Assembly (NCBI RefSeq): GCF_046119375.1
Contig: NW_027362761.1
Coordinates: 128,526,001-128,590,000, forward strand
Length of the DNA stretch: 64,000 nucleotides
From: Phyllobates terribilis
Taxonomy: Eukaryota
Reading direction: 5' to 3'
In this document: positions 1-64,000 of the stretch, one piece after another
Position numbering within the stretch: position 1 is the first letter of the stretch
Layout: each line of letters begins with the position of its first letter
Notes under the pieces: generated by a model
Seen by the model: the letters and a program-made list of their open reading frames with translations, nothing else
What the model was told of the DNA's origin: nothing
Databases searched by the model: none
Program-made: the position numbers and the translations under genes

Positions 1-775
1 ACATTTGGGGTAGATCCGATGTTTTGATCGCCCGTTATTGCATTTTATTGCAATTTTGCGGCGACCAAAAAACGTAATTCTGGCGTTTAGAATTTTTTTC
101 TCGTTACGCCGTTTACCGATCGGATTAATTCTTTTTTATATTGATAGATCGGGCGATTCTGAACGCGGTGATACCAAATATGTGTATGTGGGGTTTTTTT
201 TTTTTAGATTTTATTTTGAATGGGCCGAAAGGGGGGTGATTTAAACTTTTATTTTTTTTATATTTTTAAAAACTTTTTTTTTTTTACTCTTTGCTTGCTT
301 CAATAGTCTCCATAGGAGACTAGAAGCAGCAACTATCCGATCGCCTCTGCTACATACAGGGGACGAGCAGATCCCCTGCATGCAGCAGAAATGGTCCTGT
401 GCTATGAGCGCCGACCACTAGGTGGCGCTCATAGCGACAAGATCATGACAACCACAGGCGTCTGCTGCAGACCCTGGGTTGTCATGCCCACCCATCGGCG
501 ACCCGCGATCACGTGACGGGGGTCGCCGGTGGGCGGGGCTTATGACGCGCTGCCCGGAAGCGCGCGTTAAATGCTGCTATCGGAGATTGACAGCGGCATT
601 TAACATGTTAACAGCCGCGGGTGGATCGCGATTCCACCCGCGGCTGTTGCGGGCACATGTCAGCTGTAAGAATCAGCTGACATGTGCTCCGTTCAGTGAG
701 GGCTCAGCGCAGCAGCCCTCACTGAACGGGCAGTACGCAAATATGCGTACTAATACATCCCCGGTAATTAAGGGG
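1..775. mobile_element. Terminal portion of a TTAA-flanked piggyBac-like non-autonomous DNA element (cut by window edge)
   Basis: Ends ...AAGGGG followed by TTAA (776-779). Closely similar to 48288-49049 in the same orientation. Confidence 0.7.
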
Positions 776-1019
776 TTAAACTCCTACTCTTGTATAATCC
801 TGATGGAGGGCTGGGCAATTTTGCCAAAAAATATAATCTGCATGTCATGGAGAAAAGTAAAATGCTTACAGAGATGAGAGATCAGAGCTTGCACTCTATG
901 CAGCTGACCCCCTCCTTTGGAATTAGGTAATCATGGATACTCCCAAAGGCTAAACAGATGTGAGGCCCTGCTTCAGGAATATGGACAGAGCTGAGTAATG
1001 AGTGGAGGACAGAGGAGCC

Positions 1020-1268
1020 TCTTAAATAAGAAGTTACAGGTCTGTGAGAGCCAGAAATCTTGCTTGTTTGTAATTGACCAAATACTTATTTTCCATCAAA
1101 ATTTGAAAAAAAAATCTCTCCAAATCCTGTGATTTTCAGGATTTGTTTTCTCATTTTGTCTCTCATAGTTGAGGTCTACCTATGATGTCAATTACAGGCC
1201 TCTCTCATCTTTTTAAGTGGCAGAACTTGCACAATTGGTGGCTGACTAAATACTTTTTTTCCCCACTG
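1020..1268. mobile_element. Tc1/mariner terminal fragment
   Basis: Ends ...GACTAAATACTTTTTTTCCCCACTG followed by TA, a typical Tc1 CAGTG terminus. Inner boundary approximate. Confidence 0.6.
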
Positions 1269-2643
1269 TACATATATTCCATGTATTGGAATTCGGAGGT
1301 GTATACACCATAAGCTCACGGTTAGTTTTCCAATAACTAACCTGTTAATGCAAACAGCCTGTGGACTGCCCTAATGACTCGGAGTAATTGCATTAAACAC
1401 AAGGAGAAACATTTTTAAAGGGATTGTCCACTACTGGACAACACCAGCCTAATTAATTTAGGACCCCATATAAAGTAAAAACTGTGTATGCTCACCTGCT
1501 ATGGTAGTGCCATTTCAGTGATAACAGTGCTGCAGTTCCCAGAGAGTGACATTACATTGCTATGTCATGTGCCTGCTGCAGGAAATGAGCGGCCGCTGTT
1601 TGGCTGCAGCTGATCAATAGTCCGTCAAAGCAGATGTCCGCTCTGACAAAATGGTCAAGGCTGCAGCGAGCACGTGACATAACAATGTCATGTCACTCTC
1701 CAAGAACAGCGGTGCTTACATCACTGAAATGGCGCAACTGTGGAAGTTTGGTATAGACTGATTTTAGAAATTAATTAAGCTGTGGTTGATAAGTAGTGAA
1801 CAACACCTTCAAAGGGAACCTGGCCCACTTAAACTTTGTTTCTACATTCTAACAAGTTCCTTTTTGTGGCTTAGTGATTGGTAAATAACTATAAAAGTAA
1901 CTTTAAAACTGTCCTCACACTATGTAATTTAGTGGGTGATTAGTCTGGCGGTGGTGGGGTTGATTTCCTCGGACTAAACGTCCCTCTCATCATGTAAACA
2001 TGCCCCTGTGGGTGTAAGTGACATGATTTGCAAGAATGTCGTCACCAACGTTTACTTTCAAATATCGCGTGGCATACTGCCTCCCTGGAAATGTGCAGCG
2101 AAGTCGGGGGTGGGGGTCACTGCACGCTAAGCTTGAGGGGGGGTCACTGCGCGCTCCCAGGGAACAGAATGTCACACAAGATTTGCAAAGAGCTGGCAAA
2201 GACATTGGTCGACACAGGTGTGCGAGACGAGAACAAGCCCTTCATATTTTGAGGGGATTAGGGCATTTAAGAAGGGGTTGTCCAAGTAATGGATAACTCC
2301 TTAAACAAAATGACTTAAGGTGATCTGTCATCAGTAGAGTTTTTGTTCTTATTTTAGTCCTGCTACTTTCAAGTATTCAACTTTTTTCTTGATTTTTTAA
2401 AGAAGTTGCCATATGGGCCTTTTTATTTAGTGCTAATTGTTAAGCTCTTTACCAAGAGGACGTTGCTCACAGGGTAATAATGTAGAGTAGACACACCTAT
2501 AGACACCCCCCAGAGAATCTTGTAAGCACTGTTGCCTTTGTAATGATCAGAACAATTTGTGATCTATACAAGAACAAGTAATCACAAAATGCAGTTTTTA
2601 AATGAAGGTCTTTGTTATTATGGGAACAATAAATCCAAACCTA

Positions 2644-3263
2644 CAGGGCCCTGTGTCAAAAAGTGATTGCCCCTAAACCTAATAACTGGTGGGGCCACCC
2701 TTAGCAGCAACACCTGCAATCAAGCATTTGCGATAACTGGCAATGAGTCTTTTACAACACTCTGGAGGAATTTTGGCCCACTCTTCTTTGCAAAATTGTT
2801 GTAATTCAGAAGCATTGGAGGGTTTCCAAACATTAACCGCCTTTTTAAGGTCACAGCACAGCATCTCAATCGGACTAAGGTCAGGACTTTGATGAGGCTA
2901 CTCCAAAGTCTTAATTTTGTTTTTCTTAAGCCATTCAGAGGTGGACTTGCTGGTGTGTTTTGGATCATTGTCCTGCTGCATAACCCAAGTGCGCTTTAGT
3001 TAATGTCATGAACAGATGGCCGGACCTTCTCCTTCAGGATTTTTTGTAGACAGCAGAATTCATGGTTTCCTTTACCACTGCAAGTCTTCCAAGTCCTGAA
3101 GCAGCAAAACAGCCCCAGACCATCACACTACCACCACCATATTTTACTGTTGGTATGATGCTCCTTTAATGAAATGCTGTGTTACTTCTACGCCAGATGT
3201 AATGGGACATTCTCCTTCCAAAAAGTTTAAATTTTGTCTCGTCAGTCCACAGAGTATTGTCCC
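2644..3263 (-). mobile_element. Degenerate Tc1 transposase fragment (C-terminal half)
   Basis: ORF 2679-2864 encodes ELQQFCKEEWAKIPPECCKRLIASYRK...AKGGPTSY*, the characteristic Tc1 C-terminus. Frameshifted upstream. Confidence 0.8.
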
Positions 3264-3987
3264 AAAAGTCTTGACTGTGAGCGGGAAGAGGCGCGCATAG
3301 AGTGCGCGCTCACAAACTGTCATGTGGCCACTGACGCTCAGCGGCATAGTATATGAAGCTGGGATGTACACCCAGATTGAGTGCGCATGCTCGGAAAGCT
3401 GAGCATCATTGCGCAAGCGCGAGATCTCCTGGGATATTACGGTGACGTAGGGAGCAGTGATTGGAAGGAATGCTAATACAATGGGCAGAGAGAATTTCAA
3501 AACTCAGTTGATTTACCGTGACTGAAAAGTTAGAGCTGCCCACCCCTATAACTGAATCCGGAGGTATGTGTGGCGCTCAAAGTGTAAAAAGTGATTTGTG
3601 TGCTAAATACTGGGATATTTTGCTTGAGACAAACATGTTAGTGATGCATTGTGCATCATTAACAAGACACTGGGGGCAGTTTAATAGCCATAAAGGACGT
3701 GATGGGTTCCCTTTAATTTAAAAACTGCATTTTGTGGTTACTTGTGTTATCTTTGTCTAATATTTACATTTGTTTTGTGATCTGAAACATTTATGTGTGA
3801 CTAACATGCAAAAGAATAAGAAATCAGGAAGGGGGCAAACACTTCTTCACACCACTCTATAATAGACTTGAGTTTCATGGGATGTCCGTCATTTTGATGG
3901 GAAAAAAATGACCGTGACATTATGCGGATGTGAACAGCCTCACATATTGTTATAGATACTCTCAAAATACGTCCAGAAACTACTTAC

Positions 3988-4066
3988 TGACTGGAGAGTC
4001 CCGCTTTGGATTTTGCTATAGGTCCTTCATTTTCTTCTTCTGTGTTAGAATCTACCCCATGATCTC
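3988..4066 (-). CDS. CAAP1: CAAP1 coding exon 4 (79 nt; GDHGVDSNTEEENEGPIAKSKAGLSSQ)
   Basis: Pyrimidine tract then CAG acceptor, GTAAGT donor. Phase 1 start matches exon 3. Peptide resembles recalled human GDNGMDSDMEEEADDG. Confidence 0.8.
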
Positions 4067-4608
4067 CTGGCCAAAGTAGTGGAAGAAATGAGAGATTGGG
4101 AGAATTTATTTCACGCCTGATCGTTAATCGTTACGTAACTATTGCTGCCGGCCATCGAATTTGTGCTCGGAGCTATGAAAATGGCATATACTATAAACCA
4201 ATGTTTCTCAACGTCCAGAAGTGCCTGCCCCCCAAAGGCCACGATAATACACAGTGCTCAGAAAGACTGACAATACTACACTAATACATTATTATATACA
4301 TTTCTTAGACCACATGAGACAAGTGTACTAGCAAAAAAAATCCAAGTGTGAATTGGTATTGAAAAAAAAGAATTCAGAGTTCAGCTAATGTGTGAGAGAG
4401 CTCCTGAGCCCAATCTTTCACCATTCAATAGAGAAGTGGACACTGAGGAGCTGTTAATCAGGCTAAGTGGCTGGATACTAGTTTTCACTACGGACTATAC
4501 AGCCATTTTCACATGAATCTTCAAAGTATATACATCAGCCTCAACAGGTCTAAAGTTTATTAATGCATGCAGTGTGTGTTGTGAAATCTGGTGACCGATA
4601 CTCTTTAA

Positions 4609-5007
4609 AGGGCATTGCTCAGCAGGTTTTTTGCTATGTAATCTGACAGCAGCATGGGGTAGGGGGAAGAAACCCTGATTCCAGCGATGTATCACTTAGT
4701 TTACTGTGTGCAGCAGTTGTGATACAGTCACAGTTTTCCCTGCTGCAGATACAGCAGAGCTCAGTTGTTGATCCCTGTATAACCCCTCCATGTACTGTAC
4801 ATTGTATAGTGACAGAGAGCTGCTAATCAGTGCTGGGGGTGGGGCTGGACTAGGATTTACTAGACCAGTTGTCCTATGGTGATAAAACACTGATTGTATT
4901 AAAGGAAATCACAGTCCAGTAAGTGATACATAGCTGTAATTAGAGTCTTTGCTCCTACATTATGGTGCTTTCAGATTACATAGCAAAAACCTGCTGACAG
5001 ATTCCCT
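4609..5007. mobile_element. T2-type (Kolobok-related) MITE
   Basis: TTAA on both sides (4605-4608, 5008-5011). AGGG.../...ATTCCCT termini with inverted arms. Confidence 0.6.
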
Positions 5008-5767
5008 TTAAAAAGGTGCACCTTCTTAAATCTGCTCCATTTAGACTTGCAATTGATTTTCTTAAAGCCTGCTATGGACAACCAGACCTTTGAACCAGTA
5101 ATATGTGCCTTATTTTTAAAGTTTCCTCTTATAGGGTACAAGACCGCTCAGTTAACCTTGATTTTAATGGGATTGAGATACCAGGCCTGTAATATCAGGC
5201 ACATCCACTACTAATAATACACAGTTATGCCTAATAAACAATGAAGGTGAAGTAATAATTACTGAAGCACCTCAGCCCCTTCAGTCGGAGGAGTGCTAAA
5301 ATTTGGACCTCCATTAATCAATTAATTATAATTGATGGCTTATAGAAAGAATAGCTCATCAGTTTTGTAGTCCTGAATAACACCAGAGTTGCTGGTAAAA
5401 CTTTTAGAGAGGGACAATAGTTTATCATTTATGAAACAACTTGGCATTTGGGGCCTCTTTAAATGAAAGTTTCTACATATTTCAGGTGTAATTTCTGGGA
5501 CTCGGATGCTGCTTTGATCAGGCGGTGGGTTTCTTATAGTCATTGTTCCCTTGGGGTTTGGTGAGCTATTTTCAGGGTGCACATGTAATTGGTGCCTTAT
5601 GCCCTTAGGGATCCTAACCCTCATTTAGCGGAGAAGACAAGGAACAATTAAGCAGCATGTACTGATTTTAACGAGAAGGAGCAGTCTCAAAAGTAGGCAG
5701 CGGGCATCATGGGAAATGGCTATATAAACTAGCAGTACAAAAACAATACATAATGTGCTTGCCTTAC

Positions 5768-5852
5768 CCTGAAGGATCCTTAACAAACTGTCATCAGTTT
5801 CCATTTCCACCTGCTCACGACAAAGTTGTTTGATCTCATCCAGAGATAAGTC
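5768..5852 (-). CDS. CAAP1: CAAP1 coding exon 3 (85 nt; DLSLDEIKQLCREQVEMETDDSLLRILQG)
   Basis: TAG acceptor, GTAAGG donor. Phase 0 start matches exon 2. Similar to recalled human NCSIEEIKKLCQEQLELLSEKKILKILEG. Confidence 0.88.
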
Positions 5853-6862
5853 CTATAATATAAATTACAAAGGAAATACATTTTGCAAATGTAAAATATA
5901 CCGGCAGCACAAAGTCTAATAATTTATTGTATGACACATTTTAAAGTAAGTGTTCTTTAACACACACATTATCTAATATATATAGATGATATGCCTTATA
6001 GTGTCTTGTGTCTGTTTGTAACCTAAATACTGCCACCAAGTGGCTTAATGGCCACATGACATGCATTTACATACGGTGGCCAATAGAGGGGGATGCACAT
6101 GCTGCAGATTTGTCACGTTTCTTTCTGTGTAGATCGGTCATAAAACCTGAAGGGTTTCCTGACGCCAGCAAAATGAATGAGAATCCTGTAGTCTCATGCA
6201 CACATTGCTTATTTTTGACTTGCAGATTTCACCCATACTAATGCGTGTAAAATAAACGCATGTATTTTACGCTGCGTTTTTCCTGCAAAAATTTGCAGAA
6301 ATGGTGCAAAAATCTCTGCACCAAATTCTTAACATGTGCACATACCCTAAGGCTACGCGCCCAGGAGCAGGAATAGCAGAGTTTAGGACGCAGTGTATAT
6401 TCGCTGTGTCCAAAGTGCTGCGTTCTAATCACCCAGTTAAATTCGCATGTGTTCACTGAACCATGTGGATTTACTGCATTTAATGAATGGGTATGGGGGA
6501 AACTACGCAGTGGAGACTAGTGTCTCCACTACAGAAATTAACATGTTGTGGCTTGGATACCCACACCGCGGGTGAGTTTACACAGCATTAAATAGAAGCG
6601 CAGTGGGAATGGGATTTCAATAAATCCCATCCACTGTGCTTGTAATGTAGAACGCAGCGAAAATACGCTGAGTCCAAAACGCTATTATTTCTGATCGTAC
6701 GCACGTAGCCCAATTGTCTATACTGTACATGAATATGTAATAAAAGAGGGTGTGCACTACTTCTAGTTGTTTAAAAAATGGGCCTAAACTGGTCTTAACA
6801 GAACAAAAAACACAAAGCGGAAGCCGACTGGTTACAACGCAAACCTAACGCTTCCTGCCGGA

Positions 6863-7193
6863 CAGGGCTGTGGAGTCGGAATTGTGGAGTCGGAGCCCAT
6901 TTTGGTGGAGTCGGTATAAAATGTACCGACTCAAGCTCCTAAAATCTATAATAAATTGGGTACAGTAGTTCAATGCAGTTTGTGGGGAATATTTTTTCAT
7001 AAGAATTTGGGAAAGTTATGAAATGCTCTATAAATGTCCTATTCCTGATCTAAAGGTCTAGACTTTTAGCCGAGATGAATCTGTACTACAGTAAATTTAT
7101 CACTTAAACATGAGCCATGTATGAGGGAGTCGTGGAGTCGGTGTCATGGAAACTGAGGAGTCGGAGGTATGGCTTACCGACTCCACAGCCCTG
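6863..7193. mobile_element. hAT-type MITE
   Basis: TIRs CAGGGCTGTGGAGTCGG / CCGACTCCACAGCCCTG. Perfect 8-bp TSD CTGCCGGA (6855-6862, 7194-7201). Confidence 0.9.
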
Positions 7194-7637
7194 CTGCCGG
7201 ATACTAAATGCCAGAGATTGTTCCAAACGCCCTTTATACAGGGCAATTGTTGCCCACATGTCAGGTCTCCATCACTGCCTGCATAAACATGGCAAGCGAT
7301 CGAAAGAATGTTATGCAGACATAAAAATGATCAGTGGACTGCAGCGCAAGGCCTCATGTAAACAGGGGGTGTGCTGCTGACAATCATGCAGACTGCATGG
7401 GAATGTATGATGGCACAGACCCCTCATGATCATTCCATGAAAATGGAAACAAATGCATATTAGCCAGTTATATTGTAATTGCCAGTTGTTAGAGTCATTT
7501 TATCTGCCCGCTTAGGGATTCACCTATTCCTTTAAACATCTATATACTTATAATATTCCTGTTTTTCATTAGAATTATACTATGAGACAGTTTATTAGAA
7601 AAAAAAAACATTAAAAAGTGGTTGATCCCTACTTTTA

Positions 7638-7829
7638 GGCCACGGCCCCACTATCAGTATTCGGTCAGTATTTTTTCTCAGGAGTGGGAGCCAAAACCAG
7701 GTGAGGAACAATCAGAGAAAAGGTATAATAGAAACTAGTCACCAATTCTGCATTTATCACCCACTCCTGGCTGTGGCTCCCACTCCTGAGAAAAAATACT
7801 GACCAAATACTGATAGTGGGGCCGTGGCC
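7638..7829. mobile_element. PIF/Harbinger-type fold-back MITE
   Basis: GGCCACGGCCCCACTATCAGTATT / AATACTGATAGTGGGGCCGTGGCC inverted arms, TTA on the left. Same family as 10958-11140 and 25208-25401. Confidence 0.75.
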
Positions 7830-9350
7830 TTTCACTGATGAACTATCCTTAGGGTAGGTCATCAATATCAGATTGGTGTGAGTGCCAGGTGTCGCAACTC
7901 CACCAATCAGTTTTTCCTGTTGCCAGTGGTGGTCGGATGTGATCGGTTGCGGAGCGCATCAGTACAGCTCCATCAACTGAATAGGTGCAACAGCCAGGTA
8001 CTGCACATTGGCCCCTATTGGATCTGAATGAGAGTGGATATGCAGCACCCTGCTGTGGCCACTATAGTTGATTGAGTTGGGCTGATCCACTCCAAAAATG
8101 ATCACATCCGGACACTTTTGGCAGCAAAAACAGCTTATTGGTGGTGATCTTGTATTTATTACCCCCACCAATCAGATATTGATGACATGCAAGCCATCCA
8201 AATATCCAAGGCACCGGGTCAAAAAGTTTTATAGACGCCAGTGTACACGCAGGAAAAACAATAACAACGTTTTGGCCATGCAGGACCTTTATCAAAAAAG
8301 AGCACTTTTTTTTTGGCTTGATAAAGGCCCTGCGTGGCCAAAACATTATTGCTTTTTCTGTGTGTACACTGGCGTCAATAAAACTTTTTGATGATATTCA
8401 TGTCAATATAAAAGTAGTGGACAATGCATTTAAGTAAAATAACCAAAACTACACCGATAATGTAATTTTTTTTATAAGAGAACTATTAGACCTATTGTTG
8501 TCAAGGAGAACAGTTCCAATAATCCTGTATTTTAAGAAACAATTTACAATACGAAAAAAAAGAGAGACCAAAGACCTAGATTTGGCCTTAAAAAAGATTA
8601 TCCGAGACCAGCATCGATGTTTTACACTCCTCCCCCAAAAAATAAATAAAATAAAGTAAAAAGCATCCCACTCCCACAACGTGCTAAGGAAGATCAGACC
8701 TTTTTTTCAGAACAAACTGGATTGGTAATTAACACATCCCTTTCCTTTTGCATGCGGCTTGTAGACATTGCTGTCCTTCTATTGCAGGGCGTCTCTGTTG
8801 TATCAGCTTCATGCTAAGACTACCTTTCCCATCATGGTCAGACATATCAGAACATACCCCACTCTGAAGGAAGGTACAGTGAGGACCACACCTAAACTGG
8901 CTGGAAACATGGAGTACTTTAAAAGGAGCTGTGCAGCAAACTGTCGCCATGCTTTGCAATGTGCCGAACCTTAACAGCGTGTAATTTACGCACTGTTAGA
9001 GTTTGCTGGTTCGAACGGACATGACGTGACCGCAGTTATCCTATATGCACACTCGTGGTCATGTGCCACCTGACTTCTCATCCACTTGAGTGAAGATGGA
9101 AAGCTACTTGGAAAAGGACTGCAAGTCTGTATGACAGCTCAAACCGGCAAGCAGAGCTGAATCCTAACTGTGCATGGGGCTGGACAAGCCCTTTAATCCT
9201 GCTCTTGGCAAGTGAACCTCTCGGCAGACAACGGATTACGGGAGCCTATAATGTGCCAACACATTGAGTATCACATCCTGGGCATGTAGATGGTGGCACC
9301 CAGTCTGTAATAGGTTAAATGCATTATGTTCCCAGTAACGTACTTCTTAC

Positions 9351-9554
9351 CTTCAGCATATCTGGAAGCATCTTCTTCAGTTTCTTGTCCCCAAGTACTC
9401 GGAAGCAGTGCTCGAGCATCACCTTCCGGTCGGCGATGTAAAAGCTTATAGGCTTTAGTGGCACACTGAGATCCAGGCCTCCTTCTTCTATATCACTCAG
9501 CTCTTCAACATCTTCTTCCTTCGTTTCAGTGAACGGAGCAGACAATTCTGGATC
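9351..9554 (-). CDS. CAAP1: CAAP1 coding exon 2 (204 nt)
   Basis: CAG acceptor, GTAAGA donor. Encodes SDIEEGGLDLSVPLKPISFYIADRKVMLEHCFRVLGDKKLKKMLPDMLK, matching the conserved CAAP1 core. Confidence 0.93.
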
Positions 9555-10957
9555 CTGAGAACGATAAAAAACAATGGGCCGGTGTAATATGTGACTACCT
9601 TCATCTACAGAGACATGCAGTGCTGTAAGACGTCACAGAAGAAATCAAATTATTCAAAAATAATTGCATCCCCTCCTGTAAGTGACGGGTATATGTCTTA
9701 GCAGCTGAAACCCCCTTTGTCATCAGTTTTGTCGAATCTCCCACTGAAATGAATAGGAAACCATTTAATACATGGCTGCACTGGGTCGTCAGAAGTGGGA
9801 GTCAAGGTTTGCAGCGGCTGTAATAGGAGGCAGACACCTGTATGGGACAAGTCCATCAGCCATGCCATCATGCTTGACAGAAGGTATCTGGAAGGAAAAA
9901 GCCATCTGACCACCCTGAGCTTTAGAAGACCAGTACAGGTGACAACCTGAGCTGACCATGCTTTTATGTAAAATGCTATCATTGAACCTATAATGTAACA
10001 CTTTGATAAAAGAGGATGAAAAGCTTAAAATATAAAGACCCGAACATTAAGCAGGGAATATTCTATGGGTCTTTATTGATGAAATGCACGACAAGAAAAG
10101 AACTGATTTCTTTAAAGATTCGGTTGATGAAGAATGTGAGAATAGTGAGGACAAAAAAAAAAAATTAATTCTTCAATATATTAGGCTTAAAGGGGTTTTC
10201 TCAGGTCAACAGAACAGGTGATAATGATAAAGCATCTGATCACTGAGGGTCCGATTGGTCACTCACCAATCAAAAGAATGGGTGTTCTGTACCAACCACA
10301 TTTGAATCAGGCTTTTGTCATTCCAAACCTATGGGGCTGATGGGGACAGCCGAGCGCTGTACTTGGAAGTCCCAGACCAGAAAGGCTACTGTAAAGCTTT
10401 CCATTTGGTAGAACTGCTCTGTCACTGTGACATCAATGCAGCCTAATGTTGGTGATCCAGGGGACTTAGGCCACATCCTGAAGTCAGGTTCTCTCCTGAC
10501 AGCGGCCAAGGTGATCTACAGACAGCCGGGGTATGGTGGCATCAGCAGAGAAGAGTACGCTCTGGTCCTGTAGTGCTGGATGTCGGTGACTACCCACAGG
10601 CACCTAGAGAAACATGCTCTACTGTCAGGGGGCAGGAGATAACCCAAGCATGGGGTGATGACTGCTCCTCAGGATATTGCCGCACAACACAGAGGAGATA
10701 GCACTTTTCCCTCAGCTCCACTCCTGCTTACAGCTACGGATTCACCATACAGACCAATATACACAACTGTGAACGAGGGCTGACATACTTTACATCAGTA
10801 TCTCAGTCTGACGCCATTGTCAGTGCTCTGATGTATTTTCTATACATGTCTATTATCTGTCCTGATCACCATGACACCGTGCTCTAGGGACAAGTACACA
10901 CAGGGCTCGTCCATGGATCTCCCCGAAATGAATGCACTGTGGGCCGTTCTCTCCTTA

Positions 10958-11140
10958 GGCCACGTTCACACGTTCAGTATTTTCCATCAGTATCTGTAAG
11001 CCATAACCAGGCGTGGAACAATCAGAGGAGACCTATAATAGAAACACGTCACCACTTCTGTATTTATCACCCACTCCTGGTAATGGCTTACAAATACTGA
11101 TGTGAAATACTGACCAAATACTGATAGTGTGAACGTGGCC
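10958..11140. mobile_element. PIF/Harbinger-type fold-back MITE in CAAP1 intron 1
   Basis: GGCCACGTTCACAC / GTGTGAACGTGGCC TIRs, TTA left flank. Confidence 0.75.
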
Positions 11141-11204
11141 ATATGCCATCACTATGCACAATGCAGAGCCCATCAATGAAGCTAGGGGACATGGAGGGCA
11201 GCAC

Positions 11205-11318
11205 CTGCTGGCTGGACTCCGTGCTCCTCCTCTTCCTCTCCACCTGAGAGCCGGGCTCACAGGACGCTGACCTCCTCCTCTTCTTCTTCTCCTTGGAGCT
11301 CTTCTTTCCCCCGGTCAT
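11205..11318 (-). CDS. CAAP1: CAAP1 coding exon 1 (114 nt; MTGGKKSSKEKKKRRRSASCEPGSQVERKRRSTESSQQ)
   Basis: ATG in GCAGCCATGA context. N-terminus matches recalled MTGKKSSREKRRKRS...RRKRRSTDSS...QQ. Phase-0 donor CAG|GTGCTG is in frame with exon 2. Confidence 0.85.
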
Positions 11319-11728
11319 GGCTGCCAGTATAGTGACACCTCTGTACACGGTGTCTCTAGGGACACTACACAAGAAAACAACCAGCTCCCCACATGACCCA
11401 GTACAGTACTGTACAGTGCACTGCTTCCCACCAATCACAGCGCAGCAATCAGTCACATGTCCTCAGCGAGCTTCCGTACACAGTTTACCCGTAAGGACGT
11501 AAGTGATGCACGTCATGGAGAAGCCGGAGGAGCCATGTCAAGTGAGGGCACAGTATGATAGAAGACTATACAGAGCATTGCAGGAGGCGCATTGTAAGGG
11601 AATATTCGCGCTAGTTACAGTTCATGTGACTGAGGGAACACCGAAGCCGTGGAAACCAGCGGGACAGCGCCATTTCCGGTGTTCTGTAGTGGGTGAAGGC
11701 GGCAGAGGCTCGGTCACGTGACTCAAGC
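11319..11728. promoter_or_regulatory. Bidirectional promoter and 5'UTRs between CAAP1 and GEMIN7
   Basis: Divergent start codons 410 bp apart. YY1-like GCGCCATTT (11667-11675), ETS TTCCGG (11674-11679), ACTACA half-site on the minus strand (11685-11690), palindromic E-box GTCACGTGAC (11713-11722). Confidence 0.7.
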
Positions 11729-11743
11729 ATGGGTGAGACTAGA
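11729..11743 (+). CDS. GEMIN7: GEMIN7-like coding exon 1 (MGETR)
   Basis: Strong Kozak context AAGCATGG. Phase-0 donor AGA|GTGAGT joins in frame to 13632. It is the nearest compatible start I found, but this is inferred. Confidence 0.6.
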
Positions 11744-12590
11744 GTGAGTACTACTGGCTGCATGGAGACCAGGGTGATGGGATGTGGTGTGCGGCCGTAG
11801 TCCCCGCACTAGGGGTTAGAAATGGCCCATCTCTGCTTCCGTCCTGGGGCTGGCTGCAGGCGTGTTGTGATGTCTGGTGGCTTCATGTGCCTGGTTGTCA
11901 TTTATACATGGCGGTCTGTGGGAGGCTCCTTGGCAGATCCCATCATGGTGTGGAGATGACCAGGCAGCCGTGACCTCAGCCAGACGTGGCTGCTCATCAC
12001 GGATGAAGCACGTACCCATTCTAGTCTATGGGGATGGCCACATATCCATGTGCAAAAATCATGGAGCTATGACCTTTCTTGAGTGGAGTCAAAATCACCC
12101 ACACAAGTCTGAGTAGGTGAGGGTCCTGAAGCTCAGAGGGAATCCGTGTGTGATAACATTGCATTGAATAGAAGCTTCACTATTTCTCCATATGTGAAAG
12201 TCACTGATGGTAATAATAGATACACTGAGGAAAGTAGGATCCAAAACACTGACACTGGGCCGTATTTTATATATATAACAAATTCACAGACATCTGAATG
12301 AGGCCTTAAGGAAGAGTCAGACGAGGATCGCAAAGCAATGCTCAGCCTGGCGGGACAGCTGCATAGAAATGCATGCTGCCACACTGGGGTCCGGAGAGCA
12401 TTGCTTTGCGATCCTCACCCCAGCTATACGGACGTCTGAACTCATGAGGAAGTGCTTAATATCCGTGACCTAGCGGAGGGATCTGGCCGCTAACCTGTGG
12501 ACTGATACCACCAATCCGGTATTGTTCCATTTATCCCACACACAGGTATATACTGATATGGTTAGTTTGCTCTTTGATCTTCTGTTTTTT

Positions 12591-12596
<6 letters not shown>

Positions 12597-12624
<28 letters not shown>
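12597..12624. repeat. (TA)n microsatellite
   Basis: Direct read of sequence. Confidence 0.9.
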
Positions 12625-12629
<5 letters not shown>

Positions 12630-13164
12630 CAGACTCAAAATATTGAAAATAAAGTTATACTTTTTTCTTTCTTTACATTATTTTATATGTAACTATTAGT
12701 TTAGGGTTAGAAAAGTGTCTAAAATTTACCTACTGTTAATTTACAGGTTTTTTTTCTTTACAAAAGACACTTTAAAAAAAAAAAAAAAAATTGTGACTGT
12801 CATCCCAGAGGGTCCCTGTCTCTCTTCTCTGAGAAGGGAGGGTTTGTGCATGATTTAGTAGTGTCGTGGTTTTTGCAGAGCGCAGATGAGTTTGTCATTG
12901 GCTGCTGCGCTCTGAATAAGCAGCGACCAAGATGACAAAGCTCACTTTATTATACTGAGCGCGTTGTCATCTCGCCCAGTGGGCGCTCAGTGCAGTGGTA
13001 CATGAAAGTCTGTGTATAAAATCCGGTACGGGTGTGTCGTTTTATGGATGCATACAACTTACTGGTTGCATACCCTCATAGGGACCCCTTCATATAGATA
13101 TGCACAAGGTGTGATGATTGATGAAAAGTTCACTCTGTTCTGGACTTTATGAAAAGATTACCAC

Positions 13165-13474
13165 TAGTGATGAGCGAGTATGTTCAGTTAACCCTTTCGG
13201 TGAGTATGCTCGGGCCGAGCTCCGAGTAGTTACAGCTGCTCGATGATATGGTTGAATCGCTCCCGTGTGCATGATTTGCGACTGTTTGACAGCTTTATTA
13301 CATGTAAGGAATGTGTAAGAAATAGACATTCCTCACATGTAATAAAGCTGTCAAACAGTTGCAAATCATGCACAGGGAGCGATCTAACCTCATCACCGAG
13401 CAGCTGTACATACTCGGAGCTCGGCCCGAGCATACTCACCGAAAGGGTTAATAGAACATACTCGCTCAACACTA
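13165..13474. mobile_element. hAT-type fold-back MITE in GEMIN7 intron
   Basis: TAGTGATGAGCG / CGCTCAACACTA TIRs, near-perfect palindrome. Perfect 8-bp TSD ATTACCAC (13157-13164, 13475-13482). Confidence 0.9.
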
Positions 13475-13631
13475 ATTACCACGTGCAGCCCCAGCCCACC
13501 TATGTGTGACTTCATCACAGACCAGGATATTTGGCCCATCTATGATGCTCAGTAATGGAATTATCATCGACATACCAAATATTTCTATTTTTTTCTACTG
13601 TGCTGATGCCATTTTTTTCCTTTTCTCTTAG

Positions 13632-13985
13632 GAACCCCCACTTCTTCCTCAGGTTCGCATCATTCGCCTTCCCCGGCCACCATCACCTTCTAGCCGTGGT
13701 TTTGATCCAGCCTCACCACGAGCTCTGGCACATCGTAGCTCTGATGCCCATCAGAAAATCCGGTCTGATCTTCGCCTACACTTTCTTCGCAGCCTTCTTG
13801 CCTCTGCGGGTCTTCCGGTCACATTCACACTTTACCAGCGTGTCACGGTTTCCGCTGAGCGGTTCAATGCCTGTGACATAGAAGGACATAACTTCCAGGT
13901 GTCTAACCTGCAAACGCCTCTGGGTGTCCAAAAGGAGGCGCTCATCCGTGGGCCGGATATCATTTCTTACTCGTTTCATCTGTAA
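13632..13985 (+). CDS. GEMIN7: GEMIN7-like main coding exon (117 aa + stop), Sm-like fold subunit of the SMN complex
   Basis: Long pyrimidine tract then TTAG acceptor. Open frame EPPLLPQVRIIRLPRPPSPSSRGFDP...LRLHFLRSLLASAGLPVTFTLYQRVTVSAERFNACDIEGHNFQVSNLQTPLGVQKEALIRGPDIISYSFHL*. Aligns with recalled human VLRLPRGP..SRGFAP...LRERYLRSLL...FTLH...NFYVSQLQTPIGVQAEALLRCSDIISYTF. Confidence 0.92.
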   Translation, partial: EPPLLPQVRIIRLPRPPSPSSRGFDPASPRALAHRSSDAHQKIRSDLRLHFLRSLLASAGLPVTFTLYQRVTVSAERFNACDIEGHNFQVSNLQTPLGVQKEALIRGPDIISYSFHL

Positions 13986-14684
13986 GAGACCACCACCTTA
14001 TGTACATCAGCAGAATACTGTGTATGAATGGTGCATTACAATTACATACAGCCAGTCACTAATGTGCGGTGTTTCATTTCAGCTCTATAGGGTAAAGTTC
14101 CAGGTTGTAGGCGCCTATTCCACTGGCACAGACGCATTAGATGGCGCACTTTGGCGAGGTCACACAGACCCGGAGGTGCCTCTGTAAGGAACGTTATTCT
14201 CCATTGGAAAAAATACTACTTCTGCATATTTTTAATGTGTGTGACCCAGATCCCATTTACATCTTAATAGGGTTTTCCATTACTTTGGTATTGACCTTTC
14301 TTTAGGTCATCATTATCAGATTGGTGTGGGTCGATAATCTGGATCAGCTCTGGCTGGATGTGATCAGTGTATGAAGCAGAACAGCTCTGTATAGTGTTTA
14401 GTGGCAGACTACTGCAGATTGGCTCCTACTCTGTATACTGTTCCCAACTGGCCAGAGGTGACCAGAGCGGATTGATGGGAGGTCCATGCGATAACCTTCC
14501 CTAACGATAGGTCATCAGTATCAAAGCAAAGGGCAACACCTTTATATATCAGTCGCGTAAATGACACTGAACATAATTTTCAAAAGAAGAAATGCTTGTT
14601 GATGTGGATATTGGCGTCACATACCCTGCAGTGATTTTTCTAATGTATCCAGCGCTGGTAAGAAGAAGCTGCTTGTAGATCCTA

Positions 14685-14690
14685 AATAAA
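14685..14690 (+). terminator. Candidate GEMIN7 polyadenylation signal AATAAA
   Basis: First canonical hexamer I found downstream of the stop. Not validated. Confidence 0.35.
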
Positions 14691-15711
14691 GCAGCACTGG
14701 ACACATTAGTTAGATGCTCCAAGAGGGAATTAAAGGATTACCAGGATCCGGTGTAAGGGCTATGTAACTAATATCAAGACGCAGGAGCGTGTTATAAATA
14801 ATTAACACTTTGCGATCTAACAGCAATGGGTTAATATTTGTGTGCTAACCCTTTTCATGCTTCTAATGGGCCATGTCCTGATTAAAGGGGTGGTCTAGGC
14901 ATCTAATATTGATTACTTATCTGTAGAATAGATTATAAATATGGGATCAGTGGTGGTCCGATACCCAGCACTCCCATCTGTAATTGGCTCGGGCGGTAAG
15001 ATCTATACATTGAACGCAGATGAACAGCACAGATCCGCTCAATGAGCAGAGTGCTACAGATCGGCTCCTATTCAGCCGCTGGGCATTGAATGGGGTTGTG
15101 CCGATTGGCAAATTGACATCTGGCCAGAGCCGATATCAGCTGATCGGTAGGGGTGCCATGTGTCAAACCGCCACCCTTTGTAATATTGATGACCTATCCT
15201 GAAGCTGTTTCATTAATATTAGATGCATGAACAACCCCTTTCATTTTTTTAAATGGATTAACATATAAAGTAATGCAAGGTTGCTACTACTTGTAGGATA
15301 GTAGACCTGTACTGCCGATTAGGTATTCTACTAGGTACTTTCTCCTCTCAAGTGCAGTGAAAAGCTAATACTTGGTGTATAGATCTCATATACCATACTG
15401 ATATCTAATACAACTACAATATTCTTCTAGAGATAAATATACAAGTGTATTGGAAGACTACATTACACTTCCTATTGGGCCTATGTCCATTCATGCAGGA
15501 CCCGAGTGCTCAGGACCTGGACCTCCTACCAATCTGCAGGACATTTCAGCATCTATGACATATTGAGTAAGTTATAATGTAGGTAGACTGTAAGGCATCA
15601 TCCCTATGCAGGGTGACCGCATACTATTAGTGGGCGAGACTTAAATATTGCATTGCTATGCCATTCATGATTACAAAATAAAAGATTCACAACATACATT
15701 CAGTGCAAAAA

Positions 15712-15717
15712 TTTATT
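15712..15717 (-). terminator. Candidate PLAA polyadenylation signal AATAAA
   Basis: TTTATT on the plus strand about 140 nt after the stop, in an AT-rich 3'UTR. Confidence 0.55.
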
Positions 15718-15857
15718 TAAGTAAATTTATATTTTAAAGACGAGACAAACTTTCAGCATTCAATCCACAGCATTCAGTGTATTCATGGCATGTTATGGTA
15801 AAAAAGAAATAAGCTGCAGGGTTTGCCTTTCCCCATTGGTGGTAATGAGAAAAAAAA

Positions 15858-16423
15858 TTAGAGAGTATTTAAGAGCAACCTGCAACACTCGCTAACTTTG
15901 GCTGGGTCCGTGACAGACATGTATTTCTTAATCTGAGAGTCGACTCCCAGAGACTTGGCTAACTGCACGGCATTGGAGTCTTCACTGATCAGAGTCCCAA
16001 GGGCCACGAGAAGTCTGAACGCAGCTTCAAGGTCGTTCACAACTTCCAGAACTGTACTGATCGCGGACAGACACTGGGCTTTCCCTTCTAAGTCTTCTAC
16101 CCTATGTAAACAGGTGGCATAGTTGAGGATCAGAGTGGCCAGAGCGACGTGGACGTTCTTATTAGAAACAGATTTGAGTTCAATGGATTTTGTTATTAGG
16201 GCGTCTCTTTGTGACATCATAAACTTTGCACCTGCTTCAAGGGAAAAACAATTGCATAGTGTCCGAAGAGCAAGCAGCTGATTGGCCTGTCTGCCCGCCG
16301 GCCGCATTATCTGGAAGAGGTAGTTGGTGAACACTCTCCCTTCTCTCTCGCTGCAGAACATTTCATTGACAGTGGGATTCTTGACAGCTAACCGGAGGAT
16401 ATCCAACACAGGAAAAACTATAT
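15858..16423 (-). CDS. PLAA: PLAA coding exon 14 (566 nt incl. TAA; PUL domain C-terminus)
   Basis: CTCCAG acceptor. [12 protein letters not shown]...[14 protein letters not shown]...[28 protein letters not shown]. Confidence 0.97.
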
Positions 16424-16639
16424 CTGGAGAGGAAAGAAAAGGAGAAGCTATCTTACTTGTATAACCAGTAAAACATGAAAAAAATCTAATATCTGAAACA
16501 CATACTACGGCCTCGTTCAGAAGTCCGTGTTTCCAGTATGTGTCCATTTTCACACGTACTGCAGACACTTACACACATAGACCCGTTCAAATGAATGGAT
16601 CTGAGCACGTCAGTGTGTCCACGGAGACCCACGTCTGTC

Positions 16640-19068
16640 CACATGTCTGCTTTACATCAGCACAACTTTGGAACCAAATTTTTTTTTGTTAGGGCGCTAT
16701 AAAGGTTAAAGTTGACCAGCGATTTCTCATTTTTCCAACAAAATTTACAAAACCATTTTTTTAGGGACCACATCACATTTGAAGTCACTTTGAGGGGTCT
16801 TTATGACAGAAAATACCCAAAAGTGACACCATTCTAAAAACTGCACCCCTCAAGGTGCTCAAAACCACATTCAAGAAGTTTATTAACCCTTCAGGTGCTT
16901 CACAGGAATTTTTGGAATGTGAAAATAAACAATGAACATTTAACTTTTTTTTCACAAAAATGTTACTTTAGACCCAATTTTTTTTTATTTTCGCAGGGGT
17001 AACAGGAAAAAAAAGGACCAAAAAATTTGTTGTGCAATTTTCCCTGAGCACACCGATACATCATATGTGGGGAAAAACCACTGTTTGGGCGCACGGCAGG
17101 GCTCAGAAGGGAAGGAGCGCCATTTGACTTTTTGAATGTAAAATTTGCTTGATCAATTGGCAGACGCCATGTTGTGTTTGGGGAGCCCCTGATATGCCTA
17201 AATAGTGGAAACCCCCCCCACAAGTGACACCATTTTGGAAACTAGACCCCTCAAGGAACTTCTCTAGGTGTGTGGTCCCCGCCCTGCATGTTTTACGGTT
17301 TTTAGACACCCAAAAAAAACGTGGGGATCGCTCGTGCATTGCAGGCAATTCCCGTGTTTTTTTTTGGCTGTATAACAGCCGAGAAACATATGGGGTGGAG
17401 ACTCGGCTCGACTTTTTTTTTTCTTTACTTTTAAAAAAATCCCAACCCTAATCCTAACACAGCCCTAGCCCTAGAGTTTGTTTATTACGCTGTTCCTCGT
17501 GTGGTATAAGTGATTAGACAACTTTATTCTTCGGGTCGGTGCGATTACAGCGATACCAGATTTATATTGGGTTTTTATGTTTAGAAGCTGTCATACACTA
17601 AAAGATGCTTTTTTCGCAAAGACTAGTTTTTCCAGATTTCGGCCGACAGTTATGTAAGGGCTTGTTTTTTTTTTGCGGGACAAGTTGACGTTTTTATTGG
17701 TGCCATTTTCGGGCACGTGACATTTTTAGATCGCTTTCTACTCTGATTTTTGGGAGGCAGAATAAAGAAAAAACAGCAATTCAGGAATTTTTTTACATTT
17801 TTTTTATGTCATTCCACATGTGGTAAAATTGATAAGGTAGCTTTATTCTTCGGGTCAGTACGTTTACAGCGATACCACATTTATATCTTTTTTATGTTTG
17901 GCACTTTTAAATAAAACTTTTTATAATATATAAAATCTATTTATAAAATATTTTTTTTTGCATCGCTTTATTCTGAGAGCTATAACTTATTTTTCGGATG
18001 ATGGAGCTGTATGGTGGCTTGTTTTTTGCGGGACAAGATGACGTTTTCAGCGGTACCATTTTTATTTACATTAGTCTTTTTGATCGCGTTTTATTTGATT
18101 TTTTGTTTGGCGGTATGATAAAGCATCCTTTTTTGCTTAATTTTTTATTTTTTTACTGTGTTCACTAAAGGGGTTAACTAGTGGGAACGTTTTATAGGTC
18201 AGGTCGTTTCGGACGCGGCAATACCAAATATGTGTACTTTTATTGTTTTTTTCATAATATTTATGGGTATAGTATATATATTTTTGTGGTTTTGGATTAT
18301 TTTTTCATTTTTTTTATATTTTTAATTTTTTTTTTCACTTTATACTTTGTCCCACTATGGGACTTTCATTTTTTGCCGGCTGATCGCTTGTATAGCATAG
18401 GGATGCCGTCAGCTCTGCACTGGCACAAGTTAGATAGATTGTGCACTGCGCACGATCTATCCAACTTCCTGATGCCTGGTGACCCGTGGCAACAATCGGG
18501 ACTTTGTGAACACAGCGCGGGGTCTCCGATCCAAGGTAAGAGGGGCGCTCTTACCTCTGCTTGCCCCGGAAATGCTGTGATAGACTTCGATCGCAGCATT
18601 TCGGGGGTTAATGTGCCGGGAGCTGTGCGGGACCGCTCCTGGCACATAGTACTGGGTGTCAGCTGTTAGAATCAGCTGACACCAGGCGGCGATCACGCCT
18701 GCACAACTTTGAATTTTTTTTTCACCACTTAAATATAAAAGAACCTATACATGTTTGGTATCTACGAACTCGTAATGACCTGGAGAATAATGATGGCAGG
18801 TCAGTTTTAGCAATCAGTGAACGTGGTAAAAAAAGGATCCAAAAAACTCTGGAATTGCATTTTTTTTGCAGTTTCACCGCACTTGGAATTTTTTTCCTGT
18901 TTTCCAGCACACGATATTGTAAAACCAGTGATGGCGTTTAAAAGTACAACTCGTCCCGCAAAAAATAAGCCCTCACATGGCCATATTGAACGAAAATTAA
19001 AAAAGTTCTGGCTCTGGGAAGAAGGGGAGCAAAAAATGAAAACACAAAAACACAAGGTCGTTAAGGGG
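16640..19068. mobile_element. Truncated or mosaic piggyBac-like TTAA non-autonomous element
   Basis: Ends AAGGGG + TTAA (19069-19072). About 16640-18700 is the reverse complement of parts of 49680-53420. 18722-19068 is the reverse complement of about 47815-48180. Confidence 0.7.
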
Positions 19069-19200
19069 TTAAACTAAGGCTGAACTTGGGGTGTACTCAT
19101 TTATGCTGAGCACTGTATATATGTGAACAAGTACATCACCAACAGGTTTGCTAGCAACAGACATTTCTGTGCTAGGACAGCTTTACTCCATGGAGCATAC

Positions 19201-19365
19201 CTTCAGGCCATCTGACCGCCCTCCATAGTGTGTCTACTTGTTGAGCGGTGACCGTTTCTCTTGAGGTATTAACAACTAAGGACAGCAGCTTATCCAGTCT
19301 GATTAAGTCATCTTCAGGCATCCTGTATTCCTCAGGAGCGGACTCGTTCAGTTCTTTCATTTTAC
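19201..19365 (-). CDS. PLAA: PLAA coding exon 13 (165 nt)
   Basis: TAG acceptor, GTATGC donor. GKMKELNESAPEEYRMPEDDLIRLDKLLSLV...LWRAVRWPE. Confidence 0.95.
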
Positions 19366-19699
19366 CTATTTGCAATGAAAGACGATTAACCAACACACGG
19401 TAATGATCTACTTAACATTTAAATATGCACACATTTAGACCCATCACAGCAAGCGAGAGGTTAATAATGACAAGAAATATAGTGTAGATGGTGAAGTGTG
19501 AGGGAATGCCTAACCCCTTCCCACCAATCCTGGTTTATACACACTAGAATTATTCAGAGTTCACCAGGAAACCACAGACATCTGCACAGCTAGCTGGACA
19601 TCCCTACTGGACCGTCTACCATAGAAACAATTCATCATTGGTCTTAAAGGAATTGTTCCAACTTGGTAAGAAAGTATCACCTATCTTACTGCTGCTAAT

Positions 19700-20738
19700 G
19701 TTCAATAGACAATGAGTGCAGCTGTAGAGTGCGGCATGGCAATCTGACCATTCACTGCCTGTGAGACTGTCAGACATGGCTGGGATCTGTTCAATAGACA
19801 ATGAGTGCAGCTGTAGAGTGTGGCATGGCAATCTGACCATTCACTGCCTGTGAGACTGTCAGACATGGCTGGGATCTGTTCAATAGACAATGAGTGCAGC
19901 TGTAGAGTGCGGCATGGCAATCTGACCGTTCACTGCCTGTGAGACTGTCAGACATGGCTGGGATCTGTTCAATAGACAATGAGTGCGGCATGGCAATCCG
20001 ACCATTCACTGTGAGACTGTCAGACATGGCTGGGATCTGTTCAATAGACAATGAGTGCAGCTGTAGAGTGCGGCATGGCAATCTGACCATTCACTGCCTG
20101 TGAGACTGTCAGACATGGCTGGGATCTGTTCAATAGACAATGAGTGCAGCTGTAGAGTGCGGCATGGCAATCTGACCGTTCACTGCCTGTGAGACTGTCA
20201 GACATGGCTGGGATCTGTTCAATAGACAATGAGTGCGGCATGGCAATCCGACCATTCACTGTGAGACTGTCAGACATGGCTGGGATCTGTTCAATAGACA
20301 ATGAGTGCAGCTGTAGAGTGTGGCATGGCAATCCGACCACTGCCTGTGAGACTGTCAGACATGGCTGGGATCTGTTCAATAGACAATGAGTGCAGCTGTA
20401 GAGTGCGGCATGGCAATCTGACCATTCACTGCCTGTGAGACTGTCAGACATGGCTGGGATCTGTTCAATAGACAATGAGTGCAGCTGTAGAGTGCGGCAT
20501 GGCAATCTGACCATTCACTTTGAGACTGTCAGACATGGCTGGGATCTGTTCAATAGACAATGAATGCAGCTGTAGAGTGCGGCATGGCAATCTGACCATT
20601 CACTGCCTGTGAGACTGTCAGACATGGCTGGGATCTGTTCAATAGACAATGAGTGCGGCATGGCAATCCGACCATTCACTGTGAGACTGTCAGACATGGC
20701 TGGGATCTGTTCAATAGACAATGAGTGCAGCTGTAGAG
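19700..20738. repeat. Minisatellite, 89-bp unit with 72- and 85-bp deletion variants (about 12 units)
   Basis: TTCAATAGAC recurs at 19701, 19790, 19879, 19968, 20040, 20129, 20218, 20290, 20375, 20464, 20549, 20638, 20710. Confidence 0.95.
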
Positions 20739-20887
20739 ATCTGGCGTGGCCCTTCCATTCAAATGCAGCAATTCAGAGCTGAGTTCTTAGGATCTGTGGG
20801 GGTCCCAAAAGTGGGACTCCTCATGTATGAGCAAGTGGTCACCCTCCTATACTAAGTTTAGACAACCCCAGTAAAAAAAGAAAGCAC

Positions 20888-21423
20888 TTAATGTACTTTG
20901 TTTGTGGGAAAACCCCTTTGAATCAATAGATCTTGGAATAATAATAAGTTCCACAACTGAATGTGTTAAATAAAATGTTCCTGTGCTGAGATAATCTTAT
21001 AAATGTGCCCCTGCTGAGTACTGTGTAGTGGCTGTGTCTGACTGTACAGGAACATGGTCTGATCATACCACAGCTCCTGGACAGGAGAGTAAGTAAAAGA
21101 GTATACAGACAATACAGCATGGGATTGCAAATGATTCTTTTTGTGAGTCAAAACATTTCCCTGCCTGTTTTTAATCAGCTATGACCCCCTGCTGTAATGT
21201 CTGTATACTCTTTTGTTTCCTCCCCTGCCCAGGAGCTGTGTTATGATCAGACCATGTACCTGTACGGTCAGACACAGCCATTACACAGTACACAGCAGGG
21301 GCACATTTATAAGATTATCTCAGCACAGGAACAGTTTATTTAAACACATCAAATTGTGAAAATTATTATTATTCCAAGATCTATTGATTAAAATGTACTT
21401 TGTTCGTGGGAAAACGTATTTAA
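20888..21423. mobile_element. Fold-back T2-type MITE
   Basis: Long inverted arms TCAATAGATCTTGGAATAATAAT / ATTATTATTCCAAGATCTATTGA, TTAA-type ends. Confidence 0.75.
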
Positions 21424-22060
21424 GTGTTTATAAGGGAAATCATATTCGGACAAGCTAGTAACACTGCAATGAGACTGGGGACTTTTATAAAGCAGCTCTC
21501 TCTAAGAATATATTTGTACATTTGGATTTTTTGAAACAATTTATGAAGTCAAAGCCAGAAATGGGCCACAAAAGGTAGATAGATACCTGTAACTAAAAGC
21601 CCAAGACTTTTGCTTCTCTTGAATAAATGTCTGGCTCCTGCCTTCAAGAATGGCATAAAAAACCTGAACGTGCAATCGCACCCTTATGGTGGAATCATTA
21701 ACTGCAGCCATGTTTTCTGATACTTTAGGATAAGCTTTTCAGGAATGAGGCCTAGTAATCATGTTGTCGACATGTGGAAAAGCACTTTAGAAGATATGCC
21801 GCTGCAAGAAACCAGACCTATGACTTATGGCGCAACAGCACATGGTCCTGTATAAAAGGCAAACTTGCACTGTCTGATACTCAGGAACCTGGTGGACCTC
21901 TTAGAAGTCAATAGGATCTTTTGAAAACAGGAACCACTCTGCCTGTGTGAATGAAGCCTTAAACATTAATCATCTGCTTTCCAAAAACATCAAAGCACAA
22001 TTTAAACTGAACCTTGTGCTAACACAAAAATGTGAAATAAGAGTTATTTACTGTACATAC

Positions 22061-22162
22061 CCAAAATTTGTGCCGGGTTTGCTTGATCAAACGTGAGAGG
22101 TTCTTTCCTAGGAAAGTAAGCGTTTGGAATTTGTGCGGCCGCAGATCTGTAGGCATTCCTCC
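22061..22162 (-). CDS. PLAA: PLAA coding exon 12 (102 nt)
   Basis: TTTCAG acceptor, GTATGT donor. [34 protein letters not shown]. Confidence 0.95.
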
Positions 22163-22710
22163 CTGAAAGAAAAGGTAATCCTTATGTAGGCCTTGCTGGG
22201 ACAGAAATGGCAGCGATGTCATCCACAACTTCATGCTGGGAGTAGTTATAATCGCTTTGCAGGATAGGTGATATCTTGTTGATCAGTAGGGGTCTGACCG
22301 CAGGAACCAGTATAGATCGGCAGAATAAGGCAATTTTACCTGTTTGGAATAGAGCGGCACTGCAAATGCTCAACCGCGGCTCCATTCATTCTCTATGGGG
22401 CTGCACTCGGCTTTTCCTGGCACCCCATAGAGAATGAATGTAGTGGCGGTCGTGTCTCTGACCTGCCGCGTCATTTTGTTGCAGGGATAAGTGCCGATCG
22501 GTGCAGATCTCAGCGGGTGGACACCCATCAGTCAGCGCGCTATTACCTATCCTGCTCATGAATAAGTCAGAGATTTGTGAAAATCTTGGTAAAACACAAT
22601 TATTTAGGCTGCATAAAAGATTTCTGTGCGATTGATCTATAAGGGAAAGACTAATATATATAATCTCACTGAAGTGGTCACGATGATACAACACTTTTTC
22701 TAATAATTAC

Positions 22711-22779
22711 CTGTAAATGGATCTCCTGCCCCCGCAGAAGAAAGGCTTGAAGATGAGCCAGGCATGTATCGGCCGCCAC
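22711..22779 (-). CDS. PLAA: PLAA coding exon 11 (69 nt)
   Basis: TACAG acceptor, GTAATT donor. GGGRYMPGSSSSLSSAGAGDPFTG. Confidence 0.93.
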
Positions 22780-25207
22780 CTGTAGATGAAAATGTCACAA
22801 AACGGGCATCACTACACCAGAGGAAAAAAAAGACAAATTGGGCAAGAGTTGGCATAGCAGGGAAGAGTTTCCGCTTTAGTGTCTCATTACAAGATGCATT
22901 CTGTGTCCTTAATGACCCCCGTAACCGCTCTCTACCATTACTGGTACTGAAGACATGTTCCTAAACTGGATAAATCCCATTTCTAAATGGCATGGGTGTT
23001 AAAACAGAATTACTGGAATTTTCCAGCACCAAGAGGAAATATTTCCAGTTATCACTATAATGACAACAGGCTTGAGGAGCAGTAAGCTCACATTCAGGAA
23101 AAAGAAAGAAAACTACAACAAAGTGAAAAATAACACGGCAGAAAGCCGGTACCTGAGAGCCAACCGGAGATTAACCTGCAGCAACCTTTCACAATGTGAG
23201 CTAAATTGGTTTCTTTGAAGCCGGAGAAGCTTTGATATATGGTTGCTGCCTGATCACCACTCTCTCGCAATTTCCTATTCCCAAGAGACCTAATCAGACT
23301 CCTGTCTACTGTCCTCCTTCTTCTCAAGGATTCAGAGCCCTCCTGAGAAATGGCAACTGATAAGAAGCCTCATATGTTACTAGGGCAGTATATGGAAGGT
23401 ATAATTATCACTTGTTTACTGTGCGGCCACTGATCATCTGAGTATAAAGCCTATGACACCCGAATTCTTTGTACCCCTTTGACCTCCTGACATAGTACCC
23501 ACTCCTGGCAACCCAGTTGTGCAGGAAACTGCAGCACAGCCCTGTTCAAATGAGCAGGTGACAGGTGAAAATCATAAAGGTGATTAAAGGGGTGTTCTCA
23601 AGTTCTTAAATTGCTTTGATTTGTCAGGTTGTATGAAAATAAGCAAGTTTGCAATTGACTTGCTTTTTCTATCTTCTATCATTCTCCTGCAATTACAGGA
23701 TTTATAATTTACAGCTAGTTTTCATGGAGTCCAGCCTTTTCTGCCTGGCCAAGAGTGCACTGCAGTAGTTACAGTCCAAGAGAGGGGTTAACTCTTTACA
23801 TCCCAGTCAGCTTTCTCAAGCCCATTGATTTCTATATAACAGTTAGTTGCTCACCTCCCTCTCATCCTCTGAAGAGATGCAGTTATAAATCACCAGCCTG
23901 CAGCTTTCACTGCAGTCTCTTGGCTCTCTGCTCATCCTGTGCAGAGCTGTGTGCTTTTTCACATGCCCTGTTACCTCTAGGTGTTAATACCGTGATAGCA
24001 GTGTATAGAACAAACAACAGATAGCTGAATGTGTTATAGCAGAACTTGTGCTGAGCTTTATAGCTCTACTGATACTACAGTTCTCTTCACCAGAGCGGTC
24101 TCTGAAGGAGTAGCTAGTAAGGAAACTAAAGACAATACATTGTTCCGAGATGCTCAAAAGCAACTTGAGAATACTCCTTCAAATTAGAACTATGAGCCCC
24201 TTTATGTGCAATATTGTTAGATCCTAGAGACATTAGAGCCACAATTTGTAAAGTGATGACATATTCTAGAGATGAGATGAGAATACCCCTTCAGTTCCTT
24301 TAGTACCGCTGCTCCCTTGAGTATCCAGTTTTTCGTGGGTTTTTTTGTTATTTTTTTTAAATCCGCCATATGGTTCTAGAGATGTGGGTCTTTTTTACTT
24401 AGGTTTTTATGGTCTTTACCAAGGTGGTTTTGCAAACAGGGTAATAATATAGGGCAGTCTGAAGACACATTCACAGAGCCCTGCGAGCAACGCCCCACTG
24501 GTAAAGACCAAAATAATTAGTCTTAAATAAAAAAAAAAAAAAGACATCTCTCTGAAATGATGGTGGATTTAAAAAAAAAAAAAACACTCAGCGGAGGATT
24601 GGAAATAAAATAGACAGAAATTGGCCACTTTTCCCCATATGATAGGTCTCTTTAAAAGGGGCACAGAATGACCGTACAATCCAAGTACAGGCGGTCGGTG
24701 CATCACGGCCACCCCTCTATTCTTTGATTGACAGCTTTGGCCTTAAAGATGGACAACAAGCAGATGGGAAGGAAGGTGTATATAAAGGATTGGTCCCACT
24801 ATGAAGCACCAAGCGCCTGTACTTGGATTGTACAGTCATTCTGTGCTGGCAGATTCCCTCTAAGGGTTCTTTCTTCACAAAAACACTGATGGTTTATGGC
24901 CATAATAAGCTGTTTAGGTGTTATAATTGTGTATCCACCTACTGGTACCAGTCCAGATAAAAAGGGGAACTGGTTACAGTTCCTTGTGTGCAGGTGGCAG
25001 TGCCTGTTCCCTGTGCTTGCTTTTCTTGTAATATAGGCACATCTATCTTTATAGATTTTTATTTTGTGATTTTATAATACAGATTTTGGTTTCAATCTGG
25101 TGTCAAAACTAATGGTCAGGATGCAGGATGCTACAACCCTGCCATTTATGACCGCAGATGTCTGCCTGATTTTCAGAATGCTTTATGACATCAGGTAGTT
25201 TTTATAA

Positions 25208-25401
25208 GGCCATGTGCCCACGTTCAGTATTTGGTCAGTATTTTACCTCAGTATTTGTAAGCCAAAACCAGGAGTGGGTGATAAATGCAGAATTGGTGAC
25301 TTGTTTCTATTATACTTTTCCACTGATTGTTCCTCACCTGGTTTTGGCTTACAAATACTGATGTAAAATACTGACCAGATACTGAACGTGTGAACATGGC
25401 C
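25208..25401. mobile_element. PIF/Harbinger-type fold-back MITE
   Basis: GGCCATGTGCCCACGTTCAGT / ACTGAACGTGTGAACATGGCC arms. TAA TSD on both sides. Confidence 0.85.
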
Positions 25402-25474
25402 TAAAAGACACTTTCCACACCAGCATTATTTGGTTACTTGCCCATATCAGCCCTCACAGACAAGGAGTCCTCAC

Positions 25475-27039
25475 TACTGTTGAGCGAGTATGTTCTATTA
25501 ACCCTTTCGGCGAGTATGCTCGGGCCGAGCTCCGAGTATTTACAGCTGCTCGGTGATATGGTTAAATCGCTCCCATGTGCATGATTTGCGACTGTTTGAC
25601 AGCTTTACTACATGTGAGGAATGATTGTTTCTTTTGCATTCCTCACATGTAATAAAGCTGTCAAACAGTCGCAAATCATGTGACTCACCCCCTGGGCCGT
25701 GGGGCACCCGGAACCGGGCTTCAGTGCGATGATGGGGGTAGTAGTGGCAACCCGATCCCGTGGCTCAGGGTGGTCAGACCAAATGCTGTGGCAGTCTATT
25801 TTTAGAGTTATGATGTCCGACTACGCCACCCGTGGATTGCGGTCAGAGGTAACCGCGGCTGCAGGGCAGACCGCTGAGGCTGGTGTTGATGTGCAGCACA
25901 GGGATGGGATAACTCCCCACGGGAAGAGTGTAGCCTCAGGGTAGTGTAATAGGATGCTGGGGGTGATGGTGCAGGCGCAGCAGAAATCACACAGAGTCCA
26001 ATAATGCAGTCCAGGGTCTTTTACTCACAGTTGTTATCCGAGTCACTTCTGTCAGCAATGACTGCTGAAGCCGTGCTGCGTCCACCAGGTGAGGAGCTCG
26101 GTCAACCCCCAGGCAATTCAGGAGTATGGCACAGGACCCCCTTCTATCCTTTCTCTGGCCTCTCGTGCCCCACCAGTGACCAAACTTCTGTCCAGCTGCC
26201 TCGGGCCTTCTCTGGTGAAACTTAGCGCCAGTTTCCCTGACCCTATGTGGTGCCTTCCTAGTGGGTGTAGCAGGGGGTCGCACCAATAGATGATCACGAT
26301 CTCCGGTCTTTAGCTGAGGGATAATTTACCTCCACCAACTTGGGAATCCGGTACCCTTCTGCGGCCTGACCCTTAACCCGATATAGCGCGGGCTTGCAAC
26401 GGTTGCTGTCCGTTCTGCTCTCTTAGGGTCCCTTCTGCCTTCTTGTTTCTGGAGCCTTTCTACTCCTCTGTCTCTTCTCTTTCCTTCCTTCTCCTTCTTC
26501 TCTTCTCCTTTCTGGCCCCGGCCTTCTCTCTAGGCCTGCCTCGTGGAGCGGAGCTCAGGCCGAGCCGGTCAGCTCTCTCTCCCTTTCTGCTCTGAACTCC
26601 CTCCTAAGATGGCTCCCACCTTTTTATCTGCTTCTCTGTGTCTGAGCTCAGGTGACCTGCACCCAATGAGCTCCTTACTATGCTCCAGAAACCGTCCCCT
26701 TCTGCTCCTACATCACTGGGTTCTCTCCCCCCTCCCCACTCCAGCCAGGGACATGGTCAGTTGTGCCTGCATAAATGGGAGCACCTGCGAACTGTCCCCC
26801 GGAAATGAGGAGTGTGTGTATGCAGCTAACTGAGCCCTGGTCCACACTCCATCCTTACCTGGAAATGGAATATCACACCTCTGGTTGAGGTGCAATACCC
26901 CTGTAGCAACCAAACCCTCGGGGCGCTACACATGCACATGGGAGCGATTTAACCATATCACCGAGCAGCTGTAAATACTCGGTGCTCGGCCCGAGCATAC
27001 TCGCCAAAAGGGTTAACTGAACATACTCGCTCAACACTA
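25475..27039. mobile_element. hAT-type fold-back MITE (same family as 13165-13474) split by a solo LTR
   Basis: Perfect 8-bp TSD GTCCTCAC (25467-25474, 27040-27047). Arms rejoin exactly when 25681-26934 is removed. Confidence 0.9.
25681..26930 (-). mobile_element. Solo LTR, probably Ty3/Gypsy
   Basis: 1250 bp with TG...CA ends and 4-bp TSD CATG (25677-25680, 26931-26934). No gag/pol coding. Orientation tentative. Confidence 0.8.
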
Positions 27040-28133
27040 GTCCTCACTCATTAGTTCATGTCTATTGCATTTGCCTTCTGTTATGTAGGTAGAGGCTTTT
27101 TCGTATGTGCAGTGCCATGAAATTAATATCACTTTAAAATTTCCCGACTATATAATATCCATTTTTGGGCAGAAAGTGAAGATTCAACTTGTCTTTTACT
27201 ACCTCACCCAGTAATTATTATGGTGATCATACCACACCTGATAAGAGAAATGCAAAACCTGATAAAACACACATACACTATCTATCATACTAAAAAGCAG
27301 CCAACAGGGTAACAGGCTGCGTATAACCAAAAAGTGACCGACGAGTGCTGCCATAGGTGACTTGTATATGTATATATTGTATATGTAGACCTTAGCACTC
27401 TGCTGTGAATCGTTAGTACCTTCATCAGGTTTACCTGTTACAGGTATGTTTTAGGCCTCATGCACATGGCATACCATGACAGGTACATAAAGCCAATGCA
27501 GCCTGATGACGGAGGTATTCTTTCCCAGAAGCAATGCTTCAAGGGCCCAATAGCTTTGCCATATTTTGGAACATGCCACTATTTTTCTAGGAGATTCATA
27601 AGTTAATCTGGCTGCAAATATTAAACAGGAGGCATACTGAGGTACAGAAGGGCCACAGAGGTCGATAGGCGGAATATTATGGCTATGCAGCAACCCATGC
27701 CCCTTTTTCCTATTAATACTTCATTATTAATGTACACCCCCTTGGCGGATGTCAGAAAACTGCTTAGTGACTGGCTGGATTGGTCACATCTGTAGATGGG
27801 CACTTCACTGTTGCAGAAAACTGATCAGAACAGTGGTGCTGGATCACTAGGGGATTGATTTGGGGGTCATTTTTCTGCTGTTATTTTATGGTATTTTTCA
27901 CCTTTAGATGAGTTTTTTCTGACACCGGAAAACTCAAAATTATAACCACCTTGGCTGCACATAAAACACTACCTGCAGTAAAAGGGTTGTGTGGTTAGAA
28001 CAAATTATCACCTATCCAGATAACAACCTATCCACAGGGTGGGTGATAATTTACTGATCAGTGTGTGGGGGGGGGGGGTCTGACCAATCGAATTTGCATC
28101 GAAACCAGAATAGGTAACTTTTATCCCCATTAA

Positions 28134-28438
28134 TAATGATGATCGAGTATGCCTCTTTAACCCTTTCCAGCAAGCACACTCGGGTGCTTGCCAAGTATTT
28201 TGGCGTGCTCGGCATTTCATTTACTGTCGCCGTCCCGGCAAGTGTCAACGGCTGTTAGACAGCTGTGACACATGCAGAGATAACCTGGCGAACAGGCTAT
28301 CTCTGCATGTGTCACAGCTATCTCTAACAGCCGTGACACTTGCCGGCGCGGCGACAATGAATGAAACGCTGAAACTACTCGACGAGTACCCGAGCGTGCT
28401 CGTTTAAAGGGTTAAAAGAGCACGCTAGTACATCACTA
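28134..28438. mobile_element. hAT-type fold-back MITE
   Basis: Inverted arms. TSD CCCATTAA / CCCATTAC (7 of 8 match). Confidence 0.75.
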
Positions 28439-28631
28439 CCCATTACCAAACGGCGCAGCAGGTCAGATGCCCGAACGTCACTCTATCCATTCTCTATGGG
28501 GCTGATGAAAATAGCCAAGTGCAGCGGGTGAATATGCTGCTCCATTTGTTAAATTCCCAATTCTGCCAATCAGTGCAGATCCAAGGGGTCGGACACCAGC
28601 GATCAACAAGTTATCACAGATCCGGTGTATA

Positions 28632-30943
28632 CAGTGGGGGAAATAAGTATTTGATCCCTTGCTGTTTTTGTAAGTTTGCCCACTGACAAAGACATGAACA
28701 GTCTATAATTTTAAGGGTAGGTTAATTTTAACATTGAGAGAAAATATCCCCCAAAAAAAAAATCAAGAAATGACATTGTATAAATTAGATAAATTTATTT
28801 GCATTTTGCAGTGAGAAATAAGTATTTGATCCCCTACAAACCATTATGAGTTTTGGCTCCTACAGACCAGTTAAAGGCTCCTAATCAACTTGATACCTGC
28901 ATTAAAGACAGCTGTCTTACATAGTCACCTGTATAAAAGACTGCTGTCCACAGACTCAATTAATCAGTCAGCCTCTAACCTCTACAACATGAGCAAGACC
29001 AAAGAGCTTTCTAAGGGTGTCAGGGACAAGATCATAGACCTGCACAAAGCTAGAATGGGCTACAAAACCAGAAGAAAGTCTCTGGGTGAGAAGGAGACAA
29101 CGGTTGGTGCAATAGTAAGAAAATGGAAGAAATACAAAATGACTGTCAATCGACATCGATCTGGGGCACCATGCAAAATCTCACCTCATGGGGTATCCTT
29201 GATCATGAGAAAGGTGAGAGATCAGCCTAAAACTACATGGGGGGAAACTTGTTAATGATCTCCAGACAGCTGGGACCACAGTCACCAAGAAAACCATTGG
29301 TAACACATTACGCCTTAAAGGTTTAAAATCCTGCAGTGCCCACAAGGTCCCCGCCTGCTCAAGAAGGCACATGTGCAGGCCCGTCTGAAGTTTGCCAATG
29401 AACACCTGGATGATTCTGTGAGTTATTGGGAGAAGGTACTGTGGTCAGATGAGACAAAAATTGAGCTCTTTGGCATTAACTCAACTCGCCTTGTTTGGAG
29501 GAATAAGAAGGACGAGTACAACCCTAAGAACATTGTCCCAACCGTGAAGCATGGTGGGGGGAACATTATACTTATGACCCAAAACATACAGCCAAGGCAA
29601 CAAAGGAGTGGCTCAAAAGGAAGCACAGTAAGGTCACGGAGTGGCCTAGCCAGTCTCCAGACCTTAATCCCATAGAAAACTTATGGAGGGAGTTGAAGCT
29701 CCGAGTTGCCAAGCGACAGCCTCAAAATCGGAATGATTTAGAGATGATCTGCAAAGAGGAGTGGACCAAAATTCCTCCTGACATGTGCGCAAACCTTCAA
29801 CTCATCAACTACAAAAAACGTCTGACTGCTGTGCTTGCCAACAAGGGTTTTGCCACTAAGTATTAAGTGTTGTTTGCCAGAGGGATCAAATACTTATTTC
29901 TCACTGCAAAATGCAAAAAATTGTATCTAATTTATACAATGTGATTTTCTTGATTTTTTTTGGATATTCTATCTCTCAATGTTAAAATTAACCTACCCTT
30001 AGGCTGTGTTCACACGATGCGTATTTCATGCGTTTCCGCGGCGTTTTTGCAGTTGCGTAAACGCCGCGGAAACGCATGAAAAACGCATGGTAGAAGGGCA
30101 GCAATGTTCCCCAATGGAAATCCGCATGTGCTGTGCCCATGATGCGGATTTTTCCGCAGCGTTAACGCTGCGGTCAAAAATCCGCAGCATGTCAATTAAT
30201 TTTGCGGAAATGCGGCGATTTCGCCGCCATTGACTTGCATTAGAACGCGCCAATTCCGCAAGACAGCATTTGTACTTGCGTAATTGGTGCGTTCTAATGT
30301 GCGGATGGTACCCGGGTGTGGAGGAGAGGAGAGTCTCATCCACACCCAGGTACCATTAAAAAAGCTGTAAAAAGAAGAATAAAATAAAAAATAAATGTAT
30401 TCTTACCTTCTGTCGGCCCGCGCAGCGCTCCCGCTTGGTTCCCGGCACTTGCAGTGAGTTGTAGGACCTGCGGTGACGTCAGAGTCATGTGACGGGTCAC
30501 GTGACGCTGACGTCGGCAGGTCTTTCAATTCAAAGTTGCCGGGAGAACGGAGTGAGCAGGACAGCGCGGGCCATCGGAGGTAAGTATATACACTCTCTCG
30601 GTTCACACTGTATAAATCCATGCTGTTTGCATGGATTTATATAGTGTGACCTAGTTATCAAGCACTTTCCAGGTGATGCTAACATCGCCTGGAAAGCGCT
30701 TGTCAATCTGCATGCGGAAACGCATGTGAATCTGCATGTGGATCCGCATGTATTCTGCAGGAAAAACGCATGCACAATCTGCATGCGTTTTTTCTGCCAG
30801 GGAGATGCAGAAATGATGCAGAAATTTTCTGCTTCATTTCTGCATCGTGTGCACATACCCTTAAAATGATAGACTGTTCCCGTTTTTGTCAGTGGGCAAA
30901 CTTACAAAAACAGCAATGGATCAAATAATTATTTCCCCCACTG
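28632..30943 (+). mobile_element. Tc1 transposon, inactivated, with a MITE in its right TIR
   Basis: TA-CAGTGGGGGAAATAAGTATTTGATCC ... GGATCAAATAATTATTTCCCCCACTG-TA. Frameshifted transposase from [20 protein letters not shown] (28989) through [13 protein letters not shown] to about 29865. Confidence 0.93.
30002..30860. mobile_element. PIF/Harbinger-type non-autonomous element nested in a Tc1 TIR
   Basis: TTA TSD (29999-30001, 30861-30863). GGCTGTGTTCACAC / GTGTGCACATACCC ends. Reverse complement of the family at 62837-63615. Confidence 0.85.
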
Positions 30944-31006
30944 TAGGTGATACATTGTTTTCACCCAACAAGCCCTCTAGTTGCCATACATCTATCCTAA
31001 ACTTGC

Positions 31007-31069
31007 CTGTGAATGGATCTGCAACAGAAGGAGTAGCAGAGGAGCTTCCCGGGATATAACGACCTCCAC
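31007..31069 (-). CDS. PLAA: PLAA coding exon 10 (63 nt), followed by a GC donor
   Basis: TTTATAG acceptor. GGGRYIPGSSSATPSVADPFTG. Donor ACAG|GCAAGT. Phase 1/1 keeps the frame with exons 9 and 11. Confidence 0.9.
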
Positions 31070-31898
31070 CTATAAAGGAAGAATCAGATTTTTAGTTTTT
31101 CTGGAGTTCAAACATTGCATTGAGATGGGTTAATAATGTACCCCCACTTTTTTGTACCAATAACTGGGGTGCTGCCTGCTCTTTTCTATTTTCTTGAGTG
31201 GTCTTCAGGTGGGTGTTCAGGGGCTTGAAGCCAATACTCCACTGTGCTGCCGTTTCTGTTTTTATTCCTTCTCTATATACATATATAGAGTCCAAGAAAT
31301 ATTTGGCTGGTACCACACTGGTGGTGGACATTTTTCAGAAACGTTGTCTTTCGCAATGATAATAACACATTAATGCCCATCATTCACTATCCGGAATAGC
31401 TGACCATTCCTATGAATTCAATTTAGGTCTATACTATAGGGAATGTATGGGGCCTACACTTTCTATAGAGAAAAGTCTATTCCGTATTTTTAGAGCTGGG
31501 CCTTCACACTTTATATATCATAGAAATATCTCTGAAAATTCCACTACTGTCCTTAAGAAGTAGTGGCCAACCTCTTTATTAATGGCCTATCCTTAGGATA
31601 TCTGACCAGTGGGGGTGCGACACCCGACAGTTCTTAGATGCTGCCGGAACACAGCAGCGCCGCCATTTCTATAGTGGCCGGGGACAGGTACTGCAGATCC
31701 ACTCCCTATTCAATTGCAGACCATCAATAAAAAAGTAGTAGCCAACCCCTTTAATAACAAAATCACATAAGACAGAGCACCGCGTAGGAGGAGACCAGCA
31801 TGCCTACACCCTGCTGCCAGTCATCTGACTGTAGGCTGGATAGTCCACTAACAAGTGTTCATCTGCAAGGTTATACATGGTATTTTACTGATATTTAC

Positions 31899-32118
31899 CA
31901 GTAAATGGATCCTCAAATCCAGAATTTGTAGCAGCTATCGTCTGGCCACCAGTATTGTCTAGTATAAATTTTGCTACTTGATCCAAGAACATGGGATTCA
32001 GATCATTCCTCTGCAGGAAATTGTGTGCCACAAGCCAGGGGTCCTCGGTTATGTTATATGGCAGCTTGTAGGAAGGCCCACTTTCATTCACATCAATTGT
32101 AAACACATAGTCATACTC
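31899..32118 (-). CDS. PLAA: PLAA coding exon 9 (220 nt; PFU domain)
   Basis: TTCCAG acceptor, GTAAAT donor. [22 protein letters not shown]...[16 protein letters not shown]...DPFTG. Confidence 0.97.
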
Positions 32119-32994
32119 CTGGAACGAGAGGAAGATACGGGTTGGTTCAGATCTCAGTACATGACACCTAACAGCACTGATGTACAAGGACCACTTATCT
32201 GCAGGAGTATATAGACTGGAGAATCACATAGGTTGTATTGGGGGATATAGACAGTGTAGGGAGATTACATATCTGCAGCGTATGGCGGTATATGTGCTCA
32301 GTGATTGGTCCTCCGCTTAGAAGAAAGTATAATAAGAAAAAAAAAACCTTCAGATAGTTTCCGGGATAAAGGGGCAAAGACTGAACCCCTAAGTACTGCT
32401 CAAAATGTCTGCTCCTGTCAATCTGACTTAACATCCATTAATCGCATTGGTTCTCTGCTTACAATGTCGGGGCACATTTGCTATTGTAGAAATCTATAAG
32501 CAGTACTAATTTACCGAAGGAGACCACCACTTATTTATAAAATAGGCGGTCTATGAGCACAGATTAGCCTATTGTCACTTTTCACCATATTTCCGGTCCG
32601 AGTGCTGGCAGTAGAGGCAATTGACAGCACTAGGACCAATGGACAATTGGGCTGTTCAAGTACACAGATGAAATGATGGCGTCAAAAGAAAACAAAAATT
32701 GCAGCATACACTAGTCTCCTCCATGATCGGATGAGACTCGACAATACAAGGCTATGGGTGGCAAAAAACAAAATAAATCTGAACCCAACCCATATGGATC
32801 CATCGTATAGCATCCAAATAAATTGAAGTTAATAACATAGGAAGCTGGATATGTCTTTGTAAATTTTAATACCAGGTGATGTATGAAAATTAATGCCATG
32901 CTAATTGCATATGGATGACAATTGTCCGATATTATCTTAATCAGATAAAACCATTTGACTTAATGTAACAGAGCAGTAAATCAGGTCTACCTAC

Positions 32995-33152
32995 TTTTCC
33001 TTCGTACAGGACTTTTCCAGAAGTTTGCTGAGTGGCTCCAGAAGAGCCCACCACATCCCCGATCTTCAGCCAGCGTCCTTCGCTGACACTCCACTGGTAG
33101 GCTTCCACTTTGCCGTCTACATTCACCAGACGAGTCTGTCCTTCCTTTGTGC
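32995..33152 (-). CDS. PLAA: PLAA coding exon 8 (158 nt)
   Basis: TTACAG acceptor, GTAGGT donor. [53 protein letters not shown]. Confidence 0.97.
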
Positions 33153-33560
33153 CTGTAAGAAAGACAGAAAGAAATGGGTTCCGAGCTCGTCATCATTTCT
33201 TTCACATCTCTGCCTTGTAATAAAGAGTGGATTCCTATATCCCATGTGAAAATACAGAGTTTTCAGAAAAATATATGCAACCTCGCAGTGTATGGGCAAT
33301 ATGATCAGGTCCGGCCTGCAGGTGCCAAGAACTACAAAAACACCATATTGCTTCATAGTGTTATATGAGCTGCGGAAAGCTCACAACTAAATCAGAAATT
33401 CCTTCTATCTATCCCATTTATGCAAACCAGCCCCATCTCTATTGCAGGAGAATTGTGTAAAATGCTGATCAACGTGATGGGAACATGGCACTAAGCAAAA
33501 AGCTTCCTGCAGGGCCGCTAATACGGTCAACTGCCTCTGCGTTTAAAGTGTGTGTGTATA

Positions 33561-35124
33561 CAGTCCTGGCCAAAAGTGTTGGCACCCTTGAATTTCTTCC
33601 AGAAAATTATTGCATTGTATTGTTATACACGTTAATTTCCTTTGTGTGTATTGGAACAACATGAAAGATAAAAGAAAAAAAGGCAAATTGGACATAACTT
33701 CACACAAAACCCCAAAAATAGGCCGGACAAAATTGTTGGCACCTTTCCAAAATTGTGGGTAAACACCTTTTTTCAAGAATGTGATGCTCGTTCAAATTCA
33801 CCTGTGGCAAGTAAGAGGTGTTGGAATAGTACACCTGAAACCAGATAAAAAGGGGAGAAGTTGGCTCAATCTTTGCATTGTGTGTCTGTGTATGCCACAC
33901 TAAGCATGGAGAACAGAAAGAGAATGATCAGAGGACTTGAGAACGAAAATTGTTGAAAGATATCAACAATCTCAAGGTTACAAGTCCATCTCCAGAAATC
34001 TTGATGTTCCTTTGACCACAGTGCACAACATAATCAAGTAGTTTACAACCAATGGCACTGTAATTAATCTCCCTGGACGTGGATGGCAGAGAAAATTTGA
34101 TGAAAGGTTGCAATACATGATAGTGTGGGTGGTGGATAAGCAGCCCCGATCAAGTTCCAAAGAAATTCAAGCTGTCCTGCAGGTTCAGGGCGCATCAGTG
34201 TCACTGCCAACTATCTGTCGACATTTGAGTGAAATGAAATGCTATGGCAGGAGACCCAGGAGGATTCCACTACTGACACAGAGACATAAAAAGCTATCCT
34301 GCAGTTTGCCAAAATGTACATGGGTAAGCCAAAATCCTTCTGGGAAAGTGTCTTGTGGACAGATGAGACCAAGATAGAGCTTTTTTGGTAAAGCACATCA
34401 TTCTACTCTTTACTAGAAACAGAAAGAGGCCTACAAAGAAAAGTACACAGTACCTACAGTCAAATATGGTGGAGGGTTCAAATATATTTTGGGGTTGTTT
34501 TGCTGCCTCTGGCACTGGGTGTCTTGACTGTGTGCAAGGTATCACAAAATTTAAAGATTACCAAAGGATTTTGGGTCGCAATGTAGTGCCCAGTGTCAGA
34601 AAGCTGGGTTTGCGTCCTAGGACATGGGTCTTCAAGCAGGACAATGACTCCACAACCATACTTCACAAAGAACCCAGAAATGAATGCAAACAAAGCGTTG
34701 GAGAGTTCTGAAGTGGCAAGCAATGAGTCCGGATCTAAATCCCATTGAACACCTGTGGAGAGATCTTAAAATTGCTGTTGGCAGAAGGCACCCTTCAAAT
34801 AAGAGAGACCTGGAGCAGTTTGCAAAAGAAGAGTGGTCTAAAATTCCAGTTGAGAGGTGTAAGAAGCTTGCTGATGGTTACAGGAAGCGATTGATTGCAG
34901 TTATTTATTCCATAGGGTGTGCAACCAAATATTAAGTTGAGGGTGCCAACAATTTTGTCTGGGCCATTTTTGGGGCTGTGTGTGAAATTATGTCCAATTT
35001 GTTTGTTTTTGTGTTGTTCCAATACACACAAAGGAAATAAACATGTGTATAACAAAACATATGTGATTGTAATAATTTTCTGGGAGAAAGATTTCATTTT
35101 CTGGAACAATTTCAAGGGTGCCAA
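33561..35124 (+). mobile_element. Tc1 transposon, inactivated, right TIR clipped
   Basis: TA-CAGTCCTGGCCAAAAGTGTTGGCACCC left end, about 200-bp TIRs. Frameshifted transposase about 33905-34935 including [15 protein letters not shown]. Confidence 0.9.
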
Positions 35125-35284
35125 TTAGTGTTGAGCGTGTATGTTCTATTAACCCTTTCGCCCGGTACGCTCGGGCCAAGCGTTGTAGGGAGGTCATACT
35201 GGTACATGGAGGCCACACACAAGCCTGAGCCTCATTTTGACTTGTTTTAAGGACATTACATAAAAGCTGGATCAGCCTGTAGTG

Positions 35285-35486
35285 TGTTTTTCCACTTTAA
35301 TTTTGGGGGTGACTCCAAATCCAGGCCTCCATTGGTTAATAAATTTGATTTCCATTGATGATTTTTGTGTGATTTTGTTGTCAGCACATTCAACTTTGTA
35401 CAGAACAAAGTATTCAATGGGAATATTTCATTCATTCAGATCTAGGATGTGTTATTTGAGTGTTCCCTTTATTTTTTTGAGCAGTG
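35285..35486. mobile_element. Tc1-like terminal fragment
   Basis: Ends GTGTTCCCTTTATTTTTTTGAGCAGTG followed by TA. Confidence 0.5.
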
Positions 35487-35708
35487 TATTTTTACAGGCC
35501 CAGGAGGCACAGTGTATATTCAGTGGCACTATATACTCTTTATTTCCAATTTTAATGTAAAATGTTAATGAAATGCCTACTGCCACACCTAACAGTGATG
35601 TTGTGTTTTAAGTGTATTTGGCCATTTGTAAAAATATATAGTTGGTAGGAAAGACCCAATGACAATAAAATGTGCTAAGTGCTGCACTAAGGCTTTATAC
35701 GCACTTAC

Positions 35709-35878
35709 CGGGTTCACTAAGATGCTCTTTTCCAGGAAGCTCCTCTATTTTGATGTCTCCCAGGTCGCCCGTTTTAGGATCAATAACTGCTTGGGACAGT
35801 TCATCTTCAAAAGCCTGGATTTCCTCAGCGCTGGCCATGCGATCCTGGGACTTTGTGAACACCCGGATAACTCCATCA
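35709..35878 (-). CDS. PLAA: PLAA coding exon 7 (170 nt)
   Basis: TTTTAG acceptor, GTAAGT donor. [58 protein letters not shown]. Confidence 0.97.
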
Positions 35879-36875
35879 CTAAAATAATGCAAACACAGCA
35901 GGTTTAGAAGCCACAAGCAAAAAACCCTGCCGCTTGCAATTTGCATGATACTGTAACATCCCAAAAATCATCTAAACAGGCACATTCCATAGTGAAGAAT
36001 TAGCAAACGTGTTCCAACTGGGAGAATCAACATATAATACAAAATTACATGAACATTTTGATTTTCCCTTAAAGCAGTGTAAGTATCTACTGACGCAGGG
36101 CCTGATGGGCGTATATAAATGGCATTAAAATGAGGGATCAGAGGTTTGCATTTTAAAGGGTGTTGCCCCATCTGAGGAATCTATGGAATATTAATAGGAT
36201 GTACTAAAAAAAATGTCCAACATGTGGGTTTCCCCCGCTAAAGTCCATGAACAGGAGCCGGTCTCATGCTGTCAGGAATAGAGAGGTGGTCATGTATGTG
36301 CATTTATAGCACATAGTTAATGCTGTCAAAGCCTAATTACAAATACTATGCCAAAATCTCTGTATTTTTTCCACCCTTCCTTAAAAAATTGAGCAGAAAA
36401 TAAATCAACAATTTATTATACTGCTGGGCAAAAAAAAAGAGGTGAAAATAAATAAATAACTATCTTTAAAGGGGTACTCCAAGAAGTTGTCCAAAATGGT
36501 TGCCCTCACATATTTCAGGCAGCAAACCGTCCAAGGCGTACATTAGGATGGTTGCCTGAAGACACCCAGATGTCTCAAAGAGATATTAGAGCAAGTTCTT
36601 GTAAGGCTGAGGAGCAGCATTGTGAATGACAGGAACTGATCTGCTCACTCAGCCTGACAGGTTTACAACTGGGAACAATTCAGAAGGAAAAACAGAAATA
36701 TTTTCCGACTGACTTAGTAGTCTTCTCCTCCTGCTTCATGCTCACTTGCAAACCTGTCAGGCTGAGGAGCAGCATTGTGCCTGAGAGCAACTTGCTCTAA
36801 AATCACTAGGAGACGCTGTCTCAGGCAGTGTGTTCAGGCAACCTGTCCTCATACATGCCTAGGCTGGGTTGTAAT

Positions 36876-37830
36876 AACAATAATCAGCATTTTTATCTCT
36901 ATAGCGCCAACATATTCCGCAGCACTTTACATTTTAGAGGGGACTTGTATAGAAAATAAAGACATTACAGAATAACAGAAAATACCAGTATCAACAGGAG
37001 TGAGGGCCCTGCTCGCAATCTTACAATCTATAAGGAAATAGGCAGATCATGAAAGGTAAATGGTAAAAAGTGCTTGTATTGTAAGGTCCAGCTATCAATA
37101 TAATAAATAAGGTATTCACATAATGCTGCATGAACCGATCACCAGCCAGTATGTGTACAGTACAGACACAGAGGGCTATCAAGTGCATGGAGGGTGTGTG
37201 AACTGATGCTTTGAGGGACCAGATTTGGAAGAAAATTTTGGAAGGCTAAAACAGAAATAGTTACATTGGTGAGGTGAGGCGATAAACCAGTCTAAAGAAA
37301 TGTGTGTTTAGGGCACACTTAAATCTGTTGATATTAGGAATTAATCGAATTGTCCTGGGTACTGCATTCCAGAGAATTGGAAACAGTAGTGGGAAGATCG
37401 GATTACTGAGGATGTTAGTCTTAAATCATTGGCAGAATGGAGGGCATGGAGACGGTGATAGACAGAGATGAGGGAGGAGATGTAGTGTGGTGCAGAACTG
37501 TGGAGAGCTTTGTGAGTGAGTGATAAGTTTATATTGTACTCTGTAGCAGATGAGTAACCAGTGCAATGACTGGCACAGGGTAGAGGCATCGGTGTAGCAG
37601 TTGAAAAGGAATATGATCCTGGCTGCTGCATTCAGGACGGATTGGAGAGGGGAAAGTTTAGGAAGAGGGAGACCGATTAGTAGAGAGATGCAATAGTCCA
37701 GACGAGAATGAATAAGAGCAACAGTAAGAGTTTTTGCAGAATCAAAGGTAAGAAAAGGTCGAATTCTTGAGATGTTTTTGAAGTGTAGGTGACATGAATG
37801 AGCGAGTGATCAGATGTAAGGAGTGAAGGA
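36876..37830 (-). mobile_element. 5'-truncated, degenerate L2/CR1-clade LINE
   Basis: Colinear with 38760-39700 (same 3' end, TTTATAGCGCCAACATATT). Remnant RT C-terminal peptide THKALHSSAPHYISSLISVY. Confidence 0.85.
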
Positions 37831-38272
37831 AATAAAGGGTTGAAGCTTGAAATATGTAATGGCGGCCATTTAGGACACTTTCTCCAAGAGACCCTTTAAG
37901 TGCCAAACAAGGCCGAATATTTAAGAGGTTAAATAAATAAGCAATTTCAATATTTTTAAGTAGGAAAACTTATTCCCACAATTATGGACTTGCTTTATTA
38001 TGGCATCACAAATACAGAAACAGCAGCAACATTTTGACCCCTATACATCTGGTCTTTGTGGGGTCAACATGTTGCTGCCATTTCTGAATTTATGATGTCA
38101 TAATAAAGCAAGTCAATCATTACTGGATGCTGAAGCCACCTCCTTCACTTGGATTCTGCTTGGGAAAATCATGTCTGGTGTTTGTGTATCCACATGGCAT
38201 TGAGTCTTGACACATCACTGATATTATTACAGGGCATATCAGGCAGTAAAGACCTCTCTATTGGATATATAC

Positions 38273-38408
38273 CTTGATCCCACGACAATGTCTTCATTTT
38301 CCAGGACACAGCAGCACCACACTGACTGGGCAGGCAGGCAGATTGTCTGGGCGCACTCTCCTTTACTCCAGATACGCACTGATCTGTCCTCTCCCGTGGT
38401 CACAAAGT
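38273..38408 (-). CDS. PLAA: PLAA coding exon 6 (136 nt; WD40)
   Basis: TTTTAG acceptor, GTATAT donor. [45 protein letters not shown]. Confidence 0.96.
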
Positions 38409-38759
38409 CTAAAAATAATAAAACATATTGGAACGTCACTTTGTACTGTACAATAGAAAAGCGCAGAACATTTTTCGATTCATTTCTGCATTTAGTACTT
38501 ACACCATTCATTTTTGACATTTTAAAATGCCACAATGCTGAGAGGCAAGTCTGAACATGGCTATAGATGGAAGAGACTGAAGAGACATCGAGCAGGAAAT
38601 GCCTTTCACAAGAAAAACAGATCCTATATATGGACAGAACTTCTGGAGCTATCAGGAAAGTGGCCGCAGCGGACAGAGCCTTGTCCTAATCACCCGCATT
38701 TAGCCGGAAGCCGCTAACCAATAAGAGCTTTGTAGAAGGGCTTCATGCCCCATGCACAT

Positions 38760-41700
38760 AATAATAATAATAATTTTTATGTTTATAGCGCCAACATATT
38801 CTGCAGCACTTTACAATTTTAGGGGGGACTTATACAGACAATACAGAATAAGCATATCTCATATCGAAAGGAGTGAGGGCCCTGCTCGCGAGCTTACAGT
38901 CTATGAGGAAATGGGGGAGACACAAAAGGTAAAAAGTACATATATTGTATAATGCAGCCTTGATATACTAAATAGGATAGATAATACATGGACTGGTCGC
39001 CAGCCAGTATGTGTACAGTCCTGACCGAGGCTATTAAGTGCATGGATGGTATGAACCTGAAATTGAAGAAGATTTTAATATGGGGGAAAACTGGGACGGA
39101 CAGATAGTGTGTTTAGGCGATAGGCCAGTCTAAAGAAATGGATTTTTAGGGTCCACTTGAAACTGTGGGTATTGGGAATTAATCGAACTGTCCTGGGTAG
39201 TGCATTCCAAAGAATTGGCGCAGCACGTGAGAAATCTTGGAGACGGGAGTGGGAAGTTCGGATTATGGAGGATTTTAGTTTTAAGTCATTGGCAGAACGG
39301 AGGGCACGTGTAGGAGGGTAGACTGAGACAAGGGAGGAGATGTAGGGGGGTACTGAAGCATGGAGCGCTTTGTGGGTAAGCGTGAGAAGTTTAAATTGAA
39401 CTCTATATTGGATGGGTAACCAATGCAATGACTGGCACAGGGAAGAGGCATCGGTGTAGCGGTTGGCGAGGAATATGATCCTGGCTGCTGCGTTAAGGAC
39501 GGATTGGAGAGGGGAGAGTTTAGTAAGAGGGAGACCGATTAGCAGAGAGTTGCAATAGTCGAGACGAGAATGAATAAGAGCTACAGTAAGAGTTTTTGCC
39601 GAGTCAAAGGTGAGAAATGTCCTGATTCTTGAGATGTTTTTGAGGTGTAGATGACATGAACGAGTGAGTGATTTGATGTGAGGAGTGAAGGAAAGATCTG
39701 AATCAAAAATGACCCCAAGACAGCGGGCTTGTTGCTGGGGAGTAAAGGTTGAGCCACAAATGTAAATGGCAATATCAAGGCACAGGTAGGTTAGTGAAGG
39801 GAGGAAATACGAGTAGTTCAGTTTTTGACACATTCAGTTTTAGGCAGAGGGAGGACATAATGTTAGACACAGCAGAAAGACAATCACTGGTCTTTTGTAG
39901 TAATGCAGGGGTGATGTCCGGAGCAGAGGTGTATAATTGGGTGTCATCAGCATAGAGATGGTACTGAAAACCAAATCCGCTGATTGTTTGTCCAATAGGA
40001 GCGGTTTATAAGGAGAAAAGAAGGGGGCCTAGGACTGATCCTTGAGGAACCCCAATGGTAAGAGGAAGGAGAGAGGAGGAGGAGCCGGCAAAAGACACAG
40101 AGAAGGAGCAGTCAGAGAGATAGGAGGAGAACCAGGAGAGAGCGTTGTCCTTGAGGCTGATAGAGCGGAGCATAGTGATGAGGAGCTGGTGATCCACAGT
40201 GTCTAATGCCGCAGAGAGATCCAGGAGAATCAGCAGGGAGTAGTGACCATTAGATTTAACTGTTAGTAGATCATTAGAGACTTTAGTGAGGGCAGTTTCA
40301 GTAGAATGTAAAGAGCGGAAACCAGATTGTAGAGGGTCAAGAAGAGAATTATCTGAGAGACAGCGGATTAGACGGGAAAGGACCAGGCGTTCCAGGAGTT
40401 TAGAGATAAAGGGAAGATTGGAAACAGGTCTGTAGTTGGCCGTGCAGTTCTGGTCACGGGATGTTTTTTTAAGTAATGGATGTATGCTGGCGTGTTTAAA
40501 AGAAGAGGAAAAGATACCAGATGAGAGGGAGAGGTTGAAAATTTTAGTTAGGTGAGTGGTGACAGCTGGAGAAAGGGACTGAAGGAGATGTGAGGGAATA
40601 GGGTCACTGGTGCAGGTAGTAGGGCGAGAAGATGCAAGGAGCCTGATCACTTCATCTTCCGTGACTGGTTTGAAGTCAGAAAGTGAGCAAGATACAATAT
40701 GGCGGGGGAGAGCATGCATAACGTTTGGGGATTGGGAGAAAATTTCCTGTCGGATATGGTCAATTTTTCCTTTGAAATAATTGGCCAGATAGTCAGCGCT
40801 GAGGTCTGTGGTCGGGGCCTGTGCTGTTTGATTGAGGGGAGAATGAAACGTGTCAAAGAGGCTTTTAGGATTATTGGAAAGTGAGATTATGAGGTTGTTA
40901 AAGTAGGTTTGTTTGGAGAGGTGAAGGGCAGAGTTATATGCTTTCAGCATAAATTTATAATGGAGGAAATCTTCGGGCAGATTAGATTTTCTCCACAGCC
41001 GTTCAGCGCACCTGGAGCCCTTCTGGAGAAGACGTGTTTGAGGCGTGTGCCAGGGTTGTCGCCGTCTATGCCGAATTTTTCTTTGTGTAGGAGGTGCGGC
41101 TTCATCCAGGGCGCATAGCAATATTTCGTTATAATGTTTCAATGCAGAGTCGGGACATGAGAGGGAGGAGATTGGGGCCAATGAGGATTGCAACTTTTTC
41201 ATAAATTTCTGGGTGTTAATGGCGTGTATATTTCTATAAGTGTGGAAAGTGGGGGGGTCTTGAGTAGACTCACAGTTCTTGACAGAGAATGAAAGAAGAT
41301 TATGGTCAGAGAGTGGAAGGGGAGAGTTAGTAAAGTCATGTACTGAGCAAAGCCGGGAGAAGATCAGGTCCAATGTGTTCCCGTCTTCATGTGTAGGAGA
41401 ATTAGCAAGCTGTGAAAGGCCGAAGGAGGAGGTTAGTGATAAAAGGTGAGCGGCAGATGGGGAAAGAGGATCGCCAATTGGGATGTTAAAATCTCCCATG
41501 ATTAGAGTGGGGATGTCACAGGATAGAAAATTTGGAAGCCAGGCAGCAAAGTGATCCAGGAACTGACGGGAGGGACCTGGAGAGCGATAGACAACCGCCA
41601 CTCGCAGGGAGAAGGGCCGGTAGAGTCTGACAGTGTGGGCCTCAAAAGAAGGGAAGACAAGGGAGGGTACTGGGGGGGGGATAACCTGAAAAGTACATTT

Positions 41701-42303
41701 TGTTGAAAGAAGCAGACCAACACCTCCCCCTGATCTGTTGTCAGGTCGCGGGGTATGAGAGAAATGTAGGCCACCATAGGAGAGAGCTGCAGCGGCGGTG
41801 GTGTCTGACTGCTGGATCCAGGTTTCGATGAGAGCCAGAAGGTTGAGGGAATTAGAGAGGAAAAAGTCATGGATGTAAGAGAGTTTATTACAAGCTGAGT
41901 GCGCATTCCAAAGGGCACAGTTGAATGAGACAGAAGATATGCAGGAAATATTAATGAGATTAGCAGGGTTACTGACTGTAACAGGGAAAGGGTAAGTGTT
42001 ATTATTGCTGGCGGGTCCTGGATTAGGAGAAATATCACCTGTGACTAAGAGAAGGAAGATACAGAGAGTGAGCAGATGGTTGAGTGATTTGTGAGAGCGT
42101 TTCCTGTGTTGTATGGTGGGAATGAATGGATCTGTGTGGTATAACATTGTGAAGAGAGCATGACAGCTGTACATAGGAGAAGAGAGGAGAGAAGGGTTAA
42201 TATGGATGAAGTGTGCCGAATTTGTGGGAGAACGGTGAATGTGGATGATTGTAGCAGCAGGAATATAAATGGCACAGATACAAATGGTGAATACTGTTTG
42301 CAA
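38760..42303 (-). mobile_element. Near full-length L2/CR1-clade LINE: APE endonuclease + reverse transcriptase ORF, inactivated
   Basis: 765-codon frame with ALWNA, LALIETW, MGDFN, SDHNLL (endonuclease) and [43 protein letters not shown] (RT). After TAA at 40006-40008 the frame continues to YADD (39943-39954). Frameshift near 39780. (TTA)n-type 3' tail. Confidence 0.95.
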
Positions 42304-44220
42304 AACAAATGACCTGGAAGCAAGTTTTTTAATTGTCTTGCATGTCTTACTTGTCTCCTGCCCTGTCCAACTGCCATATCTAACTGCCGAGACACTTTGA
42401 TAAACTAGGACAGAGCACAGGCCTCTGCCCGCTGCTGAAACGCTAACTCTGATTTACAACTCTGTGTTGTTCCTCTATTATTCCTCTTAGAAATGCATGT
42501 AGAAAAAGACAACTGGGTGTTACAATTCTCCTTGTGAAATGGGAGTGTTCCTACATGGTGTGGTACTTGCAGCACTGATTGGACTGTGCGGGGACACACC
42601 CCAAACTGGTAACGCCCAGTTGGAAATTTGTTTATAAATTTCTAGGAGAAACAAAAGAGGAAAAGCAGAACGCAGAGTTATATGAAAAGCTGATCCAGAA
42701 TTGTTACATTATTTACTAAAACATAGGAGGGAAAGTGACAGATAATCTTTAATGCATCTTTTTCCTACATACAGATTTGTGTAGCTGCTCTTTATTCTTC
42801 CATACACATGTACAAGCTGTCACCCCTCTCCCATGCCCCACACTGTCCAATCACTGCTCACTATCACCCTATCACTCTTCAGGACTGAGTCTATTTTGGA
42901 TCTACTTTGGTTAATGATCGCAGACATTTTTTTTGGGGGGAGGGTGGGGTTAAGGGGTCGTTTGCACTGCGACATTCACAGAGCTATAACTTTTATACTT
43001 TTTTGTGTGAGATGAGCTGGAATGTTTTTTTACTGGGGAGTACATAACTTTTCATTGAAAGAAAGCTTTATTTTTTGGTCTTACGAGTGGTGTAATAATG
43101 CTCCGGTATACTAAAGAATGAATGACTGATACTAGTATAGACTGACAGGCAAACTAATAGGAATTACTGGTCTTTGTCACAACCAGCTATGATTATGTGG
43201 GCACTCCCAGTATGCCAGGGTGATTATAATGACCATCCTGTTTGCCTACTTTGTGCTGATGACATACATGTACACGATTGGTCATTAAGAGGTTAAAGTG
43301 TACTTTTAGCATTGTAATGCTCTGTCCCACCAGAAGGTGGGAGATGCAGGCGGCAGATTGGGGGGGCCATTGCTGAGGCAATCGTATAACAGAAGCCTCC
43401 CTTATAACTAATAGAGAGGTTATGGAGGTGTACAACTGTCTTAGCAACAAGACGGCACAGGCACCGGGTGCATGACCTACTGGGAAACTTAATACGAGGC
43501 TGGAAGAATAGAGGCCGCTGCTAGCATTACCAATGACTTTGTCTTTACGGCTACTGCAGATATCTTGTAGCTTTTGTTCCTAGTCATGGTGGTAACGAAT
43601 TGTTCTGATGCGCCATCTTTGATGTGAAAACTGCGATGCAGTCAGTGAGTAAAAAACAACTGAGATCATTAGGAGGCCTGATATTGATAATTTCTTGGTA
43701 CTATTAAAGGCATTGTTTAGGTCTACACTCATTCTATGTGATGCCAACTTGTGAATCCTCACATTGCGTACAATGCACGCTGTCAGGATTCTCCGGTGCT
43801 GGGATCAGGTGGTCATGTGACCGCAATTATGCGAAATGCATACTTACAGTCACATTCTGACTAGACTTACCCGGCTTTGCTAACTTGTATTGAGCAAGGC
43901 CGCACATGTCTAGTCAGTACGTGACCGCATGTATGCAAATTGCATACTTGTCACGCGCCCGCCTGCTCCCAGCGCCTACAGCGGAGAATCCTGACAGTGT
44001 GCAGTGTGAGGATTCACAAGTTTGCAGTCATTTAGAAGGAATTCAGACTTGAACCCCAAGCCTGGACAACCCCTTTAAGTAACTGAATGCGCTTGGTGGG
44101 GATTGACCAAACATTTTATGTATATGGGAGCGTCCAGACTAGATATTGAGGCACTAGTCATGTCACCTTCATAGTGTAGAACTGAGAGTCTCAGTAATCA
44201 GTTAGATCTCATTTCCCTAC

Positions 44221-44388
44221 CTTGAGAATCTGGAAAGAGACATATGCTATAGATATAGTTGGTGTGGCCGTAGTAGATCTGCAGGCACTCTCCGGTGATA
44301 AGCCATCTGCGTATACTGGCGTCATTGGCGCAAGAGAGAAATTCCGCCTCAGTCAGTGTTGCCAGCCCTCGGACACAATCCTCATGCC
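44221..44388 (-). CDS. PLAA: PLAA coding exon 5 (168 nt; WD40)
   Basis: TTCCAG acceptor, GTAGGG donor. [56 protein letters not shown]. Confidence 0.97.
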
Positions 44389-44581
44389 CTGGAAATCAAT
44401 CACAATGTTATTTTCTACAATGGCACATTAACCCCATTGCCTCTTATTACTGGGCGCCTCATTGCAGTGCACCTTACTACACAGAGGACAGCAGAAATGT
44501 GGTAAAGCCAACAAGAAAGAAGTGTCTGTAAAACCTTTGTGTGACTTCTCTTCCATTATAACCTTTGTATATTTCACCCAC

Positions 44582-44702
44582 CTAAAAAGGTCCTCTCACA
44601 GCGGCCTGCCTTCCACAGCTTGATGGCCTTGTCGGCAGATCCGGTCAGCATCACACCCTGCTCGGGCAAAATCTTCACTGCCCAAACAGCAGCAGTGTGA
44701 CC
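44582..44702 (-). CDS. PLAA: PLAA coding exon 4 (121 nt; WD40)
   Basis: GAAG acceptor, GTGGGT donor. [40 protein letters not shown]. Confidence 0.97.
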
Positions 44703-45178
44703 CTTCAAGAAAATAAGAAATCTCCAAATATTACATAGCAAGATGGGTAACGTATGACGATTGAGACATACAGTGAACACGGCTTATTGTACTGATCGCA
44801 TTATACATTATTCCAGCAAGAAAAATACATAGAGCACAGGCTACCATGTTTTGGAAAAAAAGGAATCCGCACTGTATAGGTTTTCTACTGGAAGTCTCTG
44901 GAAAGAATAGCGTACGCTAATGTGCGATCCTCTTATATAGCATATAAAAAGATATACCGATATATAACATCCCAATAAAGGCCGCTATGAAGAAATAGGG
45001 GTCTATAGATGTGTTTGAAATACTCGCAGTTTGCAGTCCCAGGCAGCAGGGGGCACTGTGAATGTAGTGTTTAGGTCAATGTTCAGATCACATTAGTGAC
45101 GAATCACAAGACTTCAAATTTCTGTTCTCATTCACATTTATTACACCAATCAATGAAGGGTCCGGCCGAGGGTCTCAC

Positions 45179-45279
45179 CTGTAAGGTCATCATACACTTG
45201 TCATTCAGCCACACTTTTCCAGTTGTATCCCATGAGCCACTTAATAGGGTTCCAAACTTTCCAGAAGATAGGCTGCATA
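45179..45279 (-). CDS. PLAA: PLAA coding exon 3 (101 nt; WD40), missed by the ORF track
   Basis: CCCCAG acceptor, GTGAGA donor. [34 protein letters not shown]. Confidence 0.96.
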
Positions 45280-46624
45280 CTGGGGGACAAAACCGCAGAT
45301 ATTACCATAGTATCCAATGTGATGTACATAGAAGGTTACCGTGATGCATATGTGGGGGAAAAAAAACACTTTCTATGCCCCTGCTGATATCCTGGGGTCC
45401 AGTGTCATGACTAGATGCCAGGGGCAATCACAAGAACATAGGAGGTGGGCACAGCCTCTATAATAATACAATAGTAGCTGACAGGGACATTTATGGTGAT
45501 GTGCCAGTGTCACCCAATGGCACCTATACACAGTGTACAGACACAGCTGTCAATCAATGGTGTGGGAAGGGCTATACAGAGCTCAGCATTCAGCACATTG
45601 CTGGAATCAGGGTCTCTGCCCCTACATTGTGCTGTTCTCGTGGCAAAACCTGCTGACAAATTCCCTCTAAAGGGAATATATCAGCATGTTTTACTATATA
45701 ATCTGAGAGCCGCATAATGTAGGGGCAGAGACCCTGATCTAGCAATGTGTCACTTACTGGGATGATTGATGCAGGTTTCTTTGCTGCTGATCTTGTAGTT
45801 CTCTGAATGCTGAAATCTGTATAACCCCCACCCTCCACCACTGATTGACAGCTTTCTGTGTATACTGTGAATATGTCTAGACAAGAGCCATTGGAAAAAT
45901 GTACACAACAGCAGACTGTCCCTAGCTGAAAGTATAGCCCTATGTAGGACACTGACATTTTCTCAATTATAGTCTTCCAGTTCCCCAACGGGTAACGATT
46001 TGAGGATATCCTATAAAGAGATCATCTATTGCAGTTCTTGTTAGCGATACTGGAGGAGGGAGGTTGTGACACAGTTCACTAAAATATTCTCTATGGTAGA
46101 AATCTAAGGGAACGGTCCCACAAGGCACAAACTCAATAACATTTCCATTGAGATATTAACAAAGCTGATGCACATGATGAGGAGAATATCTGCAGTATGA
46201 ACTGACCGACACTGCGGATTCAACATCTGCAGCATGTCCATTTAAGCTGTGGATGTTTCCGCACACTTCCCCTCCTCCCATCAAAGTTTGTATCCTCTTT
46301 ATATATTGCAATCATAATATATAGCACTGTGTACTTACAATTGTTCATTTTCCCTTTCTACCCAGATAATTTTTCTCTTTTCTTTGCTCTATGCAGAAAC
46401 AGGAAGTCTCTTGTCCCTGCACTTATTATTCCCCTCAACTACTGACCCAGCTACTCCCTCTTCCCCCCCTGCCAGGGACTTGTGCAGTGATTTATGACTT
46501 ACACAGGAAAAATTGACCTCCTGTTTCTACATAGAGCTTAGAAGGATTCCGCTAGTCAATTTTTAATCACGTGATGTTATAGACCTAGCTGGGTAGAAAG
46601 GCAAAATAAGCAATTTTAAGTACA

Positions 46625-49497
46625 CAGTGCCTTGTGAAAGTATCTGGCCCCCTTGAACTTTTCTACCTTTTGCCACATTTCTGGCTTCAAACATGAAGAT
46701 ATAAAATTCTAATTTTTTTGGGAAGAATCAACAACAAGTCGGACACAATCGTGAAGTGGAACGAAATTTATTGGATATTTTAAACTTTTTAAAAAAATTA
46801 AAAACTGAAAAGTGGGACGTGCAATATTATTCGCCCCCCCCCTTGAGTTAATACTTTGTAGCGCCACCTTTTGCTGTGATTACAGCTGTAAGCCGCTTGG
46901 AGTAGGTTTCTATCAGTTTTGCACATCGAGAGGCTGAAATTCTTGCCCATTCTTCCTTGCAAAACAGCTCGAGCTCATTGAGGTTGGATGGAGGGCGTTT
47001 GTGAACAGCAGTTTTCAGCTCTTTCCACAGATTCTCGATTGGATTCAGTTCTGGACTTTGACTTGGCCATTCTAACACCTGGATACGTTTATTTTTGAAC
47101 CATTCCATTGTAGATTTTGCTTTATGTTTGGGATCATCGTCTTGTTGGAAGATAAATCTCCATCCCAGTCTCAGGTCTTTTGCAGACTCCAGCAGGTTTT
47201 CTTCCAGAATGGTCCTGTATTTGGCTCCGTCCATCTTCCCATCAATTTTAACCATCTTTCCTGTACCTGCTGAAGAAAAGCAGGCCCAAACCATGATGCT
47301 GCCACCACGTTTGACAGTGGGGATGGTGTTTTGAGGGTGATGAGCTGTGTTGCTTTTACGCCAAACATATCATTTTGCATTGTGGCCAAAAAGTTTGATT
47401 TTGGTTTCATCTGACCAGAGCACCTTATTCCACATGTTTGGTGTGTGTCCCAGGTGGCTTGTGGCAAACTTCAAACAAGACTTTTTATGGATATCTTTGA
47501 GAAATGGCTTTCTTCTTGCCACTCTTCCATAAAGGCCAGATTTGTGCAGTGTACGACTGATTGTTGTCCTATGGACAGACTCTCCCACCTCAGCTGTAGA
47601 TCTCTGCAGTTCATCCAGAGTGATCATGGGCCTTTTGGCTGCATCTCTGATCAGTCTTCTCCTTGTTCGAGATGAAAGTTTAGAGGGACGGCCGGGTCTT
47701 GGTAGATTTGCAGTGGTCTGATACTCTTCCATTTCAATATGATCGCTTGCACAGTGCTCCTTGAGATGTTTAAAACTTGGGAAATCTTTTTGTATCCAAA
47801 TCCAGCTTTAAAACCCTTTCGCAACCTTGGGTTTTGTCGTTTTTGCTTTTTTGTTTTTTGCTCCCCTTGTTCCCAGAGCCATAGCGTTTTTATTTTTTGG
47901 ACAATATGGCCGTGTGAGGGCTTATTTTTTGAGGGACAAGTTGTACTTTTCAACGCCATTACTAGTTTTACCATATTGTGTACGGGAAAACGGGAAAAAA
48001 ATTCCAAGTGCGGTAAAATTGCAAAAAAAGTGCAATACCACAGTTGTTTTTTATTTATTTTTTTACCACGTTCACTGAATGCTAAAACTGACCTGCCATT
48101 CTTATTCTCCAGGTCATTACGAGTTCATAGACACCAAACATGTATAGGTTCTTTTATATTTAAGTGGTGAAAAAAAATTCCAAAATTTGGTAAAAAAAAA
48201 TAAATAAAAAAAAATAGCGCCATTTTCCGAGATCTGGGCCTGGGTGAGGGCTTATTTTTTGCGCGCCGGGCTGACGTTTTTATTGATAACATTTTGGGGT
48301 AGATCCGATGTTTTGATCGCCCGTTATTGCATTTTATTGCAATTTTGTGGCGACCAAAAAATGTAATTCTGGCGTTTAGAATTTTTTCTCGCTACGCCGT
48401 TTACCGATAGGATTAATTCTTTTTTTATATTGATAGATGGGGCGATTCTGAACGCGGTGATACCAAATATGTCTATGTAGGTTTTTTTTATATATTTTAT
48501 TTTGAATGGGCCGAAAGGGGGGTGATTTAAACTTTTATATTTTTTTTATTTTTTTATATTTTTAAAAACTTTTTTTTTTCACTTACTGCATGCTTCGATA
48601 GTCTCCATAGGAGACTAGAAGCAGCAGTTGTCTGATCGGCTCTGCTACATACAGGGGGCCAGCAGATCCCCTGCATGCAGCAGAAATGGTCCTGTGCTAG
48701 GAGCGCCGACCACTAGGTGGCGCTCCTAGCGACCAAATCATGACAACCACAGGCGTCTGCTGCAGACCCTGGGTTGTCATGCCCACCCATCGGTAACTCG
48801 CGATCACGTGACGGGGTCGCCGGTGGGCGGGGCTTATGACGCGCAACCCGGAAGCGCGCGTTAAATGCCGCTGTCGGAGATTGACAGCGGCATTTAACAT
48901 GTTAACAGCCGCGGGTGGATCGCGATTCCACCTGTGGCTGTTGTGGGCACATGTCAGCTGTAAGAATCAGCTGACATGTGCTCCGTTCAGTGAGGGCTCA
49001 GCGCAGCAGCGCAAATGTGCGTACTAATACGGCATGGATTGTAAAGGGGTTAAACTTCGCCACAACATTATCTCGGACCTGCCTGGTGTGTTCCTTGGTC
49101 TTCATGATGCTCTCTGCACTTGAAACAGAACCCTGAGACTATCACAGAGCAGGTGCATTTATACGGAGACTTGATTACACACAGGTAGATTCTATTTATC
49201 ATTACCAGTCATTTAGGACAACACTGGATCATTCAGAGATCCGCACTGAACTTCTGGAGTGAGTTTGCTGCACTGAAAGTAAAGGGGCCGAATAATATTG
49301 CACGCCCCACTTTTCAGTTTTAAATTTGTTAAAAAAGTTTAAAATATCCAATAAATTTCGTTCCACTTCACGATTGTGTCCCAGATGTTGTTGATTCTTC
49401 ATAAAAAAAATTGAATTTTATATCTTTATGTATGAAGCCAGAAATGTGGCAAAAGGTAGAAAAGTTCAAGGGGGCCAAATACTTTCACAATGCACTG
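46625..49497 (-). mobile_element. Tc1 transposon (DD34E) with few lesions, interrupted by a TTAA element
   Basis: Long TIRs CAGTGCCTTGTGAAAGTAT / ATACTTTCACAATGCACTG-TA. Transposase MKTKEHTRQVRD (ATG 49105) to AKGGATKY* (46848), with WSDETK, FQQDDDPKH and [11 protein letters not shown]. Confidence 0.95.
47812..49049. mobile_element. piggyBac-like TTAA non-autonomous element inserted in the Tc1 transposase gene
   Basis: TTAA at 47808-47811 and 49050-49053. Removing the insert restores ...VAKFKAGFGYKKISQ. Confidence 0.85.
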
Positions 49498-51019
49498 TAT
49501 ATAATATGATGATTGCAATATATTAAGAGGATAAAAACTTGATGGGAGGAGTGCTTCTTTAACCCCTTAACAACATCTGACGTACTAATACGCGTCTGTG
49601 CCCTGGGACTTAAGAGCCAGACCCGTATTAGTACATCATGGCGATCGCGCGCGCACACAGGCTGTGCGGGCGCGATCGCCGCCGGGTGTCAGCTGATTGT
49701 CACAGCTGACACCCGATACTATGTGCAGGGAGCGGTCCTGCACCGCTCCCAACACATTAACCCCCGCGATGCTGCGATCGAAGTCGATCGCAGCGTTGCG
49801 GGGGCAAGGGGAGGTGATCGCAGATACTCACCTCCTCTTCCAGCTTCCAGCGCTGTCTGCAAAGGCTTCCCGGGTGTTGCCATGACGACCCAATGTCGTC
49901 ATGACAACATCCGGGTCACCAGACAGCAGGAAGATTGTTTGGTCATGCTCAGTGCATCTCCAAACAATCTTCTCCCTGTCCAGCGCTGACAGCCTGCATG
50001 ACACAGGGATGGTGCTGCATTCCTGTGCCATGCAGGCGATCAGAGAAAAAAAAAGTGAAAGTCCCAGAGTGGGACAAAGTAATAAACTATATAAGCTTCC
50101 AGAAAGTGAAAAAAAAAAATTGCAAAAATATAAAAAAATAAATAAAAAAAATAATCCACCAAAAATAAAAATATAATGTACCCATCAATAAATATTATTA
50201 TAAAAAAAAAACAAAAAAAAAACAATAAAAGTACACATATTTGGTATCGCCACGTCCGGAACAACCTGACCTATAAAACTGTCCCACTAGTTAACCCCTT
50301 CAGTGAACACGGTAAAAAAAAAAAAACGAAGCAAAAAACAATCCTTTATCACCATAGCGCCAAACAAAAAATGGAATAACACGCGATCAAAAAGACGCAT
50401 ATAAATAAAAATGATACCGCTGAAAACGTCATCTCGTCCCGCAAAAAACAAGCCGCCATACAGCTCCATCATCCGAAAAATAAAAAAGTTATAGCTCTCA
50501 GAATAAAGCGATGCTAAAAAATATTTTTTTCTATAAAATTGCTTTTATTATGCAAAAGTGCAAAACATAGAAATACGATATAAATGTGGTACCGCTGTAA
50601 ATGTACTGACCCGAAGAATAAAGCTGCCTTATCAATTTTACCACACGCGGAACAGAATTAAAAAAAAAAACAATTCCTGAATTGTTGGTTTTTGTTTATT
50701 CTGCCTCCCAAAAATCGGAATAGAAAGCGATCAAAAAATGACACGTGCCTGAAAATGGCACCAATAAAGACATCAAATTGTCCCGCAAAAAACAAGCCGT
50801 CACATGACTGTCTGCCAAAATCTGGAAAAATTATAGCTCTCAAAATATGGCGATGCAAAAACTAGATTTTACAAAAAATGCGTCTTTTAGTGTGTGACAG
50901 CTGTCAGTCATAAAAATCCCATATGATTCTGGTATTGCTGTAATCACACCGACCCGAAGAATAAAGTCGTCTAATCACTTATACCGCATGAGGAACGGCG
51001 TCAAAAATAAACTCTTGGG

Positions 51020-51230
51020 TTAGGATTGGGCTAGGGTTGTGCTAGGGTTAGGGCTGGGTTTGGGGCTAGGGTTGTGCTGGGGCTAGGGTTGTGCTGGGGC
51101 TAGGGTTGTGCTGGGGCTAGGGTTGTGCTGGGGCTAGGGTTGTGCTGGGGCTAGGGTTGTGCTGGGGCTAGGGTTGTGCTGGGGCTAGGGTTGTGCTGGG
51201 GCTGGGGTTGTGCTAGGGCTGGGGTTGGGA
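51020..51230 (+). repeat. 17-bp G-rich tandem repeat (TGGGGCTAGGGTTGTGC)n, telomere-like
   Basis: Direct read. About 9 pure units preceded by degenerate TAGGG motifs. Confidence 0.9.
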
Positions 51231-51271
51231 TTTTTTTCAAAAGTAAGAAAAAAAGATGACGATATGGCGAC

Positions 51272-51572
51272 TAGTGTTGAGCGCAAGTGCTCGCTACTTG
51301 AGTTTGCATCGGGTGCTCTGGTATGCATTGATTATCGTGGGTATTTGAGTGACATGCTCGAGTCTCTGCCCCATATGCTCCGCGGCCAAAAAAACTTTAC
51401 GGGGATTGCCTGCCATGCACGAGCGATCCCCGCATGTTTTTTTTTGGGTGTCTAATAACCGTGAAACATGCGGAGCAGGGACTCGAGCATGTCACTTGAG
51501 CACCCGTGATACATGGTGCATACCCGAGTACCCAGTGCAAACTCAAGTAGCGAGCACTTGCACTCAAGACTA
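51272..51572. mobile_element. hAT-type MITE nested in the 4.2-kb element
   Basis: TAGTGTTGAGCG-type TIRs. TSD ATGGCGAC / ATGACAAC (6 of 8 match). Confidence 0.7.
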
Positions 51573-51659
51573 ATGACAACTTATTCAATATGATGACCTA
51601 ATGTAAACAAATTCTGTGTCGTACCTCTGGGTTCAAAATGTTCACTATACACCTTAATA

Positions 51660-52915
51660 AAATCCTTGAGGGGTATAGTTTCCAAAATGGGGTCACTTGT
51701 GGGGGAGCTCCACTGTTTAGGCACATCACGGGCTCTCCAAACGCGACATGGTGTCCGCTAACAAATTGAATGGAAAATCGGCTCAAATTGTTAGCGGACG
51801 CCATGTTGCATTTGGAGAGCTACTGCGTGCCCAAACATTGGAGCTCCCCCACAAGTGACCCCATTTTGGAAACTAGACCCCCCAAGGCACCTATCTAGAT
51901 GCATAGTGAGCACTTGGAACCCCCAGGTGCTTCACAAATTGATTCATAAAAATGAAAAAGTGTTTTTTTTTTTCACTTTTTCATTTTTACAAATCAATTT
52001 GTGAAGCACCTGGGGGTTCCAAGTGATCACTATGCATCTAGATAGGTGCCTTGGGGGGTCTAGTTTCCAAAATGGGGTCACTTGTGGGGGAGCTCCAATG
52101 TTTGGGCACACAGGGCTCTCCAAACGCAACATGGTGTCCGCTAACAATTTGAGCCGATTTTATATTCAATTCGTTAGCGGATACCATGTTGCATTTGGAG
52201 AGTCCCTGTGTGCCCAAACATTGTAGCTCCCCCACAAGTGACCCTATTTTGGAAACTAGACCCCCCAAGGCACCTATCTAGATGCATAGTGAGCACTTGG
52301 AACCACTAGGTGCTTCACAAATTGATTCATAAAAATGAAAAAGTGAAAAAAAAAAAAAACACTTTTTCATTTTTACGAAACAATTTGTGAAGCACCTGGA
52401 GGTTCCAAGTGCTCACTATGCATCTAGATAGGTGCCTTTGGGGGTCTAGTTTCCAAAATGAGGTCACTTGTGGGGGAGCTCCAATGTTTAGGCACACAGA
52501 GGCTCTCCAAACGCGACATGGTGTCCGCTAACAAATTGAATGGAAAATCGGCTCAAATTGTTAGCGGACGCCATGTCGCATTTGGAGAGCTACTGCGTGC
52601 CCAAACATTGGAGCTCCCCCACAAGTGACCCCATTTTGGAAACTAGACCCCCCTAGGCACCTATCTAGATGCATAGTGAGCACTTGGAACCTCCAGGTGC
52701 TTCACAAATTGATTCATAAAAATGAAAAAGTGTTTTTTTTTTCACTTTTTCATTTTTACAAATCAATTTGTGAAGCACCTGAGGGTTCCAAGTGATCACC
52801 ATGCATCTAGATAGGTGCCTTGGGGGGTCTAGTTTCCAAAATGGGGTCACTTGTGGGGGAGCTCCAATGTTTGGGCACACAGGGGCTCTCCAAACACAAC
52901 ATGGTGTCCGCTAAT
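51660..52915. repeat. About 385-bp tandem array built from alternating inverted modules
   Basis: TAGTTTCCAAAATG(G/A)GGTCACTTGTGGGGGAGCTCC near 51676, 52061, 52447 and 52829. Its reverse complement occurs near 51840, 52225 and 52610. Confidence 0.9.
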
Positions 52916-53744
52916 TATTCAAGCAAATTTTACAATCAAAAAGTCAAATGGCGCTCCTTCCCTTCCGAGCCCTGCCGTGCGCCCAAACAGTGTTTTTTCC
53001 CAACATATTGGGTATCTGCGTGCCCAGGGGAAATTGCACAACAAATTTTGGGGTCCATTTTTTCTTGTTACCCCTGTGAAAATAAAAAAAATTGGGTCTA
53101 AAGTAACATTTTTGTGAAAAAAGTTAAATGTTCATTTTTTTCTTCCACATTCAAAAAATTCCTGTGAAGCACCTGAAGGGTTAATAAAGTTCTTGAATGT
53201 GGTTTTGAGCACCTTGAGGGGTGCAGTTTTTAGAATGGTGTCACTTTTGGGTATTTTCTGTCATAAAGACCTCTCAAAGTGACTTCAAATGTGATGTGGT
53301 CCCTAAAAAAATGGTTTTGTAAATTTTGTTGGAAAAATGAGAAATCGCTGGTCAACTTTTAACCCTTATAGCTCCCTAACAAAAAAAAATTTTGGTTCCA
53401 AAATTGTGCTGATGTAAAGTAGATATGTGGGAAATGTTATTTATTAACTATTTTGTGTGACATATCTCTCTGATTTAAGGGCATAAAAATTCAAATTTTG
53501 AAAATTGCAACATTTTCAAAATTTTCGCCAAATTTCCGTTTTTTTTCACAAATAAACGCAAGTGATATCGAAGAAATTTTACCACAATCATGAAGTACAA
53601 TACGTCACGAAAAAACAATCTCAGAATCAGGGGGATCCGTTGAAGCGTTCCAGAGTAATTACCTCATAAAGTGACAGTGGTCAGAATTGTAAAAATTGGC
53701 CTGGTCATTAACGTGCTAACCACCCTCGGGGCTTAAGGGGTTAA

Positions 53745-54175
53745 AGGGGTTTTCCACTACTTGGACAACACCCTCTCAATCCCTATGTTTGCCCCCAATA
53801 AAATAATAACATGTATACTCACCTCCGCTCCAGCGGTGTCAGCACTGGCTCTCCCGGGACTCCCGTGACATTATGTCACATGATCCCTGCAGCCAATCAG
53901 CGCTGGGGTTACGCTCCTCTGCTACGGATGTAATTGACATCCAGTGGACGTGAGAGCTGCAACTGCTCTCTCACTTTCTCCAGATGTATGAAGGAGATGA
54001 GAGCTGAGCCAGTGCTGATTGGCCGCAGTGATTGACTGACATAACAAGGTCACGCCATCCACTGGAAAGACAATGGTAACACAGCTGAAATGGCACCGGC
54101 ACTGGAGGTGAGTATAAGTGCTATGATTTTATATAGGTATTGAGAAGGGGGTTGTCCAAGTAGTGGATAACCCCT
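53745..54175. mobile_element. T2-type MITE sharing a TTAA with the adjacent piggyBac-like element
   Basis: TTAA-AGGGGTTTTCCACTACTTGGACAAC ... GTTGTCCAAGTAGTGGATAACCCCT-TTAA. Confidence 0.8.
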
Positions 54176-54623
54176 TTAACAGTGTCATCTTTACAACAAT
54201 ATCTGCTCTGGGAATTATTGCTGCTGATTTCTCTGTGGCATTTCTACTGCTAAAAGTCCACATTGGAATTGCGCTATGTGAGTATACCCTAAGGGTCCTT
54301 TTTGGTTGGGGACTCATGTAGCATTTGGTGGACATGTGGCACACACATAAATACATGTGCTTCTGAGTTCTACATGTTTTATGCAAATGTAGTCAGAGAC
54401 TACTTTTTCTTTCTTATGAGAAAAACTAATAAACCTCTGACCAAACTCTGATGGTAAAAACTAACACTGACCAAACACTGATCTAAATATCATCTAAAAG
54501 GCTGATGAAAACCTGATCCTAAACACTGAGGAAGCTGACGTCTGAATGAGGCCTTACTCAATATCCAATAATTCAGCGTCTAGGTGCCAGCCCGAAATCA
54601 CAGAAATGAAGGGCAGAACGTAC

Positions 54624-54817
54624 CTGTGTTCTTGTGGCCTTTCAGGACATACAGAGCGTTAGGACTATCAAGGCTGAATACACAGATGTTCTGGTCGTTT
54701 CCACCGGTGGCAATCAGTCCTCGTGGGTAGCTGTCGCTCGGGGGGATATAGCATACACAAGAGACAAAGTTGGAGTGTCCCTTCATACGATTCAGCTCAA
54801 TGAAACCTGTGCTGGGA
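54624..54817 (-). CDS. PLAA: PLAA coding exon 2 (194 nt; WD40)
   Basis: TTCAG acceptor, GTACGT donor. [65 protein letters not shown]. Confidence 0.97.
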
Positions 54818-54939
54818 CTGAACACGTACAATATACGTTAGTACATTAGATGGCCATATAGATAATCACTGCACACAAGATGCATCTACAAATATACATG
54901 TGCTTTATAGCTAAATAATCCATGCTTTAACAGGTAGTC

Positions 54940-55893
54940 AGGCACTCCGCCTGCTCCGCATCACGGCAGGCACTCCGCCTGCTCCGCATCACGTCACGGC
55001 AGGCACTCCGCCTGCTCCGCATCACGTCACGTCAGGCACTCCGTCTGCTTCGCATCACGTCACGTCAGGCACTCCGTCTGCTCCGCATCACGTCACGTCA
55101 GGCACTCCGTCTGCTTCGCATCACGTCACGTCAGGCACTCCGTCTGCTTCGCATCACGTCACGTCAGGCACTCCGTCTGCTTCGCATCACGTCACGTCAG
55201 GCACTCCGTCTGCTTCGCATCACGTCACGTCAGGCACTCCGTCTGCTTCGCATCACGTCACGTCAGGCACTCCGTCTGCTTCGCATCACGTCACGTCAGG
55301 CACTCCGTCTGCTTCGCATCACGTCACGTCAGGCACTCCGTCTGCTTCGCATCACGTCACGTCAGGCACTCCGTCTGCTTCGCATCACGTCACGTCAGGC
55401 ACTCCGTCTGCTTCGCATCACGTCACGTCAGGCACTCCGTCTGCTTCGCATCACGTCACGTCAGGCACTCCGTCTGCTTCGCATCACGTCACGTCAGGCA
55501 CTCCGTCTGCTTCGCATCACGTCACGTCAGGCACTCCGTCTGCTTCGCATCACGTCACGTCAGGCACTCCGTCTGCTTCGCATCACGTCACGTCAGGCAC
55601 TCCGTCTGCTTCGCATCACGTCACGTCAGGCACTCCGTCTGCTTCGCATCACGTCACGTCAGGCACTCCGTCTGCTTCGCATCACGTCACGTCAGGCACT
55701 CCGTCTGCTTCGCATCACGTCACGTCAGGCACTCCGTCTGCTTCGCATCACGTCACGTCAGGCACTCCGTCTGCTTCGCATCACGTCACGTCAGGCACTC
55801 CGTCTGCTTTGCATCACGTCACGTCAGGCACTCCGTCTGCTTTGCATCACGTCACGTCAGGCACTCCGTCTGCTTTGCATCACGTCACGTCAG
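54940..55893. repeat. 33-bp minisatellite (ATCACGTCACGTCAGGCACTCCGTCTGCTTCGC)n, about 28 units
   Basis: Direct read. Near-perfect central units, variant units at both ends. Confidence 0.97.
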
Positions 55894-55897
55894 GTGA

Positions 55898-57785
55898 CTT
55901 TTGTATGGTTCTTGGTGGTGTAAGGCTTACATGCAGCTGCTTGGGATGTTTTGTATGGTTCTTGGTGGTGTAATGCTTACATGTAGCTGCTTGGGATGTT
56001 TTGTATGGTTCTTGGTGGTGTAATGCTTACATGCAGCTGCTTGGGATGCTTTGTATGGTTCTTGGTGGTGTAAGGCTTACATGCAGCTGCTTGGGATGTT
56101 TTGTATGGTTCTTGGTGGTGTAAGGCTTACATGCAGCTGCTTGGGATGTTTTGTATGGTTCTTGGTGGTGTAAGGCTTACATGCAGCTGCTTGGGATGTT
56201 TTGTATGGTCCTTGGTGGTGTAAGGCTTACATGCAGCTGCTTGGGATGTTTTGTATGGTTCTTGGTGGTGTAAGGCTTACATGCAGCTGCTTGGGATGTT
56301 TTGTATGGTTCTTGGTGGTGTAAGGCTTACATGCAGCTGCTTGGGATGTTTTGTATGGTTCTTGGTGGTGTAAGGCTTACATGCAGCTGCTTGGGATGTT
56401 TTGTATGGTTCTTGGTGGTGTAAGGCTTACATGCAGCTGTTTGGGATGTTTTGTATGGTTCTTGGTGGTGTAATGCTTACATGCAGCTGCTTGGGATGCT
56501 TTGTATGGTTCTTGGTGGTGTAAGGCTTACATGCAGCTGCTTGGGATGCTTTGCATGGTCCTTGGTGGTGTAAGGCTTACATGCAGCTGCTTGGGATGCT
56601 TTGTATGGTCCTTGGTGGTGTAAGGCTTACATGCAGCTGCTGGGGATGTTTTGTATGGTCCTTGGTGGTGTAAGGCTTACATGCAGCTGCTGGGGATGTT
56701 TTGTATGGTCCTTGGTGGTGTAAGGCTTACATGCAGCTGCTTGGGATGTTTTGTATGGTCCTTGGTGGTGTAAGGCTTACATGCAGCTGCTTGGGATGTT
56801 TTGTATGGTCCTTGGTGGTGTAAGGTTACATGCAGCTGCTTGGGATGTTTTGTATGGTTCTTGGTGGTGTAAGGCTTACATGCAGCTGCTTGGGATGTTT
56901 TGTATGGTTCTTGGTGGTGTAAGGCTTACATGCAGCTGCTTGGGATGTTTTGTATGGTTCTTGGTGGTGTAAGGCTTACATGCAGCTGCTTGGGATGTTT
57001 TGTATGGTTCTTGGTGGTGTAAGGCTTACATGCAGCTGCTTGGGATGTTTTGTATGGTCCTTGGTGGTGTAAGGCTTACATGCAGCTGCTTGGGATGTTT
57101 TGTATGGTCCTTGGTGGTGTAAGGCGTACATGCAGCTGCTTGGGATGTTTTGTATGGTCCTTGGTGGTGTAAGGCTTACATGCAGCTGCTTGGGATGTTT
57201 TGTATGGTTCTTGGTGGTGTAAGGCTTACATGCAGCTGCTTGGGATGTTTTGTATGGTCCTTGGTGGTGTAAGGCTTACATGCAGCAGCTTGGGATGTTT
57301 TGTATGGTCCTTGGTGGTGTAAGGCTTACATGCAGCAGCTTGGGATGTTTTGTATGGTTCTTGGTGGTGTAAGGCTTACATGCAGCTGCTTGGGATGTTT
57401 TGTATGGTCCTTGGTGGTGTAAGGCTTACATGCAGCAGCTTAGGATGTTTTGTATGGTTCTTGGTGGTGTAAGGCTTACATGCAGCTGCTTGGGATGTTT
57501 TGTATGGTCCTTGGTGGTGTAAGGCTTACATGCAGCTGCTTGGGATGTTTTGTATGGTCCTTGGTGGTGTAAGGCTTACATGCAGCTGCTTGGGATGTTT
57601 TGTATGGTTCTTGGTGGTGTAAGGCTTACATGCAGCAGCTTGGGATGTTTTGTATGGTCCTTGGTGGTGTAAGGCTTACATGCAGCTGCTTGGGATGTTT
57701 TGTATGGTCCTTGGTGGTGTAAGGCTTACATGCAGCAGCTTAGGATGTTTTGTATGGTTCTTGGTAGTGTAATGCTTACATGCAC
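55898..57785. repeat. 50-bp minisatellite (TTGTATGGTTCTTGGTGGTGTAAGGCTTACATGCAGCTGCTTGGGATGTT)n, about 37 units
   Basis: Direct read. Directly abuts the 33-bp array. Confidence 0.97.
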
Positions 57786-58338
57786 CTGCTCGGCCTTGGG
57801 AACCCTCGCCATGCTGCTGGCAGAGATCACATTTTGTGCTGTGTACTCAATGGCACACAGAGCGCTGGTGACAGGTGCACTTTGCTCCCAGCAGTCAGTG
57901 ACCCCTCTGTAATGTTCCGTGGTCTGTCACATCATGGCTGCGGTTCCTTCCACTTTTCATTATTATCAATCATTTAGGGGCGAAGAAACGTGACTGACTA
58001 CAGGGGTGGCACCCTATTATAGGAGCGGGCTGGGATCACTAGCTATCGTCACGTTAGTAAGGCAGCATGGCGGGGGGCAATGGGGTGAGCTGGACTCCGG
58101 TGATTGCGGTACACAGCTCGGTTACCTCCGCATTCCCATAGTGAATGGAGCGGTGGTGGTCCCAGTGTCTGGCATCACCCATCCCATAGGCAGGAGATGC
58201 CTTCTACACATAGCACCCTGTAGTGAGGCTGGCATCATCCTATAGAACCAGTAGTATCGGTGCACATGCCATCACCATGGTTACGGGGGTCCTTGCACAC
58301 ATTTAACACCTGATCTGCCTCCCCGGGGGGTCTCTCAC

Positions 58339-58487
58339 CTGTTCGGCACCCACAGGCGTGCGCTCCTGTCACGTGATACGGAGACGAAGCCCTCACCTGG
58401 CGATAAGGGGCATGAGACCACCCCGCGGACATCCAGCTCGTGCCCGGGGATAGAGCAGCGCAGCCGGTAACAGCCGGCCTCCGCCAT
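58339..58487 (-). CDS. PLAA: PLAA coding exon 1 (149 nt)
   Basis: GTCATGG start. [49 protein letters not shown], matching recalled [16 protein letters not shown]...[13 protein letters not shown]. Donor AG|GTGAGA. All 14 exons join in one frame (2382 nt). Confidence 0.96.
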
Positions 58488-58571
58488 GACACAGCAGCCG
58501 CCGCACACAGCACGGAAATGATGCGGCCGGCGGAGGCCAATCCCGGGCAGCGTAGGAAGTGACGGAAGACA
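58488..58571 (-). promoter_or_regulatory. PLAA 5'UTR / candidate core promoter
   Basis: CpG-rich. CCAAT (58537-58541) and tandem ETS cores GGAAGT (58555-58560) and CGGAAG (58563-58568). TSS not determinable from sequence. Confidence 0.55.
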
Positions 58572-59225
58572 CGGCCTCCTGTGGGGGGCAGGCTGCCTGT
58601 ACATGGTGGTGTGCACTGCCCGGCCTCCTGTGGGGGGCAGGCTGCCTGTACATGGTGGTGTGCACTGCCCGGCCTCCTGTGGGGGGCAGGCTGCCTGTAC
58701 ATGGTGGTGTGCACTGCCCGGCCTCCTGTGGGGGGCAGGCTGCCTGTACATGGTGGTGTGCACTGCCCGGCCTCCTGTGGGGGGCAGGCTGCCTGTACAT
58801 GGTGGTGTGCACTGCCCGGCCTCCTGTGGGGGGCAGGCTGCCTGTACACGGCTGTGTGCACTGCTCGGCCTCCTGTGGGGGGCAGGCTGCCTGTACGCGG
58901 CTGTGTGCACTGCTCGTCCTCCTGTGGGGGACAGGCTGCCTGTACGCGGCTGTGTGCACTGCTCGGCCTCCTGTGGGGGGCAGGCTGCCTGTAGGCGTTG
59001 TTGCGCCCGGCCTCCTGTGGGGGGCAGGCTGCCTGTAGGCGTTGGTGCGCCCGGCCTCCTGTGGGGGGCAGGCTGCCTGTAGGCGTTGGTGCGCCCGGCC
59101 TCCTCTGGGGGGCAGGCTGCCTGTGCGCGGCGTTGTGCACTGCTCGGCCTCCTGTGGGGGGCAGGCTGCCTGTACGTGGCGGTGCGCCCGGCCTCCTGTG
59201 GGGGGCAGGCTGCCTGTACACGGCG
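58572..59225. repeat. GC-rich 49-bp/44-bp minisatellite immediately upstream of PLAA exon 1 (about 14 units)
   Basis: CGGCCTCCTGTGGGGGGCAGGCTGCCTGT core at 58572, 58621, 58670... (period 49) and 59008, 59052... (period 44). Confidence 0.95.
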
Positions 59226-59754
59226 GTGCACCCGTACACCACACTGTTCTGGGCTCACACCGTGGTCCACTTGGTTTATTGGCAACATTTTCTTTTTACA
59301 GGTTTCATAACACAAATAAAAAAAAAAAATCACAATAATAAAATGTATTCCTGAAGTCAGGTACAAAAAGCCCAAACCTGGCATCAAAGTGGCCACCTGA
59401 GGGTGTTATAGAAAAGGTTAAATGACTGCACTGGTCTCACCGCACCATTACACAGACAGGGATGTCTTATCACATTTCGGTCACTCCAGCCTGGCCCAAA
59501 CGGGTTCTGGGCATCATAGTCGGCAAATAGCCAATTTTCTCAGCTTTGAAGGGGTTAAATGACTTTGGGCCATTGACATAACCCCATCCATACACAGCAA
59601 TGGCCCATATCAATATCAGTTCCTGGCATTAACCTGGTGTGGGCATGCGACCATTGTTTATTGATCTGAATATCTTGTGTTCTAAGCTTATTCCAAAAAT
59701 ATTAAGATTTCCCCTAATTATAGAAGAGGGGCTAATTTCATTATCGCTAGCGGT

Positions 59755-61209
59755 CAGTGGCGTACCACTATTAGCGGCAGGGACCATTGATTCAGGGGAC
59801 CCGGTGCCAGTGCCCCATCTGCCCGGCATCACACATTTAAGTGCATCTGCATCATGGATGATGGAACAGAGAGCCGACAGCTCCCTCCTCTGTCATTCTC
59901 CCTGTGTGTCTGACGTCTCAGCGCAGCGGACACGATGATGTCACTACATCGCGCCAGCTGTGCCTATCTGTGCAGAGCTTCAGATCCCCCTCTGCAGATA
60001 CCGGACTAGCCGAGGAGAGGTGAGTAGTTTTAATAAAAAAAAAAAAAAATCAACAAGGACTTTTTGGAGTTTATCATACTATTTAGAGGGCTATTTGGGG
60101 GGCCATCATACTATTTAGAGGGCTATGTGGAGGGACATCATACTATTTAGAGAGTATGAGGTAGCAACATATTATTTCGAGGATTATGTGGGGGCCACTA
60201 AATTATTGGAGGGCTATGTAGGGGCCAATAATACTGTTTAGATGGCTGTGTGGGGGCCATTATACAGTGTGGAGGGCTGTGTGGGGGCCATCATACAGTG
60301 TGGAGGGCTGTGTGGGGGCCATTATACAGTGTGGAGGCCAATATACTGTTTGGAGGGCTGTGTGAGGGCCATTATACTGCTTGGAGGGCGGTGTGAGGGC
60401 CATTATACTGTTTGGAGGGCTGTGTGGGGGCCTTTATACAGTGTGGATGGCTGTGTGAGGGCCATTATACTGTTTGGAGGGCTGTGTGAGGGCCATTATA
60501 CTGTTTGGAGGGCTGTGGGGGGGCCTTTATACAGTGTGGAAGGCTGTGTGGGGCCACTAGACTGTTTAGGGGGCTGTGTGAAGGCCATTATACTGTTTGT
60601 AGGGCTTGGTGGGGGCCATTATGCAGTGTGGAGGGCTGTGGGTTTGGGCCATTTTACTGTTTGGAGGGCTGTGTGGGGTCCATTATACAGTGTGGAGAGT
60701 TGTGTGGGGGCCATTATAGTGTGGAGAGTTGTGTGGGGTCCATTATAATGTTTGGAGGGCTGTGTGAGGGCCATTATACAGTGTGGAGAGTTGTGTGGGG
60801 TCCATTATACTGTTTGGAGGGCTGTGTGGGGGCCATTATTTAGTGTGTTGGGGACTATGGGGGCCATCATATTGTGTTGGGATTACTGTGGGGGTATTAT
60901 ACTTTGCAGGGTGAGGTACTGTAGAATCATCATACTGTGCGTGTAGAGGGTACTGTGGAGGTCATCACTGTTGGGGTACCTACTGTGTTTGGGAGGCACA
61001 TTTGTTGGCATCATACGTTATGGGGTCCATTAAAGGGATATCTTAGTGAGTGGGAACTCTAAGGGGCTTCAATACTTTGTAAAGGCTGCAAAGTTGTGAG
61101 ATATGCTCTTCTGTGACCCTGCTGAATATAATTTGTATTTATTTTTTTGGGGGGGAAGGGCAATAAGGACTTTTGCTATGGGACCCCATGATCTCTATTT
61201 ACGCCTCTG
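59755..61209. mobile_element. hAT-like non-autonomous element with an internal ~31-bp minisatellite
   Basis: CAGTGGCGTA / TACGCCTCTG termini. Degenerate 8-bp flanks CTAGCGGT / CTACTGCT. Confidence 0.55.
60075..60900. repeat. Degenerate ~31-bp tandem repeat (GGCCATTATACTGTTTGGAGGGCTGTGTGAG)n
   Basis: Direct read. Explains the low-complexity ORFs at 60242-60946. Confidence 0.85.
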
Positions 61210-61487
61210 CTACTGCTATGGGTCCCCTTATTGGTTATTGGGGGTCCTATCAATATCCCAAGATTGAAGTGTTTGTGATCTTGCAGGCGCAGGACGCTAT
61301 CCAGGAAATCGCGCCCTAAGATGCACACCGGTGAAAAAAGAAGTAGCGGAGACCCATGTCTTCTAACATGTTTCCGGCTACTGTTTTGTACCAGCCTGCG
61401 GCCCTGATGACGAGCGTACCGGAGGGTCTTTGATGGGAGAACCTTAGACAGGCTTACCTGTTGAAGATCCGGATACGACTGAGCGGC

Positions 61488-61770
61488 GCCCCTGCCTGGG
61501 GTCGGCAGCTCCAGCTCTGCACGTCAGTGAGAGAGCAGCTGTGGAACTGCGCCCCTGTCTGGGGTCGGCAGCTCCAGCTCTGCACGTCAGTGAGAGAGCA
61601 GCTGTGGAACTGCGCCCCTCTCTGGGGTCGGCAGCTCCAGCTCCATGCATCAGTGGAGAAGCTGCTGTGGAACTGCGCCCCTGCCTGGGGTCGCTACCTC
61701 CAGCTCTGCACATCAATGGGAGCACCTGTTGAGCTCTGCCCATGTCTGGGGTCAGCAGCTCCAGCTTTGA
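61488..61770. repeat. 63-bp GC-rich tandem repeat (about 4.5 units)
   Basis: GTCGGCAGCT-type anchor at 61501, 61564, 61627, 61690. Confidence 0.85.
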
Positions 61771-61943
61771 TCGTCGCTCTATTGGAGGTGCCCCTGCCTG
61801 GGGTTGACTACCCCAGTATTGCTCATGCATGGCCGGATGGAGCGGAACAGGCCTGTGACTTGGTCCAGCCTCCGAATCCGTACAGCTGGTGGCGAGAGAT
61901 CTTCGTGAATGTTTACCTTGTTTATGGGGCCCTTTCCTTGTTC

Positions 61944-62833
61944 GGCTATGTGCCCACGATGCAGAAATGCTCCGGATTTTTTCCTGAGCGTTTCTGCATC
62001 TCCCTGGCAGAAAAACGCATGCGGATTGTACATGCGTTTTTCCTGCCAGGGACATGCGGATGTGAAGCGTTCTTCACATGCATTTCCGTATGCGGGTTGA
62101 CAAGCGCTTTCCTAGCGATTTTAGCATTACTTGGAAAGTGCTTGACAACTTGGTCACACTATATAAATCCATGCAACCGGCATGGATTTATATAGTGTGA
62201 CCGTAAAGAATGTTAAAAAAAATGAATAAATAAATATATACTTACCTTCTGATGGCCCCCGGAGTCTTTATTCGATCTGTCCTGGCTTGCCGGCAGCTCG
62301 CGGTAAACTGAAGGACCTGCCGACGTCAGCGGTGGCGTGACCCGTCACATGACTAAATGACGTCAGCGCAGGTCCTTCAGTCCACCGCGATCTGCCGGCA
62401 AGCGAAGACAAGCACACCCCGGGCCGTCAGAAGGTAAGTATAATATTTATTTTTTATTTTATTCTTTTTTTTTTTTTTTTTTTTTTTTTTACAGGTACTA
62501 TGGTACCCGGGTCCGGAGGAAAGTCTCCTCTCCTCCAGACCCGGATACCATCCGCACTTTGAAATGCATGGATTCCGCATGTACAGATACAGTGATGCTG
62601 AATCCAAGCGTTCCAATGCAAGTCAAGGGCGGCGAAAACGCAGCGCTTTCCGCAAAATAATTGGTAGTGCTGCGTTTTTTTCCGCAATGATAACCTGCAG
62701 CGGAAATTTGCACAGCACGTGCAGATTATCATTGGGGAACATGGCAGGCCTTCTACCAAGCGTTTTTTAAGCGTTTCTGCAGTGGAATTGCCGCTGCGGA
62801 AAAGCTTAAAAAATGCATTGTGGGCACACAGCC
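61944..62833. mobile_element. PIF/Harbinger-type non-autonomous element, copy 1
   Basis: GGCTATGTGCCCACGATGC ... TGTGGGCACACAGCC ends. Colinear with copy 2. Confidence 0.75.
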
Positions 62834-62836
62834 TCA

Positions 62837-63615
62837 GGCTATGTGCCCACGATGCAGAAATTCTCCGGATTTTTCCTGAGCGTTTCTGCATCTCCCTGGC
62901 AGAAAAAACGCATGCGGATTGTACATGCGTTTTTCCTGCCAGGGACATGTGGATGTGAAGCGTTCTTCACATGCATTTCCGCATGCGGGTTGTCAAGCGA
63001 TTTTAGCATCACTTGGAAAGTGCTTGTCAACTTGGTCACACTATATAAATCCATGCAACCGGCATATATAGTGTGACCCGAGAGAATGTATAAAAATAAA
63101 TATATACTTACCCTCCGATGGCTCGCGCTGTCTTGTTTCACTGTCCCGGCTGCCGGCAGCGGTACACTGAAGGACCTGCCGACGTCAGCGTCACGTGACC
63201 CGTCACATGACTGTGACGTCAGCGCAGGTCCTTCAGTCCACCGCGAACTGCCGGCATGAGAGGAAGAGCGCATCGGGGGCCACCAGAAGGTAAGTATATA
63301 TTTATTTTTTATTTTATTCTTTTTTTTTTTTTTTTTACAGTTTTCTATGGTACCCGGGTCCAGAGGAGTGTCTCCTGTCCTCCACACCCGGGTACCATCC
63401 CCAAATTAGAACGCATGGAATGCGCATCTACATATACAGTGATGCGTAATCCATGCGTTCTAAGGCAAGTCAATGGCGGCGTAAATACAGCACTTCCGCA
63501 AAATAATTGGTAGTGCTTCGTTTTTTTCCGCAATGATAATCCTCAGCGGAATCTTCCGCTGCATGTGCACAGCCGCTGCGGAAATGCTTAAAAAACGCAT
63601 CGTGAGCACACAGCC
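62837..63615. mobile_element. PIF/Harbinger-type non-autonomous element, copy 2
   Basis: 3-bp TSD TCA (62834-62836, 63616-63618). Same family as 30002-30860, in the opposite orientation. Confidence 0.8.
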
Positions 63616-64000
63616 TCATGGTTACTAGGAAAGGCTGAAGGAAGTTGGCGTAAAACTCAAAAATGTGTGTGTGTGTGTGTGTGCGCTCTGTAAGACCCCA
63701 TCTGTGCCAAGGGCCTCGTGCTTTAAATTTGGCTTCAGGACGGAAGCTGGACCTTAGACCTCTAGGATAAAATTAGCCACATGTCTGGGCCGCACAGAGC
63801 CTCATGATTGGGCTTCAGAATTTACCACAAAAATGAGCCTCTATCTGCTCAGTAAATGTTAAAGTAACACTCAGAGGTTTTTACTGTTGTCCTCCAGTCA
63901 GTTTACTCCATCCATAGGACGGCACATGGTGTTAATACAGCACATGGTCTCTGTGAAGGTCTGCTGTCCAGCTGCGTCTCATCAGTTGGCTCCTTTGGGT

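What the first reader, a model, noticed from the sequence alone, without database searches (positions are those of the whole stretch)
11729..13985. Hidden GEMIN7-like gene inserted between CAAP1 and PLAA, invisible to the ORF track
Seen: a Met-free 117-codon plus-strand frame (13632-13985) behind a strong acceptor, plus an in-phase 15-nt ATG exon 1.9 kb upstream. The peptide carries the GEMIN7 signatures RLPR...SRGF, FLRSLL and NFQVSNLQTPLGVQKEALIR..DIISYSF. Established as recalled: human PLAA and CAAP1 are neighbours on 9p21 with no GEMIN7 between them, human GEMIN7 is on 19q13, and its CDS is uninterrupted. Inference: this is a lineage-specific relocation or retrocopy that recruited a start codon and promoter from the CAAP1 upstream region. 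It looks diverged (about one extra residue in SAERFNA; GPD where human has CSD), so it may be the sole relocated ortholog or a paralog.
Basis: partly seen in the sequence, partly recalled or inferred. Interest (0 to 1): 0.85.

Follow-up and report, generated by a model that had tools for sequence, protein, structure and literature searches.

The report
Frog gemin7 gene, relocated beside CAAP1
This is the frog's ordinary, expressed and already annotated gemin7 gene (a subunit of the SMN snRNP-assembly complex); its place between CAAP1 and PLAA comes from a single-gene move in the ancestor of modern frogs (Neobatrachia), not from a retrocopy or a newly recruited start codon.

Summary
Window 13632-13985 (+) encodes a Met-free 117-residue Gemin7 domain (Pfam PF11095, E 2e-29). 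The predicted fold matches human Gemin7. RNA contigs from four runs join it to the 15-nt ATG coding stretch at 11729-11743 through a GT..AG intron.

The gene is not hidden. The 122-aa product is identical to RefSeq XP_073523327.1, gem-associated protein 7 isoform X2 of Phyllobates terribilis.

The relocation reading is right in part.
- Ancestral site: Ascaphus, Xenopus and Pelobates have gemin7 just downstream of NKPD1. Five more non-neobatrachian frogs and the axolotl have both genes on one record.
- Derived site: all four neobatrachians looked up (Bufo, Mixophyes, Hyperolius, Gastrophryne) have it head-to-head with CAAP1. In nine neobatrachians gemin7 and NKPD1 lie on different chromosomes.

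The retrocopy and recruited-start-codon readings fail. The start-codon mini-exon and the phase-0 intron sit at the same position in frogs with the ancestral locus, so both predate the move and were carried along. The divergent residues are also frog-wide and predate the move.

The relocated gene is under purifying selection (dN/dS about 0.12). No second copy was seen, but this genome could not be searched.

This is a modest result: an annotated gene plus an apparently unreported single-gene transposition shared by all sampled neobatrachians.

The parts
11186..11412 (-). CAAP1 exon 1: coding start ATG at 11318 (MTGGKKSSKEKKKRRR...) and 5'UTR up to about 11394-11412
   Evidence: ORF translation. 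81% blastn match of 11186-11319 to the annotated CAAP1 first coding exon of Mixophyes L003 9365-9498. RNA contigs end at 11394-11412. The downstream exon 9324-9545 hits Pfam CAAP1.
11413..11486 (.). Short divergent promoter interval between the CAAP1 and gemin7 transcript ends (approximate)
   Evidence: Contig ends: CAAP1 at 11394-11412, gemin7 at 11487-11505. CpG o/e is 0.55-0.81 here against 0.27-0.38 in the flanks. Contig ends are not mapped transcription starts.
11487..11743 (+). gemin7 exon 1: 5'UTR plus a 15-nt coding part ATG GGT GAG ACT AGA (11729-11743), with donor GTGAGT
   Evidence: RNA contigs 11487/11502/11505-11743 are joined to 13632. Sequence. The product equals RefSeq isoform X2, P0086.
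11506..11541 (+). Alternative start (MHVMEKPEEPCQ) with proximal donor GT at 11542, giving RefSeq isoform X1. In transcripts that use the distal donor, the same ATG opens a 71-codon uORF ending at 11721.
   Evidence: ATG list and sequence. P0085 begins MHVMEKPEEPCQ then EPPLL. This junction was not seen in the RNA contigs.
11744..13631 (+). Phase-0 intron of 1888 nt (GT..AG), at the same position as in other frogs
   Evidence: Joint 11743->13632 in 4 runs. Homologous acceptors and donors in L001, L002, L003.
13165..13474 (.). Palindromic MITE-like repeat inside the intron (not part of the gene's function)
   Evidence: Inverted repeats of 100 nt at 90% and 55 nt at 93%. RNA-contig word depth is in the thousands with many loose ends.
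13632..13985 (+). gemin7 exon 2 coding part: 117 codons plus TAA, holding the whole Gemin7 Sm-like domain
   Evidence: AlphaFold model with pLDDT 81.5 whose best PDB matches are human Gemin7 7bbl_D and 1y96_B, TM 0.85-0.86.
13986..14331 (+). gemin7 3'UTR. Depth falls after about 14058 in 3 of 4 runs. The far end abuts or overlaps the long PLAA 3'UTR.
   Evidence: Contigs 13632-14058 and 13632-14331, and the depth table. No canonical AATAAA on the + strand before 14685, so the 3' end is not fixed.
14303..16425 (-). PLAA last exon: PUL-domain coding part 15858-16425 and 3'UTR, with a proximal poly(A) site at about 15700 and a long form reaching at least 14303
   Evidence: Pfam PUL E 1.2e-46. Contigs 15699/15702-16425 carry poly(T) loose ends, and contig 14303-16425 is continuous in X4.

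Best explanation
This is the functional gemin7 ortholog of a dendrobatid frog, most likely Phyllobates terribilis, and apparently its only copy. It encodes the Sm-like subunit that pairs with Gemin6 and binds Gemin8 in the SMN complex, which loads Sm proteins onto snRNAs. It has two coding exons. A short first exon supplies only Met plus four residues. The second exon supplies the other 117 residues.

Shown here:
- It is transcribed divergently from CAAP1, with transcript ends roughly 75-110 bp apart.
- It ends tail-to-tail against the PLAA 3'UTR.
- Frogs outside Neobatrachia have gemin7 next to NKPD1. All sampled neobatrachians have it beside CAAP1.
- The intron and the start exon predate the move.

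Inferred: in the common ancestor of the sampled Neobatrachia, a genomic segment carrying both exons and the intron moved from the ancestral NKPD1 - gemin7 - LRR gene (PPP1R37-like) neighbourhood into the CAAP1-PLAA intergenic region on another chromosome. The old copy was then lost. The molecular route (duplicative DNA transposition followed by loss, or another route) is also only inferred, as is any dependence on CAAP1 promoter elements.
For: Identity:
- Pfam Gemin7 E 2.2e-29.
- Human Gemin7 PDB chains at E 1e-18.
- Predicted fold best matches 7bbl_D and 1y96_B, followed by Sm/LSm proteins.
- 76 homologs, nearly all of those with a name being named gem-associated protein 7.
- The spliced product equals P0086, XP_073523327.1.

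Expression and splicing:
- Joint 11743->13632 in four RNA runs, with a silent intron.

Selection:
- Window against Mixophyes, both relocated copies: dN 0.088, dS 0.72-0.78, omega 0.11-0.12.

Ancestral locus:
- NKPD1 (KAP_NTPase), then Gemin7, then an LRR gene, in Ascaphus L001 and Xenopus L002.
- NKPD1 then Gemin7 in Pelobates.
- Adjacent locus tags GDO86_015541 and 015542 in Hymenochirus.
- Same record length for both genes in Bombina, Discoglossus, Pelodytes, Spea and Ambystoma.
- The lizard Elgaria has gemin7 between a TGF-beta gene and a DRY_EERY (CLASRP-like) gene.

Derived locus:
- CAAP1(-), Gemin7(+), PLAA(-) in Bufo and Mixophyes.
- CAAP1(-), Gemin7(+) in Hyperolius and Gastrophryne.
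- gemin7 and NKPD1 on records of different length in nine neobatrachians.

Move rather than retained duplicate:
- No Gemin7 relic within 10 kb on either side of Mixophyes NKPD1, with positive controls in L001 and L002.
- One gemin7 gene per frog species among the hits.

DNA-level move:
- Identical intron position and phase, and a similar M-x-E-[TK]-x start exon, at both loci.

Orthology:
- Frogs are monophyletic (100/100). Neobatrachians form one clade (93/93) nested within them on a short branch of 0.065.
Against: - The window's own genome could not be searched for a second gemin7 copy or for its NKPD1 locus.
- The CAAP1-PLAA interval of a non-neobatrachian frog could not be fetched, so the 'empty' target site was not seen. 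Human CAAP1-PLAA adjacency is my recollection, not a tool result.
- The LRR neighbour was not confirmed by name as PPP1R37 (one search was uninformative).
- Heleophrynidae and Sooglossoidea, the earliest neobatrachian branches, were not sampled.
- Lithobates showed no neighbours within 10 kb, so it counts only through the different-chromosome evidence.
- Exon 1 carries five upstream ATGs, so which AUG is used in vivo is not proven.
- Logan contigs have no strand and do not map transcript ends precisely.
Confidence: 0.88

Rival explanations
1. Processed retrocopy of GEMIN7 that landed next to CAAP1 and then acquired a new start-codon exon and intron from CAAP1 upstream sequence.
For: In amniotes and a caecilian the CDS is a single exon (357-nt gene in Rhinatrema; 381 nt in Elgaria), so a split CDS looks like a novelty when compared with human alone. 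The gene sits directly at another gene's promoter.
Against: The split start codon is anuran-wide and is present at the ancestral NKPD1-linked locus. Ascaphus has ATG AAA GAG ACG | GTGAGA ... CAG | GAC CCC, and Xenopus has ...ATG AAG GAG AAA AGC | GTAAGA ... CAG | GAC CCA. These share phase and position with the window and Mixophyes. Independent gain of an intron at the identical codon is very unlikely.
Confidence: 0.03
2. Retroposition of an unspliced, intron-retaining gemin7 pre-mRNA. The copy arrived without a promoter and survived because it landed beside the CAAP1 promoter, which now drives it divergently. The parental copy was lost later.
For: The relocated unit appears to be just one transcription unit. 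It fills the CAAP1-PLAA interval, and its 5' end lies only about 75-110 bp from the CAAP1 transcript end. No noncoding similarity to the ancestral promoter is detectable: only exon 2 aligns with L001 and L002.
Against: No poly(A) remnant or target-site duplication was looked for successfully. After well over 100 My such marks, and any promoter similarity, would be erased whichever mechanism acted, so the absence of alignment is uninformative. Intron-retaining retrocopies are rare compared with DNA-mediated transposed duplicates (general knowledge).
Confidence: 0.1
3. The copy here is a paralog. The original gemin7 persists elsewhere in this genome, at the NKPD1 locus or another site.
For: The window's genome could not be searched. 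Duplicative transposition necessarily passes through a two-copy stage.
Against: Every neobatrachian in the protein search contributes only isoforms of one gemin7 gene. The ones looked up are the CAAP1-linked gene. The 10 kb on each side of Mixophyes NKPD1 hold no Gemin7-like sequence. Omega of 0.11-0.12 and exon word depth far above the silent intron fit a sole essential copy. Scan notes on 770 windows of this genome mention GEMIN7 only here, which is weak evidence because coverage is incomplete.
Confidence: 0.05
4. The CAAP1-gemin7-PLAA order is ancestral for frogs or tetrapods, and gemin7 moved to the NKPD1 neighbourhood in the other lineages.
For: None specific. In the caecilian Rhinatrema gemin7 and NKPD1 are on different records, which shows that this linkage is not immutable.
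Against: It would need repeated identical moves into the same neighbourhood. NKPD1-linked gemin7 occurs in successive outgroups to Neobatrachia: Ascaphus, Bombina and Discoglossus, pipoids and pelobatoids. The axolotl has both genes on the same chromosome. A lizard has gemin7 in a neighbourhood (TGF-beta and CLASRP-like genes) that I recall as 19q13 in human.
Confidence: 0.02

Closest known systems
Vertebrate GEMIN7 (gem-associated protein 7; human structures 1Y96 chain B and 7BBL chain D)
   Same: A full-length Pfam Gemin7 domain with about 50-57% identity to the human domain. The predicted Sm-like fold is an N-terminal helix plus a five-stranded bent sheet. The N-terminal RLPR...SRGF motif and the C-terminal NFQVS.LQTPLGVQ.EAL.R..DIISY.F block are conserved.
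   Different: Traits shared by all frogs. The start codon lies on a separate upstream exon. The motif is RLPR[PA]PSPSGRGF instead of RLPRGPDGxSRGF. The linker is about 10-15 residues shorter. There is one extra residue (A-x-R-F-N-A). RGPD replaces RC[PS]D. The anuran stem branch is long, at 0.85 changes per site.
RefSeq gem-associated protein 7 isoform X2 of Phyllobates terribilis (XP_073523327.1) and the equivalent models in about 20 other frogs
   Same: The 122-aa sequence is identical to the window's spliced product. Isoform X1 uses the alternative ATG at 11506, which is also present in the window.
   Different: Nothing at the protein level. The annotation does not comment on the change of locus.
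Lineage-specific transposed single genes in anurans ('rebel' BUSCO genes; Chen et al., bioRxiv 10.1101/2024.10.27.620512)
   Same: A single conserved gene breaks an otherwise very stable frog synteny, with a clean split between archaeobatrachians and neobatrachians. That preprint reports the same pattern for twnk and mrpl43 among 34 genes.
   Different: gemin7 is not mentioned in the preprint's main text. Its supplementary tables are not held. Here the exact donor and acceptor neighbourhoods, the retained intron and the new head-to-head promoter arrangement are resolved.
Head-to-head gene pairs with bidirectional promoters
   Same: Two divergent genes have transcript 5' ends less than about 110 bp apart in a region of raised CpG content.
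   Different: The pairing was created secondarily by a gene insertion. Shared regulation was not measured.

Membership tests
GEMIN7 (Pfam PF11095; SMN-complex subunit) | Sequence match to the Gemin7 family profile above the curated threshold, over the full domain | tested here: met
   101.6 bits against a cutoff of 25, E 2.2e-29, profile positions 2-76 of 76.
GEMIN7 (Pfam PF11095; SMN-complex subunit) | Sm-like fold as in the solved human Gemin7 | tested here: met
   AlphaFold2 model with mean pLDDT 81.5 (88-94 over the domain). Best PDB matches are 7bbl_D and 1y96_B at TM 0.85-0.86 by target, followed by Sm/LSm proteins.
GEMIN7 (Pfam PF11095; SMN-complex subunit) | Orthology: groups with annotated GEMIN7 of related species in a species-tree-like pattern | tested here: met
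   Frog clade 100/100 and neobatrachian clade 93/93. Ranoid and hyloid subclades are recovered, and the window groups with Ranitomeya.
GEMIN7 (Pfam PF11095; SMN-complex subunit) | Binds Gemin6 and Gemin8 within the SMN complex | not testable with these tools
   Only inferred from domain conservation. No complex was modelled.
GEMIN7 (Pfam PF11095; SMN-complex subunit) | Expressed, correctly spliced mRNA under purifying selection | tested here: met
   Junction 11743->13632 in 4 RNA runs. Omega 0.11-0.12 against Mixophyes.
Processed retrocopy (retrogene) | Lacks the parental introns | tested here: not met
   The phase-0 intron lies at the same codon as at the ancestral locus of Ascaphus and Xenopus.
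Processed retrocopy (retrogene) | Poly(A) tract and target-site duplications at the insertion borders | not tested
   An event well over 100 My old is not expected to keep such marks. No outgroup empty site was available for comparison.
Relocated (transposed) single-copy gene | Different flanking genes in ingroup and outgroups, with outgroups agreeing among themselves | tested here: met
   NKPD1-linked in Ascaphus, Xenopus, Pelobates and Hymenochirus. CAAP1-linked in the window, Bufo, Mixophyes, Hyperolius and Gastrophryne.
Relocated (transposed) single-copy gene | No copy left at the ancestral site | tested here: inconclusive
   No relic within 10 kb of Mixophyes NKPD1, and one gene per species in the protein search. 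The window's own genome was not searched, and PPP1R37 was not reached in L005.

The most novel reading that the evidence does not exclude
The move of an apparently single-copy housekeeping gene with its intron into the CAAP1-PLAA interval is an unreported rare genomic change shared by all sampled neobatrachians. The gene may have arrived without a promoter, for example as an unspliced-RNA retrocopy, and become dependent on the CAAP1 promoter. That would couple snRNP-assembly capacity to CAAP1 regulation in more than 95% of frog species.
Probability: 0.12. Interest if true: 0.5.

Novelty: new member of a known kind. Interest (0 to 1): 0.3.

Why it matters
The gene itself adds nothing new: it is a well-known family and is already annotated in this species.

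The evolutionary point has modest value. Frog gene order is unusually stable, so a clean single-gene transposition shared by Ranoidea, Hyloidea and Myobatrachoidea, and absent from every earlier-branching frog sampled, is a useful rare-genomic-change marker for Neobatrachia.

It is also a resolved example of how an apparently single-copy housekeeping gene can change chromosome while keeping its intron, and end up in a compact head-to-head pair with an unrelated gene.

There is a methodological lesson too. Comparison with human alone made frog-wide features (split start codon, sequence divergence) look like consequences of the relocation, when they predate it.

Tried and rejected
- The processed-retrocopy and recruited-start-codon readings are rejected on intron and exon homology.
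- I looked for co-transferred noncoding DNA by blastn of window 11000-16000 against the Ascaphus and Xenopus ancestral loci. Only exon 2 aligns. Against Mixophyes, the CAAP1 exon 1, a 42-nt block at 11510-11551 and the PLAA last exon also align.
- I tried to confirm the LRR neighbour as PPP1R37 with the protein atlas, using its first coding exon. The result was uninformative, with a best score of 0.63.
- I checked whether the perfect E-box GTCACGTGAC before the ATG marks promoters across the window. The other two copies lie in copies of one repeat, so no conclusion follows.
- The bacterial-type promoter and terminator scan was run, and as expected it says nothing for a vertebrate promoter.
- Look-ups that gave no synteny: the Anomaloglossus protein is not on record, and Rhinatrema and Lithobates show no neighbours within 10 kb.
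- Literature searches for GEMIN7 with CAAP1, with 'bidirectional promoter', or with frog and synteny terms found no paper on this arrangement.
- The alternative donor at 11541 (isoform X1) was not seen in the RNA contigs, which drop rare forms.
Full report
**What is there**

Window 13632-13985 on the + strand is an open, Met-free frame of 117 codons ending in TAA. It lies behind a polypyrimidine tract and an AG at 13630-13631.

About 1.9 kb upstream, ATG GGT GAG ACT AGA (11729-11743) is followed by GTGAGT and is in phase with that frame.

The peptide is a full-length Gemin7 domain:
- Pfam PF11095 scores E 2.2e-29, 101.6 bits against a cutoff of 25.
- Human Gemin7 chains 7bbl_D and 1y96_B match at E about 1e-18.
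- An AlphaFold2 model built on a 32-sequence alignment has mean pLDDT 81.5, and 88-94 over the domain. It folds as a helix followed by a five-stranded sheet.
- The model's best PDB matches are human Gemin7 at TM 0.85-0.86 by target, followed by Sm/LSm proteins.

The mechanical ORF list does not show the frame. In that narrow sense the gene is 'invisible'.

**Expression and gene model**

Contigs from four RNA runs of the same organism each carry the joint 11743->13632 (GT..AG, 1888 nt skipped) at word depth 132-385. Intron bins 12410-13075 have depth 0, which also argues against DNA contamination.

The contigs begin at about 11487-11505, so exon 1 is roughly 240-260 nt, of which only the last 15 nt are coding.

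CAAP1 exon 1 contigs on the other side end at 11394-11412. The CAAP1 ATG is at 11318 on the minus strand. The two transcript ends are therefore only about 75-110 bp apart, in a region of raised CpG content. This agrees with the scan's own note s1-201041 on a compact bidirectional promoter. Contig ends are not mapped transcription starts.

Downstream, gemin7 contigs reach 14058 or 14331. They meet the long form of the PLAA 3'UTR, which runs from the PUL-domain last exon (15858-16425, minus strand) down to at least 14303. A proximal PLAA poly(A) site is marked by poly(T) loose ends at 15699-15702. The gene therefore fills almost the whole CAAP1-PLAA interval.

**The gene is not hidden**

The protein search returned 76 homologs. 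Nearly all of those that carry a name are called gem-associated protein 7, and they include about 20 frog species.

The spliced 122-aa product (MGETR plus the 117 residues) is identical to P0086, RefSeq XP_073523327.1, 'gem-associated protein 7 isoform X2 [Phyllobates terribilis]'.

Isoform X1 of the same species (P0085, MHVMEKPEEPCQ then EPPLL...) corresponds to the window's ATG at 11506 with a proximal donor at 11541|GT.

The window is therefore almost certainly from that species or a very close relative.

**Where gemin7 sits in other animals**

| Group | Species | Arrangement |
|---|---|---|
| Non-neobatrachian frogs | Ascaphus truei (L001), Xenopus laevis (L002) | NKPD1 (KAP_NTPase), then gemin7, then an LRR gene of 721-817 aa, all on one strand |
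| Non-neobatrachian frogs | Pelobates fuscus | NKPD1, then gemin7 |
| Non-neobatrachian frogs | Hymenochirus | Consecutive locus tags GDO86_015541 and 015542 |
| Non-neobatrachian frogs and axolotl | Bombina, Discoglossus, Pelodytes, Spea, Ambystoma | Both genes on records of identical length |
| Lizard | Elgaria | gemin7 between a TGF-beta gene and a DRY_EERY (CLASRP-like) gene |
| Neobatrachia | Bufo bufo, Mixophyes fleayi (L003) | CAAP1(-), gemin7(+), PLAA(-) |
| Neobatrachia | Hyperolius, Gastrophryne | CAAP1(-), gemin7(+) |

From my own knowledge, human GEMIN7 lies at 19q13.32 beside PPP1R37, NKPD1, ZNF296 and CLASRP, so the non-neobatrachian pattern is the ancestral neighbourhood.

In nine neobatrachians gemin7 and NKPD1 lie on records of different length. 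These are Mixophyes, Bufo, Ranitomeya, Hyperolius, Gastrophryne, Lithobates, Engystomops, Rhinoderma and Anomaloglossus.

A scan note also places an NKPD1-like gene of this same genome on another piece (s1-245139). I did not check that note.

The split follows the frog tree exactly. Ranoidea, Hyloidea and Myobatrachoidea have the derived state, and every earlier branch has the ancestral one. A single relocation on the stem of the sampled Neobatrachia is the parsimonious reading. Heleophrynidae and Sooglossoidea were not sampled.

The coding intron is at the same codon and phase in all four loci for which I had DNA:

| Locus | Exon 1 end and donor | Acceptor and exon 2 start |
|---|---|---|
| Ascaphus | ATG AAA GAG ACG \| GTGAGA | CAG \| GAC CCC CCA |
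| Xenopus | ...ATG AAG GAG AAA AGC \| GTAAGA | CAG \| GAC CCA CCT |
| Mixophyes | ATG GAT GTT AAA AGT \| GTGAGT | CAG \| GAG TCT CTA |
| Window | ATG GGT GAG ACT AGA \| GTGAGT | TAG \| GAA CCC CCA |

The mini-exon peptides are also alike (M-x-E-[TK]-x).

The start-codon exon and the intron therefore existed at the ancestral locus and travelled with the gene. This is not a processed retrocopy, and the start codon was not recruited from CAAP1 upstream sequence.

The single-exon CDS of a caecilian (357 nt) and a lizard (381 nt) shows that the split start is an anuran innovation older than the move.

These are the extra residue in SAERFNA, RGPD, PPSPSGRGF and a shortened linker. In the tree the change is concentrated on the anuran stem (0.85 changes per site), whereas the neobatrachian stem is short (0.065).

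The data cannot tell whether the segment moved as DNA (duplicative transposition followed by loss of the parent) or, much less commonly, as an unspliced RNA. Outside exon 2 nothing aligns with the ancestral loci, and no outgroup empty site could be fetched.

**One copy, under constraint**

- dN/dS between the two relocated copies (window against Mixophyes) is 0.11-0.12 at an unsaturated dS of 0.72-0.78. Comparisons with Ascaphus and Xenopus give 0.06-0.09 at saturated dS.
- The 10 kb on each side of Mixophyes NKPD1 contain no Gemin7-like sequence, while the same search recovers the gene in L001 and L002.
- Each frog species contributes only isoforms of one gene to the protein search.

I could not search the window's own genome, so a second copy there remains formally possible.

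**Literature**

No paper in the searchable library combines GEMIN7 with CAAP1, with 'bidirectional promoter', or with frog synteny.

A 2024 preprint (10.1101/2024.10.27.620512) catalogues 34 'rebel' BUSCO genes with lineage-specific synteny in anurans. They include differences between archaeobatrachians and neobatrachians such as twnk and mrpl43. It does not mention gemin7 in its text, and its supplements are not held.

The kind of event is therefore known. This instance appears unreported, though it can be read directly from public annotations.

**Verdict**

The gene is an ordinary, annotated, expressed gemin7. The relocation is real and is shared by all sampled neobatrachians rather than being specific to this lineage or to a paralog. 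The retrocopy and recruited-start-codon readings are refuted.

Interest is modest (0.3). The value lies in a clean phylogenetic marker and a resolved case of single-gene transposition with intron retention and a new head-to-head promoter arrangement.

Noticed in passing
window 13165-13474: A near-perfect palindrome of about 310 nt (arms of 100 nt at 90% and 55 nt at 93%) sits inside the gemin7 intron. Its RNA-contig word depth is 6,000-18,000 with many divergent loose ends, which suggests a very abundant, transcribed MITE-like repeat family.
   Followed up: partly
window 11506-11728: gemin7 exon 1 holds five upstream ATGs. One opens a 71-codon uORF (11506-11721) that stops 8 nt before the main ATG. 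Translation of the main ORF would need leaky scanning, reinitiation or downstream transcription starts.
   Followed up: partly
window 11713-11722; also 30496-30505 and 63190-63199: A perfect palindromic E-box GTCACGTGAC lies 6 nt before the gemin7 ATG. There are three copies in the window against 0.01 expected. The other two lie in copies of one repeat element, so the excess is repeat-driven. The motif is not conserved at the Mixophyes start.
   Followed up: partly
window 14303-15702: PLAA has a proximal poly(A) site about 160 nt after its stop, marked by poly(T) loose ends at 15699-15702. It also has a much longer 3'UTR form that reaches the gemin7 3'UTR, so convergent transcripts may overlap around 14033-14331.
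   Followed up: partly
Rhinatrema bivittatum records: In this caecilian gemin7 (387-Mb record) and NKPD1 (103-Mb record) are on different chromosomes, and no gene lies within 10 kb of gemin7. The gemin7-NKPD1 linkage may have been broken independently there.
   Followed up: no
alignment A1 and tree: Gemin7 changed in a burst on the anuran stem (0.85 changes per site). The start codon shifted to an upstream exon, the linker shortened by about 10-15 residues, one residue was inserted, and GPDG became PSPS in the RLPR...SRGF motif. Before and after that, evolution was slow.
   Followed up: partly
window 11510-11551 and L003 9751-9792: A 42-nt noncoding block at the 5' end of gemin7 exon 1, overlapping the alternative ATG and donor, is 83% identical between the window and Mixophyes. 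It may be a conserved core-promoter or alternative first-exon element of the new locus.
   Followed up: no
window 19616-20514 (-): Tandemly repeated ORFs with the unit '...LQLHSLSIEQIPAMSDSLTGSEWSDCHAALYSCTHCLLN...' appear in the ORF list inside a PLAA intron. This looks like a tandem repeat array.
   Followed up: no
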